Positions 1-64,000 of a DNA stretch of 64,000 nucleotides are shown here, piece after piece. Origin of the DNA: a virus (lineage: Duplodnaviria; Caudoviricetes). The position numbers and the translations under genes were made by a program. How positions within the stretch are numbered: the first letter of the stretch is position 1; each line of letters starts with the position of its first letter. The stretch covers positions 1 through 64,000 of IMG/VR virus record IMGVR_UViG_3300032327_000460; one strand, 5' to 3'. The notes under the pieces are model-generated. The model saw only the letters and a program-made list of their open reading frames with translations. It had not been told where the DNA came from and did not search any database.

Positions 1-108
1 ATCAATATCAAATATTAGAATATAAAAAGTATGGTCATCACTCATTGATAGGTGAATTACTAATCCGGTTTTTGTGATGGCGTCATATGTATACATAAAT
101 ATATTTAT

Positions 109-129
109 GCGGGGCTCGTATAGTGGTAA
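109..129 (+). pseudogene. 5' fragment (acceptor strand + D arm start) of a tRNA-Gly-like gene
   Basis: GCGGGGCTCGTATAGTGGTAA resembles the 5' end of bacterial tRNA-Gly(UCC); no anticodon or T arm follows. Confidence 0.5.
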
Positions 130-171
130 GCGTATAGTAATGATAAAACCATAGGTTTCACGCATATGGCA

Positions 172-177
172 TAAATA
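172..177 (+). promoter_or_regulatory. T4-like late promoter core TAAATA, 5 nt before the ATG at 183
   Basis: cATAAATAactgtATG; the same core recurs before many genes. Confidence 0.55.
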
Positions 178-182
178 ACTGT

Positions 183-794
183 ATGAAATATTTTTATCTA
201 TACCAGATCACTAATCTAGTCAATGGCAAGATTTATATAGGTGTTCATCAAACTTCTTCTATGGAAGATGGGTATATGGGCTCCGGTAAGGTTATATTAA
301 GAGCATATGAAAAATATGGAATTGATAATTTTACTAAGGTGGTTTTAGAAACATTTGATAATTCAGAATCTATGTTTGCTAGAGAAAAAGAAGTAGTGAC
401 TGATGAGTTTCTTTTAAGAGAAGACACTTACAATCTTAGGCGCGGTGGGTTTGGTGGTTTTGACTATATAAATAAATCAGGTATGCCTAAGATGTTAGGT
501 AAGAAACATAGTCAAGAAACTAAGGATAGATTATCAGAGGTATTGATTGAAAGACGTACTAATGGTACTGCACCTAAAATGACCGAAGAAGTTCGTAAGA
601 ATATTTCAGAGGCTAAATTAGGCACAACGTATAAATCAAGACCATCTAAGTCAGTGGAGCATAAGGAAAAACTTAGGGCCGCTAACCTAGGTAAACAACA
701 TAATTTAATTACTTGCCCACAGTGTGGAAAACAGGGCGGAGAAAGGGCAATTAAAAGATGGCACAGAATATGTGCGGGTGTAACTCAGTGGTAG
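183..794 (+). CDS. Free-standing GIY-YIG homing endonuclease (Seg-like) with NUMOD3 and C-terminal Zn-finger-like motif
   Basis: YLYQITNLVNGKIYIGVH (GIY-YIG), MLGKKHSQETKDRLS (NUMOD3), CPQCGK..RWH..C; stop codon lies inside tRNA-Gly. Confidence 0.9.
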   Translation: MKYFYLYQITNLVNGKIYIGVHQTSSMEDGYMGSGKVILRAYEKYGIDNFTKVVLETFDNSESMFAREKEVVTDEFLLREDTYNLRRGGFGGFDYINKSGMPKMLGKKHSQETKDRLSEVLIERRTNGTAPKMTEEVRKNISEAKLGTTYKSRPSKSVEHKEKLRAANLGKQHNLITCPQCGKQGGERAIKRWHRICAGVTQW

Positions 795-848
795 AGTGTC
801 AGCCTTCCAAGCTGTTCGTCGCAGGTTCGATCCCTGTTACCCGCTCCA
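774..848 (+). tRNA. tRNA-Gly(TCC)
   Basis: GCGGGTG/TACCCGC acceptor stem, loop CTTCCAA, GGTTCGATCC T arm, encoded CCA. Confidence 0.95.
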
Positions 849-927
849 GATAACACGGCTTAGACCTCTGTGATAACTAACCGGTAAATGGTTATCATAC
901 GTCTGAGTTCTTCTTATCCAAAAACAG

Positions 928-956
928 TTGACGAATAAATAATTATCTGTTATAAT
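928..956 (+). promoter_or_regulatory. sigma70-type promoter
   Basis: TTGACG-17 nt-TATAAT. Confidence 0.8.
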
Positions 957-1037
957 ATAACACATTACACGAACACATTTGGAATACTCGCTAGGCACAT
1001 AACTTAGAAAGAGGTTCGTAGTGTGTTATATTATAAT

Positions 1038-1114
1038 GCCCTGGTGACGGAATTGGTATACGTGTTGGTCTTAGAAGCCAAATTTTGGGAGTTCGAGTCT
1101 CCCCTGGGGCACCA
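1038..1114 (+). tRNA. tRNA-Leu(TAG), short variable loop
   Basis: loop CTTAGAA, T arm GGGAG-TTCGAGT-CTCCC, ACCA end. Confidence 0.9.
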
Positions 1115-1189
1115 TATAAAAACATATTTGACTAAATTCGGGTTCATCCGTGATAGCATTTTGCTACTATATCAAGTGTGTTTCTATAT

Positions 1190-1263
1190 GGGGGATTGAT
1201 GTAATGGTAGCCTGGGACCTTTGCAAGGTCTTCGTAACAGTTCGATTCTGTTATTCTCCACCA
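1190..1263 (+). tRNA. tRNA-Ala(TGC)
   Basis: loop TTTGCAA, G3:U70 pair and A73 (Ala identity elements), CCA end. Confidence 0.9.
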
Positions 1264-1267
1264 AGAA

Positions 1268-1474
1268 ACCCGGTTTACTGTTTTACGTCATATAAACAGC
1301 GTCCCTGTAACGATAGACCAGGGGGTACACTAGGACCTGACCTTACAGTCCCTGTTGGGGGATACTGAAAATTGCCTGGGGTGAGGAACGCTAACCTTTA
1401 CCAAAAGAAGAAATACGTGGACAGTGTAACAACTCAGAGATTGGGCTTATGTGGTGTAAGTAGCAGTCTCACTT
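1268..1474 (+). ncRNA. Candidate multi-helix structured ncRNA of unknown family
   Basis: GC-richer non-coding stretch between tRNAs with at least 6 complementary helices. Confidence 0.55.
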
Positions 1475-1544
1475 TATAAGTGTATTTCACACCCAGCTAA
1501 TAAGACTGGCTCTGTAAGTGAAAAAGGAATACATTTATAAATTA

Positions 1545-1618
1545 CGCGGGTAGGGTTGGTCACCACACCGGTCTCATAAGCCAGGTGCATCGGCAGTTCG
1601 AATCTGTCACCCGCATCA
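1545..1618 (+). tRNA. tRNA-Met(CAT), initiator-like, atypical D arm
   Basis: CGCGGGT/ACCCGCA (C1:A72 mismatch), loop CTCATAA, normal T arm; CCA not cleanly encoded. Confidence 0.75.
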
Positions 1619-1624
1619 AATATT

Positions 1625-1701
1625 CGGAGTGTAGAACAGCCCGGTAGTTCGCATCGTTTGGGACGATGAGGTCCAAGGTTCGAATCCTTGTACTCCGACC
1701 A
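1625..1701 (+). tRNA. tRNA-Pro(TGG)
   Basis: CATCG-TTTGGGA-CGATG anticodon arm, ACCA end. Confidence 0.95.
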
Positions 1702-1725
1702 TAGTTTTTAAAAGAGGAAAATAGT

Positions 1726-1893
1726 ATGACATGTAGAGGTTATGACGCTAAGGCAGTCAAGATTAGTAAAACAGTTAAACGTGCCGCGGCACAGATTATT
1801 AACTCACACGAGCGCGGAGCACTTATTCGTAGTTTTGTAGAAATTGAAAAAAGTAATCTACGACCAGGTTCACGAAAGACTTCTGAAAAATGA
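1726..1893 (+). CDS. Small basic hypothetical protein (55 aa, MTCRGYDAKAVK...)
   Basis: ORF read by hand, SD GAGG upstream; below ORF-track cutoff. Confidence 0.7.
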   Translation: MTCRGYDAKAVKISKTVKRAAAQIINSHERGALIRSFVEIEKSNLRPGSRKTSEK

Positions 1894-2069
1894 GCAAGGG
1901 TTCTAGTCCAAGACCATATAGTGTCAGTCAACAAGAATTTGCAAATAACTTTGACAAAATCTTTCGTAAGCCTGATATAAAAATGATTGAAGACCAGCAG
2001 AACGAAGATGAAGCCTTTGAAAAAATTGCTACTCAATCAGAAGTTAAAGATAGTGATCAAGGTGGCTAA
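1890..2069 (+). CDS. Small hypothetical protein (59 aa, MSKGSSPRPYSV...)
   Basis: ATGA overlap with previous ORF. Confidence 0.65.
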   Translation: MSKGSSPRPYSVSQQEFANNFDKIFRKPDIKMIEDQQNEDEAFEKIATQSEVKDSDQGG

Positions 2070-2078
2070 ATAGAATTA

Positions 2079-2154
2079 GGGTTCTTAGCTCAGTTGGTAG
2101 AGCGTCTGCCTTACACGCAGAATGTCGTCAGTTCGAACCTGGCAGAACCCACCA
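2079..2154 (+). tRNA. tRNA-Val(TAC)
   Basis: canonical cloverleaf, loop CTTACAC, ACCA end. Confidence 0.95.
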
Positions 2155-2169
2155 AATAAAGGAGTAACT

Positions 2170-2310
2170 ATGAGCAAGAGTGAAGATGTGATTAATCGTG
2201 CATATGGACACATTGTAAAAGAAGTTACTCCTATTATAAATTTTGATTTTATTGTATTTCGTGGTTTCAAGTACTACTGGTACAAGTTAATTAGAAAAGT
2301 TACAAGATGA
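2170..2310 (+). CDS. Small hypothetical protein (46 aa)
   Basis: SD AAGGAG 6 nt before ATG 2170. Confidence 0.6.
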   Translation: MSKSEDVINRAYGHIVKEVTPIINFDFIVFRGFKYYWYKLIRKVTR

Positions 2311-2315
2311 ATAAT

Positions 2316-2389
2316 GCGGGATTGATGTAATGGTTGCCTGGAACCTTGCCAAGGTTTTCGTAGGAGTTCGATTCTCCTATCCCGCTCCA
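2316..2389 (+). tRNA. tRNA-Gly(GCC)
   Basis: GCGGGAT/ATCCCGC, loop TTGCCAA, U73, CCA. Confidence 0.92.
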
Positions 2390-2413
2390 TAATTTACAAC
2401 ACTGAAAGAAAAT

Positions 2414-2635
2414 ATGACTGAAAGCAGAGTAAGATATACAAGTGAAGATGCGGCCATTATGGCTGGCAATCGATTTGATTTAGTTCTTATTGCCTCACAA
2501 AGGGTAAGAGAGTTAAAACGTGGATTTAAGCCAAAATTAATCACTAAAGCAGGACACACTGTTACTGCACTAGAAGAAGTTGAAGCTGGATTAGTAGGTA
2601 GAGAATACTTAAAAAGAATTGGTAGAAGTAGATAA
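2414..2635 (+). CDS. rpoZ: RNA polymerase omega subunit homolog
   Basis: GNRFDLVLIASQRVREL..TVTALEEVEAGLV matches the RpoZ signature. Confidence 0.88.
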   Translation: MTESRVRYTSEDAAIMAGNRFDLVLIASQRVRELKRGFKPKLITKAGHTVTALEEVEAGLVGREYLKRIGRSR

Positions 2636-2673
2636 TCACACACTGATGATTGGCGAACATTTAGGAGTATAGA

Positions 2674-2982
2674 ATGAACAAGTTAATTCTAGAAGGTAAA
2701 GTAGCAGTGTTATACAGCCCCGGTTTTGGTGCAGGATGGTATACATGGAACTATGAACATCCTGAAATTCTTTTTGACCCAGCAATCGTAAAGTTGGTTG
2801 AAGAGAAAAAGTTTGATGAACTAAAAACCTTTGTAGAATTGAAGTATCCGGACATCTATACAGGTGGTATGGAAGACTTAGAAGTAGAATGGGTATCAGA
2901 GGGTACACTGTTTAAAGTAAATGAGTATGATGGATCTGAATCAATTGAATATAAAGAAGACAATAGTTGGATAATTGCATAA
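2674..2982 (+). CDS. Conserved phage hypothetical protein
   Basis: SD AGGAG; VAVLYSPGFGAGW motif. Confidence 0.75.
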   Translation: MNKLILEGKVAVLYSPGFGAGWYTWNYEHPEILFDPAIVKLVEEKKFDELKTFVELKYPDIYTGGMEDLEVEWVSEGTLFKVNEYDGSESIEYKEDNSWIIA

Positions 2983-3033
2983 TCACTGATTTATTGTTGG
3001 GAAAAATTTATTTCAACAACAAACCTGCAATGT

Positions 3034-3063
3034 AAAAATAGACCCTTCGGGGTCTATTTTTTT
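3034..3063. terminator. Intrinsic (bidirectional) terminator
   Basis: AAAAATAGACCC-TTCG-GGGTCTATTTTTTT. Confidence 0.9.
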
Positions 3064-3130
3064 GGCTATAATTTATTAGTTGCAATGTTATAAGGATAAT
3101 AAATAGTTTGCGACACATAAAGGTAATAAC

Positions 3131-3691
3131 ATGACGGCTAGTTGGGAACAAAATAAACAAAAAAGCAAGTATCATTTTGATAATTTTAAAAATGATCCTC
3201 AAGTTGACAAAGTAATTAGTTTGGGCAAGATAGTTGCTAATTACGCAGACGATGTTAAACATATAATATCTAAAGCAAATTCTGTACCTTCCCGATTAAA
3301 AATGATTAGTGAGTTGTTTTCATTAAACAACTGCATAGAAAAAATACATGTACAAATGCCCGGAGAGGTAGATACATTGCAATTATCTAACTTAGAGAAA
3401 TTAGCACCCGATAGTCCCTGGACTATTATGCATGTTCAAATAGAATTGACAGATTATGAACAAGGACATTTTTCTAGTTATGGAAATCACCTACATACAC
3501 AATGGCATGCTGGAGATGTAATAACATTTGATTGGCAAAACTTACCATATTCCACTGCCAATGCCGGACATAACCCTAGAGTTACATTACAGTTAACCGG
3601 AGTAGTCACTGAAAAAACAAATGACTTTTTATCTAGACTAAAAAGATTTGGTAGCCATCAATTAGAGTTAAAAAATGAATCTTGGTTCTAA
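3131..3691 (+). CDS. Cupin/2OG-Fe(II) oxygenase-like protein, metal ligands apparently degenerate
   Basis: QMPGE..HVQIELTD..W..GDVITFDW..STANAG..PRVTLQLTG double-stranded beta-helix pattern. Confidence 0.55.
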   Translation: MTASWEQNKQKSKYHFDNFKNDPQVDKVISLGKIVANYADDVKHIISKANSVPSRLKMISELFSLNNCIEKIHVQMPGEVDTLQLSNLEKLAPDSPWTIMHVQIELTDYEQGHFSSYGNHLHTQWHAGDVITFDWQNLPYSTANAGHNPRVTLQLTGVVTEKTNDFLSRLKRFGSHQLELKNESWF

Positions 3692-4127
3692 ACGAATATT
3701 AATAATGGGATTGCCAGGCGCGGGCAAAACATATCTAGCACAGCATATAGTAGACTATTTACAAGCAGAAAAAAAGCGTGTAGGATGGGTTAATGCAGAT
3801 GATGTTCGTAAAAAGTATGATGACTGGGATTTTAGCACAGAGGGACGCATAAGGCAAAGTTTGCGTATGCGTGAACTAGCAGATAGTATGACAGATGTAG
3901 ATTATGTTATCTGTGATTTTGTTGCACCATTAGTTGAGATGCGTACCAACTTCAACGCAGATTTTACAATATGGGTAGACACAATCCGTGAAAGTAGATT
4001 TGAAGATACAAATAAAATATTTGTACCGCCGGAGAAATATGATTTTAGAATTGTTGAACAGAATGCAAATAAATGGGGAGAATATATTGCACTAAATATA
4101 GTTAACACCCTTAGGACCGTAACTTAG
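3675..4127 (+). CDS. Adenylylsulfate-kinase-like P-loop kinase
   Basis: GLPGAGKT, NADDVR..WDFSTEGRIRQ, DFVAP. Confidence 0.8.
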   Translation: MNLGSKRILIMGLPGAGKTYLAQHIVDYLQAEKKRVGWVNADDVRKKYDDWDFSTEGRIRQSLRMRELADSMTDVDYVICDFVAPLVEMRTNFNADFTIWVDTIRESRFEDTNKIFVPPEKYDFRIVEQNANKWGEYIALNIVNTLRTVT

Positions 4128-4223
4128 TTACGAGGGTAGCCGGCTGCTGGCTTGACGTACTAATTCGCTACTAGGAAATCTAAAGTGAGCTTTTTTAAAT
4201 TACTTAATACCAATTAAAATGTT

Positions 4224-4248
4224 AAATAGGACCTAAGGTCCTATTTTT
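4224..4248. terminator. Bidirectional terminator between convergent genes
   Basis: AAATAGGACC-TAA-GGTCCTATTTTT. Confidence 0.85.
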
Positions 4249-4834
4249 ATTTACAGCCTATAATCATAAAACGTTTGTATCCATCTTTTTCATACTGTAT
4301 ATTTTTTGTTCCGGAATAGATTAATTTTGAAAAATTAAATTTATTAATTAATTCATCCAATGTTGATGTAGTTTGTTTTATGTACCAGGGGAATTCAGGG
4401 TCAGTCATATTAGTAGTTTGAATACAGACTAAACTATTATCAGGAACAGTATTATACCATTTGTTATTGTCCATTTGGTCTATACTACAGTTGATGAATA
4501 TAGAATTATCATTCTTACTAAAATCATAATTGTTTACATCCTGCATATGATTATATACTCTAGGTGATTCATGTTTCCACATGTCACATACCTTATCAGC
4601 ATTACTTATTGCTTCTGGATTTATATCATATCCATGAACAACATTATAGAAGTTAGGTTTGCGTGTTAGTAACATAAAAGACATTAGATTGTCCCAGCAT
4701 CCTAAAACATGTAATGCTGGTTTTCTAATTGATTCTCTATACAGAGCAACTTCCAATTCTTCACAAAGCCATAATTTACTTTTAATTAAGCCGTGATAAA
4801 AAGATTCATGTGTATCAAAACTTATCATTTTCAT
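4247..4834 (-). CDS. Class I SAM-dependent methyltransferase-like protein
   Basis: VLGCW..GYDINPEA..INCS motif order. Confidence 0.6.
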   Translation of the reverse strand: MKMISFDTHESFYHGLIKSKLWLCEELEVALYRESIRKPALHVLGCWDNLMSFMLLTRKPNFYNVVHGYDINPEAISNADKVCDMWKHESPRVYNHMQDVNNYDFSKNDNSIFINCSIDQMDNNKWYNTVPDNSLVCIQTTNMTDPEFPWYIKQTTSTLDELINKFNFSKLIYSGTKNIQYEKDGYKRFMIIGCK

Positions 4835-5717
4835 TTGCTTGTGTCTTTAATAATGTTTTTATAGTATTATTCCATTTAATGGTAGGTACAGTTGGTTTTA
4901 ACTGTTTAATTAATTCTACCTTATATTTTAATAAATTAAACTGTCGTGTTTTATGATTTTCCCAACCATGACTTTTTAATCTGGTTTCTAATTTGAGATA
5001 CATAGTTTGATACATGCGTGATTTAAAATTAGATATAGACTCACCGGGTATATGATTATCTAAATGGATTTGCATTAATTTAATGGTAGATTCTAAACTA
5101 TTCCCAATCATATTACCAATTCCAAATATTCCTCTATCCCCCATAAATCTTTCATAACTAGAATATTCTAATCTTGCCGGCGAGATAACTTTGTTTCCAA
5201 CATGAGTATGGACCCAAGGCCAATCCCCACCTATAATAGGAAAATGACTACATTGTTCAATTAACCATAAATGCGTGGCCACATGGGGTTCTATGATATA
5301 ATACGGTTTCAAGTATGATAAATGTTCTCCATTTTGAAAAAATATATCAGCATTCAATTCAACTATTTTATGAGTTATATTATTTTCCCTACAAAATTTT
5401 TCAGCATAATATAAATCATGTGTATTGATAATCATATCATTAATTTTGATTAATAGTGTCATTGCTATTACCGGTATTTTATTAATTATACAAGATAACA
5501 ATGTTAATTCACTATCCAATCCACCGCTATATAACACCTCTACGTATTTGGATTGTCTAATTGATAAATGGTCATTAAATATATCCGTAATATCACGACC
5601 ATTTTCAAATGGAACATCTAATAATTCTGTGGTAAATTTATGAGAATGGTCGCCTAATTCTAAGGTACATTTTTTATAATCATTTAATCCAACATTCCAT
5701 TCAATGATATTTGACAT
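4815..5717 (-). CDS. PP-loop (adenine nucleotide alpha hydrolase)-like protein
   Basis: VLYSGGLDSE. Confidence 0.55.
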   Translation of the reverse strand: MSNIIEWNVGLNDYKKCTLELGDHSHKFTTELLDVPFENGRDITDIFNDHLSIRQSKYVEVLYSGGLDSELTLLSCIINKIPVIAMTLLIKINDMIINTHDLYYAEKFCRENNITHKIVELNADIFFQNGEHLSYLKPYYIIEPHVATHLWLIEQCSHFPIIGGDWPWVHTHVGNKVISPARLEYSSYERFMGDRGIFGIGNMIGNSLESTIKLMQIHLDNHIPGESISNFKSRMYQTMYLKLETRLKSHGWENHKTRQFNLLKYKVELIKQLKPTVPTIKWNNTIKTLLKTQANENDKF

Positions 5718-5806
5718 GTGATTATTTAGTGAATTTTAAAATCTGCTGAATAATATGGTATTGTAAAATTTGTGCTAAATACGAATAACACTATACTGAG
5801 GCTAAA

Positions 5807-6256
5807 ATGCTACACTTCATAACAGATTTAACACACAAACTATTATCATTTATTAAAGACGATCCCGTTCGTCCTGAAATACCTACTGACTTTAGAGTAA
5901 GTAATGGTAGAATGGTAGCTGCATTATCTGATAATGATACTGATCCAGATGCAATGGTATGTGTTAGTTTCCATGATTTTGTTCCAACTGGTGTAGACGA
6001 TTTATCTAATGTATCTGAGGTTCCAACTACTGCTGTATTTTATACTATATGGAGTTATAAAGCCGGTAAAGGTCGTGATTTATTAATTCAAGCAGTAAAG
6101 GGTATTCAAGAACAATATCCAAGCGTTACTCGATTTGTAACATTAAGTCCTAAAACAGACGTGGCTAGAAGATTTCATTTAAAAAATGGTGCCATTATAT
6201 TCCGTGAGAATATAGAAACTGTCAATTATGAATATACTAAAACAGCAGGTGAATAA
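5807..6256 (+). CDS. Hypothetical protein, possible GNAT-like fold
   Basis: FYTIWSYKAGKGR..LSPKT..ARRFHLKNGA. Confidence 0.55.
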   Translation: MLHFITDLTHKLLSFIKDDPVRPEIPTDFRVSNGRMVAALSDNDTDPDAMVCVSFHDFVPTGVDDLSNVSEVPTTAVFYTIWSYKAGKGRDLLIQAVKGIQEQYPSVTRFVTLSPKTDVARRFHLKNGAIIFRENIETVNYEYTKTAGE

Positions 6257-6260
6257 TATT

Positions 6261-6539
6261 ATGTCAAAAAAACCTAAAATGGTTGACAACATAGAAGAAA
6301 TAGAACAAATAGAAAATAGTGCATTATTAGCATCTGATTTTGTTTATGATACATTATTGCCATTATTAGATGAATTTGAAAATAATAATGACGATCCTGA
6401 TTATATCTCCGGTATTGCTACCCATGGATTATTTGTAGCATTAATACAAGAGTTGGCAGATTTAGGATATACAGAAAAAGACCTACGAAAAGAAATTAAA
6501 ATTTATATGAATACCTCTTTGGGGGAAGTAGTACACTAA
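6261..6539 (+). CDS. Acidic hypothetical protein
   Basis: ORF; start revised to ATG 6261 after the previous stop. Confidence 0.65.
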   Translation: MSKKPKMVDNIEEIEQIENSALLASDFVYDTLLPLLDEFENNNDDPDYISGIATHGLFVALIQELADLGYTEKDLRKEIKIYMNTSLGEVVH

Positions 6540-6651
6540 AGTACTATATTTTTTACAAACAAAAGTATTCATTTTTGCCCCTCAGGGGCTTCAAAATCGC
6601 TAGAGGATTCAGGGATAGACTCTGATACACTTCTAGCGATTTTGCCAATGT

Positions 6652-6680
6652 TTGACAATAAATCCGTTTGGCTATATAAT
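6652..6680 (+). promoter_or_regulatory. Early sigma70 promoter preceded by a stem-loop
   Basis: TTGACA-17-TATAAT; 13-bp inverted repeat at 6593-6643. Confidence 0.88.
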
Positions 6681-6686
6681 ACACTT

Positions 6687-7025
6687 ATGAACTCGAAAAT
6701 CGTCCGCAAACGTAGAACAGACCGCAATCAAGTGATATATTTTATCCAAGATACTGTAACACTTGAGTATTACATTGGTTTGACTGCGTTGTCATACAAA
6801 GGTAATGTGTTTTTGACACTGCGCCGTCGTATGCAAAAACATATGCAAAGGGCTATGACCGAGAACAAAAATTGGGGTCTGTCACGTGCATTGCGTGAGC
6901 GAGGTGCTGATCGTTTTGTATTCGGTGTTGTTGAAATTGTGCGTGGTAAGCGTCCCGCACATGAGCGTGAGACACTATTGATTAACACATTGCAACCAGC
7001 ATTGAACACATTCGGAGTAAAATAA
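6687..7025 (+). CDS. Small GIY-YIG nuclease
   Basis: VIYFI..YYIGLT..R..KH..E..LI..PALN; start revised to ATG 6 nt after the -10 box. Confidence 0.75.
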   Translation: MNSKIVRKRRTDRNQVIYFIQDTVTLEYYIGLTALSYKGNVFLTLRRRMQKHMQRAMTENKNWGLSRALRERGADRFVFGVVEIVRGKRPAHERETLLINTLQPALNTFGVK

Positions 7026-7234
7026 TGACACAATTTGTTCACATCGTTTATGTCCACCCCGTAGAGAACGGTCTGCCTAATCTACACAAGGTCAAGGCCG
7101 AGCGTGAGTTTGAGACCAAAGAAGCGGCCGATGCATGGATCCTGGATCACAACAGCCTGCATGATCCATACGAATGGAACTATGAGGCAGTCTACTACGG
7201 CTGTGTCAATGATGCTACAGGAGAATTGATATGA
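7025..7234 (+). CDS. Hypothetical protein
   Basis: ORF coupled to neighbours. Confidence 0.7.
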   Translation: MTQFVHIVYVHPVENGLPNLHKVKAEREFETKEAADAWILDHNSLHDPYEWNYEAVYYGCVNDATGELI

Positions 7235-7452
7235 ACGAACGAATTAAAGAACTTGCTCTGTTGTCTGGTTTTGATATTGATACCAATGTCAGTTTTGCTG
7301 AAAAGACTAGACTAAACTGTTTCGCCGAGTTGATTGTGAAAGAATGTGTTAAAGTAACCTTAGAATCCATTTATCATAACGGCATAGGTGATGTCAACGA
7401 CTGCATTATTGTTGGTAATGATGTGGCAGAACATTTCGGAGTTGAAGAATGA
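7231..7452 (+). CDS. MNERI-family small phage protein (paralog 1)
   Basis: MNERI..FAELIV.EC..EHFGVEE. Confidence 0.75.
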   Translation: MNERIKELALLSGFDIDTNVSFAEKTRLNCFAELIVKECVKVTLESIYHNGIGDVNDCIIVGNDVAEHFGVEE

Positions 7453-7715
7453 GAGTTAAAGTTTTTAAACGTACTACTGATGACTGGTGCGGTTCCTACC
7501 ATCTAGAACGTCAAGACTGTATGCTTGTAGAAGTCATTTTCAATGGCAACATCGGCAACGGCATGTGGCGTACCTGCGTGTGGGGCAATGATGACTGTGG
7601 CATGGAGTTTGACTGTGCCACAGAAACAGAATGCTGGAACAAGTTTCTACAGGTAATTGGCATGGATTTTGTTGATATGGTAGCCCTGCGTGATCTAGGC
7701 TTTGTGTCAGCATAA
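7449..7715 (+). CDS. Hypothetical protein
   Basis: ATGA-coupled ORF. Confidence 0.7.
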   Translation: MRVKVFKRTTDDWCGSYHLERQDCMLVEVIFNGNIGNGMWRTCVWGNDDCGMEFDCATETECWNKFLQVIGMDFVDMVALRDLGFVSA

Positions 7716-7726
7716 GGAGTTGAAGA

Positions 7727-7951
7727 ATGAACGAACGAATTGATAACTTAATTGCTGAATGTACATCAATCTATACTGATTATAACTTTGAGCATGGCTC
7801 TTCTACTGTCGAATATTTTGACAAGGAAAAGTTCGCCGAGTTGATTGTACAGGAATGTGTAAATATTTCACTAAAGAGTAGTCATCGTTATGATGACATG
7901 GGTGCCCTCATTGCTGGCGATATTAAAGAACATTTCGGAGTTGAAGAATGA
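7727..7951 (+). CDS. MNERI-family small phage protein (paralog 2)
   Basis: same termini as 7231..7452. Confidence 0.75.
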   Translation: MNERIDNLIAECTSIYTDYNFEHGSSTVEYFDKEKFAELIVQECVNISLKSSHRYDDMGALIAGDIKEHFGVEE

Positions 7952-8103
7952 CTAAATTTGAATATTCAAAAGATGGATTATGGTATACCAAAAGTCACAA
8001 AGGTGAACAGGTAAATCACTTGTTCAGGTTTGGCACTACGGTGTATGAAGGTATGAAGATTTATGAAATTATTGTTGGTAAGTTTAGATTAGCTTGGAGT
8101 TGA
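7948..8103 (+). CDS. Small hypothetical protein (51 aa)
   Basis: ORF read by hand, ATGA overlap. Confidence 0.6.
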   Translation: MTKFEYSKDGLWYTKSHKGEQVNHLFRFGTTVYEGMKIYEIIVGKFRLAWS

Positions 8104-8106
8104 AGA

Positions 8107-8289
8107 ATGAATCTATTTAAACGAGGTGTAGAAATGCTACGCCAACCTGATCGTAATCCCAGATGCTACGAATTAACCGAAGCCGAACGATTGCAAAAAG
8201 TAAAAGAATGGAGTGCCCGTAATGTTTGGAATACTCCTGAACTGGCCAAACAAGACCATCCTGACAATAAAACGTATTACAGAACATAA
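8107..8289 (+). CDS. Hypothetical protein
   Basis: SD GGAG upstream. Confidence 0.65.
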   Translation: MNLFKRGVEMLRQPDRNPRCYELTEAERLQKVKEWSARNVWNTPELAKQDHPDNKTYYRT

Positions 8290-8530
8290 ATTATGATTGA
8301 AGTCATAACCATTGTACTGGGCTTTTTTATTTTGCTATTGATTGGAGAAACACTGTGATTGAATTATTGGCCCTTGTGTGCCTGGTTGGACCCACAGTGG
8401 TTGTTCACTATTTGGGCAAGTACTAAGTAATATTTAGGAGTTGAACTATGACTATGTTTTGGTTGCAATTTATTGCAATGTGGGTATTAGTTGTAATGGG
8501 TCTAGTAATTATTGTCAAGGATTGATTCCA

Positions 8531-8758
8531 ATGAAATTAAATGATATCCTACAATGGATTGGTGCAGTATTCATCATCATTGGTCACATTTGTAATTCAA
8601 TTGGACCTGATGCGTACCCCTACAATATTGTAGCATTCACCTTAGGCACGATTGCATTTATGACATGGACCATTCGCGTGAAGAATCGCCCTCAATTGGT
8701 AGTGAACCTTGTGGCAATTGTAACATGTTTTATAGGTCTTGTTAAGGCTTATATGTAA
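8531..8758 (+). CDS. Small membrane protein
   Basis: three hydrophobic segments; start revised to ATG 8531. Confidence 0.65.
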   Translation: MKLNDILQWIGAVFIIIGHICNSIGPDAYPYNIVAFTLGTIAFMTWTIRVKNRPQLVVNLVAIVTCFIGLVKAYM

Positions 8759-8825
8759 AATTGTTAAAGGCAACCATGTACATATCCTTATAGTGGAATA
8801 TTTCTAATAACTCATAAATAAGGTT

Positions 8826-9056
8826 ATGCGTTATTGGAAAAATCATTGGTTGACATTTAATAAAATTCTTGCTATACTTATAGCAATAGTTTATTTTGGT
8901 TGGATGTTTCAGGAAGACCCTGAAATTGAAGAACCAATTATTACTGTTAGTTACAAATGTGAAATAGTACTACGAAATCCAAATAACATACCTGACCATG
9001 TTAAACAACAATGTATTAAACTTCTAAAAGATAATTATGAAACTGAATCAGATTAA
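8826..9056 (+). CDS. Membrane-anchored hypothetical protein
   Basis: N-terminal TM; TAAATA 5 nt before ATG. Confidence 0.6.
   Translation: MRYWKNHWLTFNKILAILIAIVYFGWMFQEDPEIEEPIITVSYKCEIVLRNPNNIPDHVKQQCIKLLKDNYETESD
8850..8878 (+). promoter_or_regulatory. sigma70 promoter inside ORF 8826
   Basis: TTGACA-17-TATACT. Confidence 0.65.
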
Positions 9057-9561
9057 TGAAGCACTCAATCATCAAATCACTGGTGGCTCTGACTATCATT
9101 GGAACTGCTTTCCAGATGCACGATTCCTAGACTACGAAAGTGAATACGCCCACGTTTCAATATTGTATAGTACAGTAGACCAAACTGTATACCAAGCAGA
9201 CGCATCAATTAAACGTGATGTATGGCCTAATGATACTAGATATGACAAACCATATCGTTGGACAAATCCTACATTCAAAGATGCATATATTAATGAATCA
9301 AAAGAACGCAATGTAGATCCCAATCAGGCATGGGATGATGTAAAGTATATTGAGTTGGAGACAGACGAAGACTTCCTAGAGAAGGCAAAATCAATGTTTG
9401 CCGGCAATTATTGGGATACTCGCATTCAAGTACCATTAGACCTTGATGATACTATGATGTTACATCTTGCAATGGAAGCACACAAACGTGATATTACATT
9501 GAACAAAATGGTAGAAATTGTATTGCAAGAAGCAATCAATAAACATAAGGAAACAGTTTGA
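9037..9561 (+). CDS. Phage protein with C-terminal ribbon-helix-helix-like motif
   Basis: LAMEAHKRDITLNKMVEIVL. Confidence 0.65.
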   Translation: MKLNQINEALNHQITGGSDYHWNCFPDARFLDYESEYAHVSILYSTVDQTVYQADASIKRDVWPNDTRYDKPYRWTNPTFKDAYINESKERNVDPNQAWDDVKYIELETDEDFLEKAKSMFAGNYWDTRIQVPLDLDDTMMLHLAMEAHKRDITLNKMVEIVLQEAINKHKETV

Positions 9562-9842
9562 ACGAATTAGTTTTTAACATCGTAGCATGGATCAAAGAGG
9601 ATTGGCGTAGTAATCCTCTTCGCTGTTTCTTAGAAATACTAGCATGGTTCTTAAGTATAGGTTGTGCGTTTACAATGATGCTCACAGTACCGACTCCCCC
9701 TTTCTTAATTCTCTACCCACTGTTCATTTTGCAATGTGCAATTTTTGCATGGGCAGCTTGGACACGTAAGAGTTTAGGAATGTTAGCAAATTATATGTTG
9801 TTAGTAACGATTGACAGCATAGCACTTTTTAGGATGATATAA
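9558..9842 (+). CDS. Small polytopic membrane protein
   Basis: three TM segments. Confidence 0.7.
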   Translation: MNELVFNIVAWIKEDWRSNPLRCFLEILAWFLSIGCAFTMMLTVPTPPFLILYPLFILQCAIFAWAAWTRKSLGMLANYMLLVTIDSIALFRMI

Positions 9843-10162
9843 TGGCAACAACAATTAAAATGACAAATACCAAAACCGGTATCACTAAAGATGGATACAT
9901 AGGTTTCAGTTTCAGTTACTTTTTTCTAGGTATATTTAATATGGGCTGGCTAGTTCCTCTATATCGAGGGGAACTATTAGTTACGCTAGTTTGTTTAATT
10001 ATCCATGTATTAACATTGCCCTTTTGGATCATCACTGCTGTAGTGTTCGGTTTATTCTTCAATAAATATTATACCCTTAAATTAATCGAAGAAGGTTATA
10101 CTTTCAGTGACAGTGATACTGAACTAGTAGAACGGGCTAAAACTATTTTAGGAATTAAATAA
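9842..10162 (+). CDS. Membrane protein
   Basis: hydrophobic core FSFSYFFLGIF..LVCLII. Confidence 0.7.
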   Translation: MATTIKMTNTKTGITKDGYIGFSFSYFFLGIFNMGWLVPLYRGELLVTLVCLIIHVLTLPFWIITAVVFGLFFNKYYTLKLIEEGYTFSDSDTELVERAKTILGIK

Positions 10163-10453
10163 ATGGAAATCACATCTGACTGGACAGAAAAAGATTGGGA
10201 TATTTTTACCCGGTGGCTTAAAGGCATGTTGCAAGCAAGTGAAGGTGTAGTTACCTTTACTAAAAGTGATGGAACTGAACGGGTGATGAAATGCACATTA
10301 GTACCTGAACAACTTCCCAAAGTTGAAATTAAAGAAGATATAAAACCTCGCAAAGAATCAACTACATCAATGCGTGTGTTTGATTTAGAAAAGAATGAAT
10401 GGCGTAGCTTCACCATTAAAAAAGTTAAACAAGTTAATTTCACTATAGAATGA
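10163..10453 (+). CDS. WYL-like SH3-fold phage protein
   Basis: VTFTKSDGTERVMKCTL..VFDLEKNEWRSF. Confidence 0.7.
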   Translation: MEITSDWTEKDWDIFTRWLKGMLQASEGVVTFTKSDGTERVMKCTLVPEQLPKVEIKEDIKPRKESTTSMRVFDLEKNEWRSFTIKKVKQVNFTIE

Positions 10454-11778
10454 ACGATTTTGAACAAGGCAACATTCACTACATGGCCAAAGAATATTAT
10501 GAGGCCACTAAATGTTACAAAAGATTTTTAAAACAAGATCCAGATAATTATATAGCATGGCATAATCTTGCTCTAGCATTGTCACAACTGGGAAATGACA
10601 TAGAAGCATTAAAATGTTTGGAAATTCCCTGCAGTAAAAACTATGTAGAAAGTTGGTTAAGTAAAGGTGCTGCCTTGCGTAGCCTCGGGCAATATCGAGA
10701 AGCATTAATTACATTTGCACATACCTTTGCATTAGACCCCAAACATTCCACTGCATATAGTAACTATGGTAATACATTGCGTGAGTTTGGATTACCTGAA
10801 TTAGCCATTCCTTTTTTAAAGATAGCACAAGATTTAAAACCCAACGATGTTAACTATGAATTAAATGAAAGTGTTTGTCATTTAATGAAGGGCGATTTAG
10901 TTGAAGGGTGGAAAAAATACGATGCAAGGTGGTTTTATCAAAGTGATACTAGTTTAAAACCTCAATTGCCCGGGCCAGAATATGATGGTTCTCAAGATAT
11001 TGTAGGTAAGATGGTTCTTGTATATTATGAACAAGGGTTCGGGGATAATATTCAATTTATTCGTTTTGCTAAATTATTACAAGATAAAGGTGCAATTGTA
11101 ACAGTCATAACAAAATCACAATTATACGAATTATTCAAATATAACTTTCCCGAGTTAACTATATTGAATGCCGATGTACAGATTCCTTCATATCATTATC
11201 ATGTTGCATTAATGGATTTACCTAAGTGTTTTAATACAACTATTAATACTATTCCATATACTACACCTTACTTAGATGTAAGTGAGGGGGTTAAACAATC
11301 ATGGAAACAGTTATTAGGACCTAAAACAAAAAAACGTATTGGTTTACTATCCAGTCCAAATAAAATTGCATTTATTTCTAGGTTTCGTAGAATTGAATTA
11401 GAACAATTATTGTCCATTGTCAATGATGATTATGAGTTTATCAGCCTATCATATGAAGTAGATGAGCAGATATTAGAAACATTAGAAAAATACAATGTTA
11501 AAACATTACATGAAAATCTTACTGGATTTTACAATACAGCAGGACTGATTAGTCAACTAGATTTGGTTATATCTATCGATACCGTTATACCTCACTTAAG
11601 CGGGGCAATGGGAATACCTACTTGGGTAATGTTAACTGATTATGGTTGTGATTGGCGATGGTTTATGAATCGCAACGATAGTCCATTTTATGATTGTGTG
11701 AGATTATTCCGTCAGACCAATGGGTCATGGGATAGTGTACTTGAGTCCATAACGTCCGAACTAAAAAAATTAAATTGA
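10450..11778 (+). CDS. TPR-repeat glycosyltransferase (GT9-like)
   Basis: N-terminal TPRs, EQGFGDNIQFIRF, DLVISIDT..HLSGAMG.PTWVML. Confidence 0.85.
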   Translation: MNDFEQGNIHYMAKEYYEATKCYKRFLKQDPDNYIAWHNLALALSQLGNDIEALKCLEIPCSKNYVESWLSKGAALRSLGQYREALITFAHTFALDPKHSTAYSNYGNTLREFGLPELAIPFLKIAQDLKPNDVNYELNESVCHLMKGDLVEGWKKYDARWFYQSDTSLKPQLPGPEYDGSQDIVGKMVLVYYEQGFGDNIQFIRFAKLLQDKGAIVTVITKSQLYELFKYNFPELTILNADVQIPSYHYHVALMDLPKCFNTTINTIPYTTPYLDVSEGVKQSWKQLLGPKTKKRIGLLSSPNKIAFISRFRRIELEQLLSIVNDDYEFISLSYEVDEQILETLEKYNVKTLHENLTGFYNTAGLISQLDLVISIDTVIPHLSGAMGIPTWVMLTDYGCDWRWFMNRNDSPFYDCVRLFRQTNGSWDSVLESITSELKKLN

Positions 11779-11803
11779 CAATAAATACCCCATGTGATAT
11801 AAT
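11775..11803 (+). promoter_or_regulatory. Early sigma70 promoter
   Basis: TTGACA-17-TATAAT; TGA of the -35 box is the upstream stop codon. Confidence 0.88.
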
Positions 11804-11810
11804 ATGGGTT

Positions 11811-11975
11811 ATGAAACGAGAAATACTATCCTTCAAAATTGAACAGCCCAAACATAGGGCTCACCGTGTGTTGTTTGACGAAAACACACCATTCAAACCT
11901 AAGGTTGTTAAGTCCAAAACAGGCTACCAACGTAAGCCTAAACATCCAAAATTTGACAATAATTCGGATATCTGA
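11811..11975 (+). CDS. ArfA-like (alternative ribosome rescue factor A) basic protein, 54 aa
   Basis: LF..TPFKPKVVKSKTGYQRKPKH resembles ArfA LF.+.V.K.KKGKGSY.RK.KH. Confidence 0.5.
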   Translation: MKREILSFKIEQPKHRAHRVLFDENTPFKPKVVKSKTGYQRKPKHPKFDNNSDI

Positions 11976-11981
11976 TACAAT
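11953..11981 (+). promoter_or_regulatory. Early sigma70 promoter
   Basis: TTGACA-17-TACAAT. Confidence 0.75.
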
Positions 11982-12010
11982 ATATGTATTGAAACGATAA
12001 AGAATTGGAT

Positions 12011-12157
12011 ATGAAGTACACTCTGATTACAAGTAACGGTAAAGTATTCACTTTCTTTCTCAAAATTGTCGCCGAACAGTTCCAGCAGGCATACGGCGGC
12101 AATATCATCACTGCTGAAACTCTTACAAAGGAAATAAAAAATGAAACTTTCGCTTAA
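12011..12157 (+). CDS. Small hypothetical protein (48 aa)
   Basis: ORF read by hand. Confidence 0.6.
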   Translation: MKYTLITSNGKVFTFFLKIVAEQFQQAYGGNIITAETLTKEIKNETFA

Positions 12158-12371
12158 ACAAATTGCCCTGATCCAAACTCTCAAACTGTTTGCCATTGCC
12201 CTGTCGATAGGGGTTCTTACTAATTTGGCCTTTGCCTACCTCACAGTTTCCCAAATTGGCATTGGTTTCTGCACTGTTTTGTTGGCATTCTTGGTCAAGA
12301 CGATCTATGATATCGAACTGTGCAAGGCAAAAGACCGAGAAGCACTGAAAGAACTGAACAAAAATATTTGA
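12141..12371 (+). CDS. Small membrane protein
   Basis: SD AAGGA; two TM segments. Confidence 0.7.
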   Translation: MKLSLKQIALIQTLKLFAIALSIGVLTNLAFAYLTVSQIGIGFCTVLLAFLVKTIYDIELCKAKDREALKELNKNI

Positions 12372-12396
12372 CAATAAATCGTTTTGGGTATATAAT
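12368..12396 (+). promoter_or_regulatory. Early sigma70 promoter
   Basis: TTGACAATAAATCGTTTTGGGTATATAAT. Confidence 0.9.
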
Positions 12397-12429
12397 AGAA
12401 TCTTAAACAGTCAAACAACAGGAGTTAAA

Positions 12430-12714
12430 ATGACTTTGCAAGAAATCAATCGTTCTATCATTGCGGGAACCTTTACCAACGAAGACCTGAATTCTATCGG
12501 GGACGCTATCAAGTTTGCCCGTGCCCAACTTGCTCAGAAGGCCAAGTTCACCTTGCGTACAGGTTCACAAGTGAAATTCACTAATTCACGATCTGGTCAG
12601 ATTGTACTCGGTACGGTTGAAAAAGTCAATCGTAAATTTATCATCGTCCGTGAAAACGGCAAAGCATTTGGATGCAACTGGCGAGTTCCTGCTAGTATGT
12701 TGACAGTACTTTAA
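12430..12714 (+). CDS. Early protein with SH3/KOW-like C-terminus
   Basis: SD AGGAG; G.QVKFT..G.VEKVNRKFIIV. Confidence 0.75.
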   Translation: MTLQEINRSIIAGTFTNEDLNSIGDAIKFARAQLAQKAKFTLRTGSQVKFTNSRSGQIVLGTVEKVNRKFIIVRENGKAFGCNWRVPASMLTVL

Positions 12715-12727
12715 GGAGTAATTCAAA

Positions 12728-12901
12728 ATGACTAAAGTAGCAGAATTGTATATGGAAATCGAACACATGTTGGAGCAAGGTACACATCCATCAACTATCT
12801 CCGCGGTGCTTGACATTCCGGTCTTCTTTGTCTATGATGTAGTAGAAAGTATTCAATTTGATACTGAGGAATTGAGTCCTTTTAGGACAATTAATTCCTA
12901 A
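12728..12901 (+). CDS. Small acidic hypothetical protein (57 aa)
   Basis: SD AAGGAG; ORF read by hand. Confidence 0.7.
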   Translation: MTKVAELYMEIEHMLEQGTHPSTISAVLDIPVFFVYDVVESIQFDTEELSPFRTINS

Positions 12902-12906
12902 AAAGG

Positions 12907-12935
12907 TTGACAATAAATCACTTTGGGTATATAAT
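12907..12935 (+). promoter_or_regulatory. Early sigma70 promoter
   Basis: TTGACAATAAATCACTTTGGGTATATAAT. Confidence 0.9.
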
Positions 12936-12968
12936 AGAATCTTAGACAGTTAAATAAAGGACTCAAAA

Positions 12969-13385
12969 ATGGCTTACATGAATCAAGAACGCAAACAAAA
13001 AATCGCTCAAACACTCAAGCCAATTTTGGCTAAGTACAAAGTCAAGGGTTCACTGAGAGTGCGTAGTCACATGACCATTGTGTTGACCCTCAAATCGGGC
13101 GCAATTGATTTTATTGGCAACAGCAACCGTGTTTGCGGTAATGATTTTTATCAAGTATCCCGCGGTTTCAAGCCCAACACTAATGGCTACGATCAGGTAA
13201 ACCCCTATCACTTCCAAAGTCACTATGATGGTGTTGCTAAGGAATTCTTGACCGAAGCATTGAAAGCATTGAAGTCGGCCGACTGGTATGACGAATCCGA
13301 TGCAATGACAGATTATTTTAACACCGCATATTATGTTGATGTTAACATTGGTAACTGGGACAAACCCTACATTTTGGAGGCATGA
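12969..13385 (+). CDS. Early hypothetical protein
   Basis: SD AAGGA. Confidence 0.8.
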   Translation: MAYMNQERKQKIAQTLKPILAKYKVKGSLRVRSHMTIVLTLKSGAIDFIGNSNRVCGNDFYQVSRGFKPNTNGYDQVNPYHFQSHYDGVAKEFLTEALKALKSADWYDESDAMTDYFNTAYYVDVNIGNWDKPYILEA

Positions 13386-13491
13386 TGCTAGAACGAATCA
13401 AAAATGTTTTTTATAATATCATGTATTGGCTAGAACCCTTTTTCTGGCTAGTATTGGCAATGATTGGTGTAACAATGTTATGGGTGAATAA

Positions 13492-13647
13492 ATGAATCAA
13501 TATTGGATCCTCGTAAAATATAAAGACGAACCTGGAGCAGGTTTCGGTCGTGTAGTAATTAATGCTGATAATCCTTACCAAGCTATTCAAATGGCAAAGG
13601 CTCAGTATGGACGATTGTTGATTAGTGAATCAGCAAACGCCGTTTAA
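13492..13647 (+). CDS. Small hypothetical protein (51 aa)
   Basis: ORF read by hand. Confidence 0.6.
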   Translation: MNQYWILVKYKDEPGAGFGRVVINADNPYQAIQMAKAQYGRLLISESANAV

Positions 13648-13665
13648 TAATGGGTAACACAATGG

Positions 13666-13694
13666 TTGACAATAATGTCCGATTGTGTTATCAT
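13666..13694 (+). promoter_or_regulatory. sigma70 promoter
   Basis: TTGACA-17-TATCAT. Confidence 0.75.
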
Positions 13695-13758
13695 TATGTC
13701 AGTGCTGAATGATATCGGCACATTTTTTAAACTTAGCTTTTATTTAAAGGAAATTCAA

Positions 13759-14151
13759 ATGGCTAATTCTAATCAACTTTTCAAAGTCGCAGGTATCACT
13801 ACTAACAAAGGTGAGGCAAAGGCTCGTTTCGCAAACGATATGATCCGTCGTATCAAACAATTCACTAAAGGTGGTCACGAACGTGTTGACTTCATTGAAT
13901 TGCCTAGCGAGATGACAAAGATCGAGGCACTCAAATATTTGCAAGCACATGCAGACTTCCAATCTGCCGCAGATCAAGCAACTATTGCTGATACTCTTGC
14001 TGACAAAACTAAAGAGGCTAGCAAAGGTGAAGTTAAAGTCAAGTCTTCTAAGACAAAACCAAGCATCGATGCTATCAAAGCCCGTAGCAAAAAATCTAAA
14101 GAAGTGTCCGTTGCTGAGATTTTGGCAGCAGTAGAAGACGCTCCACTGTAA
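13759..14151 (+). CDS. Lys/Ala-rich hypothetical protein
   Basis: start revised to ATG 13759 with SD AAGGA. Confidence 0.8.
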   Translation: MANSNQLFKVAGITTNKGEAKARFANDMIRRIKQFTKGGHERVDFIELPSEMTKIEALKYLQAHADFQSAADQATIADTLADKTKEASKGEVKVKSSKTKPSIDAIKARSKKSKEVSVAEILAAVEDAPL

Positions 14152-14178
14152 TTAACGGGGCTACGGCCCCTTCAACAT

Positions 14179-14391
14179 ATGAATTTTAACCTAGCTACAT
14201 TCCGTCGTTCGTTCAATCCTCGTAGAGAATTTAATCCAGCAAACAAAGAAGATTTGATGGAATTTAAATTCTTTAAACAGAACGGTAAATGGAAATCAGG
14301 ATGCCCATTCTATCTTGAGGATCCGTTTGTTGAGATTCCGGCAATGTGTGAAAGTAAGTTTACTATTCACATGCTAGAAAAGATCAAATAA
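14179..14391 (+). CDS. Hypothetical protein
   Basis: ORF. Confidence 0.7.
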   Translation: MNFNLATFRRSFNPRREFNPANKEDLMEFKFFKQNGKWKSGCPFYLEDPFVEIPAMCESKFTIHMLEKIK

Positions 14392-14417
14392 AAAAGCCCC
14401 TTAAGTGGGGCTTTTTT
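14391..14417. terminator. Bidirectional terminator between early and tail blocks
   Basis: AAAAAGCCCC-TTAAGT-GGGGCTTTTTT. Confidence 0.9.
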
Positions 14418-14458
14418 GTGGATAGTAAACTGATTATTAGTTCTTGCTCTTATAACAA

Positions 14459-14929
14459 TTAAATTACTGTATATCCCCAGTTGACCACTTGACTTGATCC
14501 GCTGTTGTTTGTAATACCAAATGTAAATACATTGGAGTTAGAAATAGCAGGAGCAGTATTGATTATTGATCCAGCCGTACCAATAATCTGACTTGGTATT
14601 GAATCAATTACCAAAGCATTTCCAGCTAAATAATACCAAGCAAACTGTTGTCCGATTACAGGAACATTAGTGTTTGTAACAGTGACAGTGGCATTCCACA
14701 CGCAAATTCCATCCGTAATATTACCAAGCACCCACATTGAATAAGTATATCCACCGTTAACTGTAATATTAACTGTGTTGGGACCGGGTGCAAGTATCCA
14801 ACTACCTCTTACATTGGTAGAAACATTGGATAATGTATCGCCGTTACCAAAAAAGTTAGCGGCACTGATATTTCCGGTGGTTGAAGTAAACCCACCCTGA
14901 GATGAGATTGGTAGTAAATTTGCTGACAT
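14459..14929 (-). CDS. Short tail/fibre-associated protein
   Basis: N-terminus paralogous to 21876..25238. Confidence 0.6.
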   Translation of the reverse strand: MSANLLPISSQGGFTSTTGNISAANFFGNGDTLSNVSTNVRGSWILAPGPNTVNITVNGGYTYSMWVLGNITDGICVWNATVTVTNTNVPVIGQQFAWYYLAGNALVIDSIPSQIIGTAGSIINTAPAISNSNVFTFGITNNSGSSQVVNWGYTVI

Positions 14930-14949
14930 TTATTATTTCCTTATTCGTA

Positions 14950-17900
14950 TTAATCTTGTGGTATACCAAACTCTGTAGAATCATATGTTACCCATGATGT
15001 TGGGGCACCTGAGTAAATTGTTACTGTAATTTGCATTTCGTTAGAACCATTCAAGCTAACCAATATAAAACTATTATCAATTGTAGGAGGCGCAACTCTG
15101 TTGCTCACAGTATAGAATGTATCAGGTCCTGCTAATGTAGCGTATATATCAAACAATTCCATACCTAATCCACTGTGTTGAATCTGCATGGTAACCTTCA
15201 TCGATGTTATGTTAGAACTAGAAGCAGTGTAAACTACATTTGGTGTAGAACCGGTAATTTCTGCACTCCATCTAAATGATGGAATAATCTTACGCTGACT
15301 ACGAATTACTGTTTGCTCGTCGGTGCTCTCGCCTAGACTAATTGTTGGCAATGTTAAGTTACCGGTGTAGTCAAATACCCAAGGGCTATCAGTAGTTGTA
15401 ATGTTTACATTGCCTGCATGACTGTCTGAACTGGCACCAGAGGTAATATTAACATCGCCGCCGGGAGGTCCCCCACCATCACCAAACGAACCGTATCCGC
15501 CAATCAAGTCTAAGTTGCCACCTGGATTAGAGGCAAATGAGTCACTAGAGCCGGCCCTAATAGTTATATTGTTACCACCTGCACCGCCTGTTGCGATAGG
15601 AGTAAATATGGTTGTATTACCAGGAACTGATACGTTACCGTCTGTACCAAATGTCCACTCGTTTTTAACAATACTAATAGTAAATGTAGCATTCGAGCTA
15701 CCACTCGTAACAGTTATCGTGTCACCCTCAGTATATCCAGTACCTGGAGTAGCAATATCAATATTATTAGCATAACCACCGTCATTGCCAACGTTTACTC
15801 TTAATCCAGTACCACTGCCACCAGTAGTAGCAAGGTCAGAACTAGGATTACTTTCCCAACCGCCACTACTACCTGTAATAGCGGTAACAGCACCTGGCAC
15901 ACCATTTGGAACTGATAGTACTAAGTCAGTGCTAGTAGATATAGTACCATCATCAGGGTGAATTGTAACTGTGTTACTAGTGTATCCACCAAATACAGTA
16001 TTCAGAGCAGTAATCTCAAGATTAGCAGGACCTGCTTCACTAGCATCAATTGATGCGATACCGGGGTTTTCGCCACCATACATTCTTAGTATAGGATCAC
16101 TGCTAGCACCATCACGCGGGAATGTTAATACACCGTCGTAACCAAAGTTCCATTGAGCAGTATTGCCAGCATCGTCATTAGTATTGATAACAATATTACC
16201 TGTGTTTGCCAACTTAACATACAATTCATCATTACCAAGATACAATTCAGTATTATATAAGTTACCTGAGGTCAAATGCAAGTGATTAAAGTCTTCTCCT
16301 GCTGTAGGATAAACTAGTAACTGTTGGTCAGCATTAATTCCACCTGATGGCTTTAGTGCAATTGTATTTCCATCAAGTCCGCCGAATGGAATGCCAGTTT
16401 CAGAAATAATTCCTCCGGATGGTAATGTAATAGTTGCCCCGGCACGTGACAATTCAAATGAGTTATTAGCATCACTTATTCTACCAAATATATTACTTGT
16501 TAAGAATCCACCTGTCCCAAAGATAATATCATTTACTGTACCCTGACTACCGGTCGACAATACTAGATTACCTCCAGTATCTCCTGTGATAATTGTACCC
16601 GGAGAATATGTCTCTACAAATACATATCCATCTCCTGGACCGGTAATAGTGTAATCTGTATCATTAAATCCTGAACTAGTAAAGCCTAAATCTGCCCAGC
16701 CACCATTGTCATCCCCTCGATGACCTAAGGCTACCCAGTCAGCACTACCGTTATCTGAAACATTTTCAATAACACCTTGAATATATGCCTCACCAGTGGT
16801 ACTTGCAATAAACACTGCATTAGTCAAGTCTGCTAAATTGTCGGCGCCCGGTCCTATTGAGATACGTGAGCCACCTAACACGACATTATCGGGTGCATAG
16901 AATGTACCATCATCACCGAATATAAATTCGTGTACACCTGCATTTGCAAAAATAGTTAAATTAGCACTTGCTGGCCCAACAATGTCACCAGGTGTTTGTA
17001 AATTACCGGTATTGTCGAAAGTCCAGGTATGTGCGGCATTGCCGGTTGAAATAGTTGCGTTGCTTTGAGTTACTCTGATGTTACTACCTAGTGTATCATT
17101 GATATAACTGATGGTCTTTAATTCCACGGATCCACTATCGCCATCATCATACGCATAGAAACTGGTGTTGCCACCATAGATGCCTTGAATATTACCCGGC
17201 AAGTTCAATCGACCAGAGTCGTCAAAGCTCCATTGGTAACCATTGCCTTGATAGTCGGTTTCGATGGTAAATCGGTCACGCAGTAATCTTGTTTGTGACA
17301 GGGTATTACCTGCACCGTCAGTGACCACTTGGTATAATCCCCATCCATCATTGTCTTGATCTTGAGTTATAAGAACAAGGTCTTCATTGATAGGGTTGAG
17401 TAAAGTATAGTTAGGCAGTGTTGTAGTGCCATCATAAGAAAAATTCCATTGAGCACTTGGGCCACCATCTTGTTGTGGGTTAACTATAATATTACCAGTG
17501 CCTTCTAGTTTTACATACTTACTATCATCACCAAAGTATTGGTCGTAATAAAGATTGTTGCCTGTGTCGAAATGTATATGAGTAGCAACATCTCCGCCGC
17601 GCACTCTAAAGTATTGTAGGTTTGCTAGTTCAGTATCGCCTGGTGCTAGGTATAATCCACCTCCGCCACCGCTGTCGCCTGTACCTATAACAATTTGGTT
17701 GTCAAATGTAACATCTCCTGTACTACCGCCGCCGGTGACTGGAGCAAAGACGCCATTTCCATATAATACATTGCTTGTACTACCAGTTAAACTGATAGTA
17801 GCAATATTACCTAGACCGGATACATTAGCGGCCGCAACACTATTAGCAGTTGTCGCATAACTTACAGCACCTGATACATTTGCACCTGCCACAGACAATG

Positions 17901-18780
17901 CTGTGTTAGCAATATTAGCATTAGCAACAAATCCCGAAACGTTAGCACCTGCTACTGCATTTGCAGTTGTTGCAAATGTCGCTAATCCAACTGTGCCACT
18001 TATATTAGCACCTTGAATGTTTGACAATCCGTTACCATTACCGGCTAAGAACGGCGAACTAAAAATACCCGTAGTTTTGTTAAATGTGAAACCCAAATTA
18101 CCAGCAAATGTACCTGAATTATTAAATTGTATTTGTGTATTGCTGCCACCCGGAGTACCACCACCACCGCCGCCTGTTTGTGCAGTCCAATTTAAATTGC
18201 CAGCACCATCTGTCTGTAATACGTATCCACTTTCGCCACCTGTTATTTTTACATTACTCACATCACCTAAGTTAGCAGACGTAGACACGTTCAACCTTGT
18301 TAATGACGAAAGACCAGTAGCAGTCATTCCATCAGTAAAAATATTGTTGTCTACATATATATTTCCGGCAGATACTGCACCTGTATATGTAGGTAGATAA
18401 TTAGCAACATCATTGTTACTATATTCGTTACCTGCATAATTATTAACTTTATAACTATTAACTGTCTGATTAACTGCACTAACAGAAACTGCCTTAGGGC
18501 TAGTATATACAGTTACTACATCTGCTGGATCATTGCTAGATGATGATGTAACAGTAACAGAATTACCTGACGTTGCTTGAGTGGCTTGATTGTAGGTTAC
18601 TGTATCTTTACTGACACTAGGTACGATTCCTCTAGAAATTGAACCACCTGTAGATGTTTCTGCCCCAGTACTGGCCGAGATAGTAGCAGGTGAAGTTCTT
18701 GCAATTGAAGGTGATTGTTTTTCTAATGATTTTAATATTGCTGGATCGGATCCGCCGATCATTGGTGGGGTTGTTGCCAT
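14950..18780 (-). CDS. Large tail fibre/adhesin-like protein (1276 aa)
   Basis: Gly/Asn/Thr-rich; repeated W.F...G.L..PG modules; shares segments with neighbouring fibre genes. Confidence 0.7.
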   Translation of the reverse strand: MATTPPMIGGSDPAILKSLEKQSPSIARTSPATISASTGAETSTGGSISRGIVPSVSKDTVTYNQATQATSGNSVTVTSSSSNDPADVVTVYTSPKAVSVSAVNQTVNSYKVNNYAGNEYSNNDVANYLPTYTGAVSAGNIYVDNNIFTDGMTATGLSSLTRLNVSTSANLGDVSNVKITGGESGYVLQTDGAGNLNWTAQTGGGGGGTPGGSNTQIQFNNSGTFAGNLGFTFNKTTGIFSSPFLAGNGNGLSNIQGANISGTVGLATFATTANAVAGANVSGFVANANIANTALSVAGANVSGAVSYATTANSVAAANVSGLGNIATISLTGSTSNVLYGNGVFAPVTGGGSTGDVTFDNQIVIGTGDSGGGGGLYLAPGDTELANLQYFRVRGGDVATHIHFDTGNNLYYDQYFGDDSKYVKLEGTGNIIVNPQQDGGPSAQWNFSYDGTTTLPNYTLLNPINEDLVLITQDQDNDGWGLYQVVTDGAGNTLSQTRLLRDRFTIETDYQGNGYQWSFDDSGRLNLPGNIQGIYGGNTSFYAYDDGDSGSVELKTISYINDTLGSNIRVTQSNATISTGNAAHTWTFDNTGNLQTPGDIVGPASANLTIFANAGVHEFIFGDDGTFYAPDNVVLGGSRISIGPGADNLADLTNAVFIASTTGEAYIQGVIENVSDNGSADWVALGHRGDDNGGWADLGFTSSGFNDTDYTITGPGDGYVFVETYSPGTIITGDTGGNLVLSTGSQGTVNDIIFGTGGFLTSNIFGRISDANNSFELSRAGATITLPSGGIISETGIPFGGLDGNTIALKPSGGINADQQLLVYPTAGEDFNHLHLTSGNLYNTELYLGNDELYVKLANTGNIVINTNDDAGNTAQWNFGYDGVLTFPRDGASSDPILRMYGGENPGIASIDASEAGPANLEITALNTVFGGYTSNTVTIHPDDGTISTSTDLVLSVPNGVPGAVTAITGSSGGWESNPSSDLATTGGSGTGLRVNVGNDGGYANNIDIATPGTGYTEGDTITVTSGSSNATFTISIVKNEWTFGTDGNVSVPGNTTIFTPIATGGAGGNNITIRAGSSDSFASNPGGNLDLIGGYGSFGDGGGPPGGDVNITSGASSDSHAGNVNITTTDSPWVFDYTGNLTLPTISLGESTDEQTVIRSQRKIIPSFRWSAEITGSTPNVVYTASSSNITSMKVTMQIQHSGLGMELFDIYATLAGPDTFYTVSNRVAPPTIDNSFILVSLNGSNEMQITVTIYSGAPTSWVTYDSTEFGIPQD

Positions 18781-18842
18781 ATAGGTCCTTATTATATTAG
18801 TATTTAGTCTAATTATTGATAAAAAGACCCCTATATGTGCTA

Positions 18843-19673
18843 TTATGGATTGCTAACTTCTTTTATTATCCAAAAATCATTACTCATTGAAGTGTCCTGT
18901 ATTACACTAAATGGCATATAAAAATAGCCCTTATCTCCCCATCCCGTTCCCCAGCTGTTTCTAACAATATAATGTTGCATTACTGCATCGTATCCTACTA
19001 TTAAAACAGCATGACCACCTAATAATCTTTCTTGTCTTTTATTGGGATATGTCATTATGCCGGTTCTGTTTATTCTATAGAAGCTAGGATAAACATCAAA
19101 GCCAATAATAATTGGATATCCGTTGTTTAATGCATCTATGCATCCATCATGGTTAACTACTCGTTCATATCTAGTTACTTTGCGATTAAGAGCATCATTT
19201 ATTGCCTCAGTTAATGGTCTTTGTTTAAATTTGGATACTATATAAGGCCAAAGTCTTTCAAGTGACGCACCATATCTAGACACAGATTTTATACCATCAC
19301 GAATATAAGCACCACTGTCATAACTTACTGTACCTAACAGTAGACGCTCAAAATAATAGATAAACAATCTACTAATATCACTGTATTTACCATTGCGTTT
19401 GTTCAATAGTTCAATAGCACCTGCAATCGCTTGTCCAGTACAACTGCCTAAACTACCTTGATTTTCAATAGGGGAGCAAAAGTTTCGTAAATCTACTCTA
19501 TTAGATACCCTAGTACCATTTGCTAGATATAAGTAATCTCGATTATCTTTCTTATCACGAATCCATTGGAGATTGTATAGTTTTTGTGTTGTTGGTTTAA
19601 CAACTGTTCCGGTAGGTTTATTAAAGGTATGATCCTCGTTAGTGTTTACTATGGTACGAGGATCTTGTTTCAT
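18843..19673 (-). CDS. Papain-like cysteine protease (C1A)
   Basis: QGSLGSCTG, GGHAV, IVRNSWG..WGDKGY. Confidence 0.92.
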   Translation of the reverse strand: MKQDPRTIVNTNEDHTFNKPTGTVVKPTTQKLYNLQWIRDKKDNRDYLYLANGTRVSNRVDLRNFCSPIENQGSLGSCTGQAIAGAIELLNKRNGKYSDISRLFIYYFERLLLGTVSYDSGAYIRDGIKSVSRYGASLERLWPYIVSKFKQRPLTEAINDALNRKVTRYERVVNHDGCIDALNNGYPIIIGFDVYPSFYRINRTGIMTYPNKRQERLLGGHAVLIVGYDAVMQHYIVRNSWGTGWGDKGYFYMPFSVIQDTSMSNDFWIIKEVSNP

Positions 19674-19753
19674 TTAGGTAACTTGTCACGCATCTTTTGC
19701 CAAAAATCTGAATCACCTGGTTTTGGTTCTTGTTGCAAATTCATAATATTTCC

Positions 19754-20179
19754 TTAAACGCTAAATGTGAATGGATAGTTGTACGTTGCGGCACCCGTTT
19801 GCCCTTGTACAAAGAACACCAAACTACCTCCTGAATTATTAATTACATTAATAGTACTTGATGGTACTGTACTGCCTGGCCCCCAAGTACAAGTATGTGT
19901 ACCGGTAGTAAAATTGGCTGCAAACCATGTTTGATTACTTGCTGACAATGCAGTGATAGCAATACCAGTTTTAGTATCATCATTGATTGTAAATCCGATC
20001 GGGCTATTGATAGTAGCAGTAGGATCTTCTAAAGTGCCACCTGGAGTTACCGGAGGCGGCATCTCACTGTAACCGGTTACATTGTCTACTCCTGCAGTTC
20101 CACCACCGCCACCACCAGCACCGATACTAATACCGGGCCCTATACTTATTCCACCTTCTATTACTATTGACATTGCCAT
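19754..20179 (-). CDS. Small virion-like protein with IVIxGGISIG N-terminus
   Basis: N-terminal motif shared with the adjacent gene. Confidence 0.6.
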   Translation of the reverse strand: MAMSIVIEGGISIGPGISIGAGGGGGGTAGVDNVTGYSEMPPPVTPGGTLEDPTATINSPIGFTINDDTKTGIAITALSASNQTWFAANFTTGTHTCTWGPGSTVPSSTINVINNSGGSLVFFVQGQTGAATYNYPFTFSV

Positions 20180-20191
20180 AATTTTTTTCCT

Positions 20192-20932
20192 TTATATTCC
20201 GTATCTTGTTCTTACAACATTAAAATTTGTTGTTAATTCAGATTGACTTAACGCACGATCATAAATCAATACTTGTCCAATATTACCGTTCAACCAATTT
20301 GTCCAACCACTGTAATCGTTACCAATCAAAATATCTGTGGTATTGCCTAGTGTTGGGCCGATTGTGTCGCTGCCTTGCAATACACCGTTATACCAAATTT
20401 TGCGTGTGGTGCCGTCCCACTGTGATACAAAGTTAGCCCAGTTAGTACCGGGTGCACTCGGAGTCCATGATGAGGTTAATAACGGAGTTCCAAACCAATT
20501 GACGTATAGATATCCAGTCTGATCTAATCCAAAATCATTGATTTGATCGTAAGTAGCAGTGGCTCCTATAGTCACCATGGCAGGACTATATCCACGTCCT
20601 GTCCAGCCGCTTGGGAATTGAACCCATGTGCTGACTGTATAAGGAGTGCTGCCATTTGGTATGCCTGTTGTAGCACTGGAATTACTGAACCATCCTTGAG
20701 CACCGGTACTAAAGTATCCACCACCAGATACAGTATATGAAATATCACCTGAGTTTTGCATAGCAACATCGTTGCCATTGCCGCTTAGGTCATACCAAGT
20801 TGTACCTGATCCAGAGTAACTATCAGCATTGTTTGCGTCTAAGTATAACTGTAATCCGTACAATGTAATTGGTGTAGATCCTATACTAATACCAGAGCCT
20901 ATACTGATTCCGCCGTCTATTACTATTGCCAT
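20192..20932 (-). CDS. LamG/concanavalin-A-like lectin domain protein
   Basis: LQLYLDA..SYSGSGTTWYDLSGNGN..NG.IGQVLIYDRALS. Confidence 0.85.
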   Translation of the reverse strand: MAIVIDGGISIGSGISIGSTPITLYGLQLYLDANNADSYSGSGTTWYDLSGNGNDVAMQNSGDISYTVSGGGYFSTGAQGWFSNSSATTGIPNGSTPYTVSTWVQFPSGWTGRGYSPAMVTIGATATYDQINDFGLDQTGYLYVNWFGTPLLTSSWTPSAPGTNWANFVSQWDGTTRKIWYNGVLQGSDTIGPTLGNTTDILIGNDYSGWTNWLNGNIGQVLIYDRALSQSELTTNFNVVRTRYGI

Positions 20933-21001
20933 TTATTATCCTTTATACTATTTAGTTAAACTGATCATATATTATAAATGCTTTCAACTAGAATGAATTA
21001 T

Positions 21002-21862
21002 TTATATATCACCAACGTTTGTGCTAGGAAATTGTCTAGTTGTCCCGGGCCATATGATTCTTACTGCACCACTACCACTTCCGGCGCCAAGACCACCACC
21101 ACCACCGCCATATTTACCGCCAAGGCCGCCGGCACCCGCCCCATTACCACCACCCGAACCACCGCCACCACCACCTCCGTTTAAGGAACTTGAAGCTGGT
21201 TGTGCCCCTCCTAAACCACTTGCACCTTGACCGTAAATTCCTACACCTCCACCAGACCCGGGACTACCTCCACCAGCACCTCCGCCGCCCCCGCCTCCGC
21301 CTGCTGGGGCGTTACCGTTACCGCTGCCGCCGGTAGTGAATGTTCCACTATAAGCATATGCACCTCTACCGCCACTATATGTTACTACACTACCTGCAGT
21401 TCCTCCTCCGGTACCACCCTCTCCACCTATTGAGGTTGACGATCCTGATCCGGCATACCTACCAGTTCCGCCGTTTCCACTATAACCAGCTGCACCGGCA
21501 CCGCCACCACGGTATCCACCAAATCCTCCTTGTGAATTTTGACCTGACCCTGCATACAAATAAGTACTTGTATTAAAGTATGATGGGGTACCATAATTAG
21601 CTTCACCAGAAACAGCCGCACCTACTTGTACAGTATATGTTTCACCCGGAATAACTGTTAAATTATTTAGGTAGGTTAATGATCCGCCACCGCCACCTGC
21701 AGCCCTAACTCCAATACCGCCTGCCCCCACAAGTAATATTGATATAGATGTGACACCACTGGGTACTATCCAAGAATATGTTCCCGGAGTCGTAAACTCT
21801 ACCTGATTTGTCACCGGTAAATTTCTTATTCCTAAACTAGAACCTATCTGTGATACAAGCAT
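21002..21862 (-). CDS. Glycine-rich domain virion protein
   Basis: FTTPGTYSW.VPSGVTSISILLVGAGG..GAVRIIW. Confidence 0.75.
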   Translation of the reverse strand: MLVSQIGSSLGIRNLPVTNQVEFTTPGTYSWIVPSGVTSISILLVGAGGIGVRAAGGGGGSLTYLNNLTVIPGETYTVQVGAAVSGEANYGTPSYFNTSTYLYAGSGQNSQGGFGGYRGGGAGAAGYSGNGGTGRYAGSGSSTSIGGEGGTGGGTAGSVVTYSGGRGAYAYSGTFTTGGSGNGNAPAGGGGGGGGAGGGSPGSGGGVGIYGQGASGLGGAQPASSSLNGGGGGGGSGGGNGAGAGGLGGKYGGGGGGLGAGSGSGAVRIIWPGTTRQFPSTNVGDI

Positions 21863-21875
21863 TTATATTCTCTTA

Positions 21876-24800
21876 TTAATAGTACGTTGCAAGTTGTCCT
21901 ATTACAGTGTATGTACCACTATTATTAAAAATAGTAAATACCATAACTGATACAGTACTCGCACTTGCAGCTGGTGTAGCTCCTCCATACCATCGTATAG
22001 TCTGTGCAACGCCCGCTATTTGTATAGCATTACATATATAAGGAGTAGCTCCTTGTGCAATTACCAAAGTTAATATGCTTGCGCGGCTCGATGTAGCATT
22101 TAAATTAGTGATGTTTGCTGTAAAGTTTGCAACCACACCTGTGTGATAGAAGGTTCCTCCCAAAGAGTAATTATGTACCACTACACCTGTAGCTCCAGTT
22201 ATTGTTTGAAATACTTCTTGAGATTGTTGTACAACAGTTGTTCCGGCAACTGTTACTCCCGTCAATGACCCAACACTTGTAATATTTGGTTGAGCCGCAG
22301 TTGTCACCGTGCCTGCAGTAGTTGCAGTACCTGCAGTTGCTACGGATAAGTTAGCAACTTGCGTAGTTGATGTTACTGTAAACGGTGCAGTACCAGTAGC
22401 AATACTTGATACAATAATACCTGCTGTTCCTAAGTTACCTACGTTGGCATTACCGGTAACAGATAGAACACCACCTGTAGTTAAGTTACCACCAGTAATA
22501 TTACCAGTTGCAATAATTAATCCACTTGTACCTATGTTACCAACGTTAGCATTACCAGTAGCACTTAATATTCCGCCGGTAGTTAAATTGCCACCTGTGA
22601 TATTACCGGTCGCAATAATTAATCCACTTGTACCTAAGTTACCTACGTTAGCATTACCTGTTGCACTTAGTGTTGTGGCGAAGACACCTGTAGTATTAAC
22701 GTTACCTGCACCAATGTTACCAGTTGCTGTGATAAGACCACTTGTACCTAAGTTACCTACGTTGGCATTACCGGTAACAGATAGAACACCACCTGTAGTT
22801 AAGTTACCACCAGTAATATTACCAGTAGCAGTAATTAATCCACTTGTTCCTAAGTTACCTACGTTGGCATTACCTGATACACTTAGACTTGCTAATGTAC
22901 CTGTACTTGTAATATTTGGTTGTGCGGCTGTATAAACAGTACCTGCTACTAATGCATTACCTACTTGACCTGATACATTAGCACCAGCCACTGCATTTGC
23001 AGTTGTTGCAAATGACACTGCACCTGATACATTAGCACCGGCCACTGCATTTGCAGTTGTTGCAAATGACACTGCACCTGATACATTAGCACCAGCCACT
23101 GCATTTGCAGTTGTTGCATATGTAACCGCTCCGGACACATTAGCACCGGCCACTGCATTTGCAGTTGTTGCAAATGACACTGCACCTGACACATTAGCGC
23201 CTTGAATATTACTTAATAAATTACCCGACCCACTGAAATAATTACTAGTTGTTAGGTTACCTAAATTAGCATTAGCCGCAGTAACATTGCCAGATATACT
23301 TAGTGATGTTAATGTACCTGTAGCGGTTATGTTAGGTTGAGACCCGGTAGTTAGCGATCCGGCAACAGTAGTAAATACACCTGAGGCTGCACCTATATTA
23401 CCAACATTTGCGTTTCCTGTAGCACTGATAACACCACCTGTTACTAAGTTACCACCAGTAACATTACCAGTTGCAATAATTAATCCACTTGTTCCTAAGT
23501 TACCTACGTTGGCATTACCAGTGATACTTAATATTCCGCCGGTAGTTAAATTGCCACCAGTAATATTACCAGTAGCAGTAATTAATCCACTTGTACCTAT
23601 GTTACCTACGTTAGCATTACCAGTAACAGATAAAATACCACTCGTACCTATGTTACCTACGTTGGCATTACCAGATACACTTAAACTTGTTAATGTACCA
23701 ACTGAAGTAATGCTGGGTTGTGCCACATTAACACTGAATACACTACCTGATAATGTTAAACCTGCACCAGCAGTATATGTACCAGCACCTGAAAATTGTA
23801 CCCAATTAACAGAACTTGTACCAACTGTGGTTACTACATCAGTCATTACCCAACCGGTGTTGTCATATTGTGTACCAGCAGTAACGAATGTAAAGTCGCC
23901 GCCTGCCATTTCTACTGGGGTATCAAAATCAGTCGAACGAGTTAATACTGTGCTGCTTGTACGATCATATATACCATTATGTGCTGTATTTGCTTCGTTC
24001 TTGACAATAATACGCATTCCATTTGATAATGTAACACCGTCAATAGTTATATATGATCCTGTTGTTGTTAATGTTGCACCAACACCACTAGCACCGTTAT
24101 TATATGTAACAGTACCACCCGAAATTGATGCTAATGTGCCTGTTGTAGCGGCGTTACAACTGTCATGTGTATGTAGACCTTGTGCAACATCATCAACATA
24201 TTGTTTTGTTGCCGCATCAGTTGAATTTACCGGAGTAGCAAGACTTGTTATGTTCTTGGTATTCATGTTCAAGTTACCAGCAATAGAACTTACGCCTGTA
24301 CCAGTAATACTTAATACACCTGTAACACCTAAGTTACCTACATCCGCATTACCCGTTACGGATAGTACTCCGGTTGTAACTAGATTACCACCTCTGATAT
24401 TACCACTTGCTGTAATTAATCCACCGGTGCCCAAATTACCACCATTAATGTTACCACTAGAAATAATCACTCCACTAGTACCTAAATTACCAACGTTAGT
24501 ATTACCTGTTGCACTTAGTGTTGTGGCGAATACACCGGTAACACCTAAATTACCAACGTTGGCATTACCAGTAGCACTTAATGTTGTAGCAAATACACCT
24601 GTAGTATTAATGTTGCCTGCACCAATGTTACCAGTAACAGATAGAACACCACTTGTACCTAAATTACCTACATTGGCATTACCGGTGGCACTTAGTGTTG
24701 TGGAAAATACACCGGTGACACCTATGTTACCAACGTTAGCATTACCAGTAACAGATAGAACACCACCTGTTACTAAGTTGCTACCGGTAATGTTACCAGT

Positions 24801-25238
24801 TGCGGTAATTAATCCACTTGTACCTAAATTACCAACGTTAGCATTACCTGTCACTGACAAACTAGTTAATGTGCCAGTACTGGTGATGTTAGGTTGAGCG
24901 GCTGTTGTTACCGTACCTGCTGTAGTAGCACTTGTTGCCTCACCTGATAATGAACCTGTAAATGTTGTTGCAATTACATTACCTGCATTGATATTACCGC
25001 TAGTGCTTAGTGTGCCGTTGATATTAGCACCTGTACCAGTAACTACCAAAATATTAGCATTACCGGCTACACTTGTAGTTACATTTCCATTTGCTAGTAC
25101 AGTAACATTACTGTTGCCATTGTTAATAATAGATATATCAGTTAATTGACTACCATTACCTATGAAGTAGTTAGCATTGACATTGCCTGCAGCGGCAAAC
25201 CCACCTTCTGATGTTATTGGTAGTAAAGTTGTTGCCAT
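21876..25238 (-). CDS. Long repetitive tail fibre protein (1120 aa)
   Basis: many GNANVGNLG repeats, DAATKQYVD motif. Confidence 0.75.
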   Translation of the reverse strand: MATTLLPITSEGGFAAAGNVNANYFIGNGSQLTDISIINNGNSNVTVLANGNVTTSVAGNANILVVTGTGANINGTLSTSGNINAGNVIATTFTGSLSGEATSATTAGTVTTAAQPNITSTGTLTSLSVTGNANVGNLGTSGLITATGNITGSNLVTGGVLSVTGNANVGNIGVTGVFSTTLSATGNANVGNLGTSGVLSVTGNIGAGNINTTGVFATTLSATGNANVGNLGVTGVFATTLSATGNTNVGNLGTSGVIISSGNINGGNLGTGGLITASGNIRGGNLVTTGVLSVTGNADVGNLGVTGVLSITGTGVSSIAGNLNMNTKNITSLATPVNSTDAATKQYVDDVAQGLHTHDSCNAATTGTLASISGGTVTYNNGASGVGATLTTTGSYITIDGVTLSNGMRIIVKNEANTAHNGIYDRTSSTVLTRSTDFDTPVEMAGGDFTFVTAGTQYDNTGWVMTDVVTTVGTSSVNWVQFSGAGTYTAGAGLTLSGSVFSVNVAQPSITSVGTLTSLSVSGNANVGNIGTSGILSVTGNANVGNIGTSGLITATGNITGGNLTTGGILSITGNANVGNLGTSGLIIATGNVTGGNLVTGGVISATGNANVGNIGAASGVFTTVAGSLTTGSQPNITATGTLTSLSISGNVTAANANLGNLTTSNYFSGSGNLLSNIQGANVSGAVSFATTANAVAGANVSGAVTYATTANAVAGANVSGAVSFATTANAVAGANVSGAVSFATTANAVAGANVSGQVGNALVAGTVYTAAQPNITSTGTLASLSVSGNANVGNLGTSGLITATGNITGGNLTTGGVLSVTGNANVGNLGTSGLITATGNIGAGNVNTTGVFATTLSATGNANVGNLGTSGLIIATGNITGGNLTTGGILSATGNANVGNIGTSGLIIATGNITGGNLTTGGVLSVTGNANVGNLGTAGIIVSSIATGTAPFTVTSTTQVANLSVATAGTATTAGTVTTAAQPNITSVGSLTGVTVAGTTVVQQSQEVFQTITGATGVVVHNYSLGGTFYHTGVVANFTANITNLNATSSRASILTLVIAQGATPYICNAIQIAGVAQTIRWYGGATPAASASTVSVMVFTIFNNSGTYTVIGQLATYY
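22981..23196. repeat. Four tandem 54-bp repeats (18 aa NVSGAVSFATTANAVAGA)
   Basis: direct inspection. Confidence 0.9.
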
Positions 25239-25250
25239 TTTTTATTCTTT

Positions 25251-26006
25251 TTAATTATATGTGCGCCAAGTTGTTCCATTAAAGAATAGACCAAAATTTT
25301 GATTATTAGTACTTACTGTCATACTTCCTGACGAACCCATTATAGTTTGACCATTTGGATTAATAGTCAGATTATTTGATGCAAACGCACCGCCGGCATC
25401 AGCAAAGAATATTGCACCACCTGTTGATGGACTTGCTGGTAAGGTTGCTGTTATTGCACCGCTAGTTGTATTGACACCATATCTACCGCCAACATTGGCA
25501 TTAAAGTTTGCACTTTCAATTGAGAAAGATGCCTCTGTTTGGGCAGTCCAACTTAAATTTCCAGCACCATCAGTACTCAATACATAATTAGCGGTGCCAC
25601 CTGTAATTTTAACATTGCCGACACTACCTAAGTTAGCGGTTGTTCCAACATTTAATGTTGTGATAGATGCAAGTCCCGTAGTACTTATATTACCTAAGTA
25701 TGCGGTACCAGTACTTGTTATATTGCCGTTAATCGTTGCGTTACCAGACACTGCTAAGGTAGTTAATGTACCAACGCTAGTTATATTAGGTTGTGCCGCG
25801 TTAGCCACTGAGTAAGCAATATTAGCTCTGTTTGCAGTAACATAGTTTCCACCCGACTGTGACAATATTACATTAGCGAGATTTCCCAATGTAGTTTTTT
25901 GTGTGGTGGGTATACCTGCCATGTTGACGACTGGAAGCAATGTAGTAACCGCTAAGTTAGCACTTCCTATGTCTGTTAGTTGTGTGATTTTAATTTGTGT
26001 TGCCAT
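25251..26006 (-). CDS. Tail-associated protein
   Basis: NVKITGG..YVL.TDGAGNLSW shared with 14950..18780. Confidence 0.65.
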   Translation of the reverse strand: MATQIKITQLTDIGSANLAVTTLLPVVNMAGIPTTQKTTLGNLANVILSQSGGNYVTANRANIAYSVANAAQPNITSVGTLTTLAVSGNATINGNITSTGTAYLGNISTTGLASITTLNVGTTANLGSVGNVKITGGTANYVLSTDGAGNLSWTAQTEASFSIESANFNANVGGRYGVNTTSGAITATLPASPSTGGAIFFADAGGAFASNNLTINPNGQTIMGSSGSMTVSTNNQNFGLFFNGTTWRTYN

Positions 26007-26024
26007 TTTTATTTTCCAAAATTT

Positions 26025-26951
26025 TTATGCCATGGTTATTGTTAACCATGATGTACCATTGTAGCACTTTAATGTATTAGAGCCACTATCATAGTATACC
26101 ATACCCCTACTAGGACTACTTGGAGCAGTGCCCGGAGTTAATCTCATAAATGTACCAATTGTCGTAGAACCCGTCACCACAACGTTTGCCGGCAATTCAA
26201 CTGTAATAGTACCTGATCCTGTGATTGGACTACCGGTAACTGTCAAGGTTGAGCTTGACAAACCAACTGAGGTCACTGCGGCAACCGGTGTTGTTGATAT
26301 AGTAACATTTCCGTTACCACTACTTACTTGAATTCCTGATCCTGCGCTAACTCTAGTAACACCTGTATTAGTTACTGTAATATTACCATTACTGGTTACA
26401 GGACTGTTTGTCACAGATATACCTACACCCGGTGTAACACCTACACTAGTTACAGTACCGACACTGTTAGCGTTTGCAATTGTAGTAACCCTACCAAATT
26501 GGTCAACCGTGACAGTAGGATATGTATACGTTCCGGCAAGAGTAGGACCCAATGATGTTAAATTTAATGTGATATTACCAGAACTAACAATCGGGCTATT
26601 GCTGACGGTTAGTGTACTAGATGCAACGCCTACGCTAGTAACAGTACCGTCTCCTCCACCGTTGCCTCCGGAAGAACTAATAGTAACATTGCCATTGGAG
26701 CTAGATAATGTAATTCCAGCGCCCTCAATAAGCGACACTACACCGGTATTTGTTATGTCAACGGTGCCTGTTGTGGCATTGGCATTCGTGCTTATTCCAC
26801 TATTACCAACAAAATTAACATACTGGCTAGCAGTATTTGCTAATATTGCAAAATTGTTTTTTGTCTTATTAAATGCTAAGTAAAGCGAATCACTGCCAGT
26901 GGATTCATTGGCTAAACCAATATCGATTACTTCTAGATTTCCTATGGTCAT
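26025..26951 (-). CDS. Baseplate/tail-fibre connector-like protein
   Basis: IDIG..N..G.DSL..AF.K...NF resembles the T4 gp9/gp10 N-terminus. Confidence 0.6.
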   Translation of the reverse strand: MTIGNLEVIDIGLANESTGSDSLYLAFNKTKNNFAILANTASQYVNFVGNSGISTNANATTGTVDITNTGVVSLIEGAGITLSSSNGNVTISSSGGNGGGDGTVTSVGVASSTLTVSNSPIVSSGNITLNLTSLGPTLAGTYTYPTVTVDQFGRVTTIANANSVGTVTSVGVTPGVGISVTNSPVTSNGNITVTNTGVTRVSAGSGIQVSSGNGNVTISTTPVAAVTSVGLSSSTLTVTGSPITGSGTITVELPANVVVTGSTTIGTFMRLTPGTAPSSPSRGMVYYDSGSNTLKCYNGTSWLTITMA

Positions 26952-27000
26952 GTTTAGTCCTTATTCTGTATTTATCAGAAAAGGACTAAATGTTATACTA

Positions 27001-27333
27001 TCAGAATGGGGTAAAACTTGATCCGCACCCGCATGTAGTTTGCGCTTGTGGGTTGTTTATTTTGAATCTTGAACCATTTAAATCATCAATATAATCAATT
27101 TCAGCATTACTTAAGTACTGCATACTCATGCTATCAATCAAGACATTTGTAGTTCCTGATGGAATTTCCCAGTCATCTTCATTTTTTTCTTCATCAAAAG
27201 TGAATCCATATTCCATTCCGGAACAACCCCCACCTTGGACAAAAACTCTAACTCTAGTTTGATCGGATAGACCTTCGTCAGTCAACAATTCAGCCATTTT
27301 TAAGGCTGCTGATTCAGTTATTTTTAAGTTCAT
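27001..27333 (-). CDS. A-type Fe-S carrier (IscA/ErpA/HesB family)
   Basis: GGGCSG..Y, CGCGSSF. Confidence 0.93.
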
Positions 27334-27377
27334 GCACTATTTATGCATGAAGATATACAAATATGTATTTTTGATTG

Positions 27378-27593
27378 TTATCTACGCCGGGTAATACGGC
27401 CTTTACTTAAGTCATATGGACTAAACTCAATTTCTACTGTGTCACCTAATAGAATTTTAATGTCATTTTTACGCATTCTACCAGATATATATCCATTGAC
27501 AACTTGTCCACTGTGTAATGTAACTCTAAAGACGGCGTTAGGTAATACTTCTATTACCTTGCCGTCCATTTTAATACCTTCTTCTTTAGCCAT
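27378..27593 (-). CDS. infA: Translation initiation factor IF-1
   Basis: [38 protein letters not shown]. Confidence 0.97.
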
Positions 27594-27614
27594 AAATGTT
27601 TCTATTATCTCCTA

Positions 27615-28010
27615 TTAGCCACGGCGCATTGTGCTAATCTCTACTGCCTGTTCGTCAGAGAAAATAGGCACGGCATTACTTTTGTGCATAGTACCGATAC
27701 CAATAATTTTAGTACCTGTGTATTGTGGAATATCTTTTGTGCGTACTGCACCAGTGTGACCTGTGTCACGGCTTGCAATACGTTGTGTCTCACGGCCAAC
27801 TGGCGCGGATAATGTATATGATAGTGGTTCAGCCTTTAAGGCTCGGTTGCGCTTTTTGTCATCAGCATCTACTTCCCACTTTTTTTGTAGTTCTTTCCAA
27901 TCGGCATCAAGCTGGCGAGCTTTTTGTGCCTCTGCGCTATTGCGAAACTTTACTTTACCCTTGCGTTTACCGCCCATAGAGAGTGCGGGATGTGCTAGAT
28001 GCATGGTCAT
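27615..28010 (-). CDS. Conserved T4-like hypothetical protein
   Basis: YTGTKIIGIGTMHKSNAVP motif. Confidence 0.7.
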   Translation of the reverse strand: MTMHLAHPALSMGGKRKGKVKFRNSAEAQKARQLDADWKELQKKWEVDADDKKRNRALKAEPLSYTLSAPVGRETQRIASRDTGHTGAVRTKDIPQYTGTKIIGIGTMHKSNAVPIFSDEQAVEISTMRRG

Positions 28011-28042
28011 GATGTATGGTTCATAGTTATAAAACAGTTACT

Positions 28043-28071
28043 ATTATATAGGATATGTGAGTTTTTGTCAA
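28043..28071 (-). promoter_or_regulatory. sigma70 promoter
   Basis: TTGACA-17-TATAAT on the minus strand. Confidence 0.8.
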
Positions 28072-28085
28072 GTATCACTAAAGTA

Positions 28086-28508
28086 TTACTTTTTAAGAAT
28101 CTTCCACATTTTCTCTTTTTCTTTAATTTCTGCTTCTAGTTCTATATAAGCATTACGTAGGGCACGTAAATCGTCCCATTTTTCTTCTAGTTCAAAATTT
28201 GGGTGAAGAATAGCCAATCTCTCATCAATTTTATCTAATCGGTCACTTAGTTTGACACCCTGAACAGTTAGTTCCCCAGTGATATCAGCATCTCCATTAA
28301 CTTGTAATGTTCTGCCTTGCAAATTTGGGTCTGTTGTAATAGTTCCCCAGCTTCCAGTTGTCCCGTTTAAATTGGCCCAAGTTATTGGACTTGATGTTCC
28401 ACTAGTGGTATAAACATACCCAGACTGTGCATTGCCTATTGTAGTACCTGTTGTTAAGGTATCACCAATATAAGTATTATTCATGTTGTTATTCACATTG
28501 AATGTCAT
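28086..28508 (-). CDS. Hypothetical protein with C-terminal coiled coil
   Basis: ORF. Confidence 0.7.
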   Translation of the reverse strand: MTFNVNNNMNNTYIGDTLTTGTTIGNAQSGYVYTTSGTSSPITWANLNGTTGSWGTITTDPNLQGRTLQVNGDADITGELTVQGVKLSDRLDKIDERLAILHPNFELEEKWDDLRALRNAYIELEAEIKEKEKMWKILKK

Positions 28509-28690
28509 ATCTTTTTAATTATTACTTTGCCATTTTCATCAATTTGAAAGTCAATATTGTCTCCCTCTTTCCATCCCAACTCAGTTAATAATTGAGGTGG
28601 CAAGGGAATAAGCATGTCTCCTGTTTTAGGATCTTCATGCGTCATAACTTCATACCGGATATTTTCTTGTGCAGTTTTCTTTTTAGACAT
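28505..28690 (-). CDS. AbrB/MazE-like DNA-binding domain protein
   Basis: IPLP..LL.ELGWKEGD.IDF. Confidence 0.75.
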   Translation of the reverse strand: MSKKKTAQENIRYEVMTHEDPKTGDMLIPLPPQLLTELGWKEGDNIDFQIDENGKVIIKKI

Positions 28691-28697
28691 ATGTTAC

Positions 28698-29252
28698 TTA
28701 TCTCTTTAAGAAAGGAGAATAAATCTTTTCTAATTCATTGATAGTATGGTTAGTGTTACCATCTTCATGCTTAACTGCAATGCCACCTGCATTACTCCAT
28801 GCATCAAGATATTTACCAAAATCATCTACTAGTACATTAGGTTGTCCACTAGTGGTAGCATATTTATATTTTGCACTTGTAAAAATAGCATTACCACTAG
28901 TACCAGGGTTATGATTATCCAACCACTCTTTTTTACCTTTAATGCTAGCATTACCTTCTATTCTAAGTGGAGCGCTTAATACAGTAAAGGGAATTTTGTT
29001 TTTATGCAACCAAGCAATTATTTGTTGTCCACCATTCAATGGGTCTAAGTCTCTAAAAAACTGATAAACTAATTCGGGACCTGATTTAGCTAGTCGTACT
29101 ATTGCTTCTTCGGGATTAGTAATATGCTTGTAATGCATTACTTTTTCAACTTCAGCCCAACGCCCAAAAAAATCAGCTTGCACCCCATCCATATCCAAAT
29201 ATAGATGGGGCATTTTTTTAGTGGAATCTTCTAGTAAATCTTTAATTTGCAT
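28698..29252 (-). CDS. HAD 5'(3')-deoxyribonucleotidase
   Basis: YLDMDGV.ADF..VLVDD. Confidence 0.85.
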   Translation of the reverse strand: MQIKDLLEDSTKKMPHLYLDMDGVQADFFGRWAEVEKVMHYKHITNPEEAIVRLAKSGPELVYQFFRDLDPLNGGQQIIAWLHKNKIPFTVLSAPLRIEGNASIKGKKEWLDNHNPGTSGNAIFTSAKYKYATTSGQPNVLVDDFGKYLDAWSNAGGIAVKHEDGNTNHTINELEKIYSPFLKR

Positions 29253-29258
29253 GCCTTA

Positions 29259-29795
29259 TTATATCACAATTGGCATAATAAGCCAAATGCCCTGGGTCAA
29301 TAGTATTGTTCCAAAAATGCTAACGCCAATACTTCCCCAAAACATGCGTTTATCTACAGCCAAAATACTAGCAGATAATAATACAATAGCTAACTGAAAT
29401 GCCATTGCAGCAAAAGTCAACCATGGAGTGTGCTTTTTAGCCTCATCTCGTTCTGCTTCAATTTTTAATGCTTTAGCCATTAATTCTTTTTTACCCTCGC
29501 CCTTAACTGGATCGCTCTCATATCGTTCAATTTTAGCTTTTAGTTGTTCTTTACGACTTGGATCTTTGGCATCTTCAAGTTGTCCCTCAGCAATACTTTG
29601 CTTGATACTTTTAGCTTGATAGAAATTCCATGTGTCATTTGCTTTAATTGTGTTGTTTAATATTTTGCTACTGAATCCATTGGCCATATATGTTGTAATT
29701 GCTAACAATAATGCAATAACTGTGATGACCCACCCTGCTCTATCTTTAAGTTGTGCTTCACGCTCACTGCGTGATAATGGTTTAACTTCTGACAT
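29259..29795 (-). CDS. DUF4337-like membrane protein
   Basis: TM, NDTWNFYQAKSIKQ, coiled coil, two TMs. Confidence 0.75.
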   Translation of the reverse strand: MSEVKPLSRSEREAQLKDRAGWVITVIALLLAITTYMANGFSSKILNNTIKANDTWNFYQAKSIKQSIAEGQLEDAKDPSRKEQLKAKIERYESDPVKGEGKKELMAKALKIEAERDEAKKHTPWLTFAAMAFQLAIVLLSASILAVDKRMFWGSIGVSIFGTILLTQGIWLIMPIVI

Positions 29796-29809
29796 AATTC
29801 TATCTCCTT

Positions 29810-30505
29810 CTAATTATTTATATTAAACTCTTTAATTGCTGCCTTTGCCAAACTGTCTATGCTGTTAACTAATGGAATATTTTTATAATGCGTTTCTTTA
29901 ACTGCTAAAGGTAATTCGGTACAACCCAGTACCACAGCATTGACTCCCCATTTTATTAATCTTTCTATTACAATTATTAAAAGATCATGTGCGTCTTCAA
30001 TATTATTGACCTTGATCAAATCAATTGCCGGTTGCACAAGGGTGTCCATTTCATGTGTGTTGGGAGTTACACATCTCCATCCTTTACCACCTAAATAATG
30101 TTGATATAGTCCCAAACTCATTGTGGCCTTTGTGCCTAGTATGCCTATAGTACCATGGTGTATGTTCAGTGATTTTAATTCTGTTGCAACGCTGTCAACA
30201 ATGTGTGTTATCGGTACTCCAAACTGACTCATTCTATCATACCAAAAGTGTGCTGTATTACATGGAATTACAATATGATCGCACCCTGCGTCTTTTAATC
30301 CCAGTATACCCTGTTTGAGTTTTTCCCATGGCAAATCATCACGGTTTATTAAACTGGTACTACGATCGGGTACAGTAGGGTCGCCCCAGATAACTACTGG
30401 AATGTGTTCTTGGTCACAACTTGCGGGTGTTTGTTCTACTAGGCGCTTATAAAATTCAGCAGTTGCTGCTGGGCCCATGCCGCCAAGTACCCCTAACTTT
30501 TTCAT
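29810..30505 (-). CDS. PLP-independent Asp/Glu racemase
   Basis: GVLGGMGPAAT, PCNTAH and GCTELP (both catalytic Cys present). Confidence 0.93.
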   Translation of the reverse strand: MKKLGVLGGMGPAATAEFYKRLVEQTPASCDQEHIPVVIWGDPTVPDRSTSLINRDDLPWEKLKQGILGLKDAGCDHIVIPCNTAHFWYDRMSQFGVPITHIVDSVATELKSLNIHHGTIGILGTKATMSLGLYQHYLGGKGWRCVTPNTHEMDTLVQPAIDLIKVNNIEDAHDLLIIVIERLIKWGVNAVVLGCTELPLAVKETHYKNIPLVNSIDSLAKAAIKEFNINN

Positions 30506-31104
30506 TTTTTAAATAATAAACTAGAAGCAATAACCATAGCAGTTTGTGCAGCCTCTACATCTTCGGGTTTTTCTTTCCAACCTATACTAATTTGTCCAAT
30601 GAATACACCGGGCTCTGCTGGAACACTGATACGACACATGTAGTTTACTCCATGTTCTTTATATACAAAACCTATAAGACTTTGCGGTTTAGTATATGGA
30701 CTACAAGGTATCTTACCAGACATCAAACCAATCACATCGTTATTGTTATCATAGTTTTTACTAAACAATCCAACATCTAATCCGTCATTTCTTTTATCTC
30801 TTCCACCACTGCGAGTAGATAAGTAAACTACCTTGCGTGTGTTGATCAGTGTATTAACTTCTAAAAACGCAACCATCTCAGCATCAGTATTCTTTAATAA
30901 GAAGTTTAATGCTTCTTCATAATTGCCATTCATCTTAGGCAATGCTTGTTGAGCACGATAACTTGCCATAAATGCATCTTTTTCACTATAAACTATCCAA
31001 CCACCAAAGCCCAAAATACAAAGAAACACAACAGTGAATAGACGAAATGGACTAGATCCAATCCAGTTTAATAAACCAAAGAGAAAATCTTTAATCTTGT
31101 CCAT
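30502..31104 (-). CDS. T4 gpT-like holin homolog (single TM + periplasmic domain)
   Basis: DFLFGLLN..TM..NYM-x13-G-x-I-x3-W with the same spacing as in T4 gpT as recalled from memory. Confidence 0.55.
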   Translation of the reverse strand: MDKIKDFLFGLLNWIGSSPFRLFTVVFLCILGFGGWIVYSEKDAFMASYRAQQALPKMNGNYEEALNFLLKNTDAEMVAFLEVNTLINTRKVVYLSTRSGGRDKRNDGLDVGLFSKNYDNNNDVIGLMSGKIPCSPYTKPQSLIGFVYKEHGVNYMCRISVPAEPGVFIGQISIGWKEKPEDVEAAQTAMVIASSLLFKK

Positions 31105-32365
31105 TTTTTTGTTCTTTCTCACATACAAATGCTGTTACTGCTACATTGCCATGTACATGACTTGCTGTACGAATCATGTCCATTAATGGATCAACTGCAA
31201 TCAACAACACTAATACTGCTTCGCTTGGGAGTTTTAATAAATCACAAACAACTGCTACTGTAGCAACAGTAAGAATACCTGTTGTGCCTGCGCTAGCTAA
31301 ACCAGCTAAGATACTACCAAACAGTACAACTAATAATCCTGCAACACCTAAAGGGGTGTCATAGATGTTAGCAATGAATACTGTAGCGATAGCATAATAC
31401 ACAATACTACCAATACGGTTAACCGTGAAACTTAGTGGAACTGTCAATTCAACTGCGTCTTTATTGAATTTTAATTTTTGTAGTGCTTCTTGAGCATATG
31501 GAATACAAGCAAGGCTGCTTCGTGAACTAACAGCAACAATCAATGTTTCTTTAGTTTCACGGATAACTGTAGATAAACTTAATCCACTACGCATCCAAAT
31601 TACAGCAGTACCTGTTGCGATGACTAGGAATCCACCAATTGCTTGTTGCATTACAAAGTCAAACATAGTCATAAAAATTCCTACACCAACTTTACCTACC
31701 TGTGCAGAAATCATTGCTAACAATGCTATTGGTAAGAAGTAATTTAAGAACTTGAAAATACTGATACTGGCCTGTTGAACACTTTTTAACACTTCAACTA
31801 ACATTTTTTGACCATCTGTTTTCAAGTGACCAAGGGCAACACCAAAGATTAAACAGAAGATAACAATCTTTAAACTTTCACCATTGTTTAATGTATTGAA
31901 AATATTTTCAGGAATAAACTTCTCAGCCATTTTACCAGCACTAACTGGGGCGGCTGTTGGCATCGGCTCTTTAAGAGTGATGTTTAAATCTGTGCCACTG
32001 TCTTTGTCATTAATTAGTACACCTAACTGTGTTTTTTTCTCCGGTGTCATTTCAGTGCCAGTAACCATAACTGTACCAACACCAATGACTGCGGCAATAA
32101 ACATACTACTTACAAAACCAATGATGATTCTACGAATTAATGTTTGACTACCCTCTTTTTGTAATAATCCAATGATACCTACTAGGATAGTTGCTAACAA
32201 GAATGGTAGTACAACTACTTTAAGTAAACTAATATAGACGCTACCTAAACTTTCAAAGTTTAAACTAAACTCCGGTAAGTAAACTCCACTGAGAATACCT
32301 ACAACGATTGATCCTAAAATAGTCCAGGGACTAACTAAAAAACTTTTTAAATGTGCGATTGTCAT
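31091..32365 (-). CDS. Dicarboxylate/amino acid:cation symporter (DAACS, GltP-like)
   Basis: many TMs, IPENIF, SSRSSLACIP, AVD.LMDM.RT..HV.GN. Confidence 0.92.
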   Translation of the reverse strand: MTIAHLKSFLVSPWTILGSIVVGILSGVYLPEFSLNFESLGSVYISLLKVVVLPFLLATILVGIIGLLQKEGSQTLIRRIIIGFVSSMFIAAVIGVGTVMVTGTEMTPEKKTQLGVLINDKDSGTDLNITLKEPMPTAAPVSAGKMAEKFIPENIFNTLNNGESLKIVIFCLIFGVALGHLKTDGQKMLVEVLKSVQQASISIFKFLNYFLPIALLAMISAQVGKVGVGIFMTMFDFVMQQAIGGFLVIATGTAVIWMRSGLSLSTVIRETKETLIVAVSSRSSLACIPYAQEALQKLKFNKDAVELTVPLSFTVNRIGSIVYYAIATVFIANIYDTPLGVAGLLVVLFGSILAGLASAGTTGILTVATVAVVCDLLKLPSEAVLVLLIAVDPLMDMIRTASHVHGNVAVTAFVCEKEQKNGQD

Positions 32366-32374
32366 GGTTAGTCC

Positions 32375-33193
32375 TTACTTCTTTTCTGCTTTGTAACGAT
32401 CCATTAACTTTTTAGTGTCAATGTTGCTGTATTCATTTTTAATAACATAATTAACAACGCTTAACAGTTGAATCGACTTTGGATTGACTGCTACTGCAAT
32501 ATTGTCTACGCTATCACTGATTGTAATTGTCTTAGTGCTAATTGCGGCATCTGGTTTTTCAAAACTAATTTTCTTAATTTCAAATTCATCACGATACGCG
32601 GCAGCAATATCTCCGCGGGTAACTTTATCAATGATTGTGTCCCATTTGTCTTCAGGAAGAAATATAGCATTAGGAAAGTTAATACGGGCAAATGTATCGT
32701 AACTAGAATTACGAATAAAACTTATTTTACCATTAAACTCTCTTATAACTTGATATACTTCGCGACCTTGACTATTTTGACTTAACCATAGTCGGTTAAC
32801 AATCAAACTTTGTCTAAGTTTGACATAAGGGTCGCTGAATCTAACAACTTGTAATCTAGGACCAGTAACAGATAATTTACTAACTGCAATGTCTGCACGA
32901 CCATCACGAACTTGTTCTACAACTTCGGCAAAACTTTCCGCATCTCGTCTAAATTGTACAGGAACTCCAAGTAATACACCAATTCGTCGGGCAATTTCAA
33001 CGTCAAGACCACGGATATCATCTTCCTCTCCGCTGTAGAAGGGAGGACTATCTTTTTTGGTCATTGCTACAACAAGAACATTGTTTTTCTTGATTAGAGC
33101 AATATCAGAGGGTAGGGGTACCGTAGAGGTTGGTAATTGTGCGTTAGCAACCGAGGTCAACAGTACAAAAAATAATAGTAGTAGTTTTTTCAT
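32375..33193 (-). CDS. Periplasmic amino-acid-binding protein (SBP family 3)
   Basis: signal peptide, GLDVEIAR, DIAVS.LS.T..R...V.FSDPY. Confidence 0.9.
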   Translation of the reverse strand: MKKLLLLFFVLLTSVANAQLPTSTVPLPSDIALIKKNNVLVVAMTKKDSPPFYSGEEDDIRGLDVEIARRIGVLLGVPVQFRRDAESFAEVVEQVRDGRADIAVSKLSVTGPRLQVVRFSDPYVKLRQSLIVNRLWLSQNSQGREVYQVIREFNGKISFIRNSSYDTFARINFPNAIFLPEDKWDTIIDKVTRGDIAAAYRDEFEIKKISFEKPDAAISTKTITISDSVDNIAVAVNPKSIQLLSVVNYVIKNEYSNIDTKKLMDRYKAEKK

Positions 33194-33255
33194 AGTATTG
33201 TATTTATACTATTATTTAAATAGCATAGTTACAATACTGTTACATTTACCCAAAT

Positions 33256-33876
33256 TTACTTGTTGGCCAGTGGATTATCTATGGCTTTTTGTATTTTGTT
33301 ATCAACTTCTTTCTTTAATGTTTCTACTTCACGGTTGATTTCTCTACGGGCCGATGTAAATTCACTGTTAATCTCTTTGCGTGTTGTTTCCATATCCTTA
33401 CGAATTTGATTGGCTTCGTTTCTCGCTCTTTCCAAATCTTCACGAATTGCCTTACGCATGTCACGCATTTCTTGCTCAGTTTCACGCTGTGCAGATTTAA
33501 CACTACGCTCAACTTGCTCGGTCACAGACTCATTACGGCGTAAGTCGTTTTTTAAATCCGTTTTGATATCACGGGTGTAGTCGCTAGTTTTTGCACTATT
33601 TTCTTCGATAACTGCTAGTCGTTTGTCGAATCCACTTAGGTCCGGAGCACTATAATCGGCAATCTTTTTCTTCATGCTTTGATAATCTTTGTATACTTCA
33701 AACGCACCATACAATCCACCTAGTGTAGATGATACGATTGTAGCAGCCACCATTAGTTTGGCAGGTGTAAATTCATAGCCACCAATACTGATAACAGTAT
33801 CTTTGCTAGCATACTTCTTCATAGCCGCTTCTGCTTCGTCAATCTTTGCGTTGACATCTTTAATTTGTTCACTCAT
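33256..33876 (-). CDS. Membrane-anchored coiled-coil protein
   Basis: single TM followed by long heptad-rich region. Confidence 0.7.
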   Translation of the reverse strand: MSEQIKDVNAKIDEAEAAMKKYASKDTVISIGGYEFTPAKLMVAATIVSSTLGGLYGAFEVYKDYQSMKKKIADYSAPDLSGFDKRLAVIEENSAKTSDYTRDIKTDLKNDLRRNESVTEQVERSVKSAQRETEQEMRDMRKAIREDLERARNEANQIRKDMETTRKEINSEFTSARREINREVETLKKEVDNKIQKAIDNPLANK

Positions 33877-33887
33877 TTTTTTTCTCC

Positions 33888-36254
33888 TTATTTGTATTGG
33901 CTGTTAACCATTTCATTGTGTTTAGCATCGCTGCCACCTGTCAATCCTCTAAGTAATCTAACATTATCAACCGTGCGTTGATTCTTATAAACTTCTTTAG
34001 GTTCGTAAAAAGTTGTATCTCTTAATGTAAACGAATATGCTGTAAATCCTACTGGTTGTATTGCCATACCAGCAATGTCTACTTTACCTGCCAATTCGTT
34101 TGGTTGCACCTCTCGTTTAACTGTTTCTGTTCTTTGTTCTATATTAGATTGTGGTAATTCCATGCGTTGTTGAATTAGATCATTCAATGGATTACCAGTT
34201 CTTCCTTGACTATTGAAAGTAGATATAGACAATTGTGTGCTTTCGGAGTCTGAATGTCTCGATTCTAATCTTGATTGATATACTGTAGTTGGTGGTGTAG
34301 GTGTTATGTTACTAGTATTAGTAGTACTGAACGGGTTATAACTGAATGAACTACGATTAATAGACAATCCCGTACCAACACTAGTTATCTGCTGAGTTTC
34401 TATTTGAGTAGTTGTTAGTGGGTTTAATAATGTGACCACAGATGGTTGAGAATCCTGTTGGTGTGATAGTGTTGTGTATGTTGTTTGTTGATTCTGTACT
34501 ACACCATTGAATGTTTGAGTTTGTGTCTGCTGTGCCTGCTGCGTAGCCTGCATTGATTGTGTTGTACTTGTTTGAACAGATGCCTGTGTTGTTTGATTAG
34601 AAAACTGTGCGGCAGCAGTAGCACTGTTCGCACTCATGTCTTGATTCATTGTAATTGCGGCATTACTTGCAGCCTGTGAACTTTGTTGAATATTTTCCAA
34701 GGCCTTGGCTGCGTTTTGTACTGCTGTTGCTTGTATTGCTTTGTCTTTTTCCTGTGCTGCTCTTGCTATGCTCAATGCCGCACCCGGTGTCATCTTTGCC
34801 CCATCGTTAGCATTACCGGGCCCTGATTGTGATTGTTGCGGTCCATTGCCGCCGAATGGACCATTACCGGGTCCGTCCCCACCGGCCATTGGGCCTGTAC
34901 GATCCTGTTGTTGTGGTCCACTACCCGCCATTGGTGCGTTATCTGGGCGATTGCCTTCGCCACCGGGCCCTGGACCTTCACCTCTTGCAGGGCCGTTGCC
35001 CCCAAAATTTACGTCCGGCGGACCATTTGGAGCACTGGCATTTGACACCGTTGAACCCAACAACAATGTTTTGGCATAAGCAACGGCATAGCCTTTGCAA
35101 GTTGGGCTGCTCAATGGATCAACTGCACAAGGATCAGCCGTGTAAATGATATTAGCCCATGCTCCTGTAATCGAAGATCCTGTACCAGATGCCACACCCT
35201 GAACTCTACCTGTGCCTAATAATGTCTGATTCATACTTGAAGGCAACAGATACTTTTCACTGACTGAGCCACTAGTGCCTTCTTGCGTAAAACTATAATT
35301 CTTTTGATGTATTACTTGATTACTGCTATTAGTAAAAGTAGCGGCAGCACTGACATAAGCAGGAGTGTTCATGGTCCAACTGCAAGAACCATCTTGATTC
35401 CAAGCAGTACAGCCATAGAATCCTTGTCCCACTGAGTAATTGAATCCATAGTTGAATCCATGTACCATTGCTCCGGATCCTGCAAGACCCAATGCTGTAT
35501 TGACAGCAAAGACTTGATTTAATGATCCACCGCCCACTGAGGAGTTTAATAGATTTTTAGAATTGATAACATCTCCAAATCCAGCACAAGTAGAACTATA
35601 TGCAGGGTTACTGGCGCAAGGATCAACTCTATACTTTAAAGAAAAGTTAACATTGATAATTTCAGGACCATACGGACCTGCCCAGTAATTATTATCACGA
35701 CCAACAAAGCCTACTTGTGCATTGCTATAGTTTGTAGCCGCTGTCGGGTTGGCAAATGTTTCACTAAAGTTAAATTGTGTCCAGTTGTATTTTTGATTAG
35801 TCTGACTTGTATAATCATAATTTGCCGCTAATCCACCGCCGGCATTGTAAAACTTTACATAAGCACCCAAGTAGTCTTGTCTACCGTCATCCCATCCATT
35901 ACCATTCTTGGCCTGAAAACCAAAGTTAAATCCACTCAGTTGTACTCCAGTACCACCTGCTGCCAACGCTTTGTTTATATTGACAATTTGATGTAGGTCC
36001 ACTTGACCGTAACTAAAGTTAATAGCACCGTTAGTTTGTACGTTGGGATACGGGCCGCAATTGCCAGGGGTGTTGCCACCAAAACAACCCAGTTGATTAA
36101 CATAAACGCCGTTATTCCAGTTGCTGGTCGTACCTGTAGGTGTACCAGAGAAATTAATTAAATTCCCTGTAGTACTGTCTACTTGTGCATTAGAATAGTT
36201 TGAACACAAGAGCACCAAGCAAAGCGCCCAGGCCCACTTTTTTATATGTGTCAT
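33888..36254 (-). CDS. Large secreted protein with low-complexity G/P and Q/T/A tracts
   Basis: signal peptide, DPC..P..SP.C motifs. Confidence 0.7.
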   Translation of the reverse strand: MTHIKKWAWALCLVLLCSNYSNAQVDSTTGNLINFSGTPTGTTSNWNNGVYVNQLGCFGGNTPGNCGPYPNVQTNGAINFSYGQVDLHQIVNINKALAAGGTGVQLSGFNFGFQAKNGNGWDDGRQDYLGAYVKFYNAGGGLAANYDYTSQTNQKYNWTQFNFSETFANPTAATNYSNAQVGFVGRDNNYWAGPYGPEIINVNFSLKYRVDPCASNPAYSSTCAGFGDVINSKNLLNSSVGGGSLNQVFAVNTALGLAGSGAMVHGFNYGFNYSVGQGFYGCTAWNQDGSCSWTMNTPAYVSAAATFTNSSNQVIHQKNYSFTQEGTSGSVSEKYLLPSSMNQTLLGTGRVQGVASGTGSSITGAWANIIYTADPCAVDPLSSPTCKGYAVAYAKTLLLGSTVSNASAPNGPPDVNFGGNGPARGEGPGPGGEGNRPDNAPMAGSGPQQQDRTGPMAGGDGPGNGPFGGNGPQQSQSGPGNANDGAKMTPGAALSIARAAQEKDKAIQATAVQNAAKALENIQQSSQAASNAAITMNQDMSANSATAAAQFSNQTTQASVQTSTTQSMQATQQAQQTQTQTFNGVVQNQQTTYTTLSHQQDSQPSVVTLLNPLTTTQIETQQITSVGTGLSINRSSFSYNPFSTTNTSNITPTPPTTVYQSRLESRHSDSESTQLSISTFNSQGRTGNPLNDLIQQRMELPQSNIEQRTETVKREVQPNELAGKVDIAGMAIQPVGFTAYSFTLRDTTFYEPKEVYKNQRTVDNVRLLRGLTGGSDAKHNEMVNSQYK

Positions 36255-37449
36255 CTATTTTATCCTCGTCAGGTTTTGGTAGTTTTTCCGGATTACTTTC
36301 CCATGCAGCCTTTGCCTGTTCACCAATCTTACCTTCGTATGGGCAAGGTGTACCTGCGGCTAACATAGCATCGAACACACGACGGTCTTGGCACATAGTA
36401 GCAACTGCGGCTACTTTCATACCCATGTCATATAGTGTCTTAGATAACTTTAGTCGTTCACAATTCATATCACGAACTGTACCGCCGCCACTGACACCAA
36501 AGATTTGTGTTTGTACACTGCCACTAGTACCAGTACTACATAAATCAGCATTACCACCGCTCATCATAGTAGGTGCAACTGCTGTTGGTGGCGGCTGTAT
36601 AACTCGCTGAGTAATGTTTGATTCGTTGATATTACGATTGGTCATCTCACCGCTGTTGATGTTTTGATTAACGTTGGCATTGTTGTTGGTACTCGTACTG
36701 GTATTATTATTGTTATTAGTCATTGTACCATTGTTGGTATTTTGATTAATATTGGTCATTGTACCACTGTTGATATTAGTGTTAGTATTACTAGTTGTTG
36801 CCGTAGTATTGTTAATATTACGGTTAGTCATATCACCTGTGTTAACGTTGTTGTTTGTATTTGTGCTAGTGCTTGTACTAGTGTTAATATTACGATTGGT
36901 CATATCACCGGTGTTAATATTTCTATTTGTATTATCACTGGTACTGGTATTTACATTGTTGTTGTTATTTGTTGATGTGCTGGTACTTACATTGTTGTTG
37001 TTGTACGTCATTGTGCCAGTGTTGATGTTGTTGTTGGTATTGACACTTGTACTGGTACTGGCATTGACATTATTGTTGTTATTAGTCATTGTGCCTGTAT
37101 TAACATTGTTATTATTAAACGTTTGAGTGCCGCTATTAACATTGTTATTATTATTTGTATAGGTTACAGAACCACTCATAACATTATTGTTGTTATTATT
37201 GTTGGTCATTGTACCACTATTAACATTGTTGTTGTTATTAGTGTTGGTTGTACCACCAGTTAAATTGGTATTGTTATTAGTAGTGGTAGTACCACTATTA
37301 ACGTTATTTGTATTGATAGTGCTTACGCTATTACTGGTACTGTTAGTATCAACTAGACTTTTTGAATCATAACCGCCTTGATTAATAACGGTCTGAGCCA
37401 TACTCCCAGTGGCAATAACAACAGATAGTGCTATTATGGTCTTTTTCAT
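36190..37449 (-). CDS. Secreted Asn/Thr-repeat protein with Cys-containing C-terminal domain and TM anchor
   Basis: signal peptide, NxNxNxG repeats, CERLKLSK.L..MGMKVAAV..MCQD.RVF. Confidence 0.75.
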   Translation of the reverse strand: MKKTIIALSVVIATGSMAQTVINQGGYDSKSLVDTNSTSNSVSTINTNNVNSGTTTTNNNTNLTGGTTNTNNNNNVNSGTMTNNNNNNNVMSGSVTYTNNNNNVNSGTQTFNNNNVNTGTMTNNNNNVNASTSTSVNTNNNINTGTMTYNNNNVSTSTSTNNNNNVNTSTSDNTNRNINTGDMTNRNINTSTSTSTNTNNNVNTGDMTNRNINNTTATTSNTNTNINSGTMTNINQNTNNGTMTNNNNNTSTSTNNNANVNQNINSGEMTNRNINESNITQRVIQPPPTAVAPTMMSGGNADLCSTGTSGSVQTQIFGVSGGGTVRDMNCERLKLSKTLYDMGMKVAAVATMCQDRRVFDAMLAAGTPCPYEGKIGEQAKAAWESNPEKLPKPDEDKIDDTYKKVGLGALLGALVFKLF

Positions 37450-37584
37450 CTTTTTTCCTTGTTTTTATTATTTTTGAGTAAAAGATGTTTTTACTATTGA
37501 TATTTATCAAAAAATGGGTTAATAAAACTATGTAGATAACTATCTGCTAATAATGATTAGTGGTATTGCCACTATAAATATCAG

Positions 37585-37911
37585 ATGAAACAAACTATTA
37601 TTATATTATTAATGGCGCTAGCATCTCCATTAATACATTCCAAAGAAACTGTGGTATCCGAAGAGATTGTGACTTTTGAAGCACCTTGCTATACTACAAC
37701 TGAGTTGTTTAGTTCTTTAAAAGAATTGTACAAAGAATCACCTATTATAATAGGAAAAGCGACTGATGAAGCAGGATCCACGATGAGTTTTTGGATTAAT
37801 CCAATAAAACTTAGTTGGACTATTATTGCTACCAAGGGTAATTTAAGCTGTGTTATTGGATCCGGCACACATTTTAAAATTATGCCAAATAAAAAATCTT
37901 TAAGCCTATAA
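37585..37911 (+). CDS. Small secreted hypothetical protein
   Basis: signal peptide; TATAAATA 4 nt before ATG. Confidence 0.7.
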   Translation: MKQTIIILLMALASPLIHSKETVVSEEIVTFEAPCYTTTELFSSLKELYKESPIIIGKATDEAGSTMSFWINPIKLSWTIIATKGNLSCVIGSGTHFKIMPNKKSLSL

Positions 37912-37921
37912 TAGGCAATGA

Positions 37922-38668
37922 TTGGATAGAAGAATGCTTAGAATTTTTATATTATCATGTCTCTTGCACTTTGGAGCACATGCACAAGTAGTACCACTTA
38001 CCGCACAATCTTGGTTAGTAGCCGATAGTAACGGTAAAATATTAGATGGTAATAAAACTACCGATATTCGCAGTATAGCAAGTATTACTAAACTAATGAC
38101 AGTTATGGTTGTGTTAGATGCAGAACAAAATCTAGATGAGGTTATTTCTACTAAACTTTATAATAAAAAATTATCTAGAAGGGAACTGATTAGCCTTGCT
38201 ATAATCAAATCAGATAATCAAGCCGCAACTATTTTATGTCAAAAATATACAACAGGACTAAGCGGATGCATTCATGCAATGAATGACAAAGCCAAGTCGC
38301 TGGAAATGTATGATACAAAATATCTTGAACCCACTGGATTAAGTGTGTTTAATGTTAGTACCGCAGAAGATTTAGTTAAACTTGTAATTGCCGCAAGCAA
38401 GTATCAAATTATAAATGAAGATAGTAATAAAGATATTATCAAAATGGCAATTAATAAAAAGAAAACTGCACTATTTCACAACACTAATAGTTTAGTTGGA
38501 CATGGTCATAGATTTATTGTTAGTAAAACCGGATGGATCAATAAGAGCGGTGGCTGTATCGTAATGATGTTAACCACTGAACGTGGTATACGAACAGTGA
38601 TTTTATTGGGTAGCAAGAATACAAAGACTCGTATTCCTGAAGCTAAAATGATTGCACTAGCTTATTAA
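37922..38668 (+). CDS. D-Ala-D-Ala carboxy/endopeptidase (peptidase S11, PBP5/PBP7-like)
   Basis: SITK (SxxK), SDN, KTG. Confidence 0.92.
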   Translation: MDRRMLRIFILSCLLHFGAHAQVVPLTAQSWLVADSNGKILDGNKTTDIRSIASITKLMTVMVVLDAEQNLDEVISTKLYNKKLSRRELISLAIIKSDNQAATILCQKYTTGLSGCIHAMNDKAKSLEMYDTKYLEPTGLSVFNVSTAEDLVKLVIAASKYQIINEDSNKDIIKMAINKKKTALFHNTNSLVGHGHRFIVSKTGWINKSGGCIVMMLTTERGIRTVILLGSKNTKTRIPEAKMIALAY

Positions 38669-38947
38669 TTTTTTATATTTACTAGCATCCTGTTTAGGAA
38701 TGTAATCGATTCCGGGTACAGGACTGAAATCTTTAATATAGTCTTGTCTCATGTCATCGCCGTATTTTAATGTTAGTAGACTAAAGGCTTGATTGTTCTT
38801 TTCATTGTCTTCGATTCCAATCGTCAACCATTGATACCGATGAATCTTCTCATCGATTAATTTTTTAATACTTACATCATTTAGTATGTCATCAAAATTA
38901 TTATCTTCACGGTAAAATGTATATAGTTTTGTCATTATTTTTTCCAC
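38657..38947 (-). CDS. Hypothetical protein
   Basis: ORF in a coupled run. Confidence 0.6.
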   Translation of the reverse strand: MEKIMTKLYTFYREDNNFDDILNDVSIKKLIDEKIHRYQWLTIGIEDNEKNNQAFSLLTLKYGDDMRQDYIKDFSPVPGIDYIPKQDASKYKKLIS

Positions 38948-39135
38948 AATATAAAATTAATGTAATCAGGTTCAGTTTCAAAATAGAAATCATATAACCC
39001 ACCATCCTGTCCGGCGGGTACTAGACAGTCATACCCCCAATCATTATCACAGTTTCTAGTACACCATTCAATGACTGGTTTTAATTGACCGTAGCCAATT
39101 ATTATTTCAGTTTTGTACTGTGTATCTGGTGACAC
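38935..39135 (-). CDS. Hypothetical protein
   Basis: ORF in a coupled run. Confidence 0.6.
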   Translation of the reverse strand: MSPDTQYKTEIIIGYGQLKPVIEWCTRNCDNDWGYDCLVPAGQDGGLYDFYFETEPDYINFILWKK

Positions 39136-39607
39136 TCACGCCGCCCTTTTCTAAGAATTCTATACCAGCATCATCTTTATATGTGTCACGGTAAAATATA
39201 CTTTTAATACCTGATTGAAAGATTGCCTTAGCACAATGAATACACGGAGCAGTTGTTACAAATAATGTAGCACTCTCGCTAGATTCTGTACTACCAGACA
39301 CCTTAGAAATGGCGTTCATCTCCGCGTGAAGGACCTCATCTTTAGTAACTAACCTATACCTGCGATTACTTTCAACTATAGGATCATATTCCTCTAGAGG
39401 GTATAATTGTCCATTCCAATTGTCTCCGGGCATGTATTCTTTATATTCACATTCGTTGGTCCACCCTGTTGGCATACCGTTGTAACCATAACTAAGAATA
39501 CGATTCTCTTTTACAATCACAGCCCCTACTTGCCTACGAATTGCAGTAGATAGCTTGCTGGTACGTTCCGCAACGTCCATATAATAGTCAATAAATTTTT
39601 GTTTCAT
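39107..39607 (-). CDS. dCMP deaminase
   Basis: GYNG, HAEMNA, PCIHC. Confidence 0.93.
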   Translation of the reverse strand: MKQKFIDYYMDVAERTSKLSTAIRRQVGAVIVKENRILSYGYNGMPTGWTNECEYKEYMPGDNWNGQLYPLEEYDPIVESNRRYRLVTKDEVLHAEMNAISKVSGSTESSESATLFVTTAPCIHCAKAIFQSGIKSIFYRDTYKDDAGIEFLEKGGVSVTRYTVQN

Positions 39608-39843
39608 CTTACGTAGAATTTTTTAATATGTGCTTTTGCTGAATGATCGGGTAAGATACTCAGTACATAGTTTGGTTCGTCATACTTTTTGCAAAAAGCT
39701 TCACCTAATTTAAGTTCACCTTTAATCTGTTCAAATAGAAATTCTTTGCAAAAATTGTCAAACTCTTGTCTAGTAATTTTAAAATCTTTTTTACCTTTAC
39801 CTAAAGTTTGTAAGTCTAGTTGTTTTACCATTTTATCAAACAT
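39604..39843 (-). CDS. Hypothetical protein
   Basis: start revised to ATG 39843. Confidence 0.6.
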   Translation of the reverse strand: MFDKMVKQLDLQTLGKGKKDFKITRQEFDNFCKEFLFEQIKGELKLGEAFCKKYDEPNYVLSILPDHSAKAHIKKFYVR

Positions 39844-39844
39844 A

Positions 39845-40384
39845 TTAATCCCACAAACTACGATAGTATTTGCCAAACAATTCAAGACCTTCTTGGATAC
39901 GTTCCTCATGTAACTGATGCCCCTCACTATCATACCAATGTGCATCGGGATTTTTGTCAACCATTTGAAAAGTTTCTTCTACTTTACCTGTGATTGGATT
40001 GGGGAAAGTTTTATCAGTTTTTATCCAATCATATTCACTTGTACCATGATGATATTTGTCATTGTAATCGTCATGTGAAAGTTGATAAAATGCCCAAATC
40101 ATTTTATCTAGTATCTCATCCCATTTTTTACTAGCCTCAGTCCAAGATTCATCGTGTGATTCTTTATAGAAGTCAAAGCTACGTTGACTATTCCATTCTT
40201 CTCCACCAACGCTGTCTACGATTTCCCCTGGCACACCATGCTTTGTTTCTTTAAGTTGAATCAACGCTGGGTATATGATCATAGCAAGGGTGTGATCTAG
40301 ACTCCAAGTATCAAACCTATCAATACGAATATCAATTTTTCTACGACTTCCCTTTTTAGGGAAAGAACCTATTTTAACTTTCAT
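39845..40384 (-). CDS. Conserved phage hypothetical protein
   Basis: DTWSLDHTLA..GLELFGKYYRSLWD. Confidence 0.75.
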   Translation of the reverse strand: MKVKIGSFPKKGSRRKIDIRIDRFDTWSLDHTLAMIIYPALIQLKETKHGVPGEIVDSVGGEEWNSQRSFDFYKESHDESWTEASKKWDEILDKMIWAFYQLSHDDYNDKYHHGTSEYDWIKTDKTFPNPITGKVEETFQMVDKNPDAHWYDSEGHQLHEERIQEGLELFGKYYRSLWD

Positions 40385-40746
40385 TTTAATACTTCTTTTT
40401 CGGATTTAACAATACCATCAACAAACGCATAAACTTCTTTGTCTATCATAACTGCGGCATATTTGATATTTTTATATTTTTGTGCAAGAGTAGCCAATTC
40501 TTCTAAAGTAGAACCTTGACAAATAAAATTATCAGTATCTCTTTCAAAGAGGTATAAAATGTTATTTGATTTCTCTACAAAAAGTTGAGCAACATCTAGT
40601 TTTTCTAATTCAGGATCTGTTTCTTTAAGCACACCCCGACGTTTTGCTTCTTTATATATTAAATCCCGCAAACGATATGCAATAACAGACACACCAAATT
40701 GGTAACCTACCCAAAATATAAAACCAATAAATATAAGTTCTAACAT
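40381..40746 (-). CDS. Membrane-anchored hypothetical protein
   Basis: N-terminal TM. Confidence 0.65.
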   Translation of the reverse strand: MLELIFIGFIFWVGYQFGVSVIAYRLRDLIYKEAKRRGVLKETDPELEKLDVAQLFVEKSNNILYLFERDTDNFICQGSTLEELATLAQKYKNIKYAAVMIDKEVYAFVDGIVKSEKEVLK

Positions 40747-40752
40747 AGTTTT

Positions 40753-41034
40753 TTATTTATTAATTTTTAAATTAGACCATTGTTTTAATTTTTCAAATTT
40801 AGCTTTCTTAGCCTCTTTAAGACCTTGAACAGTAACACCAACTTTATTATCAACTAGTAATTCAATCATTGCTTGTAAGTCACCAAGTTCTTTTTGCAAT
40901 CGTTGAATGTTAGTAACGTCAACTCCTGCCATCATTTGATCTGGACCAAATCTAAAACACTTGCTAACCTCTACAATAACTTCTGCACATTCTTCTTGTA
41001 GAATAATTAATATCTCTTTTGTATCTTCGTTCAT
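40753..41034 (-). CDS. MazG-like NTP pyrophosphohydrolase
   Basis: LQEECAEV..ELGDL. Confidence 0.7.
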   Translation of the reverse strand: MNEDTKEILIILQEECAEVIVEVSKCFRFGPDQMMAGVDVTNIQRLQKELGDLQAMIELLVDNKVGVTVQGLKEAKKAKFEKLKQWSNLKINK

Positions 41035-41562
41035 TTAATCTCTCTTTTTATTTGCCATTTGTGAAATTTTAGGTTCAATGTATTGTTTGTGATATTCTTT
41101 ATAGTTGTTCAAATATGTTTCCCATTGAATCCAGCGATTTTTTCCAGATCTGGTATTAGTTAAAAAACCCCAATCTCGTTGCTGAGGTCCCATAAAGAAT
41201 AATGTAGTTGCTGATTTACCTTCTTCAAGTTCAAGCCAATGATAATCACCTGCACTGCGTTTGATAACAGAACCGGGACCTCGCCAAGTTTGAAATTCAG
41301 TAAACATATTTCCGTTGTTATCAAAGACGGGAGTATGTTCCCAATAACCGCCTTTAAGTACTACTGTTAGATAGGGCCAGGGATGATCGTGCATAATAGG
41401 ATCATCACTACGCACAATTTTATGCAATGTGACATTAAAGGGGAACCAACTACGATCTTTCAAAAATAGATAGTACCTATGCATATAATCACTACCTGTT
41501 CTACGATCAGGAATCAAACGATACCGACCTAGCTTGTTCATTACTTTGTGAAAGAAACTCAT
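41035..41562 (-). CDS. Cupin-like phage protein
   Basis: LHKI..SDDP.MHDHPW..H.LEL. Confidence 0.7.
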   Translation of the reverse strand: MSFFHKVMNKLGRYRLIPDRRTGSDYMHRYYLFLKDRSWFPFNVTLHKIVRSDDPIMHDHPWPYLTVVLKGGYWEHTPVFDNNGNMFTEFQTWRGPGSVIKRSAGDYHWLELEEGKSATTLFFMGPQQRDWGFLTNTRSGKNRWIQWETYLNNYKEYHKQYIEPKISQMANKKRD

Positions 41563-41636
41563 TGATTGCTCCTATAGAAATTGCGTATACACTATTATAG
41601 CACACTTTTGAATTAAATGCAAGTGATAGATATAGG

Positions 41637-41657
41637 AAAAGGGCACGAATGCCCTTC
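41637..41657 (-). terminator. Intrinsic terminator
   Basis: GGGCA-TTCG-TGCCC-TTTT on the minus strand. Confidence 0.75.
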
Positions 41658-41674
41658 AGTTTAATCATTAAAGA

Positions 41675-41935
41675 TTAAACTAGACCCATTGCCATAGCCT
41701 TGTAACCTGCGGCTACAACTGCACGGGTTGGGGTACCCAAACGATACTTAGTGAAAGTCTCACCACGCTTGTTTGTACGCTTGTTAGCGTAAACAGCAAA
41801 ACCACCGCGGATGCGAAGGTCGCTTACGGTTGCTGTTGGATTAGCAATACCGAAACGGCTAGTGATTTGCTTTGCGGTAAGTTGCTCACCGTTCTGAAGT
41901 GCCTTCAACAAGGCTGTTTGCTTAGTTGCGTTCAT
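41675..41935 (-). CDS. Winged-helix/HTH DNA-binding protein
   Basis: LTAKQITSRFGIANPTATVSDLR; start revised to ATG 41935 (SD AAGGA). Confidence 0.75.
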   Translation of the reverse strand: MNATKQTALLKALQNGEQLTAKQITSRFGIANPTATVSDLRIRGGFAVYANKRTNKRGETFTKYRLGTPTRAVVAAGYKAMAMGLV

Positions 41936-42031
41936 TTTATTTTCCTTTAAAATTTCATTGTTCGCACAATGTAGATAGATTATACGATAGATTTTACTAT
42001 TGAACAATACATTCTGGATACCTTGTTTCAC

Positions 42032-42874
42032 TTAGATATCCAAAAACTTTAACTCAAACACATCGGCTTGAGGATCGTGTCCTTTATATCCACGAGGATT
42101 ACACACCACTCTGGTTGTACCAATCATGTAGTCAAATGGGTCATGGGTATGTCCATGTGTCCAAAGGACAATTTGCGGGTTATCCAAAATCATTTCACTT
42201 AGGTCGCTACGATAAGCACCGTTCATTAGTGTTTCATTCATAAATCGTGGATGAGTACTCATTGCAGAAGGACCATGATGTCCTACAAACACAACCTTAC
42301 GATCCTTCATGTCAGGAAGTATTGCTTTCAAGTATGCAAGTGTTTGTTGGTGACGATACATTGTATGTGCAGGACGTAATTTGGTGAATTCAAGTTCATC
42401 ATTGCGAATAACACGATAGTCGTTCATCATATCAGTCAATGCATGTAATGTAAGTGGATCACCTTTATTACAATCAGTCCACAATGTAGCACCAATAAAG
42501 GACACTTCATTGATTACCTTAACATCACGTTCCAAAAAGTAAACATTAGGAAACTTGCCACATTCTTCACGCAAGTGTGTGAGACTTTCTTTCCAAGTAC
42601 CATGATAAAACTCGTGGTTGCCTGCAACATAAACCACATGTGGGAATTCAGTACTGCAATGTTTCAAAAAGTCACGGAATCGTTGGGCCGTTTCTTGTCG
42701 GCGAGTGAGACTGTCAATCATGGCCGCAACACGAACCTTTTCCGCAGGATGATCGTGTAGATCCTGTGCAATCATAATGTCACCTGAGAGTATAAGGACT
42801 TCTGCGCCCTCAGTGTTCTTAAGAGTGATGTCTGAGAATTCCAAATGTAAATCCGACGCCAATGCTACTTTCAT
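42032..42874 (-). CDS. Calcineurin-like metallophosphoesterase
   Basis: SDLHLE, GD, GNHEFY, HH.P, HGHTH. Confidence 0.9.
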   Translation of the reverse strand: MKVALASDLHLEFSDITLKNTEGAEVLILSGDIMIAQDLHDHPAEKVRVAAMIDSLTRRQETAQRFRDFLKHCSTEFPHVVYVAGNHEFYHGTWKESLTHLREECGKFPNVYFLERDVKVINEVSFIGATLWTDCNKGDPLTLHALTDMMNDYRVIRNDELEFTKLRPAHTMYRHQQTLAYLKAILPDMKDRKVVFVGHHGPSAMSTHPRFMNETLMNGAYRSDLSEMILDNPQIVLWTHGHTHDPFDYMIGTTRVVCNPRGYKGHDPQADVFELKFLDI

Positions 42875-43017
42875 AACTTTTTTATTTTGTCAATTAGTTC
42901 ATTAGCTTCTTTATACTGACTTTCTTTTAGAATCATATCCATGTAATTATCAACCATTCGTTCCCACTCGGGGTAGTTTTGTGTCCACTTAATAGTGTAC
43001 AATTCTTTATCATTCAT
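42871..43017 (-). CDS. Small hypothetical protein (48 aa)
   Basis: ATGA overlaps at both ends. Confidence 0.6.
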   Translation of the reverse strand: MNDKELYTIKWTQNYPEWERMVDNYMDMILKESQYKEANELIDKIKKL

Positions 43018-43343
43018 GTCAACTCCATAATATGTTTGCAACTACCACGATACACGTATCCTGGGCACGTGCAAGTTTTGTCTTCGGTATCGATAGAATA
43101 GATATTACCTTTACTACCGGACACTTTGATGATTGTACTCTTTTTTTTTAAGAACTTGAAAGGATTTGGCTTAACTGGAGCAAACTTACGACCACGCTTG
43201 TCAATTGTGATCGGTTTTTTGAAGTAGATAGGAGTAGTAGAACCAACCTTGATGTACGCAACCATTTTTGTTCCGTCAAGCAAGTATGTATGATTAGCAT
43301 TGTTACTATCATTCCAAACTGTTGTTTCTACTACTGCTTCCAT
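43014..43343 (-). CDS. Protein with SWIM-like Zn finger
   Basis: CTCPGY.YRG.CKH. Confidence 0.7.
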   Translation of the reverse strand: MEAVVETTVWNDSNNANHTYLLDGTKMVAYIKVGSTTPIYFKKPITIDKRGRKFAPVKPNPFKFLKKKSTIIKVSGSKGNIYSIDTEDKTCTCPGYVYRGSCKHIMELT

Positions 43344-43344
43344 A

Positions 43345-43818
43345 TTAAGCCACCTCTGCTTCTAATTCTTTAGCAAATGCTTCTGCCAACAAAACAAACT
43401 CACCACCATGATCGGACACAAACCATGTAGCAACACCATTTACATTTCGCAAAATGTAATCGTATTCTTCAGATTGACCATTGGCTCTGTAGTCTGCAAA
43501 GTCCTTGAAGTAATTTGCATCAGATTGACCTTCACCGCGGTCACGACCATAGAATGTACACATGTTACCATACAGTTTGTAGAATTCATCCGAGGTCATA
43601 CCTTCAACATCATAGTGACTAAAGGGATGCTTTGTACCAATTGTTGTACGCAAACTAGACAAACCACCGAGGTCAATAAGTTCACGCAAGATGAAGGGGT
43701 TAGAATAGTTCTCAAGCAGGATCTTGCCGTTGTGAACCAAGTAACCATCCCAGTGACAGTACACTTGACCAATAGTACCATCAGCGAATTCCAGAGCGAT
43801 TGTAGAACGAGTTGCCAT
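43345..43818 (-). CDS. Conserved early phage protein
   Basis: TRSTI..VYCHWDGY. Confidence 0.8.
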   Translation of the reverse strand: MATRSTIALEFADGTIGQVYCHWDGYLVHNGKILLENYSNPFILRELIDLGGLSSLRTTIGTKHPFSHYDVEGMTSDEFYKLYGNMCTFYGRDRGEGQSDANYFKDFADYRANGQSEEYDYILRNVNGVATWFVSDHGGEFVLLAEAFAKELEAEVA

Positions 43819-43851
43819 TTTTAAGTCCTTTATTTAACTGTTTAAGATTCT

Positions 43852-43880
43852 ATTATATACCCAAACTGATTTATTGTCAA
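43852..43880 (-). promoter_or_regulatory. Early sigma70 promoter
   Basis: TTGACAATAAAT..TTTGGGTATATAAT. Confidence 0.9.
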
Positions 43881-43887
43881 ATTTTGG

Positions 43888-45306
43888 TTACTTTTTAGGT
43901 GCAAATTTCTTCAATTGGGATGTAGTGAATTTTTGTGCAAGATAGACACCCCGAGTTCCATTTCGAACAAATTGAATGCCTGTTAAGGTAGTATCAGTTT
44001 TAGATACCGGAATAATTGCACCCACTTGATTATTAATCAATAATTGAGGAAACATAGTTTTGCCTTCAACCAAAGTAAATTTACCAGTACCATCATTTAT
44101 AAAAAATGTTGTACCCCAATTTTCTTCCTTAGTAGAAAAATAATGACCGATAATATCCATTTTACCATCTGAATTAATATCATATGGAATCAAATTAAAA
44201 TAATATCTATAACCAAAGTTATTGGATAATGATTGATCAGTTAATGAAAACTTATATCCATCATTATTAATTAATACTGAAAAGGCAGAATCTTCAGATG
44301 TTGTATTATTCGGAGGTGTTGATACTATGTGAGTATGTACTGAAAAAATATCCGGTTTTCCGTCATTATTTAAATCAACTGATATTGAATTTACCTCACT
44401 ACTGTGAATTATCTGGGTAGACCTGAGATTAGGAAAGTCAAATCCACCTTGTCCAAATGGTCCTGCAGGCAATGTATTAAGTGTATTGATATCTAGACCA
44501 TTTTTTGAACCATAAACTATGGCATGATTTCTACCAGTCCAATTACCACTGATTAATAAATCATCATATCCATCATTATTAAAATCCCTATTAATCATTG
44601 ATGTTTGTTTTTCTAAACTATTCTTTACCCATGTGCTTATAGGGTTGGGTGAAGTTTGAACCCCGTTGGTAAATGATAACAGCATAGAAGTGCCCGGAAC
44701 TACATTGCTTGCTTGTGCGGGCAATAATACTTTTGTAACACCGGTGCCATCAAAATTACCTACAGCAATTGCATAGGATCTAGATGTATTATCAGGTAAT
44801 TGATTAGTGATATTGGTAAATGTATTACCGTTGTTTATTGCCACACCGATTTTTGAACCAGTCCAGGGTGGTTCATCTAATCCAGCTTCGGCAGCAATGA
44901 TATCTTTTTTACCATCACCATTAATATCCACATAATGTATCCATGGTGAGTGCATAACAGTAGGTGCACCATTGGGGAAATATTGATTAGTTAAATCCAA
45001 TGAACCTGATTGATCGCCTAATACCGATAAAGGAATGGGTACTTGTGGATATGAAGTTACGGATAAAACAAATTCATTTTTACCGTCATTGTTTAAGTCT
45101 GCCAATTCACCGGATCTAAGATAATAAGCATTGTTAGCCCCATAAATGCTATAGTCAAATAATGATCTAGTAGAAGTAACAACATCATTAATAAACGGTG
45201 AAGTATCAACAACATTATCTGATGGCGAAGTAGTGCCACCTCCACCGCCACATCCAGTAATTAATACTGAGATGGCAATATATATGGCTCTTAATTTATA
45301 GGTCAT
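43888..45306 (-). CDS. FG-GAP/VCBS repeat lipoprotein
   Basis: lipobox ITGC; about six D-x-N-x-D-G repeats. Confidence 0.85.
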   Translation of the reverse strand: MTYKLRAIYIAISVLITGCGGGGGTTSPSDNVVDTSPFINDVVTSTRSLFDYSIYGANNAYYLRSGELADLNNDGKNEFVLSVTSYPQVPIPLSVLGDQSGSLDLTNQYFPNGAPTVMHSPWIHYVDINGDGKKDIIAAEAGLDEPPWTGSKIGVAINNGNTFTNITNQLPDNTSRSYAIAVGNFDGTGVTKVLLPAQASNVVPGTSMLLSFTNGVQTSPNPISTWVKNSLEKQTSMINRDFNNDGYDDLLISGNWTGRNHAIVYGSKNGLDINTLNTLPAGPFGQGGFDFPNLRSTQIIHSSEVNSISVDLNNDGKPDIFSVHTHIVSTPPNNTTSEDSAFSVLINNDGYKFSLTDQSLSNNFGYRYYFNLIPYDINSDGKMDIIGHYFSTKEENWGTTFFINDGTGKFTLVEGKTMFPQLLINNQVGAIIPVSKTDTTLTGIQFVRNGTRGVYLAQKFTTSQLKKFAPKK

Positions 45307-45315
45307 TGTTAATCC

Positions 45316-45594
45316 TTATATCAAGTCAACTTGGACTTGTTTGCCACGAATAGTAGCACCGAGACCAACTGGAGTGGGCTCATTGAATACTTTAGCATTA
45401 TAACGCATATGAGCCAGTTTAATCATAGCCTCCCAGCAAACGGTGCGGGCGGTTGTAGTAGCAAACATTTCTGTCATTTGCTGGATTGTCATATACATAC
45501 CAATATCGTTTTCGGAACCGTCACCCTTGAAAATGACACGGAATTTTTGAGAATTTTTGAAGCCATCGATGATAGTTTTTGTACGCATTTTCAA
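45316..45594 (-). CDS. Early hypothetical protein
   Basis: SD AAGGA. Confidence 0.7.
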   Translation of the reverse strand: MKMRTKTIIDGFKNSQKFRVIFKGDGSENDIGMYMTIQQMTEMFATTTARTVCWEAMIKLAHMRYNAKVFNEPTPVGLGATIRGKQVQVDLI

Positions 45595-45604
45595 GTCCTT
45601 TTCT

Positions 45605-45826
45605 TTACTGTCTAGATTCTATTGTAACAGAAACACCATTTATTGTCAAATTTTGGTCAAGTTTAATGTCTTCAACGTCTATTTCAACTTCCACGTCGGA
45701 GATGACATTGCTAAGGTTGGTGGACATATCAAAAGCCTCGTCCGCATCACCATAAATTTCTTCGATCAGGTCCTGCGCTTCGTTGAGCAAACCTAACAGT
45801 TCCTGGAGTTTTTCAACTTTAGTCAT
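45605..45826 (-). CDS. Acidic hypothetical protein whose C-terminus runs through the next promoter
   Basis: ORF. Confidence 0.6.
   Translation of the reverse strand: MTKVEKLQELLGLLNEAQDLIEEIYGDADEAFDMSTNLSNVISDVEVEIDVEDIKLDQNLTINGVSVTIESRQ
45621..45649 (-). promoter_or_regulatory. Early sigma70 promoter
   Basis: TTGACA-17-TACAAT. Confidence 0.85.
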
Positions 45827-45839
45827 TTAGTATTACCTT

Positions 45840-46055
45840 TTAGATGTAGAATTCAGTATCAAAATTTAAAGCGGTATAGACACATTCACGGACTGCGGTG
45901 TCCGTAGCCTCGCCAAAGTCTTCGGGGAAACGGTCAGTCAAACTACGGAGTTCAGCAAGAGTTTTGGGCCAGTCTAAATTGAGTACTTTTGCACTACGCA
46001 CAATTGCTTCAACTGCATCGTTACCAAAATCTGTGAACATTGAGTAGTTTGCCAT
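45840..46055 (-). CDS. Early hypothetical protein
   Basis: SD AAGGA. Confidence 0.7.
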   Translation of the reverse strand: MANYSMFTDFGNDAVEAIVRSAKVLNLDWPKTLAELRSLTDRFPEDFGEATDTAVRECVYTALNFDTEFYI

Positions 46056-46088
46056 TTTGTAGTCCTTTAGTTAACTGTCTATGTAATG

Positions 46089-46117
46089 ATTATATACCCA
46101 AAACCATTTATTGTCAA
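46089..46117 (-). promoter_or_regulatory. Early sigma70 promoter
   Basis: TTGACAATAAATGGTTTTGGGTATATAAT. Confidence 0.9.
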
Positions 46118-46329
46118 ATTTTGGCGTATTCGGGAACCGTTGATTCACGGGCGGCCAAAATGATATCACGGACACGTTCACGGTCTACGCTATCACCACA
46201 GAACTCCTCACCCTCGGCCAGACGACCTTTATAAAGTTGAGTAGCAAGACTAATTTGGGTACTATTAAAGCCCAACGGATAGATACCATTTGGACCGTAA
46301 AAATCAAGCATATATTGTGTGAAATTCAT
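46114..46329 (-). CDS. Early hypothetical protein
   Basis: start revised to ATG 46329 downstream of the promoter. Confidence 0.65.
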   Translation of the reverse strand: MNFTQYMLDFYGPNGIYPLGFNSTQISLATQLYKGRLAEGEEFCGDSVDRERVRDIILAARESTVPEYAKI

Positions 46330-46357
46330 ATAATCCCTTTCAACTGAATAAGACTCT

Positions 46358-46386
46358 ATTATATACCCAAAATCATTTATTGTCAA
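46358..46386 (-). promoter_or_regulatory. Early sigma70 promoter
   Basis: TTGACAATAAATGATTTTGGGTATATAAT. Confidence 0.9.
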
Positions 46387-46388
46387 AT

Positions 46389-46625
46389 TTAGGCTACTTT
46401 TTGATCCATCATTTCTGACAGGATGAACTTGGCAACGTTCATTTGTTTACGAACGTATTCAACTGAACGAGGGCCGGTGCCCATAGACAGCATTTCTTGG
46501 CAGTCACTCATGATTCCCATCACAACCATTTCAAGACCAGAACACTTAGCAGTAATACTTTCCATGTACTGTTCACGGATATCAGACTCAGACATACCAT
46601 AGCACTTGTTTTCAAATTCAGTCAT
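46389..46625 (-). CDS. Early hypothetical protein
   Basis: SD AAGGA before ATG 46625. Confidence 0.7.
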   Translation of the reverse strand: MTEFENKCYGMSESDIREQYMESITAKCSGLEMVVMGIMSDCQEMLSMGTGPRSVEYVRKQMNVAKFILSEMMDQKVA

Positions 46626-46655
46626 TTCAGTTCCTTTTATCAATACAATACATGT

Positions 46656-46684
46656 ATTATAAGCCCAAAACGATTTAATGTCAA
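46656..46684 (-). promoter_or_regulatory. Early sigma70 promoter
   Basis: TTGACA-17-TATAAT. Confidence 0.85.
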
Positions 46685-49551
46685 GTTTTGGAATACAACA
46701 GGATTTCTTCTTTGAGGTTGTTATTTTCTGAAATAGCGTCTATTACGTCAGAGAATTTTTGTTCCAATATTTCGGTAAATCTTTCTAAAACTTCTATTGA
46801 ATTTGATTTTTTACTTGTGCCACTAGTGGTAGCAGTAGACATATTACTAACTTTAGTCAAATCTGGTAATTCACTTTCAACTGATTTTTTCTGCACACTA
46901 GTAAACGATTCTCTCATCGATGTTAGTACATCATTTGCAGACATGGTGTTATTGTTTAATGCTACTGAATTTTTACCCGGTCCATTAAAGATTCCACCTT
47001 CAAGTGCTTTGTTAATTGGAACAGTATCTTTTGCAGATGCGTTTGGTGTTACGGGAGACGCACTAGCCTGCTGTTTGTTAAACTTCTCCATGATACTAGA
47101 AGGATATTGATTTCCGGATCTAATTGATGATCCTATTACAGCCATTTGTGCAGCACTTAGTGGCTTATCAGGGTGTACTGGCTCATTAGCAATTCTGAAA
47201 TCACCTATACCGGTTTCTATTGTTTTGGGTGTAATAGGTTCGGTAGATACGGGAGATACTGCAGCCGCAGATGCATTATCAATCGCTCTTATTGAGGCTT
47301 GAGATGTAGGTATAGTTGGTGCTGAAGGTGCCGATGCCATTGCGGGTGCTGCACCAGCCTTTCGTGCGTCTTCCATAGTCTTAAATACTTCTTTGCCAGC
47401 ACCACGCTGTTTTTTGTTTAACTCACGCAACTCATTTTGTTCTTTGAGCAAGGCTTCTCTCTTAGCCGCCATTGACTTCATTGATTCTTTATTAGCATTA
47501 TCCTCTGCTTTTTGTGCGTCTGCTTTTTGTTTCTCAGTAGCATTAGGATCAGATTTGGTTTGCGTATTAGTATCCATTGCGGCTTGTTGTTTATTCAATG
47601 CCGCTGTATCTGTTTGTTTAGATTTTTCTACTGAAGATCCTTGTGCCGCGCCAGTACCAGAAGTTTGACTGAATAATTTTACAGCTTCATTGAAAGCCTT
47701 AACTGATGAAGCCATTGCAAGGCCGGCGCCATCCATTGCTCTAGCAGCTTGATCCAGTGTCAGTCCGGTTTTCTGTTGAATCTGTGCTAATTCAACATTT
47801 TTCTTTAGAGCTTCATCGTTGGTCTTTATTTTTTCGTCTTGAATTTTCTTTTGATATTCTTCTATTGTTCCTTTGAATGTTCCCTTAGCTTTAGCATCTT
47901 CAAATTCTTGTTTAGTTTTTTCCGATCGTTTAGTTGCATCTATTGTAGCTACATAATCACCAACTTGTCCCGAAACATCACCGCCTATCGCTCTAGTTCC
48001 GGCTGTTCGTTTTAGTGATTCTTTAGCACTCTCAATACCAGCCTGATAAACAACTTCACCTGTTTTACCTTCACTAATAGCTTTAATAGCACCTGCACTA
48101 TTTTGCATTGCCATAGCTGAGTCAGCGTCAACTACATTTTTTCCTGCTGCATAATATTTGGCAACACCGGCTGCTTCTTTCTTTCTACCCTCGGCCATCA
48201 AGCGAGTAGAATATTTCATTGCAGCTTCTAATTCTGCTTGTCGTTTAGTGTCCCCTTTGCGTTCAGCTTCATACATAGCGGCACGCAATTCTTCGATTGC
48301 CATTACCTGCTTCTGTGCATCTTCTTGTTCTTTGCGACCTATACCAGTGACTGCGGCAATTCTATCTAATTCTTCCATGTAGGCAGCAGCACCTTTAACT
48401 AAATCTCCCTGTTGCTTGCCCTGCATCATACCCATGCGGGTCTGATTTGCCATGTACTTTAATGTATGTTCTCTTTGCTCGTCACTTGAAATACCAAGCA
48501 TCAATAACTTTTTGTTAAGTTCTTTTGCCGGCCCTTCAAGTCCTGTAATTCCATTTGCTACTTCTGCAAACTTATCTAAACCACTAGATGCTGTACCACC
48601 AAATAATGCTAAATCTTTTGATCCAGACACTAGTAGAGTGTTAAACTTCTCCATTTCAGCACTGGTTAAGTTTAACTTTTCTAATGTGTCACTAACACCA
48701 CTCATGCCTTTGCTAGTGGTTAATCCTACTTCACTTAATTTATTGAATGATTTGTATACTGTATCGTTATACTCTGCACCCATTTCAATGAGTTTAGTAG
48801 ACTTTTCTGTTGCAAAAGCAAATACAGTAAGTGCAGCTCCTAAAAGTTTACTAGCAATACCTAAACCAGGAATAAGCATCATGGCACCACCGATGCCATA
48901 TAGTGCTGTAGTTACGGACTCGTTGAAATCCTTGATAGCCTTAGCACCAACTTTTGCACCCCGCTCACCTTTGGACAACGAATCTGCCATCCCAAACGCA
49001 GCTTTAGAAACTCCACTAATAACCGCGGTAGCTGCGGTAAATCCCATAGCCATCCCGGTACTTTTACCGGTCATGTCAAATAGCTTCTCCTGCATCTCCC
49101 CCATGACGCCGTCAAAACTATTGACTTTGCCGGACACATTTCTAAATGCTTTTACCGGGTCTTTGGCGTATTCTGCTAATTCACGCTCTTTAGCAATACG
49201 CTTATCTAAAGTTTCTAATGATTGCTTATTTGCAATACTAAGTTCAGTTGTTGTTTTGACTAAGTTACCGTTTGCATCAATCTTATACTTGCGTAAGCGC
49301 AACTCATCCTCAAATAACTTCTTTTGTGATGAATCTTCTTGTTTGCTTCTGCTTGCTTTAGCCGCAGCGGCTGCAGCCGCCGCTTCCTCAGCATCGGCTC
49401 GTTTCTTACCTGATTCTTTTAATTTTTTATTTGCCTGAGCCTGCGGGCCCAGCATAGCCTGCATGGCCTCACCGGTATATCTTACTGTACCAGTAAGTTC
49501 GTTGAGTGATTCTGAAAGTTCTTGTAATTTACGCGGATCTAAATCATCCAT
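46681..49551 (-). CDS. Tape-measure-like alpha-helical virion protein (956 aa)
   Basis: Ala/Gly/Lys-rich amphipathic helices with a hydrophobic segment. Confidence 0.55.
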   Translation of the reverse strand: MDDLDPRKLQELSESLNELTGTVRYTGEAMQAMLGPQAQANKKLKESGKKRADAEEAAAAAAAAKASRSKQEDSSQKKLFEDELRLRKYKIDANGNLVKTTTELSIANKQSLETLDKRIAKERELAEYAKDPVKAFRNVSGKVNSFDGVMGEMQEKLFDMTGKSTGMAMGFTAATAVISGVSKAAFGMADSLSKGERGAKVGAKAIKDFNESVTTALYGIGGAMMLIPGLGIASKLLGAALTVFAFATEKSTKLIEMGAEYNDTVYKSFNKLSEVGLTTSKGMSGVSDTLEKLNLTSAEMEKFNTLLVSGSKDLALFGGTASSGLDKFAEVANGITGLEGPAKELNKKLLMLGISSDEQREHTLKYMANQTRMGMMQGKQQGDLVKGAAAYMEELDRIAAVTGIGRKEQEDAQKQVMAIEELRAAMYEAERKGDTKRQAELEAAMKYSTRLMAEGRKKEAAGVAKYYAAGKNVVDADSAMAMQNSAGAIKAISEGKTGEVVYQAGIESAKESLKRTAGTRAIGGDVSGQVGDYVATIDATKRSEKTKQEFEDAKAKGTFKGTIEEYQKKIQDEKIKTNDEALKKNVELAQIQQKTGLTLDQAARAMDGAGLAMASSVKAFNEAVKLFSQTSGTGAAQGSSVEKSKQTDTAALNKQQAAMDTNTQTKSDPNATEKQKADAQKAEDNANKESMKSMAAKREALLKEQNELRELNKKQRGAGKEVFKTMEDARKAGAAPAMASAPSAPTIPTSQASIRAIDNASAAAVSPVSTEPITPKTIETGIGDFRIANEPVHPDKPLSAAQMAVIGSSIRSGNQYPSSIMEKFNKQQASASPVTPNASAKDTVPINKALEGGIFNGPGKNSVALNNNTMSANDVLTSMRESFTSVQKKSVESELPDLTKVSNMSTATTSGTSKKSNSIEVLERFTEILEQKFSDVIDAISENNNLKEEILLYSKT

Positions 49552-49623
49552 GGTATACCCATCTATTAGTCATTGTGTATTTATGATTAGTAAATACTGT
49601 GCTAATAGATGGGTAAAGTGTGT

Positions 49624-50211
49624 TTAGATGCGTTTATCGATGATACTGTCGATTAAGCCATACTCAAGTGCTTGTTGCGCTGACATAAAATTATCACGCT
49701 CCATGTCTCGGGTCAATTCTTCAAACGTCTTACCTGCACTATTATGCTTCACGTAAATTTCAGTAAGGTTCTTTTTCATTGTTAGAATTTCTTCTACTTG
49801 AATTAACATATCAGTAGCTTGACCACGTGCACCGCCACTGGGTTGGTGAATCATATGACGGGCATTTGGTAACATCATGCGCTTTCCGATTGCACCGGCA
49901 GTTGCAAGTAAACTTCCCATGCTACAAGCTTGACCCATAACAATTGTTTGCACATCTGGTTTGATAAATTGCATACAATCATAAATTGCTAGACCAGCCG
50001 TTACACTACCGCCCGGGCTATTGATGTACATTGCAATATCTTTTTCACCTTCAGATTCCAAAAACAACAATTGAGCCACTACAAGATTTGCCATTTGATC
50101 ATGTACTTCACCCTCAAGCAAAATAACACGGTCACGCAATAGACGGCTGTAGATATCATAACTGCGCTCACCTTTAGCGGTTTGTTCGATGACGATTGGG
50201 ACTAAACTCAT
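49624..50211 (-). CDS. clpP: ATP-dependent Clp protease proteolytic subunit
   Basis: [33 protein letters not shown] (Ser-His-Asp intact). Confidence 0.97.
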
Positions 50212-50236
50212 AAACTTCCTTTAGTAAAATAATACT

Positions 50237-50264
50237 ATTATACAGGAAGTTTATGTAATGTCAA
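50237..50264 (-). promoter_or_regulatory. sigma70 promoter for clpP
   Basis: TTGACA-16-TATAAT. Confidence 0.7.
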
Positions 50265-50276
50265 TTGATTTTGGTA

Positions 50277-51701
50277 TTAATCGGTAACCTTGAAACTTAA
50301 TCCAGCTTTACCGGGCTCGCCTGGTGAAATTTTTGTATGCAGTGCTACATTACCATCAACCTTACCCGGCCATAATACTTTGGTAGTTAATTTGCCACCA
50401 ATGATACGGGCAAAGATTTGAACAAAGTTCTCATCTAGTAATTCTAACACAGTTGTTCTAAAGTTTTTAATAATACCAGAATTGATAGTGTCTACTAAAT
50501 CTTTAGTTACTACATATACTAGTTTGCCGCCATCGGCACCTTTACTTGCTTGTATACTGGGAGCACTGATTAATGGTAAAAACTTTTTTGGAATAGGTGA
50601 TGTGTTCTTTGTTCTAATATTGTTCAATACTTGCTTAACATCTTCACTAGTGAAGGGTACTAATTTTCTATATTTTTCTGGCACAGCTTCTGGATAGTTA
50701 TTTGCAATCCAATTTATACCGGCAAAACCTTGTGCAGAAGTTGGGCTAACTTCAATTATATGATTAATAAAATCAAGACCATTTCCTCTTCTAATCTTAG
50801 ACTTACGCTTTTCTATAGAAGCTCTTAGTCCACCAAGACTTGGCGCGGCACCTGTAGCAGTACTTCCTTTTCCACCTTTGCTACTGATAATAATATTGTG
50901 GCCAGTTTCTGCATTTTGCACACCATAACTATCGCCTAGCGGTGAGTTTTGTTCTCCGGGGAAAATAAGAGATAAATTGCTAAAATCAGGTGATTTTAAG
51001 AAGTTTAAAAATGCAGCCTTTTTAGGGAAGTCTGCAATGTCTTTAACCATTGCTAATACACCCAAGTATTCACCTGCATCAATGGCTATTTTTCTTTGCA
51101 TTGATTCATCGTATTGTTTAATAATTGGCTCTTGGCCATTGTTCATATCAGTGGCAGCTTGTTTAATTGCTTTACCTAATTCGCCGGCCGAGTCAAGTAC
51201 TTTATTTGACATAATAACATCATACAAATTGCCTGCCTTGATTTCTTGATGTTTATCTAATGCTTTTTTAATTTCCTCATCAGTAGTCAACACTATCTTA
51301 TCTTTTGGCTTAGTTCCGGGCTTGTTAATAGGATCAGCAGTAATGCCAATACCCAATGGTTGTACATTAACATCACTTGTAGCTTGACCTTTTGCTGTTT
51401 GTAAGTCAGCTTTTTCTAATTTACTTACTGATACAGGGCCAACATCTTTCATATTGACAAAGATACTTGGTAAAGGTGCATTTGGTTCAAACTCTAAACG
51501 ATTTAATACGCCTTTAATAGTAGGAGCCAAACGCTCGTATTCACCCTTATCTGGATAATATTGATTACCTGCTTTATCGACAAAAGGCGTACCATCTTTT
51601 AATTTCTGAAGGAAGTTTTGTGGTCTCCACTTTAAGTGTCGAGGATCAAACAAAGTTCCAGGGGTTAGTGGTGATTCTGTTAAAAATTCTGTTGCTCTCA
51701 T
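50277..51701 (-). CDS. Hypothetical protein, possible PD-(D/E)xK-type nuclease fold
   Basis: GEYLG..PLGDSY..IIISSKGG. Confidence 0.4.
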   Translation of the reverse strand: MRATEFLTESPLTPGTLFDPRHLKWRPQNFLQKLKDGTPFVDKAGNQYYPDKGEYERLAPTIKGVLNRLEFEPNAPLPSIFVNMKDVGPVSVSKLEKADLQTAKGQATSDVNVQPLGIGITADPINKPGTKPKDKIVLTTDEEIKKALDKHQEIKAGNLYDVIMSNKVLDSAGELGKAIKQAATDMNNGQEPIIKQYDESMQRKIAIDAGEYLGVLAMVKDIADFPKKAAFLNFLKSPDFSNLSLIFPGEQNSPLGDSYGVQNAETGHNIIISSKGGKGSTATGAAPSLGGLRASIEKRKSKIRRGNGLDFINHIIEVSPTSAQGFAGINWIANNYPEAVPEKYRKLVPFTSEDVKQVLNNIRTKNTSPIPKKFLPLISAPSIQASKGADGGKLVYVVTKDLVDTINSGIIKNFRTTVLELLDENFVQIFARIIGGKLTTKVLWPGKVDGNVALHTKISPGEPGKAGLSFKVTD

Positions 51702-51731
51702 AATAATATACCTATAGAGTATTTATCAGAG

Positions 51732-52223
51732 TCAACACTTAAATAAGTTTTGATGTTTAAACCATCGTTTGCGACTATGTGCGCTTTTTAATGAAATTCC
51801 ATGTTTTGCTAACTTATCTCTAAACACAAAAAAACTAGGACCATGGCTCATGATAGGTTGTTTGCCTTTATTAAGTCGTTGTAATCCTTGAATGTCCCAT
51901 TGATATTGATGGCACATTTCATGCGCTAATATAGAAATTAGCCATTGCCTGCAATACCATTTATCCATCACTCGTATTTTGCAAAAACTTTTAGTCTTTG
52001 TGGGCATTTCGATAGAACCAAAACACATCCCCCAATATTTCCTACAACGAGGCATGACTTCTATTTCGGGCATTATTAACTTGTTGTTAAAAATAGTTTT
52101 GTTCAACATTTTGTACAATGCTATTACTTCGGCTTGGCTAGTTCTATAGCACAGTCGTTTTTGATATGTGATTGGAGGTAATTCCTCTCGCATAAGTTCT
52201 GCAATAGTAGTTTTGTTGAACAT
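51732..52223 (-). CDS. SprT-like zinc metalloprotease
   Basis: LAHEMCHQ..SHGPSF. Confidence 0.85.
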   Translation of the reverse strand: MFNKTTIAELMREELPPITYQKRLCYRTSQAEVIALYKMLNKTIFNNKLIMPEIEVMPRCRKYWGMCFGSIEMPTKTKSFCKIRVMDKWYCRQWLISILAHEMCHQYQWDIQGLQRLNKGKQPIMSHGPSFFVFRDKLAKHGISLKSAHSRKRWFKHQNLFKC

Positions 52224-52299
52224 ACTGTATTTAGTTTAAAATTTTTAAAAAAATATATAGATTTAAAAAAGGAGTTAAATATATTTTTAGGAGATAGAA

Positions 52300-52575
52300 A
52301 TGATAGACTTTATCAAACGTTTGTTAGGCTTTTCAGCTAAACCAGTAGAGGCGGCACCGTCTGCACCATACAAAGTACCTGAACCAGCTGCCACCACACC
52401 GATCCCATTGGTAGTAGAAGAAACCGCACCCGTGGTTACTGAAACAAAGCCTGCGGCTCGTGTTACTAAGCCAAAAGCTCCAGCTAAAGCAAAGGCCCCG
52501 GCTAAAGCTACAGCTCCAGCTAAAGCAAAGGCCCCGGCTAAGCCAAGAGCTACAAAAGCTAAACCAACAGCTTAA
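52300..52575 (+). CDS. Ala/Pro/Lys-rich histone-H1-like protein
   Basis: KAPAK repeats; 30-bp direct repeat at 52476-52505 and 52512-52541. Confidence 0.65.
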   Translation: MIDFIKRLLGFSAKPVEAAPSAPYKVPEPAATTPIPLVVEETAPVVTETKPAARVTKPKAPAKAKAPAKATAPAKAKAPAKPRATKAKPTA

Positions 52576-52580
52576 ATTTA

Positions 52581-53282
52581 ATGAATATAGGGTTTGATAT
52601 AATCAGCGATCTAAATATAGACGCTGAAGATGACTTTGCATGGGAAGGCAAAGCAACCAGCTTGTACCTAATTATAGCTGGCAATATCAGTAATGATTTG
52701 CGAGTCGTACATCAAACACTACTTCATATTAGTCGGTTTTATCAGGGTGTGTTTTACATTGACGGTTCATCTGAACATGAATCCATGCACTTTGTAAAAC
52801 ATCGCCATGATGAATTAAACAAGTTGTGCAAGACTATGAAAAATGTTGCATACTTACATAATCATGTTGTTGTCATCAACGGCATTGCAATATTAGGATG
52901 TAATGGTTGGTATGTAAATAAAATAGATTTAACTTCTGACTTAGAAAAAATACACCTACATGCTCAACACACAGAAAATATTCAATATCTAAAAAATAGT
53001 TTACAAAAACTTCAACTACACTTAGATGTAAAGAAAATAATGATAGTAACACATTCGGCACCTAGTCCCGAATTGTTTTTTGGTGAAGAGCCGCACAATA
53101 TATCAGAATATTTTGCGTTAAAAGACACATTACTTAGCGACACTGAAGGCAAAGTAAGTCATTGGATTTATGGGAGTTATCATAAAAATGTTGATACAAC
53201 TATAGACAATATTAATTATATCAATAATTCTTGTTTCGGCAAAGAACCTTATTGGCCTAAGCGCATAGATATAGAGATTTAA
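52581..53282 (+). CDS. Metallophosphoesterase-fold protein, degenerate motifs
   Basis: ISDLNID, AGNIS, VTHSAP, WIYGSYH. Confidence 0.7.
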   Translation: MNIGFDIISDLNIDAEDDFAWEGKATSLYLIIAGNISNDLRVVHQTLLHISRFYQGVFYIDGSSEHESMHFVKHRHDELNKLCKTMKNVAYLHNHVVVINGIAILGCNGWYVNKIDLTSDLEKIHLHAQHTENIQYLKNSLQKLQLHLDVKKIMIVTHSAPSPELFFGEEPHNISEYFALKDTLLSDTEGKVSHWIYGSYHKNVDTTIDNINYINNSCFGKEPYWPKRIDIEI

Positions 53283-53584
53283 GCTTCTGCTTCTACTTTG
53301 ATTTGTAGTGGGAAACCTTGACTACGTGCGTCTAATGTAACTTCAATGCCCTTTTGTTCGGCAATTTCATATGGCAACACAGCAACAATTGCACTGCCCT
53401 GATTATGAATATTATGAGTTAGTGATGTAGCAGTATCCTCGTTATAATTAAAATAACTAATCAAACTGTTTACTACAAAATTCATGCTGGTTACTTCATC
53501 ATTGATATAAATGATTTTATACAATGGAGGCTCTGTCAGAGCAAGATTAGGTTTGATTTTAATTTTAGTATCAGTTTTAGACAT
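53279..53584 (-). CDS. clpS: Clp protease adaptor ClpS
   Basis: PPLYKIIYINDE.TSMNFVV..H..GSA.V..IAEQK; start revised to 53584. Confidence 0.9.
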   Translation of the reverse strand: MSKTDTKIKIKPNLALTEPPLYKIIYINDEVTSMNFVVNSLISYFNYNEDTATSLTHNIHNQGSAIVAVLPYEIAEQKGIEVTLDARSQGFPLQIKVEAEA

Positions 53585-53645
53585 AATTTTCTTTGTTGAG
53601 GTGTGCGAGTTACCCCGCACACTTATTTATTGAAGTTCTATTATA

Positions 53646-54089
53646 TTACTTAGTGTAAGTAATTGCAATAGACTTGGGCTTTTGTTCTTCAGGAACTTTA
53701 CGTTCTAAACTGATAGTCAAAATACCATTTTCAGACTTGGCTCCTGCAACTTCAACATGGTCAGCTAATGTCCATGTTCGTGCGAAACTTCGTGCTGAGA
53801 TTCCACGATGTAGATATTCAATTTGATTATCTAAATCGACGGCTTGTTCGCCCTTAACAGTAAGTTGATTGCGCTCAACTTGGATGTTAATTTCACCATC
53901 TTTGAAGCCAGCAACAGCTAATTCAATAGCAAAATTGTCATCACCGTGTTTGACAATGTTGTATGGAGGATAGTTTGTGTTAGCTTGAGATGTTCGCAAT
54001 AGATCGTCAAACATGTTGTCGAATCCTACTGCAAATTTATGAATAGACGGAATGTCTAGGGAACGAAGGGTTAGTGTATTGTTTGTCAT
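53646..54089 (-). CDS. Small heat shock protein (Hsp20/IbpA family)
   Basis: YPPYNI..IELAVAGF..YLHRGI..F.RTW.L..NGIL. Confidence 0.96.
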   Translation of the reverse strand: MTNNTLTLRSLDIPSIHKFAVGFDNMFDDLLRTSQANTNYPPYNIVKHGDDNFAIELAVAGFKDGEINIQVERNQLTVKGEQAVDLDNQIEYLHRGISARSFARTWTLADHVEVAGAKSENGILTISLERKVPEEQKPKSIAITYTK

Positions 54090-54142
54090 TTTTTTCTCCT
54101 ATAAGCAAGTTATGACTGTGTGAGCCCGACTATCGGCGCTCA
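54090..54142 (-). promoter_or_regulatory. ROSE-like RNA thermometer 5' UTR of hsp20
   Basis: CUUGCU-UAU-AGGAG SD hairpin with bulged G, plus an upstream hairpin. Confidence 0.6.
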
Positions 54143-54191
54143 ATACTATTTATTATATCAGAAAACGCAAAAAAATATATTATTTTGTAAA

Positions 54192-54407
54192 TCAATATTC
54201 TTTTTTGGGGAGACTTTGATCACGTAAGTATTTCTGCCAGCGTCTTTTTGCCTGGCTTTTTGCAAGTTTGCGCTGGACAGTGGGCTTGACAAACTGTTGT
54301 CTGTCACGCACTTCCTGCAGTAACCCGGAATCAGCAATTTTCTTTTTAAATTTTCTTAATGCTTTTTCTAGGTTGCCGTCTTGCAATAATACTTTTCTAC
54401 CACTCAT
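54192..54407 (-). CDS. rpsU: Ribosomal protein bS21
   Basis: LEKALRKFKK..GLLQEVR.RQ.FVKPT..RK. Confidence 0.93.
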   Translation of the reverse strand: MSGRKVLLQDGNLEKALRKFKKKIADSGLLQEVRDRQQFVKPTVQRKLAKSQAKRRWQKYLRDQSLPKKEY

Positions 54408-55606
54408 ATTAACGATTTTGGCTCCAAAACTAAATCTCTATTTATATTTATCTCAGTAACATTATTTTCACGATACTTTTTAGTGTTAAACATATGTGGC
54501 ATCAATGTTCTTTCAATTTCGGTATGAAGTCCTCGTGCACCAGTTTTTAACCTTAGACAATTTTCTGCTAACTGATCCAGTGCGCCATCATCGAAATCTA
54601 ACACAATATCATCTAAACTGAGCAAATACTTATATTGGTCAATGTAGTTGTTCTTAACTTCTGTAAGAACCTTAAGAAGTTCTTCTTTAGTCAAATCACT
54701 TACACTTACTGTAGTAGTGAAACGTCCGATGAATTCAGGAATCATACCAAATCGCACTAAGTCATCGGGAGATACATTAGTCAATGCTGACTCTTTATGA
54801 TTGTCTTTAATTTCTGCACCAAAGCCAATGCTTGTACCATTCTCACGGTTGTTGATAATTTCTTTTAATCCAACAAACGCACCACCTGCAATGAACAGAA
54901 TGTCTTTTGTATTAATCTCAAGCATATCGCCGCCGGGGTGTTTGCGCCCACCACTTGCCGGGATACGACATACCGTACCCTCAACTAATTTAAGTAGTGC
55001 TTGTTGAACGCCCTCACCTGACACATCACGTGTGATACTAGCACTCTCACCTCGACGGGCAATTTTATCAATCTCGTCAACGAATACAATGCCACGCTCT
55101 GCTAGTTTAGGATCGCCGCCGGCGGCATTGACCAGCATATTAATCATTGATTCAACATCATCACCTACATAACCTGCTTCAGTGATACTCGTAGCATCTG
55201 CAACAACAAAGGGGACTTCTAAGTATTTTGCTACGGTCTTGGCAAGCAATGTTTTACCACTGCCGGTAGGACCAATCAATAATACATTACCCTTAGAGAT
55301 TTCTAAGTCTTTTGGTGGTTTGTTAATACGTTTATAGTGATTAGCAATAGCTACGCTCAATACACTTTTAGCACTATCTTGACCAATAATATGCTGGTCT
55401 AAGAATTCTTTGATTGATTCAGGGTCGTATGAGGAAGTATGTGCTTTGGAGTCTAACTTAACAATCTCATCGTCAGTCATTAATTTACCACATAAGTCCA
55501 CACACTCATTACAAATTGCCACATCTTCGCTGACAATTAGTTTTTTAACTTTATCTTTGTGTTTACTGCAAAAGGTGCAATGATTTAATTTAGTTTCTGT
55601 TGACAT
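54404..55606 (-). CDS. clpX: ATP-dependent Clp protease ATP-binding subunit
   Basis: C4 Zn finger, GPTGSGKT, DEIDK, IGF loop, TGARGL. Confidence 0.97.
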   Translation of the reverse strand: MSTETKLNHCTFCSKHKDKVKKLIVSEDVAICNECVDLCGKLMTDDEIVKLDSKAHTSSYDPESIKEFLDQHIIGQDSAKSVLSVAIANHYKRINKPPKDLEISKGNVLLIGPTGSGKTLLAKTVAKYLEVPFVVADATSITEAGYVGDDVESMINMLVNAAGGDPKLAERGIVFVDEIDKIARRGESASITRDVSGEGVQQALLKLVEGTVCRIPASGGRKHPGGDMLEINTKDILFIAGGAFVGLKEIINNRENGTSIGFGAEIKDNHKESALTNVSPDDLVRFGMIPEFIGRFTTTVSVSDLTKEELLKVLTEVKNNYIDQYKYLLSLDDIVLDFDDGALDQLAENCLRLKTGARGLHTEIERTLMPHMFNTKKYRENNVTEININRDLVLEPKSLI

Positions 55607-55630
55607 AGTTCTACTTATCTGTTTTGTTAT

Positions 55631-56605
55631 TCACTTACAACTTTCATGTCCCACAACATTTAGTTCAATTCGTTCTATTGATTTTAGTGCATCACTAGTG
55701 TTTGATGGACGAATTCTTATCACATTGGTTTCTATTTGATTACCATAAATTGTAAGAATATCCCCTGTAGAATACACACCGGGTTTTCTTCCCGTAAATG
55801 ATTCTGGTAAATAACATTGCTTGTAAAAAATATTATTATTTTGATCGGTTATTGTTAATTGTATTCTAGGCGTATGTTCTACGAACCGATTAGTAACATA
55901 GTTCATGGTTACTACATCATTAAATTTATAATGATTCTTTTTTCCAAGAACATAATCTTTAGGATTCTTTGCCATCACTATAATATTTCCAGGACTTGTC
56001 TTAAGAAATCCATTACTGCCATCTTCTAACAAGGATAATGTTTCATTCAATGATTCAATATAATTATAGTTCCAGTAAAACTTAAATGGTACTTCAATGA
56101 AGATATTACGATTGGTATCAACACCGAATGTATGTTGACCTTGTTCAACTATGAATGCTTTTTTTGGATAGTCATTCAATACAGAACGCAATAATCTATC
56201 ACCATTATTTTTTGATTGTATAAAAGTTTCGTATCGGGTACTATGAGTTTGATTGTCAAAGATTTTAGGATTAGTACTAGTACCTAAAATTCTGTTTGCA
56301 ATTTTACTAGACGAAACCCATACATCTACAATGATAACTACATTATTATTGTATGTGTTGGTGTTAATAATTTTATAATTATCAACATAACCGGCACTAT
56401 AATTAATAATGTCATTACGGATAAGTTTATTATCTTTCGACTCCTGTTCATTAACTAGAACGGAACCAATTTGTAATTCTACCGCAGTTTTAAATGCGTT
56501 GTCTTTAGCCTGCTGTAGTGTACTTCCAACGCCTTCTACACGAATGGATTGTGCTAATACAACATTACAAAACAGGCTTAGTAATACAATTAGGTATCTC
56601 ATCAA
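55631..56605 (-). CDS. Secreted protein with LPP20/FlgT-N-like domain
   Basis: signal peptide; VEGVG...AK.NA...AVE. Confidence 0.55.
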   Translation of the reverse strand: MMRYLIVLLSLFCNVVLAQSIRVEGVGSTLQQAKDNAFKTAVELQIGSVLVNEQESKDNKLIRNDIINYSAGYVDNYKIINTNTYNNNVVIIVDVWVSSSKIANRILGTSTNPKIFDNQTHSTRYETFIQSKNNGDRLLRSVLNDYPKKAFIVEQGQHTFGVDTNRNIFIEVPFKFYWNYNYIESLNETLSLLEDGSNGFLKTSPGNIIVMAKNPKDYVLGKKNHYKFNDVVTMNYVTNRFVEHTPRIQLTITDQNNNIFYKQCYLPESFTGRKPGVYSTGDILTIYGNQIETNVIRIRPSNTSDALKSIERIELNVVGHESCK

Positions 56606-57270
56606 TTGCCGAAACGCTTACGCATATATGATGCGGCTCGCTCATTGTTTTGATCCCAACGAATAACTGCACGTACAGTTTGTCTATCTACAATATCGGC
56701 TTCTTTGAGCATTGCCCCACGCAATTTGCCTTCTGCATTGTTACGAATGCTCTCACTCAGTGTACGTACAACTTCATTATTATTCTCACGCACTGCAAAG
56801 TTAGTATCCTTTGATGCATCTTGATCACTCATTTCAACTACTTCGTCAGCACTAATACGATTCTTAATACGGTCTTGAGCTTTCTCTACATTCTTGGTAA
56901 TAGTATTGGCAAAGTTACTAGAACTAACGCCCTCATTCATAAAACGAATTAATCGTGCTTTAGCATCCATTTCTGCGGCAATAAACGCTCGTTCACGCAA
57001 TGCCTCGCTATTGCCAAAACTGTTTGCATATCCTGTAACTTCAATTGATTGAATATTACCCTTGACACACATTGCGTCGGTCATGCCAAACATGCCTGTT
57101 CCCCAAGCACATGACCATTCAATTTTAATACCCTGTCGTTTAAAGCTTGAAGTAAGTTTTTGTGCATTGATAGCAGTGATTGGAGCAGACTCCACACTTG
57201 CATTTTTGTTAGTTGACGAACATCCAGCCAACACTAATGCTACTGAGATCGCTAAAAGTTTGAATTTCAT
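56602..57270 (-). CDS. Lipoprotein (LPP20-like)
   Basis: lipobox LAGC. Confidence 0.75.
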   Translation of the reverse strand: MKFKLLAISVALVLAGCSSTNKNASVESAPITAINAQKLTSSFKRQGIKIEWSCAWGTGMFGMTDAMCVKGNIQSIEVTGYANSFGNSEALRERAFIAAEMDAKARLIRFMNEGVSSSNFANTITKNVEKAQDRIKNRISADEVVEMSDQDASKDTNFAVRENNNEVVRTLSESIRNNAEGKLRGAMLKEADIVDRQTVRAVIRWDQNNERAASYMRKRFGN

Positions 57271-57302
57271 ATTGACCTTATAAGGTAGTTAAAGATAGAC
57301 TT

Positions 57303-57331
57303 ATTATACACTATCTTTAATTATTTGTCAA
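57303..57331 (-). promoter_or_regulatory. sigma70 promoter
   Basis: TTGACA-17-TATAAT. Confidence 0.8.
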
Positions 57332-59070
57332 CGATTTTGGTTGATTTTGTTAATTTTTAGGTAATCTTCTATCTGAGATTTTTCGTTTTCGGATAGTAAT
57401 TCAGGGTCGTACTCACCCTTTTCAAGTACTTCTATTAAGTATTCAAGGTATTTGGTGTTATAAAGGTATGTATTGGATGTTTCCTTATTGATGTTTATCC
57501 AATTACCACCATCAAATTTGTAAACCTTATTTGGTAAAACGTCTACCCTAGTGAATATATCACCCTTATCAGCCACATCCGGAAATTTAGTTCCAAAACT
57601 ACTATTAACGGGTTTATTAGCATCAGCCGATAATCTTAAAAATTCAGGATGCATACTAAATAATGCATCTTTGTTCATATGCTTACCCTCAAATGAAACA
57701 TATCCTCCGGGCAATTCCCTATAAGGTAAGTCTTGTTTCACTTCCATGGCGTGAATGTCTTCAATTTTAATTTCTGTGTCAGCAGTAATTTCATCATTAA
57801 ATGGTTCATCCAATGTGAGTTCCAGTTGTTCATTTATTACAGTTGATTCCGAAATAGGGTCTGTTTCAGATTTGTATACTACTGGTTGTAAGTTTTCAAA
57901 ATGAGAGAACCCGTTATTCAAATAAGGATGTTGTTCTAATATAGACTTTTCTGGTTCAGCAGTTTTAATTTTGTCATCTGGCTCTACGAATATCCATTCT
58001 ACGCCGTTGGTATTATCCAGTATAACGCACTCTGTGTTAGGGCAGAAATTACCTATACCGGGTGCATTTAACAATTCTGTACCACATTGATAGCAGTTTA
58101 TTGGTTCTTCTGGTAACAATTCTGATTTAGTAATCAATTCACTGTCTGATACGTCATCTGTAACAGATTCTTTTATCTGTGAGATTTGTTCTTCCGTTAA
58201 TGTCCCATCATCTGGTTCATACTTAGAATCTACAATTTCCTCTTGTTCTTGTATTGGTTTTTCTACTGCATCAGCCACAATGTCTGATGATGCCAAGACT
58301 TTACTTTCTTTTTCTTCTCTAGCCCATCGAATACTTTGTTGAGCCGCCAAGATCAATACAAGTGCAAGTGGGTCAAACACTGCCACAATAATAATGATAA
58401 CAAGTCGTACTGCTTTGTCTAATATATCGGCATCTGGGTTATCACCGTATACCAATGCCGCAATATATTTTAATGGTCCAACTTCGGCTTCAACGTTACG
58501 TATCTCGGCGGCAATAGGCGCACGGGCCTCATTGAGTTCCGCGATAGACTTTTGCGACTGTGATATTTCATTTTGAATGCGACTACGTTCTTTCTGCTGG
58601 GACTTACGCATAGCCACTGCTCTTTCAGCACCCGTTTCTGTTGTTGAGCGACCCAATACTTGATCCACTCCCTCATCCATCTGTTTAAGTGCCTTACGGT
58701 TTGCTTCAATATTCTCTTTTTCGGTTTTGATTTTTTCATCATATACTGCAATCTTTGCTTGTACATCACCGGATACTAAACCAGAGTCACTGTGTGCTTT
58801 ACTAAGATATCCAAAACATCCAATACTGGTTAAAAGCATAAGGATAGCAACAGCGGGAACTAGGTACATCTTGTATACCCATGAAGCACGGTGCCAATTT
58901 AGTTTTAGCCATACAGCCGCGGTTATTTTACCAACACCTAATGCCGCACCCATAATTACAATGGGCCAGAAAGCCGATGAAAAAATTGCTGTTAGTCCAA
59001 TAATACTGTAGTATTCGGCAATTGAACTAATGATTAGTGCCACTAATAGGGTAAAGTATCCGTATATCAT
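57328..59070 (-). CDS. Polytopic membrane protein with coiled coil and acidic C-terminus
   Basis: N-terminal TMs, heptads, CxxC..CxxxxC motif. Confidence 0.7.
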   Translation of the reverse strand: MIYGYFTLLVALIISSIAEYYSIIGLTAIFSSAFWPIVIMGAALGVGKITAAVWLKLNWHRASWVYKMYLVPAVAILMLLTSIGCFGYLSKAHSDSGLVSGDVQAKIAVYDEKIKTEKENIEANRKALKQMDEGVDQVLGRSTTETGAERAVAMRKSQQKERSRIQNEISQSQKSIAELNEARAPIAAEIRNVEAEVGPLKYIAALVYGDNPDADILDKAVRLVIIIIVAVFDPLALVLILAAQQSIRWAREEKESKVLASSDIVADAVEKPIQEQEEIVDSKYEPDDGTLTEEQISQIKESVTDDVSDSELITKSELLPEEPINCYQCGTELLNAPGIGNFCPNTECVILDNTNGVEWIFVEPDDKIKTAEPEKSILEQHPYLNNGFSHFENLQPVVYKSETDPISESTVINEQLELTLDEPFNDEITADTEIKIEDIHAMEVKQDLPYRELPGGYVSFEGKHMNKDALFSMHPEFLRLSADANKPVNSSFGTKFPDVADKGDIFTRVDVLPNKVYKFDGGNWININKETSNTYLYNTKYLEYLIEVLEKGEYDPELLSENEKSQIEDYLKINKINQNR

Positions 59071-59125
59071 TTGTCACTTTTATTTATGCGAATTGTCTGG
59101 CAATTCTACTTGACTAAACTACATA

Positions 59126-59353
59126 TTATGGGAATAGGTGACCATAATGTTCGTGAAACTGATTCCATTCTAATACGAACTTGGCAGGAACTCCTGGGCC
59201 CGTATTTGTTGAATACGTAACCCAGTATTGTTCTTCATCACGGCGTTTAATTTGAACGACAGTAATACTATTACCATCTTCGAATGTGTAGGTCTTACCC
59301 ACACATCGTTGCATTTCTTCCGTCATCATAGTACTTTGCCAATACCCATCCAA
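59126..59353 (-). CDS. Hypothetical protein
   Basis: ORF; true start probably internal. Confidence 0.55.
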   Translation of the reverse strand: MDGYWQSTMMTEEMQRCVGKTYTFEDGNSITVVQIKRRDEEQYWVTYSTNTGPGVPAKFVLEWNQFHEHYGHLFP

Positions 59354-59550
59354 ATCAGCCGATCCAGGTCAAGTTGATAGTCCTGCCCAAGTCTACGCTT
59401 TTCATAGATAATCTGCAGGATCTCTTTGCCATCACCGAACCCCGGTTCAACTCCTGCACCTCGGCTTTCTAATTCTTCAATTAAGTCATCAGTGTCAAAA
59501 TCTGACAAGTCAACTTCAACTTCAACTTCGGTGTAAATTGTTTTATACAT
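59326..59550 (-). CDS. Hypothetical protein
   Basis: ORF. Confidence 0.7.
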   Translation of the reverse strand: MYKTIYTEVEVEVDLSDFDTDDLIEELESRGAGVEPGFGDGKEILQIIYEKRRLGQDYQLDLDRLIWMGIGKVL

Positions 59551-59558
59551 GATTAATC

Positions 59559-60653
59559 TTATTTTGTATTATGGTATATATCAAACCGTGACCACTGTCC
59601 ACGCCAGTTATCATGTTCACTGTCCATACCTTCATCACTTAGTTCTTCACCGTCGTATACTAATCGTGTGACTACACTTGTGCCTTCAATGTCCCAGTTG
59701 AGTGCTTTAAGTTTCTTAGGTTCAAATACACCCTCAATACTTGTTTGAATACAAGAACCTTTGCCACCTTGTGTCCACATCAACCAATAGCCCTTACCCA
59801 AATGTTCTGGATATAATTCTTCTACTTCTTCTGTAGCATCATAAAGACTATCTTCTTCCCCGTGTGCTTCACCAAAGAATGATTCCAAATCACCTTCATA
59901 GATAGTTTCACCTTCGCTATTCTCAATAGTCATGTGAGTATCATCTTGGTCAAAGCCCCAAAATGAATGTTTACCCTGATACTCATAGTAAGGCAAGTCA
60001 AACTGTGCGGCTTTAGGAGTACCATTTTCTTCGTAATCATAGTTTTCGTTAAGGGCATCACTCAAATCATCTTCGTGTTCTTCACTACTCCAATGTTCGT
60101 ATTGTGCCTTCTTAATCTTATGTACACCAATCTCACGTGTACGACCCCAGATACGAATTGTATAGGTATCTTCGGGATAACTTTCTTTTAATGAGCCATC
60201 ATCGTCATCATCGTTTGCAAAGGGCCATTTAGCAGTTTCTACAAAATCGCTATCTGGAGTAGGCCAGTGTGTAGAAGTTTTATCTTCAGTTGACAATGTT
60301 TCAAACTCTCTTTTAAGTTCTTCAAGGTCTGCTTCCAAATCAGCCTCATTAACTGGTTCCCCTACATTGTACCAACTTGACTCATCACCTAGTTCATAGG
60401 TAACATCATATCCACCTTTACGGTCAGTCCAGCAGTCATCATATTGAAATTCCCATTCAATCTCTACATCATTTTCATGTGCATCATTGATAACTTCTTC
60501 GTAATCAACTTCACCTGATTGAATGTCTGTGAGTTTTTTTGCAATCTCATCCTCATCCAAATCAGGGTAGATTTCACTTAATAGTGCTTCATCAAGTTCA
60601 ATAGCATATTGGCGATCATGTTGATGCCATTCATGTTTTACGATTGTTACCAT
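59559..60653 (-). CDS. Highly acidic hypothetical protein
   Basis: SD AAGGA. Confidence 0.75.
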   Translation of the reverse strand: MVTIVKHEWHQHDRQYAIELDEALLSEIYPDLDEDEIAKKLTDIQSGEVDYEEVINDAHENDVEIEWEFQYDDCWTDRKGGYDVTYELGDESSWYNVGEPVNEADLEADLEELKREFETLSTEDKTSTHWPTPDSDFVETAKWPFANDDDDDGSLKESYPEDTYTIRIWGRTREIGVHKIKKAQYEHWSSEEHEDDLSDALNENYDYEENGTPKAAQFDLPYYEYQGKHSFWGFDQDDTHMTIENSEGETIYEGDLESFFGEAHGEEDSLYDATEEVEELYPEHLGKGYWLMWTQGGKGSCIQTSIEGVFEPKKLKALNWDIEGTSVVTRLVYDGEELSDEGMDSEHDNWRGQWSRFDIYHNTK

Positions 60654-60663
60654 GGTAATTTCC

Positions 60664-60903
60664 TTATTTAAAATATTTCACATCTTTGTGTTTAACAATT
60701 ATAACATTGTATATTGTATTTTCAAACTTAATTGGCAAATCTAAATGCACACTAATACGAGGGCCCTCGGTCTCATTAACCAATGTGTCGTTGCCGACAG
60801 TACCAACAAAAGGAATTTTATTCCATTTGCCAAAAACGCGGTCACCGATATCGTATTTTGATTGATATCGGTGTAGCTTGAAATATTCAGCTAGACTAGG
60901 CAT
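60664..60903 (-). CDS. SH3-like hypothetical protein
   Basis: IGDRVFGKW. Confidence 0.65.
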   Translation of the reverse strand: MPSLAEYFKLHRYQSKYDIGDRVFGKWNKIPFVGTVGNDTLVNETEGPRISVHLDLPIKFENTIYNVIIVKHKDVKYFK

Positions 60904-61173
60904 TTATTTAACTCCAAAATGTTTTTTACTTTTTTCTACCAATTTGGTAAAGTGTAAAATCTTACCTTCGTGCCATGCAACATCAAAATCATTACAGGCT
61001 GTAGATTTATATCCTTCAACTAGTTCAATTTCTGTTTTCAAAATGCCAATAAATTCCTGCACAATCAACTCGGCGAACTTTTCTAATTCGTCAGTGTAGA
61101 ATTGATACACGCCTAGATTTTGTTTATGTGTTGAACCAGCCTCGTCAGCAAGTTCTCGAATTCGTTCGTTCAT
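60904..61173 (-). CDS. MNERI-family small phage protein (paralog 3)
   Basis: MNERI..KFAELIVQE..HFGVK. Confidence 0.75.
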   Translation of the reverse strand: MNERIRELADEAGSTHKQNLGVYQFYTDELEKFAELIVQEFIGILKTEIELVEGYKSTACNDFDVAWHEGKILHFTKLVEKSKKHFGVK

Positions 61174-61176
61174 ACC

Positions 61177-61362
61177 TTATCCCTTTTGTGGTTCTAGACA
61201 ATATTTTTCATCCAACTGGTTAATGTTGGTAAATCCCATTCTCAACCAAAGTCGTTCTCGCATAGTCAACCAATGCGGTGTTCCATCACGGCAAATCAAC
61301 AACGGTCCATCAATGTGATTCCATTTGATATGTGGTTCGCTATCTGCTGTATATTGAATCAT
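61177..61362 (-). CDS. Hypothetical protein
   Basis: ATGA-coupled ORF. Confidence 0.65.
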   Translation of the reverse strand: MIQYTADSEPHIKWNHIDGPLLICRDGTPHWLTMRERLWLRMGFTNINQLDEKYCLEPQKG

Positions 61363-61565
61363 TCTTCAACTCCGAAATGTTCTTTCATTCCCTTAGATAA
61401 ATCCTCTCGCCAAAGAACATTGAAGTCTCTAACATAATCTTCATTGAAATATCTAACACATTCCCGAACAATCAACTCGGCGAACTTTTTAGAATTAAAC
61501 CAAGGAGGACCGTACTGTCGTGCTTCCCAGCACTGTGCTTCAAGTTCATTAATTCGTTCGTTCAT
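61359..61565 (-). CDS. MNERI-family small phage protein (paralog 4)
   Basis: MNERI..KFAELIVREC..EHFGVEE. Confidence 0.75.
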   Translation of the reverse strand: MNERINELEAQCWEARQYGPPWFNSKKFAELIVRECVRYFNEDYVRDFNVLWREDLSKGMKEHFGVEE

Positions 61566-62344
61566 TTTCCATTCTTTCGTTTGATGACAATGTTTACCTT
61601 AAACCCTGCTTCTTTTGTTGCTTTGTATTTCGCTAAGTTCTTTTGTTTGTATTTGGTCCAGGTGTATAACGACTTCACTTCAATTATTTGATTAAGTTTA
61701 GGAAGATATATGTCAGGGTAATATCTACAAATTTTTCCTTCAAATTCATATTGAATGTGAGGAACATTACCAGGACCTGTTATTATATCATCTTCGTGTA
61801 TACCTGCTTTCAACAAATCTTCAATTACTAGATTTTCAAACCCTTGATACCTAATTGTTTTACCACTTGCTAATGTCATTGTTTTGGTCGAATACTCTGA
61901 CTTTGCCCTAGATACAAACGCCTTATGAAAAATGTCAACATTCTTTGTGGGATTGTCAACACCATATTTTTCAGTCCAAGTCACTTTTCTTCTTTCTGAA
62001 AACTCAGAAGTCTTATTATAACTGTCTACGCCATATTTGTCAACCATTGTCACTTTTCGTTTAGCATCAATGATTTCCCATTTGTCTTTTATTTTTTGTG
62101 CTATTGCCGGTGCTTTAGATGGGTTATCAACGCCGTATTTTTCTATCCAGGTCTTTTTCTTCCGTTCTTGGACATCGCTCATTTGACTTACATTAGTAAC
62201 GCCGTACTTCTTTAACAAAGTCTGTTTTTTCTTTTCCTGAACACCTGGACATTTTTTGACACTCTCTAAACAACACCATTTCTTTGACTTCTCATTAAAG
62301 AAAAAACCTTCACCACTACACCCATATTCACAAGTATGTTTCAT
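61562..62344 (-). CDS. Free-standing homing endonuclease-like protein (KYGVxN repeats + PD-(D/E)xK domain)
   Basis: four K.T...KYGV.N/S repeats; YYPDIY..IIEVKS; start revised to ATG 62344 (SD GGAGG). Confidence 0.75.
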   Translation of the reverse strand: MKHTCEYGCSGEGFFFNEKSKKWCCLESVKKCPGVQEKKKQTLLKKYGVTNVSQMSDVQERKKKTWIEKYGVDNPSKAPAIAQKIKDKWEIIDAKRKVTMVDKYGVDSYNKTSEFSERRKVTWTEKYGVDNPTKNVDIFHKAFVSRAKSEYSTKTMTLASGKTIRYQGFENLVIEDLLKAGIHEDDIITGPGNVPHIQYEFEGKICRYYPDIYLPKLNQIIEVKSLYTWTKYKQKNLAKYKATKEAGFKVNIVIKRKNGK

Positions 62345-62390
62345 AATACCTCCGTACATATATTTATGCCTTTGAGGGTATTATGATGGT

Positions 62391-63740
62391 TTATTTATCT
62401 TCTCTGAATGTTTTGAATCTCGGGAATCGCAATGAATAACTACCATCTTGGTTTCGGGTTATGGCGTCCGCTAAAACGACAGCAGTCTGACCAATAACAC
62501 TATTTTTGTCATCCCAATATGCTTGCCGTTCTTCATCCGTATAACCTGAACCAACATTGACTGTTATATGCTTACCATCGTCAACACCCTCGCAAACAAG
62601 GGCGCCCATACGACCAATATTCTTGCCAGTACCTTCTTCAACACCAATAACTGTCAAATCATAATCATAGACGGGTTTATATTTCATCCACGAGGTACTT
62701 CGTTTACATTCATAAGGTGCATCAGTTGCTTTTACCATTACACCTTCAAATCCGTCAGCAACCATATCTTTGCAATACCGATTGAATTGATCCTTGCCGG
62801 CAGCGGTGTCAAGGTCAACCATAATGTGCGGCAATAGTTCAACATTAGGCATATTGTGAATCACAGGACGCATGTTATCAAGCAGTGCAATTCGCCTACG
62901 CAGTTGAGCATTCCAGTGACCACGCCTAAAGTCTTGTAGTGGGATAACATCAAAGATATTAAACACACTGTCATCGGCTTGCACATCACTCTTGCGGCGC
63001 GCCTGTCGCATCAGTTCTTGGAATGTATTGCCGATTACCTCACCATCTAATACAAAACCTTCCATAAGACTACGACCTTGATCTACCCCTGCACATGCAC
63101 GAACCAATGTCAAAAAGTTGTTGCGAATCTGTTCTTCGATGTGACCAAAGTTGTCAAACTGTTTGCCGTTGCGACTAAAACAAATGACAGTAATTTCTCC
63201 GTCATCACTAGGAATAACCATGAACAATGCACGAACACCATCTAATTTAGGCTCAAGGCGCTTAGTGCCCTTCATTTCAGGACGACCTTCACTGTTAGTT
63301 GCAAGTTGACAACCAAAGATTGGAATCTCGTAATCAGTACCTTTACAAATTTTGTTGATTGTTTTATCACTAATGCCTGCCCGCATGTCTCTACGCAATA
63401 CAGGAGCACAGAATGTATTCCATTCTTCACTGTCAAAACGCTCTGCCATTTCTTGAATAGCATCACGTGCGGCATGACCTGTCAATCTACGTTGACTAAG
63501 TTGTAGCAGTAGTTCATTGAATTCAGTCCAGGGATTTTCTGCATCAGTGATACCTACTGTATCAGTAATCTGTTTGACACCAAATGTCACGTATGGATTA
63601 TAGCAGGCTTTGAGAAAACCCAAAAACACTTGACTGTTTGTGCTACCGAGGACACTTGCTTCTAGTGCTTGTTTGATAACATCTTCCTTATGCAGGCGGC
63701 TATCTGATTCATTTAATTTTCTTACCCACGATGCTGACAT
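62391..63740 (-). CDS. ATP-dependent DNA ligase
   Basis: EPKLDGVR, LDGEV, EGVMVK, K.KP, SLRFPRF. Confidence 0.96.
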   Translation of the reverse strand: MSASWVRKLNESDSRLHKEDVIKQALEASVLGSTNSQVFLGFLKACYNPYVTFGVKQITDTVGITDAENPWTEFNELLLQLSQRRLTGHAARDAIQEMAERFDSEEWNTFCAPVLRRDMRAGISDKTINKICKGTDYEIPIFGCQLATNSEGRPEMKGTKRLEPKLDGVRALFMVIPSDDGEITVICFSRNGKQFDNFGHIEEQIRNNFLTLVRACAGVDQGRSLMEGFVLDGEVIGNTFQELMRQARRKSDVQADDSVFNIFDVIPLQDFRRGHWNAQLRRRIALLDNMRPVIHNMPNVELLPHIMVDLDTAAGKDQFNRYCKDMVADGFEGVMVKATDAPYECKRSTSWMKYKPVYDYDLTVIGVEEGTGKNIGRMGALVCEGVDDGKHITVNVGSGYTDEERQAYWDDKNSVIGQTAVVLADAITRNQDGSYSLRFPRFKTFREDK

Positions 63741-63744
63741 TTTT

Positions 63745-64000
63745 TTATCCTGAGAATGGCCACGCTATTGTTGCTTCAAATGGTGGACGCTGTTTAAGTT
63801 CTACTGTTTCAATGCTTGAATTATACACGTCCTCGTCAATTTTGTCAACTGTAAAAGGTCCGTAAATAGTAACACTATCGTAGTCAACTAGCCAATCATG
63901 TTCTCCGTCATATAACCATCCTGCGCCACCATCGTCCCATGATTGTTCAATCTCGGCCTTTTCCTCTTCAGTAAAGGATTCATCGAATTCAAAATCTACT
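63745..64000 (-). CDS. Acidic hypothetical protein (5'-truncated by window edge)
   Basis: open frame to the window end. Confidence 0.65.
   Translation of the reverse strand, partial: VDFEFDESFTEEEKAEIEQSWDDGGAGWLYDGEHDWLVDYDSVTIYGPFTVDKIDEDVYNSSIETVELKQRPPFEATIAWPFSG

Follow-up and report, generated by a model that had tools for sequence, protein, structure and literature searches.

Comparative sequence analysis identifies positions 1268 to 1473 on the plus strand of the window (the whole stretch of viral DNA that was analysed, 64,000 nucleotides) as a gene for a non-coding RNA of about 206 nt, for which there are no expression data. The RNA belongs to a family that is absent from Rfam 15 and, as far as such comparisons reach, uncatalogued. 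The initial annotation, made from the letters of this stretch alone, had proposed a candidate novel phage ncRNA at this place, to be refuted by a match to a known Rfam family or by a lack of conservation. Neither refutation applies: Rfam 15 gives no match on the element even at E<=10, and the family is conserved, with covariation, in at least about 240 viral contigs.

The limits and character of the element are close to those first described, namely a structured RNA of about 210 nt at 1264-1474, distinct from tRNA and embedded in a tRNA array. The block that is conserved among relatives (1268..1473, plus strand) has nearly identical bounds, with tRNA-Ala (1190-1263) on its 5′ side and, on its 3′ side, a tRNA-like element and then tRNA-Pro. 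The copy in the window is a member of the canonical subfamily and of sequence subtype A, and scores 221 bits with our covariance model R1. The GC-richer island reported earlier was also recovered, with a G+C content of 0.45-0.52 against about 0.30-0.40 in the flanks.

The absence of a credible open reading frame was borne out as well. The short ORFs that cross the region are only 24-72 aa long and unsupported, and they either enter a tRNA or run across helices. No conserved reading frame or start codon was found across the relatives, in which helix covariation alters the residues that would be encoded. Indels of 1 and 2 nt occur within the most conserved 3′ part of the RNA (between GGAC and the stop-like triplet of hairpin H6), and the sole possible start position reads AUG, GUG, ACG or GUA depending on the family member. 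Judged by these comparisons, the element is non-coding. The RNA strand is taken to be the plus strand because invariant G-U pairs (e.g., 1445-1461 and 1450-1456) can only pair there, and become C-A mismatches on the opposite strand. The single-sequence fold was unremarkable, since the minimum free energy of 1264-1545 (z = -0.89) was no better than that of shuffled sequences. Thermodynamics alone is therefore insufficient, and the proof of structure has to be comparative.

Covariation among the relatives reveals a predicted fold of four tandem H-type pseudoknots (PK-A to PK-D), a hairpin (H5) and a two-tier 3′ hairpin (H6). All seven helices named in the initial annotation exist in the sequence and are maintained through compensatory changes, while the pseudoknots and hairpin H5 had been overlooked. 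Stems S1a and S2a, S1b and S2b, and S1c and S2c cross each other, and therefore make three H-type pseudoknots.

Stem 1 of PK-A (1271..1287, plus strand, as are all elements of the fold) consists of C1271-G1287, G1272-C1286 and U1274-A1285, with G1273 bulged. Within subtype B its pairs exchange between GC and UA and among GC, UG, AU and UA, and the variants of the stem include CGGGC/GCCCG, CGUG/CACG, CGUU/AACG and CAGU/ACUG. Stem 2 (1278..1299) joins 1278-1283 with 1294-1299 (CTGTTT/AAACAG); it is 96% paired, with double changes in three pairs, and its pairs 1279-1298, 1281-1296 and 1280-1297 rank among the top eight of a blind mutual information (MI) scan. In PK-B, stem 1 (1300..1312) pairs 1300-1302 with 1310-1312 and covaries within subtype B, and its pair 1300-1312 emerges in the blind MI scan though it is absent from the model behind the alignment. 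Stem 2 of PK-B (1303..1323), which pairs 1303-1307 with 1319-1323 ((T)CCCTG/CAGGG(G)), contains the highest MI pairs overall, and reads GAUU/GAUC, GACU/GGUC or GAAU/GUUC in the second subfamily.

Stem 1 of PK-C (1324..1342) pairs 1324-1326 with 1340-1342 in 100% of the sequences, with exchanges of GC75/AU5 and UA73/CG7. Its stem 2 (1330..1379), formed by 1330-1334 and 1375-1379 ((C)TAGG/CCTG(G)), displays two-sided changes in 5/5 pairs. This stem encloses an inserted hairpin, CAGTCCC at 1346-1352 with GGG..ACTG at 1359-1367, which is supported by covariation in subtype B and by the MI scan. Stem 1 of PK-D (1380..1402) is itself a hairpin, in which 1380-1386 pairs with 1395-1402 (GGTGAGG/CCTTTACC); it is 98% and 93% paired and includes double changes. 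In stem 2 (1388..1418) the loop of this hairpin, A1388 C1389 G1390, pairs with C1416 G1417 U1418, located just 5′ of the GGAC motif. The two sides change together across the family, in matching sets such as ACG/CGU, AUAAC/GUUAU, UGAUA/UAUCA, ACACA/UGUGU and AUCUC/GAGAU. When the duplex of each loop with its own partner was compared with those obtained after swapping partners, the own partner was better in 31/36 sequence classes (Wilcoxon p = 3e-8).

The segment 1419..1437 comprises the near-invariant GGAC, hairpin H5 with its GUAAC loop, and CAG. The pairs of H5 are A1423-U1434, G1424-C1433 and U1425-A1432, and the two outer ones are formed in 80/80 sequences (AU68/GC12 and GC77/UA2/GU1). An alternative register, shifted by one base, is compatible with 95.6%. 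From the alignment, H5 is best read as A1423-U1434 plus G1424-C1433 followed by non-canonical pairs. Hairpin H6 (1437..1470) has an outer stem, 1437-1443/1464-1470 (GAGATTG/CAGTCTC), and an inner stem, 1445-1450/1456-1461 (GCTTAT/GTAAGT), which together are 99.8% paired, with double changes in six pairs. An internal loop, G1444 opposite A1462 G1463, separates the two tiers, and in the canonical subfamily the apical loop is GUGGU (1451-1455). The GGAC motif, the GUAAC loop and the G/AG internal loop of H6 are unpaired and near-invariant in both subfamilies. Within the inner stem of H6, the pairs 1447-1448/1458-1459 are restricted to UC/GA (46), CU/AG (38) and UU/AA (8), with no CC/GG (0), so that the 3′ side invariably reads UGA, UAG or UAA. 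This restriction is not accounted for by any conserved frame.

The statistical support for these helices was obtained from two alignments. The first, A1, contained 80 representatives of less than 90% identity, drawn from the matches listed. Here S1c, S2c, S1d, H5 and H6 had 96.9% of cells paired against 86.5% after shuffling, and none of the 500 shuffles was as high. Two-sided changes affected 17/29 pairs (310 cells), and controls in which the helices were slid along the alignment were 37-45% paired. The 5′ pseudoknots were evaluated in a second alignment, A4, of 30 subtype-B sequences; PK-A and PK-B were tested within this subtype because the global MAFFT alignment across subtypes was too poor in that region. 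In A4, S1a, S2a, S1b, S2b, S1c and the inserted hairpin were 91.9% paired against 82.4% shuffled (0/500), with double changes in 12/24 pairs and slid controls at 31-49%. The blind scan (MI-APC, 160 distinct sequences) placed all of its top-ranked pairs inside the proposed helices, and recovered S1b and S2d, neither of which was in the model behind the alignment. It must be considered that the retrieval patterns force invariance at the bases that they specify, and that E-values from covariance model R1 are rough.

A further contact, PK-E, probably ties the 5′ end of the RNA to the apical loop of H6: A1268 C1269 C1270 (1268..1270, plus strand) would pair with G1453 G1454 U1455, over 3 bp only. 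Counted together with this probable contact, the inferred fold has five pseudoknots in a closed chain. Among 160 distinct sequences, ACC faces GGU in 54 and UCC faces GGA in another 54. CCC/GGU follows with 22 (ACCCCG variants with a one-base slip), while UCU/GGA (6) and ACU/GGU (3) involve wobble pairs, UCU/AGA occurs in 3 and ACU/AGU in 1. Two sequences with UCC/GGU have one mismatch, and ACC never coincides with GGA (0 of the 160). The loop contains UGG in 79/83 copies of the second subfamily, and was not part of the retrieval pattern. The switch from A-U to U-A counts as one event, because it coincides with the split between the subfamilies. Meanwhile, the switch from C-G to U-A is found in four sequences of two lineages, with wobble intermediates present. 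If ACC pairs with the H6 loop, the chain either closes upon itself or links head to tail to another copy, and covariation does not distinguish pairing within one molecule from pairing between two.

The relatives of this RNA are numerous among uncultured viruses. An exact 22-mer of the inner hairpin is present in 12 IMG/VR contigs, and blastn revealed that positions 1259-1477 of the window are conserved as one block, at 80-92% identity, between differing flanks. In one related locus (L011), a tRNA-Ala directly adjoins the pair of tRNA-like sequence and tRNA-Pro, and the element is found 4 kb away. A degenerate pattern of the 3′ hairpin retrieved at least 119 IMG/VR contigs with canonical copies (121 copies, 92 of them distinct, among the matches listed). 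Covariance model R1, which was built on 26 subtype-A members, recovered all sequence subtypes and also divergent second copies. A pattern specific to these second copies matched at least 120 further IMG/VR contigs (84 distinct copies among the matches listed).

Going by these sequences, the family consists of two paralogous subfamilies, both of which can share one genome. The H6 loop is GUGGU in the canonical subfamily and YRUGGAAA in the second, or D-type. Examples of D-type copies are L067 14241-14453, L121 6741-6955, L099 4806-5021 and L072 2181-2394, with others in the further contigs L149-L240. D-type copies are often flanked by tRNAs on both sides, Glu or Tyr upstream and Asp or Tyr downstream. 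The features that define the family, all of which are met by the window, are PK-A to PK-D, H5, H6 with its G/AG internal loop and UGG-containing apical loop, and a 5′ NCC matched to GGN in that loop.

The hosts of this RNA gene are uncultured phages whose genomes measure about 350 kb and contain the gene once or twice. It is present as a single copy in each of four genomes of 343-355 kb (at least 99% complete). In a 285-kb record both subfamilies are represented, by one copy each, and 2.4 kb separate the two. The phage from which the window derives is distant from cultured ones, with few PHROG matches and a DNA ligase that is at most 34% identical to that of any GenBank phage. Searches of GenBank phages by blastn with three subtypes returned no match. 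Among 185,579 genomes of prokaryotic species there were seven pattern matches, and the element occurs in only one of them, a contig of 558 bp assigned to a Paceibacterota MAG; the other six contain no element according to R1 and were discarded as chance matches. At gathering thresholds, Rfam 15 found only tRNAs in the whole window. The more permissive search (E<=10) covered 850-1720 and was likewise blank on the element, as was Rfam on the element in seven related loci. Full-text literature yielded no description of this RNA, though partial overlap with one of the unnamed motifs of an earlier collection (PMC10690425) is not excluded. That 2023 survey of structured RNAs in IMG/VR reported motifs of 29-151 nt only (PMC10690425).

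The genomic setting of the RNA is an array of tRNA genes, all on the plus strand: tRNA-Gly (774-848), tRNA-Leu (1038-1114), tRNA-Ala(UGC) with an encoded CCA (1190..1263), tRNA-Pro (1625-1701), tRNA-Val (2079-2154) and a second tRNA-Gly (2316-2389). The 3′ end of tRNA-Ala lies 4 nt before the RNA. Between the RNA and tRNA-Pro there is a weak tRNA-like sequence (1545-1616, plus strand) that scores 18.6 bits with the Rfam tRNA model and was missed by ARAGORN. Its anticodon loop contains CAU, its T arm (GGCAG/UUCGAAU/CUGUC) is good and an acceptor stem is present, but it lacks a normal D arm and has an over-long anticodon stem; it is about 80-88% identical in several related loci. Across the family, the 12 nt upstream contain the end of a same-strand tRNA in 42/86 canonical (49%) and 45/74 D-type (61%) copies, and the 12 nt downstream contain the start of one in 12/86 (14%) and 51/74 (69%), respectively. 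The identities of the flanking tRNAs are many (Thr, Ala, Asn, Gly, Leu, Ser, Glu, Tyr, Asp, Met and others), and for some copies the available sequence shows no tRNA up to 500 nt away. Adjacency to tRNAs of so many identities implies that the RNA occupies a tRNA slot.

Upstream of tRNA-Leu there is a promoter-like site (928..956, plus strand; TTGACG, 17 nt, TATAAT, with TG), which has 11/12 matches and rests on consensus matching only. This site is the likely start of the transcript that would carry the RNA. A strong intrinsic-terminator-like hairpin (3039-3063, plus strand; 7-bp stem, UUCG loop, 7 T) probably ends the operon of tRNAs and an omega-like gene. With these two signals, one transcript could span from tRNA-Leu to the omega-like gene. 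That gene is an ORF of 73 aa (2414-2635, plus strand) resembling RNA polymerase omega/Rpb6 (PF01192, 36.8 bits against a cut-off of 26). To our knowledge, it is already unusual for a phage to encode an omega subunit. Omega/Rpb6-like proteins are also the commonest protein neighbours of the RNA within 3 kb, in 65/127 loci and always on the same strand.

Other recurrent neighbours are IF-1, 2OG-Fe(II) oxygenases, dual-specificity phosphatases and proteins with DUF2828 and DUF7788, the last encoded within 3 kb in 21/127 loci. An IF-1 homologue (PF01176, 66.6 bits) lies within about 2 kb of the RNA at L052 1799-2014, and seven other loci also have one. No gene for a consistently co-occurring partner protein was found: DUF2828 occurs in one of five large genomes, and omega is merely frequent. 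Long AU-rich hairpins occupy the spacers just 5′ of tRNA starts at 951-1035 and 1475-1539 (plus strand), the latter beginning directly after the 3′ end of the RNA; such spacer hairpins may be processing sites. The array is preceded by a GIY-YIG homing endonuclease ORF (SegE-like, NUMOD3; 183-794, plus strand), the 3′ end of which overlaps the start of tRNA-Gly at 774. Near the tRNA operon there is also a P-loop kinase of 150 aa (APS-kinase/KTI12-like; 3675-4127, plus strand), which may be polynucleotide- or tRNA-related. A separate tmRNA of the permuted, two-piece type (RF04321, 107-136 bits) is present in 5/5 large related genomes (G001-G005, the contigs of L064, L068, L077, L078 and L099), and also in L051 (13-295).

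The element could instead be a divergent or partial version of a known RNA (a piece of tmRNA, RNase P RNA, Y RNA, T-box or 6S RNA) or a short coding gene, a reading that is largely refuted and to which we attach next to no weight. The initial annotation could not assign the element to tmRNA, RNase P, 6S or a riboswitch, and this agrees with the blank Rfam 15 search and the tmRNA-negative result of ARAGORN. The element resembles tmRNA in having four successive pseudoknots, then an A-rich stretch and a hairpin whose loop includes UAA; tmRNA likewise has about four pseudoknots arranged as a ring, and is also encoded in tRNA regions of phages. But the element lacks an acceptor stem, a T arm, a CCA and a conserved tag frame, and its ring is probably closed by a 3-bp contact between end and loop, whereas the ring of tmRNA is closed by helix 2 and the tRNA-like domain. 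No tmRNA-family model of Rfam matched the element, the T-arm motif is absent from 1268-1473, and ARAGORN found no tmRNA in the window. A tmRNA-like tag (A-rich linker, GAC..., and UGA/UAG/UAA in H6) was rejected given an unconserved frame and start and the separate permuted tmRNA that these phages already have. The coding alternative likewise has neither a conserved frame nor a start codon.

The 5′ AACCCGGYUUA of some members resembles the CR-V/P4 region of RNase P RNA. No Rfam match to RNase P RNA was found at E<=10, and this string is stem 1 of PK-A, which covaries and is replaced in many members. The UGG loop of H6 is reminiscent of CCA-binding loops, as in a T-box with UGGN, but there is no Rfam match, and the CCA-binding reading is displaced because the UGG covaries with the RNA's own 5′ trinucleotide. 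Y RNAs were also considered. YrlA, the partner of Ro60/Rsr, is similar in being a ncRNA that is linked to tRNA biology and occurs in phages too, and the layout of the DUF2828 and DUF7788 proteins presumably resembles the TROVE plus vWA arrangement of Ro60. In contrast to YrlA, the element has no 5′/3′ Ro-binding stem and no tRNA-like domain; its ends form no stem, and the YrlA model matches only a tRNA in L095 (24.5 bits). TROVE is absent from the record of the window, and DUF2828 is found in only 1/5 large RNA-carrying genomes, so a Ro/Y-RNA pair with the DUF2828 protein was rejected.

The small stable RNAs of phage T4, rnaC and rnaD (species 1 and 2), follow directly after a tRNA in a phage cluster, as the element does, and both clusters contain a seg-type GIY-YIG endonuclease (segB in T4, the SegE-like ORF 183-794 in the window). 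The T4 RNAs measure 119 and 139 nt, and rnaC ends in a tRNA-like T arm, whereas the element is pseudoknotted and has no tRNA-like part. R1, run with filters off over T4 69500-72500, returned a best score of 4.8 bits, outside rnaC/rnaD, and homology was rejected. A ToxI-like type III antitoxin was also ruled out: there is no tandem repeat in 1150-1650, the sequences of the four pseudoknots are not alike, and the ORFs that were scanned beside the element matched neither a toxin nor an endoribonuclease.

We propose, with a probability of roughly 0.55, that the element is a stable trans-acting RNA that is released by tRNA processing and acts on an unknown partner. The processing and the trans action are inferred from position alone, and data on expression, end mapping and binding are lacking. 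Following this model, transcription from the promoter-like site (928-956) would yield the RNA together with the tRNAs. It would then be excised by the nucleases that mature tRNAs, with RNase P cutting at the downstream tRNA and either RNase E or 3′ trimming acting behind the CCA of the upstream one. Pseudoknot stacking and a sequestered 5′ end would make the molecule compact and nuclease-resistant. It could then act in trans, offering GGAC, the GUAAC loop and the internal loop G/AG of H6 to a conserved partner, which would most likely belong to the machinery of translation, tRNA or RNA turnover, its identity being unknown. A stronger version would make the RNA an effector in its own right, either as a new class of ribozyme or as a ring or cage built of RNA only through the contact of 5′ end and loop, with host translation, tRNA or RNA decay as its target; this is possible but in our judgement unlikely.

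Alternatively, the element could work only in cis, as a roadblock or insulator of the tRNA polycistron without any function as a free RNA. It would halt exonucleases or RNase E scanning, or order the processing, and thereby protect the neighbouring tRNAs or time their maturation. In favour of this, the element shares the strand of the tRNAs in every case, mostly at a few nt from them, and its tandem pseudoknots and sequestered 5′ end match nuclease-resistant folds. Flaviviral xrRNAs are knotted RNA folds of this resistant kind. Consecutive, abutting H-type pseudoknots able to form a stacked rod also occur in the upstream pseudoknot domain of TMV and in the xrRNA and dumbbell elements of flavivirus 3′ UTRs, and such folds are compact, nuclease-resistant and bind host factors. 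These are cis elements of the RNA genomes of eukaryotic viruses, whereas ours is a discrete gene of a DNA phage, and there is no sequence relation between them. Furthermore, a purely local role is hard to reconcile with neighbouring tRNAs that vary widely and are sometimes missing, and with only one or two copies per array of many tRNAs. The near-invariant unpaired GGAC, GUAAC and G/AG of both subfamilies also exceed what a roadblock needs, and we consider cis action alone to be improbable, though not negligible.

Catalysis deserves consideration too, as self-cleavage at the 5′ edge, which would free the trailer of the upstream tRNA, or as action on tRNA precursors. In size, in its five pseudoknots and in the number of invariant residues left unpaired, the RNA falls within the range of glmS and RNase P-class ribozymes, and the probable tertiary contact would bury its 5′ end immediately behind the 3′ end of a tRNA. 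Yet many copies have no tRNA directly upstream, no ribozyme family of Rfam 15 matches, and no candidate feature of an active site was identified. In the absence of catalysis data this alternative is neither supported nor excluded, and we think it quite unlikely. More doubtful still is the joining of copies head to tail through ACC/GGU into RNA-only rings or cages, an idea that overlaps with the trans-acting reading. The covariation between the 5′ trinucleotide and the H6 loop fits an intermolecular contact equally well, and a precedent exists in ROOL and GOLLD, pseudoknot-rich RNAs of unknown function that are encoded by phages or prophages, often near tRNA islands, and form homo-oligomeric cages with no known protein partner (PMC12286853). 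But the contact has only 3 bp, and at 206 nt the element is 3-4 times smaller than ROOL (~580 nt) and GOLLD (>800 nt). There is no similarity to either in sequence or to their models in Rfam, and membership in these families was rejected on these grounds and on size.

Taken as a trans-acting RNA or otherwise, the element adds to a long-standing puzzle. Phage tRNA clusters have long been known to carry extra stable RNAs with unsolved roles, such as rnaC/rnaD of T4, ROOL and GOLLD. The family described here is abundant, with two paralogous subfamilies in at least about 240 viral contigs, and its self-closing fold of five pseudoknots, as predicted, is unusually intricate and well determined by covariation. 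At about 206 nt, the RNA is small enough for chemical probing, crystallography and cryo-EM. It offers a testable object for the role of non-tRNA RNAs in the translation-related gene islands of giant phages, which here also encode RNA polymerase omega, IF-1 and a permuted tmRNA. RNA family databases should include this family, as these regions will otherwise stay annotated as empty. If the effector reading were true, the RNA would be a small and tractable cousin, in kind but not in sequence, of ROOL and GOLLD or of the tmRNA ring.

Follow-up and report, generated by a model that had tools for sequence, protein, structure and literature searches.

A putative bacterial amino-acid module joined to a T4-T-type holin-like gene in jumbo phages

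A minus-strand run of genes in a jumbo phage was found to join a binding protein (SBP), a carrier of the DAACS/SDF family and a two-Cys racemase to a gene for a protein resembling T4 holin T. As newly found here, the SBP/carrier pair is bacterial, is tied to carriers that lack the NMDGT motif and often lies beside a cyclase sensor. The best explanation for the run, in which we place middling confidence, is that a bacterial acidic-amino-acid module (SBP, carrier without sodium-site residues, and racemase) was captured, and that the phage's own T4-T-type holin gene was inserted into it and coupled to the carrier gene.

The gene run and its conservation

The window (the whole 64,000-nucleotide stretch of DNA that was analysed) contained the following features:

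33194-33238, minus strand: hairpin of two tiers that runs up to the SBP ATG and encloses the TATAAATA box (folding energy against shuffles)
33201-33208, minus strand: TATAAATA box, 7 nt upstream of the SBP ATG
32375-33193, minus strand: SBP_bac_3 binding protein, 272 aa (Pfam, 64.9 bits; Sec signal peptide)
31091-32365, minus strand: DAACS/SDF-family carrier, 424 aa (Pfam SDF, 225.8 bits)
30502-31104, minus strand: T4-T-type holin-like protein, 200 aa from ATG 31104 (architecture and fold; without a Pfam family)
29810-30505, minus strand: PLP-independent two-Cys racemase, 231 aa (Pfam Asp_Glu_race, 137.5 bits)
29259-29795, minus strand: DUF4337 membrane protein (Pfam, 113.4 bits)
37922-38668, plus strand: intact S11 peptidase (SxxK, SxN and KTG motifs and signal peptide)

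Pfam matches and reading of the sequence bore out the linked five-gene run of the first-pass annotation, in the order SBP, carrier, 200-aa single-TM protein, racemase and DUF4337 protein, together with both of its gene overlaps. A 9-nt gap containing an AAGGA Shine-Dalgarno sequence separates the SBP and carrier genes, the carrier stop and the ATG of the 200-aa gene overlap by 14 nt, the 200-aa and racemase genes share an ATGA overlap, and a 14-nt gap precedes the DUF4337 gene and contains that gene's own AAGGAG; a TATAAATA box lies 20 nt upstream of the gene. The initial call for the 200-aa gene spanned 30502-31128 on the minus strand; public gene calls begin at ATG 31104, and a start at the TTG farther upstream, at 31128, would lengthen the protein to 208 aa.

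The DNA that hosts the cassette is phage DNA, as had been assumed, and the contig is non-chimeric and covers about 21% of a jumbo phage genome of roughly 350 kb. Its relatives include four near-complete genomes of 330-353 kb with terminase, one of which has terminal repeats. The phage family that carries the cassette consists of giant freshwater phages. Among 37 related IMG/VR contigs with the carrier, the order SBP, carrier, single-TM gene was kept in all 33 that cover that stretch, with an invariant overlap between the last two genes, although these phages are fairly close kin (carriers 77-93% identical). The tight coupling and linkage proposed earlier thus hold for this core. Linkage of the racemase is looser, with insertions of 1-2 kb splitting it from the holin-like gene in 3 relatives. 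The DUF4337 and S11 genes, previously counted with the module, are not fixed parts of it: the former lies elsewhere in relatives, in either orientation, or is missing from the 8 kb around the cassette, and the latter is found within 8 kb of the cassette in just 2 of the 37. All four remaining genes are under purifying selection, with dN/dS of 0.03-0.22 overall, 0.04-0.10 for the SBP and 0.03-0.10 for the carrier.

The TATAAATA box was present immediately 5' of the first ATG, as described. It is a candidate T4-late-type promoter that would yield a leaderless or near-leaderless mRNA, and by analogy with T4 the operon may be expressed late. The window contains 7 copies of the octamer where 9.1 would be expected, and so shows no enrichment; the shorter TAAATA occurred within 20 nt upstream of the ATG at 18 of 112 genes, against a background of 0.7%, and was retained upstream of the SBP in most relatives despite differing flanks. 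The hairpin before the SBP ATG is real and larger than the single 9-bp stem first reported, comprising two 9-bp stems stacked on one another (MFE -17.6 kcal/mol, z -3.0; equally good folding in 0 of 200 shuffles). It lacks conservation among relatives and is therefore probably not essential.

A bacterial binding protein and carrier pair with a racemase

The SBP carries an N-terminal Sec-type signal peptide, which ends ANA|Q, and retains the ligand motifs S-x-T-x-x-R and R-D-E of solved amino-acid SBPs, including the Arg that contacts the alpha-carboxylate and the Asp that contacts the alpha-amino group. Across phage and bacterial relatives T91 and R94 are invariant, and D183 and E184 are kept in at least 90%. 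The closest solved relatives bind basic or neutral amino acids, so an acidic ligand for the phage SBP is putative. The carrier keeps the HP1 motif S-S-R-S-S and the TM8 motif D-x3-D-M-x-R-T, and its sodium site is altered (NMDGT to NRIGS, N401 to H, D405 to N).

Homologues of the SBP (E 1e-26 to 1e-53) were detected in 17 of 401 sampled Alphaproteobacteria, and a carrier adjoined the homologue in 9 of the first 15 bacterial loci. In the same sample, an SBP lay within 3 kb at 16 of 17 loci of carriers without NMDGT versus 0 of 13 loci of canonical carriers (Fisher p = 1.2e-7). Canonical carriers formed one clade of the carrier tree, and the phage carriers were sister, with support of 97/98, to SBP-linked carriers of two bacterial genomes (G005 and G151) whose loci also hold a racemase. 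The pairing of an SBP with a DAACS carrier is therefore no phage novelty but recurs in bacteria, and the phage pair is of bacterial origin and belongs with this carrier subgroup without a sodium site. Among the bacterial SBP/carrier loci, nine encode a dCache-adenylate/guanylate cyclase, seven of these in the order SBP, cyclase, carrier, and four encode a racemase; seven loci have the pair with no cyclase nearby. No cyclase was found in the phages, in which the holin-like gene occupies the fourth place.

The racemase has the two-Cys pattern reported for it, with the catalytic C82 and C195 invariant in phage relatives, and its best solved relatives are aspartate racemases. It also exceeds the cut-off of the CuyB model NCBIfam NF052483 (218 bits against 190), as do those of four diverse phage relatives (213-220 bits). 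The enzyme is accordingly assigned by homology to the aspartate/cysteate (CuyB-like) type, so that the two-Cys family of the first annotation stands while Asp/Glu is no longer the sole candidate substrate.

We infer the ligand, the docking between SBP and carrier, the directions of transport and racemisation, the timing late in infection and any functional connection of uptake with lysis; an acidic ligand class is suggested by the SBP motifs, the TM8 motif of the carrier and the aspartate/CuyB-type racemase. In the captured-module reading, the operon would be transcribed from the T4-late-type TATAAATA box, and the secreted SBP would capture in the periplasm an alpha-amino acid of acidic type (aspartate, glutamate or cysteate, in L or D form) and pass it to an SBP-dependent or SBP-regulated carrier. 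The racemase would equilibrate the D and L forms in the cytoplasm, making either enantiomer usable by the infected cell, and the holin, made in step with the carrier, would later open the membrane for the endolysin.

We know of no fusion proteins or biochemistry for a system of a family-3 SBP with a DAACS carrier. The proposed handover from SBP to carrier would parallel TRAP, TTT and TAXI-GltS systems, and there is a precedent for an SBP working with a non-TRAP elevator carrier (PMC12344293). As in TAXI-GltS of Bordetella pertussis and in TRAP/TTT systems, the SBP gene is co-oriented and tightly coupled with that of an elevator-type acidic-amino-acid carrier, without ABC components (PMC12344293). 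The phage proteins differ in that the SBP is of family 3 (PF00497) rather than DctP, TAXI or TctC, and the carrier is DAACS/SDF (PF00375) rather than DctQM, TctAB or GltS and has lost the sodium-site residues of its own family.

The holin-like protein and lysis

In the 200-aa protein an N-terminal helix is followed by a single TM helix and, on the periplasmic side, by a GAF-like domain that carries two conserved Cys. Its AF2 model (pLDDT 96) gave T4 holin T as the top VIA-align match (6px4_B; Z 13.2, rmsd 3.2 over 132 residues), in a tie with generic GAF domains, and residues 57-200 aligned with T 77-217, C-terminus on C-terminus. T4 T (Pfam PF11031; PDB 6PSK, 6PX4, 6PXE) is a class III holin whose partner is the antiholin RI. 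In both proteins a short cytoplasmic N-terminus precedes a single TM helix, the C-terminal domain of ~145 residues is periplasmic and has an alpha/beta (GAF-like) fold, and the total length is about 200-218 aa; the phage gene, like that of T4, is unlinked to an endolysin gene and has a gene for a secreted periplasmic protein nearby. The phage protein differs in lacking detectable sequence membership and in the positions of its conserved Cys pair, its gene is embedded in a transporter operon, and no RI-like gene was recognised in the phage.

The holin-like family comprises 106 clusters at 50% identity, in which C134 is invariant and C157 is kept in at least 90%, and BFVD matches include proteins named holin. 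Distant relatives occur in small, carrier-free phages, where endolysin genes of three types follow one to four genes downstream. The gpT-like label given earlier is thus upheld by the resemblance to T4 T in architecture and modelled fold. One T-type holin gene per genome was found in three of the four near-complete phages, all four of which encode a Hydrolase_2; the candidate endolysin is a SleB-like hydrolase whose gene lies elsewhere in the genome.

A purely nutritional role leaves the invariant coupling of holin and carrier genes unexplained. Because the carrier is without the sodium-coupling residues of canonical members, it may not be a concentrative importer; exchange, export or co-sensing would be alternative functions. 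The TM8 arginine is lost in some bacterial members of the SBP-linked subgroup, so a regulatory role fits better than transport, and the position of the pair beside a sensor cyclase in nine bacterial loci points to signalling over nutrition. It is a tentative possibility that SBP and carrier act less as feeders of the cell than as co-sensors: by touching the holin at its GAF-like domain or its TM helix, they would report on amino acid in the periplasm or in transit, and triggering of the holin would be delayed or advanced by nutrient or D-amino-acid state. Functionally, such a system would correspond to the action of antiholin RI on T in T4 and to the tripartite DctB/DctA/DctS sensor.

Consistent with this possibility, the SBP is secreted and soluble, like RI (PMC11413866), the holin is the fourth membrane protein where phages lack the cyclase, SBP, carrier and holin form the invariant core, three of the four near-complete genomes have no other T-type holin gene, and both DAACS carriers and SBPs are known to serve Cache-type sensors as co-sensors (PMC6978683, PMC8050422). 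The related bacterial loci resemble DctA/DcuS of E. coli, DctS/DctB/DctA of B. subtilis, ScrB/ScrC and GlnH/GlnX in that a DAACS carrier and an SBP are genetically joined to a Cache-type membrane sensor (PMC6978683, PMC8050422). They differ in having a family-3 SBP and, as output, a class III nucleotide cyclase rather than a histidine kinase; the phage has no sensor and a holin-like protein instead. This bacterial context makes lysis timing through the periplasmic domain of the holin somewhat more plausible, as a conjecture. However, the argument is one of gene order; phages pack unrelated late genes tightly, and those compared are close kin. GAF-like and dCache are unrelated folds, leaving no inherited interface, and the seven cyclase-free bacterial loci indicate that the pair can work without a sensor. 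If the sensing reading were true, amino-acid uptake or sensing may set the time of lysis.

It is quite unlikely that the 200-aa protein is instead a subunit of the carrier, with an accessory or regulatory role and a GAF-type periplasmic part anchored in the membrane. The missing match to Pfam Phage_holin_T, the tie with generic GAF domains, the translational coupling to the carrier gene and the lack of an adjoining endolysin in these jumbo phages would suit such a subunit, but the bacterial SBP/carrier loci yielded no homologue, the family occurs beside endolysins in carrier-free phages, and size and topology match T4 T (PMC11413866).

Sulfonates and the cell wall

The CuyB scores would also suit a route like that of Bilophila wadsworthia, in which L-cysteate is imported and racemised to D-cysteate for cleavage by the sulfo-lyase CuyA, here supplied by the host; the cuy locus of that bacterium provides a precedent for an SDF carrier adjoining CuyB (PMC11193023). 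We give this reading little probability, and cysteate breakdown by the module is not supported. The Bilophila locus comprises an SDF carrier, CuyB, RidA and CuyA (PMC11193023), whereas the phage lacks CuyA and RidA, adds an SBP and a holin-like gene, and has a carrier of a divergent subgroup. A PALP/CuyA gene was not found in the four near-complete phage genomes, no D-cysteine-desulfhydrase-family gene was found in the module-bearing bacterial genomes G005, G151 and G402, which are possibly incomplete, and the CuyB model score alone may not separate cysteate from aspartate racemases.

The model of the first-pass annotation, in which Asp/Glu would be scavenged late and D-Asp/D-Glu made to remodel or weaken peptidoglycan with the S11 D,D-peptidase, is unsupported and very improbable: no link of the module to peptidoglycan was found, no D-amino-acid ligase or Mur-type gene for placing a D-amino acid in the wall was seen in the cassette, the racemase is cytoplasmic and of Asp/cysteate type rather than MurI, the scanned neighbours of the bacterial relatives include no wall-synthesis genes, and the S11 gene is seldom near the cassette. 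The racemase is intact, as is the secreted, PBP7-like peptidase, which was correctly placed about 5 kb away (4.7 kb from the cassette) and which in two relatives lies directly upstream of it.

Layout and conservation of the cassette

Gene calling and Pfam searches recovered the minus-strand gene run that the first-pass annotation had described.

Genes of the cassette
32375-33193, minus strand: SBP_bac_3 binding protein (SBP); Pfam 64.9 bits; Sec signal peptide ending in ANA before Q
31091-32365, minus strand: SDF/DAACS carrier; Pfam 225.8 bits
30502-31128, minus strand: 200-aa holin-like gene; no Pfam family
29810-30505, minus strand: Asp/Glu racemase; Pfam 137.5 bits
29259-29795, minus strand: DUF4337 protein; Pfam 113.4 bits

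In public gene calls the third gene begins at ATG 31104 and its product has 200 aa; counted from this ATG, its overlap with the carrier stop is 14 nt. The stop of the 200-aa gene and the racemase ATG overlap as ATGA. Shine-Dalgarno sites were found for the carrier gene (AAGGA) and the DUF4337 gene (AAGGAG).

The window spans the initial 64 kb of a 72.4-kb viral record that is estimated to be 21% complete, and it also carries six tRNAs, tail-fibre-like proteins, ClpX and an ATP-dependent ligase. No match to the cassette DNA was found among GenBank phages. A search with the carrier retrieved 37 IMG/VR contigs, five of them 262-353 kb in length; four of these five were searched further and are 95-100% complete. 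These relatives bore out the phage origin of the DNA, as a large terminase was present in all four near-complete genomes and direct terminal repeats in one large relative.

Linkage of the cassette genes, for which a neighbourhood search had been proposed as a check, was upheld: SBP, carrier and 200-aa gene followed one another in this order wherever the contig allowed. The overlap between the carrier and 200-aa genes was invariant (33/33 loci), and the gap between SBP and carrier was 2-30 nt, with the exception of 234 nt in three identical loci. The racemase gene usually lay directly after the 200-aa gene, and in three loci unrelated glycine-rich ORFs spanning 1-2 kb lay between the two. These inserts (L018:9890-11583, L019:6197-7241 and L033:6721-8856 in the relatives' loci) have GSGWxIGPGW-like starts. 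In about half of the relatives, a micropeptide (about 20 aa, hydrophobic, MRLP..., with one transmembrane helix) is encoded between the holin-like and racemase genes, with ATGA-type overlaps on both sides (examples are L001:9863-9925, L013, L020 and L003); it is missing in the window, where the stop of the holin-like gene overlaps the racemase ATG directly (30502-30508). DUF4337, the flanking genes, an S11 peptidase and the upstream hairpin were not conserved alongside the core.

All four genes from the SBP to the racemase were under purifying selection, with dN/dS values of 0.03-0.22 that were obtained with dS near saturation, and saturated in several comparisons. The racemase diverged faster (dN 0.17-0.39 versus 0.05-0.19), which may reflect relaxed constraint or allele exchange between phages. 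Identity of the racemase (29810-30505, minus strand) in relatives was 55-77%, versus 85-93% for the SBP and carrier.

The hairpin upstream of the SBP gene (33194-33238) was confirmed as two stacked 9-bp stems (MFE -17.6 kcal/mol, z -3.0), and was rejected as a conserved regulator because it is missing in relatives. The octamer TATAAATA (33201-33208, minus strand), a candidate T4-late-type promoter, sits 7 nt upstream of the SBP ATG. Enrichment of this octamer across the window was rejected, with 7 occurrences found versus 9.1 expected. The only enriched form was the start-proximal hexamer TAAATA, which lay within 20 nt of the start codon in 18 of 112 contig genes versus a background of 0.7%. 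Across the whole 72-kb contig, TAAATA was seen ending 1-5 nt before an ATG without a Shine-Dalgarno site, for example at window positions 183, 5717, 27333, 33193, 37585 and 52223. This placement, together with the use of AGGA or GGAG by other genes, points to a group of transcripts, leaderless or nearly so, that start at predicted T4-late-like promoters. The TAAATA box upstream of the SBP gene is retained in most relatives.

The holin-like protein

The family of the 200-aa protein comprises 106 clusters at 50% identity, with lengths close to 200 aa in nearly all of them; one Cys is invariant across the family and another nearly so. An AF2 model built with the family alignment (pLDDT 96) contained helices at residues 2-16 and 19-40, the latter transmembrane, and an alpha/beta domain at residues 57-200. 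The protein thus has the architecture of a class III holin, with a short N-terminal part, a single transmembrane helix and a large C-terminal domain predicted to be periplasmic, as compared with T, the class III holin of T4 (PMC11413866). The two conserved Cys of the C-terminal domain fit an exported domain. When the model was compared by Foldseek and VIA-align, the top three of 1000 chains were the periplasmic domain of T (6px4_B, Z 13.2; 6psk_T, Z 12.8; 6pxe_B, Z 12.8), with residues 57-200 aligned to residues 77-217 of T. Generic GAF domains scored within 1 Z unit of T, so that the structural link to T is not clearly separate. Matches in BFVD included proteins labelled holin, class III holin and T holin.

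Sequence searches did not recover this relationship. The protein had no Pfam match to Phage_holin_T (PF11031) at E 0.01, and PF11031 was unmatched in the genome of the window, in two near-complete relatives and in two phages with family members. A profile of the holin-like family did not recover T among PDB sequences. The link of the 200-aa protein to T is accordingly one of predicted fold and architecture only.

The genomic context of distant relatives provided evidence for a holin that is independent of fold. In 30-70-kb freshwater phages, family members of about 30% identity precede an endolysin gene (Phage_lysozyme, GH19 or Peptidase_M15_3) by 1-4 genes. In the 34-kb phage MW202825, a member lies three genes upstream of a lysozyme gene. 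A constant membrane protein in front of changing endolysin types is the pattern expected of a holin. A locus search with one distant family member gave no viral loci. In the jumbo genomes, the only recognisable wall hydrolase was a SleB-like Hydrolase_2 protein, encoded 17-147 kb from the holin-like gene; genes e and t of T4 are likewise unlinked. No gene resembling that of the T4 antiholin RI was recognised. The 200-aa protein is probably a T-type holin.

The holin-like gene was present in a single copy in three of four near-complete jumbo genomes. A second copy of 244 aa was observed in one near-complete relative, G004 (G004:C1:301802-302398; L263:4671-5405), far from the cassette and beside a GroEL-type chaperonin gene; no lysis gene was present among its Pfam-named neighbours.

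The SBP, carrier and racemase and their bacterial relatives

The carrier matched SDF (PF00375) over residues 14-414 with 225.8 bits versus a cut-off of 27.9, and its best solved relatives were aspartate/glutamate transporters. The residues that hold the acidic amino acid in GltPh-type carriers lie in HP1 and TM8 (D-x3-D-M-x-R-T). The HP1 string S-S-R-S-S and the TM8 string D-P-L-M-D-M-I-R-T of the phage carrier align with a solved aspartate transporter and were constant in phage relatives. The cation site of GltPh is formed by NMDGT, N401 and D405; at these positions the phage carrier has NRIGS, His and Asn, and the cation-site residues are thus missing. The SBP passed its family model and retained a signal peptide and the motifs for the alpha-carboxylate Arg and alpha-amino Asp (S-x-T-x-x-R and R-D-E). 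In ABC importers, SBP_bac_3 proteins are encoded beside a permease and an ATPase. No ABC permease or ATPase was found by Pfam among the cassette genes, and the bacterial homologues of the phage SBP are instead encoded beside DAACS carriers.

Bacterial counterparts were sought in 401 genomes of one class, the Alphaproteobacteria. An SBP homologue at E <= 1e-25 was present in 17 of the 401, and a carrier homologue was adjacent to it in 9 of 15 loci; the best match of the phage SBP to a solved ABC-type SBP (E 1.7e-14) was far weaker than these homologues. A carrier search of the same genomes gave 30 loci that split cleanly into 13 canonical carriers (NM[DGAS]GT with N..GD, or DctA-type) and 17 divergent carriers without the motif, most of which have Arg at the Met position. 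This Arg was kept in at least 90% of phage and bacterial SBP-linked carriers. An SBP gene lay within 3 kb of 16 of the 17 divergent carriers, when longer flanks were read, versus none of the 13 canonical carriers (Fisher p = 1.2e-7). In a maximum-likelihood tree, canonical carriers formed one clade (100/99), as did the phage carriers (100/100), which were sister to the carriers of G005 and G151 (97/98), the two bacterial genomes with the best SBP matches. The conserved coupling of SBP and secondary-carrier genes in the phage contigs and the divergent bacterial loci resembles that of TRAP, TTT and TAXI-GltS systems.

The two catalytic Cys of the racemase, C82 and C195, are invariant. Its closest cellular relatives (41-54% identity) came mostly from Acetobacteraceae and other Alphaproteobacteria, and some from Burkholderiales. 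One of these loci, L189, also encodes an SBP homologue (40%, E 3e-49) and, behind it, a carrier homologue (35%, E 2e-72), in convergent orientation to the racemase gene. Judged by these relationships, the SBP, carrier and racemase belong together as bacterial genes.

Aspartate racemases were the best solved relatives of the phage racemase, which also scored above the curated cut-offs of NCBI's cysteate racemase model CuyB (NF052483; 218 bits versus 190) and of the aspartate racemase model TIGR00035 (166 versus 93). The CuyB model gave 213-220 bits in four diverse phage members and 264 in the bacterial neighbour in L189. In Bilophila, CuyB occurs alongside an SDF carrier, RidA and the partner D-cysteate sulfo-lyase CuyA (PMC11193023). 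No PALP/CuyA match was found in five phage records, and no match to the D-cysteine-desulfhydrase family (TIGR01275) in the module-bearing bacteria G005, G151 and G402; cysteate dissimilation was therefore rejected as the main reading. Cysteate, aspartate and glutamate are all possible ligands.

In nine bacterial loci, the SBP/carrier pair was accompanied by a membrane protein of 700-760 aa with dCache_1, HAMP and class III nucleotide cyclase domains. The cyclase domains were identified by Pfam in two loci and by matches to those two at E 1e-63 to 1e-172 in others; the L189 cyclase was assigned by position and alignment. The order SBP, cyclase, carrier was found in seven genomes (G402, G404, G288, G035, G345, G215 and G134, the last cut by the contig end), and the cyclase lay beside the racemase in G005 and G151. 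A string that we take to be the amino-acid-sensing dCache motif, [YF]-x4-R-x-W-[YF], was present in the dCache domain of 5 of 7 cyclases. A racemase-family gene lay within 3 kb in four bacterial loci. Carriers and binding proteins are joined to membrane sensors in the known DctA/DcuS and DctS/DctB/DctA units (PMC6978683), as in these nine loci, and SBP_bac_3 proteins signal to dCache-like receptors, as in ScrB/ScrC (PMC8050422). The phages encode no dCache-HAMP-cyclase and have the holin-like protein instead. The bacterial loci may represent an undescribed unit for amino-acid sensing and transport. Such alphaproteobacterial loci, with or without the racemase, include L223:7152-12324, L257-L262, L215:7832-13077 and L189:5764-10913; the TM8 arginine is lost in some of their carriers.

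Possible roles of the cassette and neighbouring genes

The reading that we favour, at about even odds of being correct, is that of a captured SBP-assisted module for acidic amino acids, expressed with a phage holin from a T4-late-like promoter. Its benefit could be aspartate-family carbon and nitrogen, from either enantiomer, for building a 350-kb phage genome.

A holin gated by the SBP/carrier pair is in our view unlikely, but three features are unexplained by nutrition alone and keep this model in consideration: the invariant coupling of the holin and carrier genes, the loss of the carrier's sodium sites, and the sensor-cyclase partner in bacteria. The phage would then have taken over a bacterial sensing unit of binding protein, sodium-site-less DAACS co-sensor and membrane receptor, and swapped its dCache-cyclase receptor for a T-type holin, with the periplasmic or transported level of an acidic, possibly D-, amino acid setting the time of lysis, an exchange that we regard as doubtful. 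Such a system would amount to a counterpart of T4 lysis inhibition gated by nutrients. In a simpler version, translational coupling would merely set the rate of holin synthesis. The earlier proposal of wall remodelling by D-amino acids found no specific support and is very improbable.

Burst size is decided by holin timing, and to our knowledge little is known of environmental inputs to this timing outside T4 and N4 lysis inhibition. With a holin gene locked to an SBP/carrier pair, this abundant lineage of freshwater jumbo phages offers a concrete test system for nutrient-dependent lysis. The bacterial loci also suggest that some members of the glutamate-transporter family, forming a branch of their own, act together with a periplasmic binding protein, in many cases alongside a cyclase sensor. 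The literature searched did not describe such a partnership, which would extend the emerging theme of binding proteins that serve elevator-type carriers. If the cassette is only an auxiliary metabolic one, a phage with its own high-affinity capture system and racemase would still be unusual. No paper on SBP_bac_3 proteins paired with DAACS carriers, nor any on the phage cassette described here, turned up in the literature searches; TAXI-GltS (PMC12344293) is the closest case in print.

The S11 D,D-peptidase noted near the cassette is intact, having all three active-site motifs as well as a signal peptide (37922-38668, plus strand). Of 37 loci, two have the peptidase within 8 kb of the cassette, and both it and DUF4337, which had been drawn into the proposed system, were rejected as module members because neither is conserved with the core. 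Two relatives encode an S11 homologue of 51% identity (L006:5704-6402 and L037:4210-4905) immediately upstream of the cassette, separated from it by DUF4337 on the opposite strand. A gene for an NT5C deoxyribonucleotidase (28698-29252) adjoins DUF4337.

Other host-like genes were also found in the window.

Host-like genes of the window
18843-19673, minus strand: papain-family protease
27001-27333, minus strand: IscA-type Fe-S assembly protein
39107-39607, minus strand: dCMP deaminase
43888-45306, minus strand: FG-GAP repeat protein
54404-55606, minus strand: ClpX
62391-63740, minus strand: ATP-dependent DNA ligase

The gene at 33256-33876 (minus strand) encodes a 206-aa protein with one transmembrane helix and a long charged coiled coil. 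A spanin role was rejected as unsupported, since no embedded or adjacent lipoprotein ORF was found and Atlas matches were phage hypotheticals only. The protein is 82-90% conserved, and its homologues, whose orientation varies, are usually no more than 2-4 kb from the cassette.
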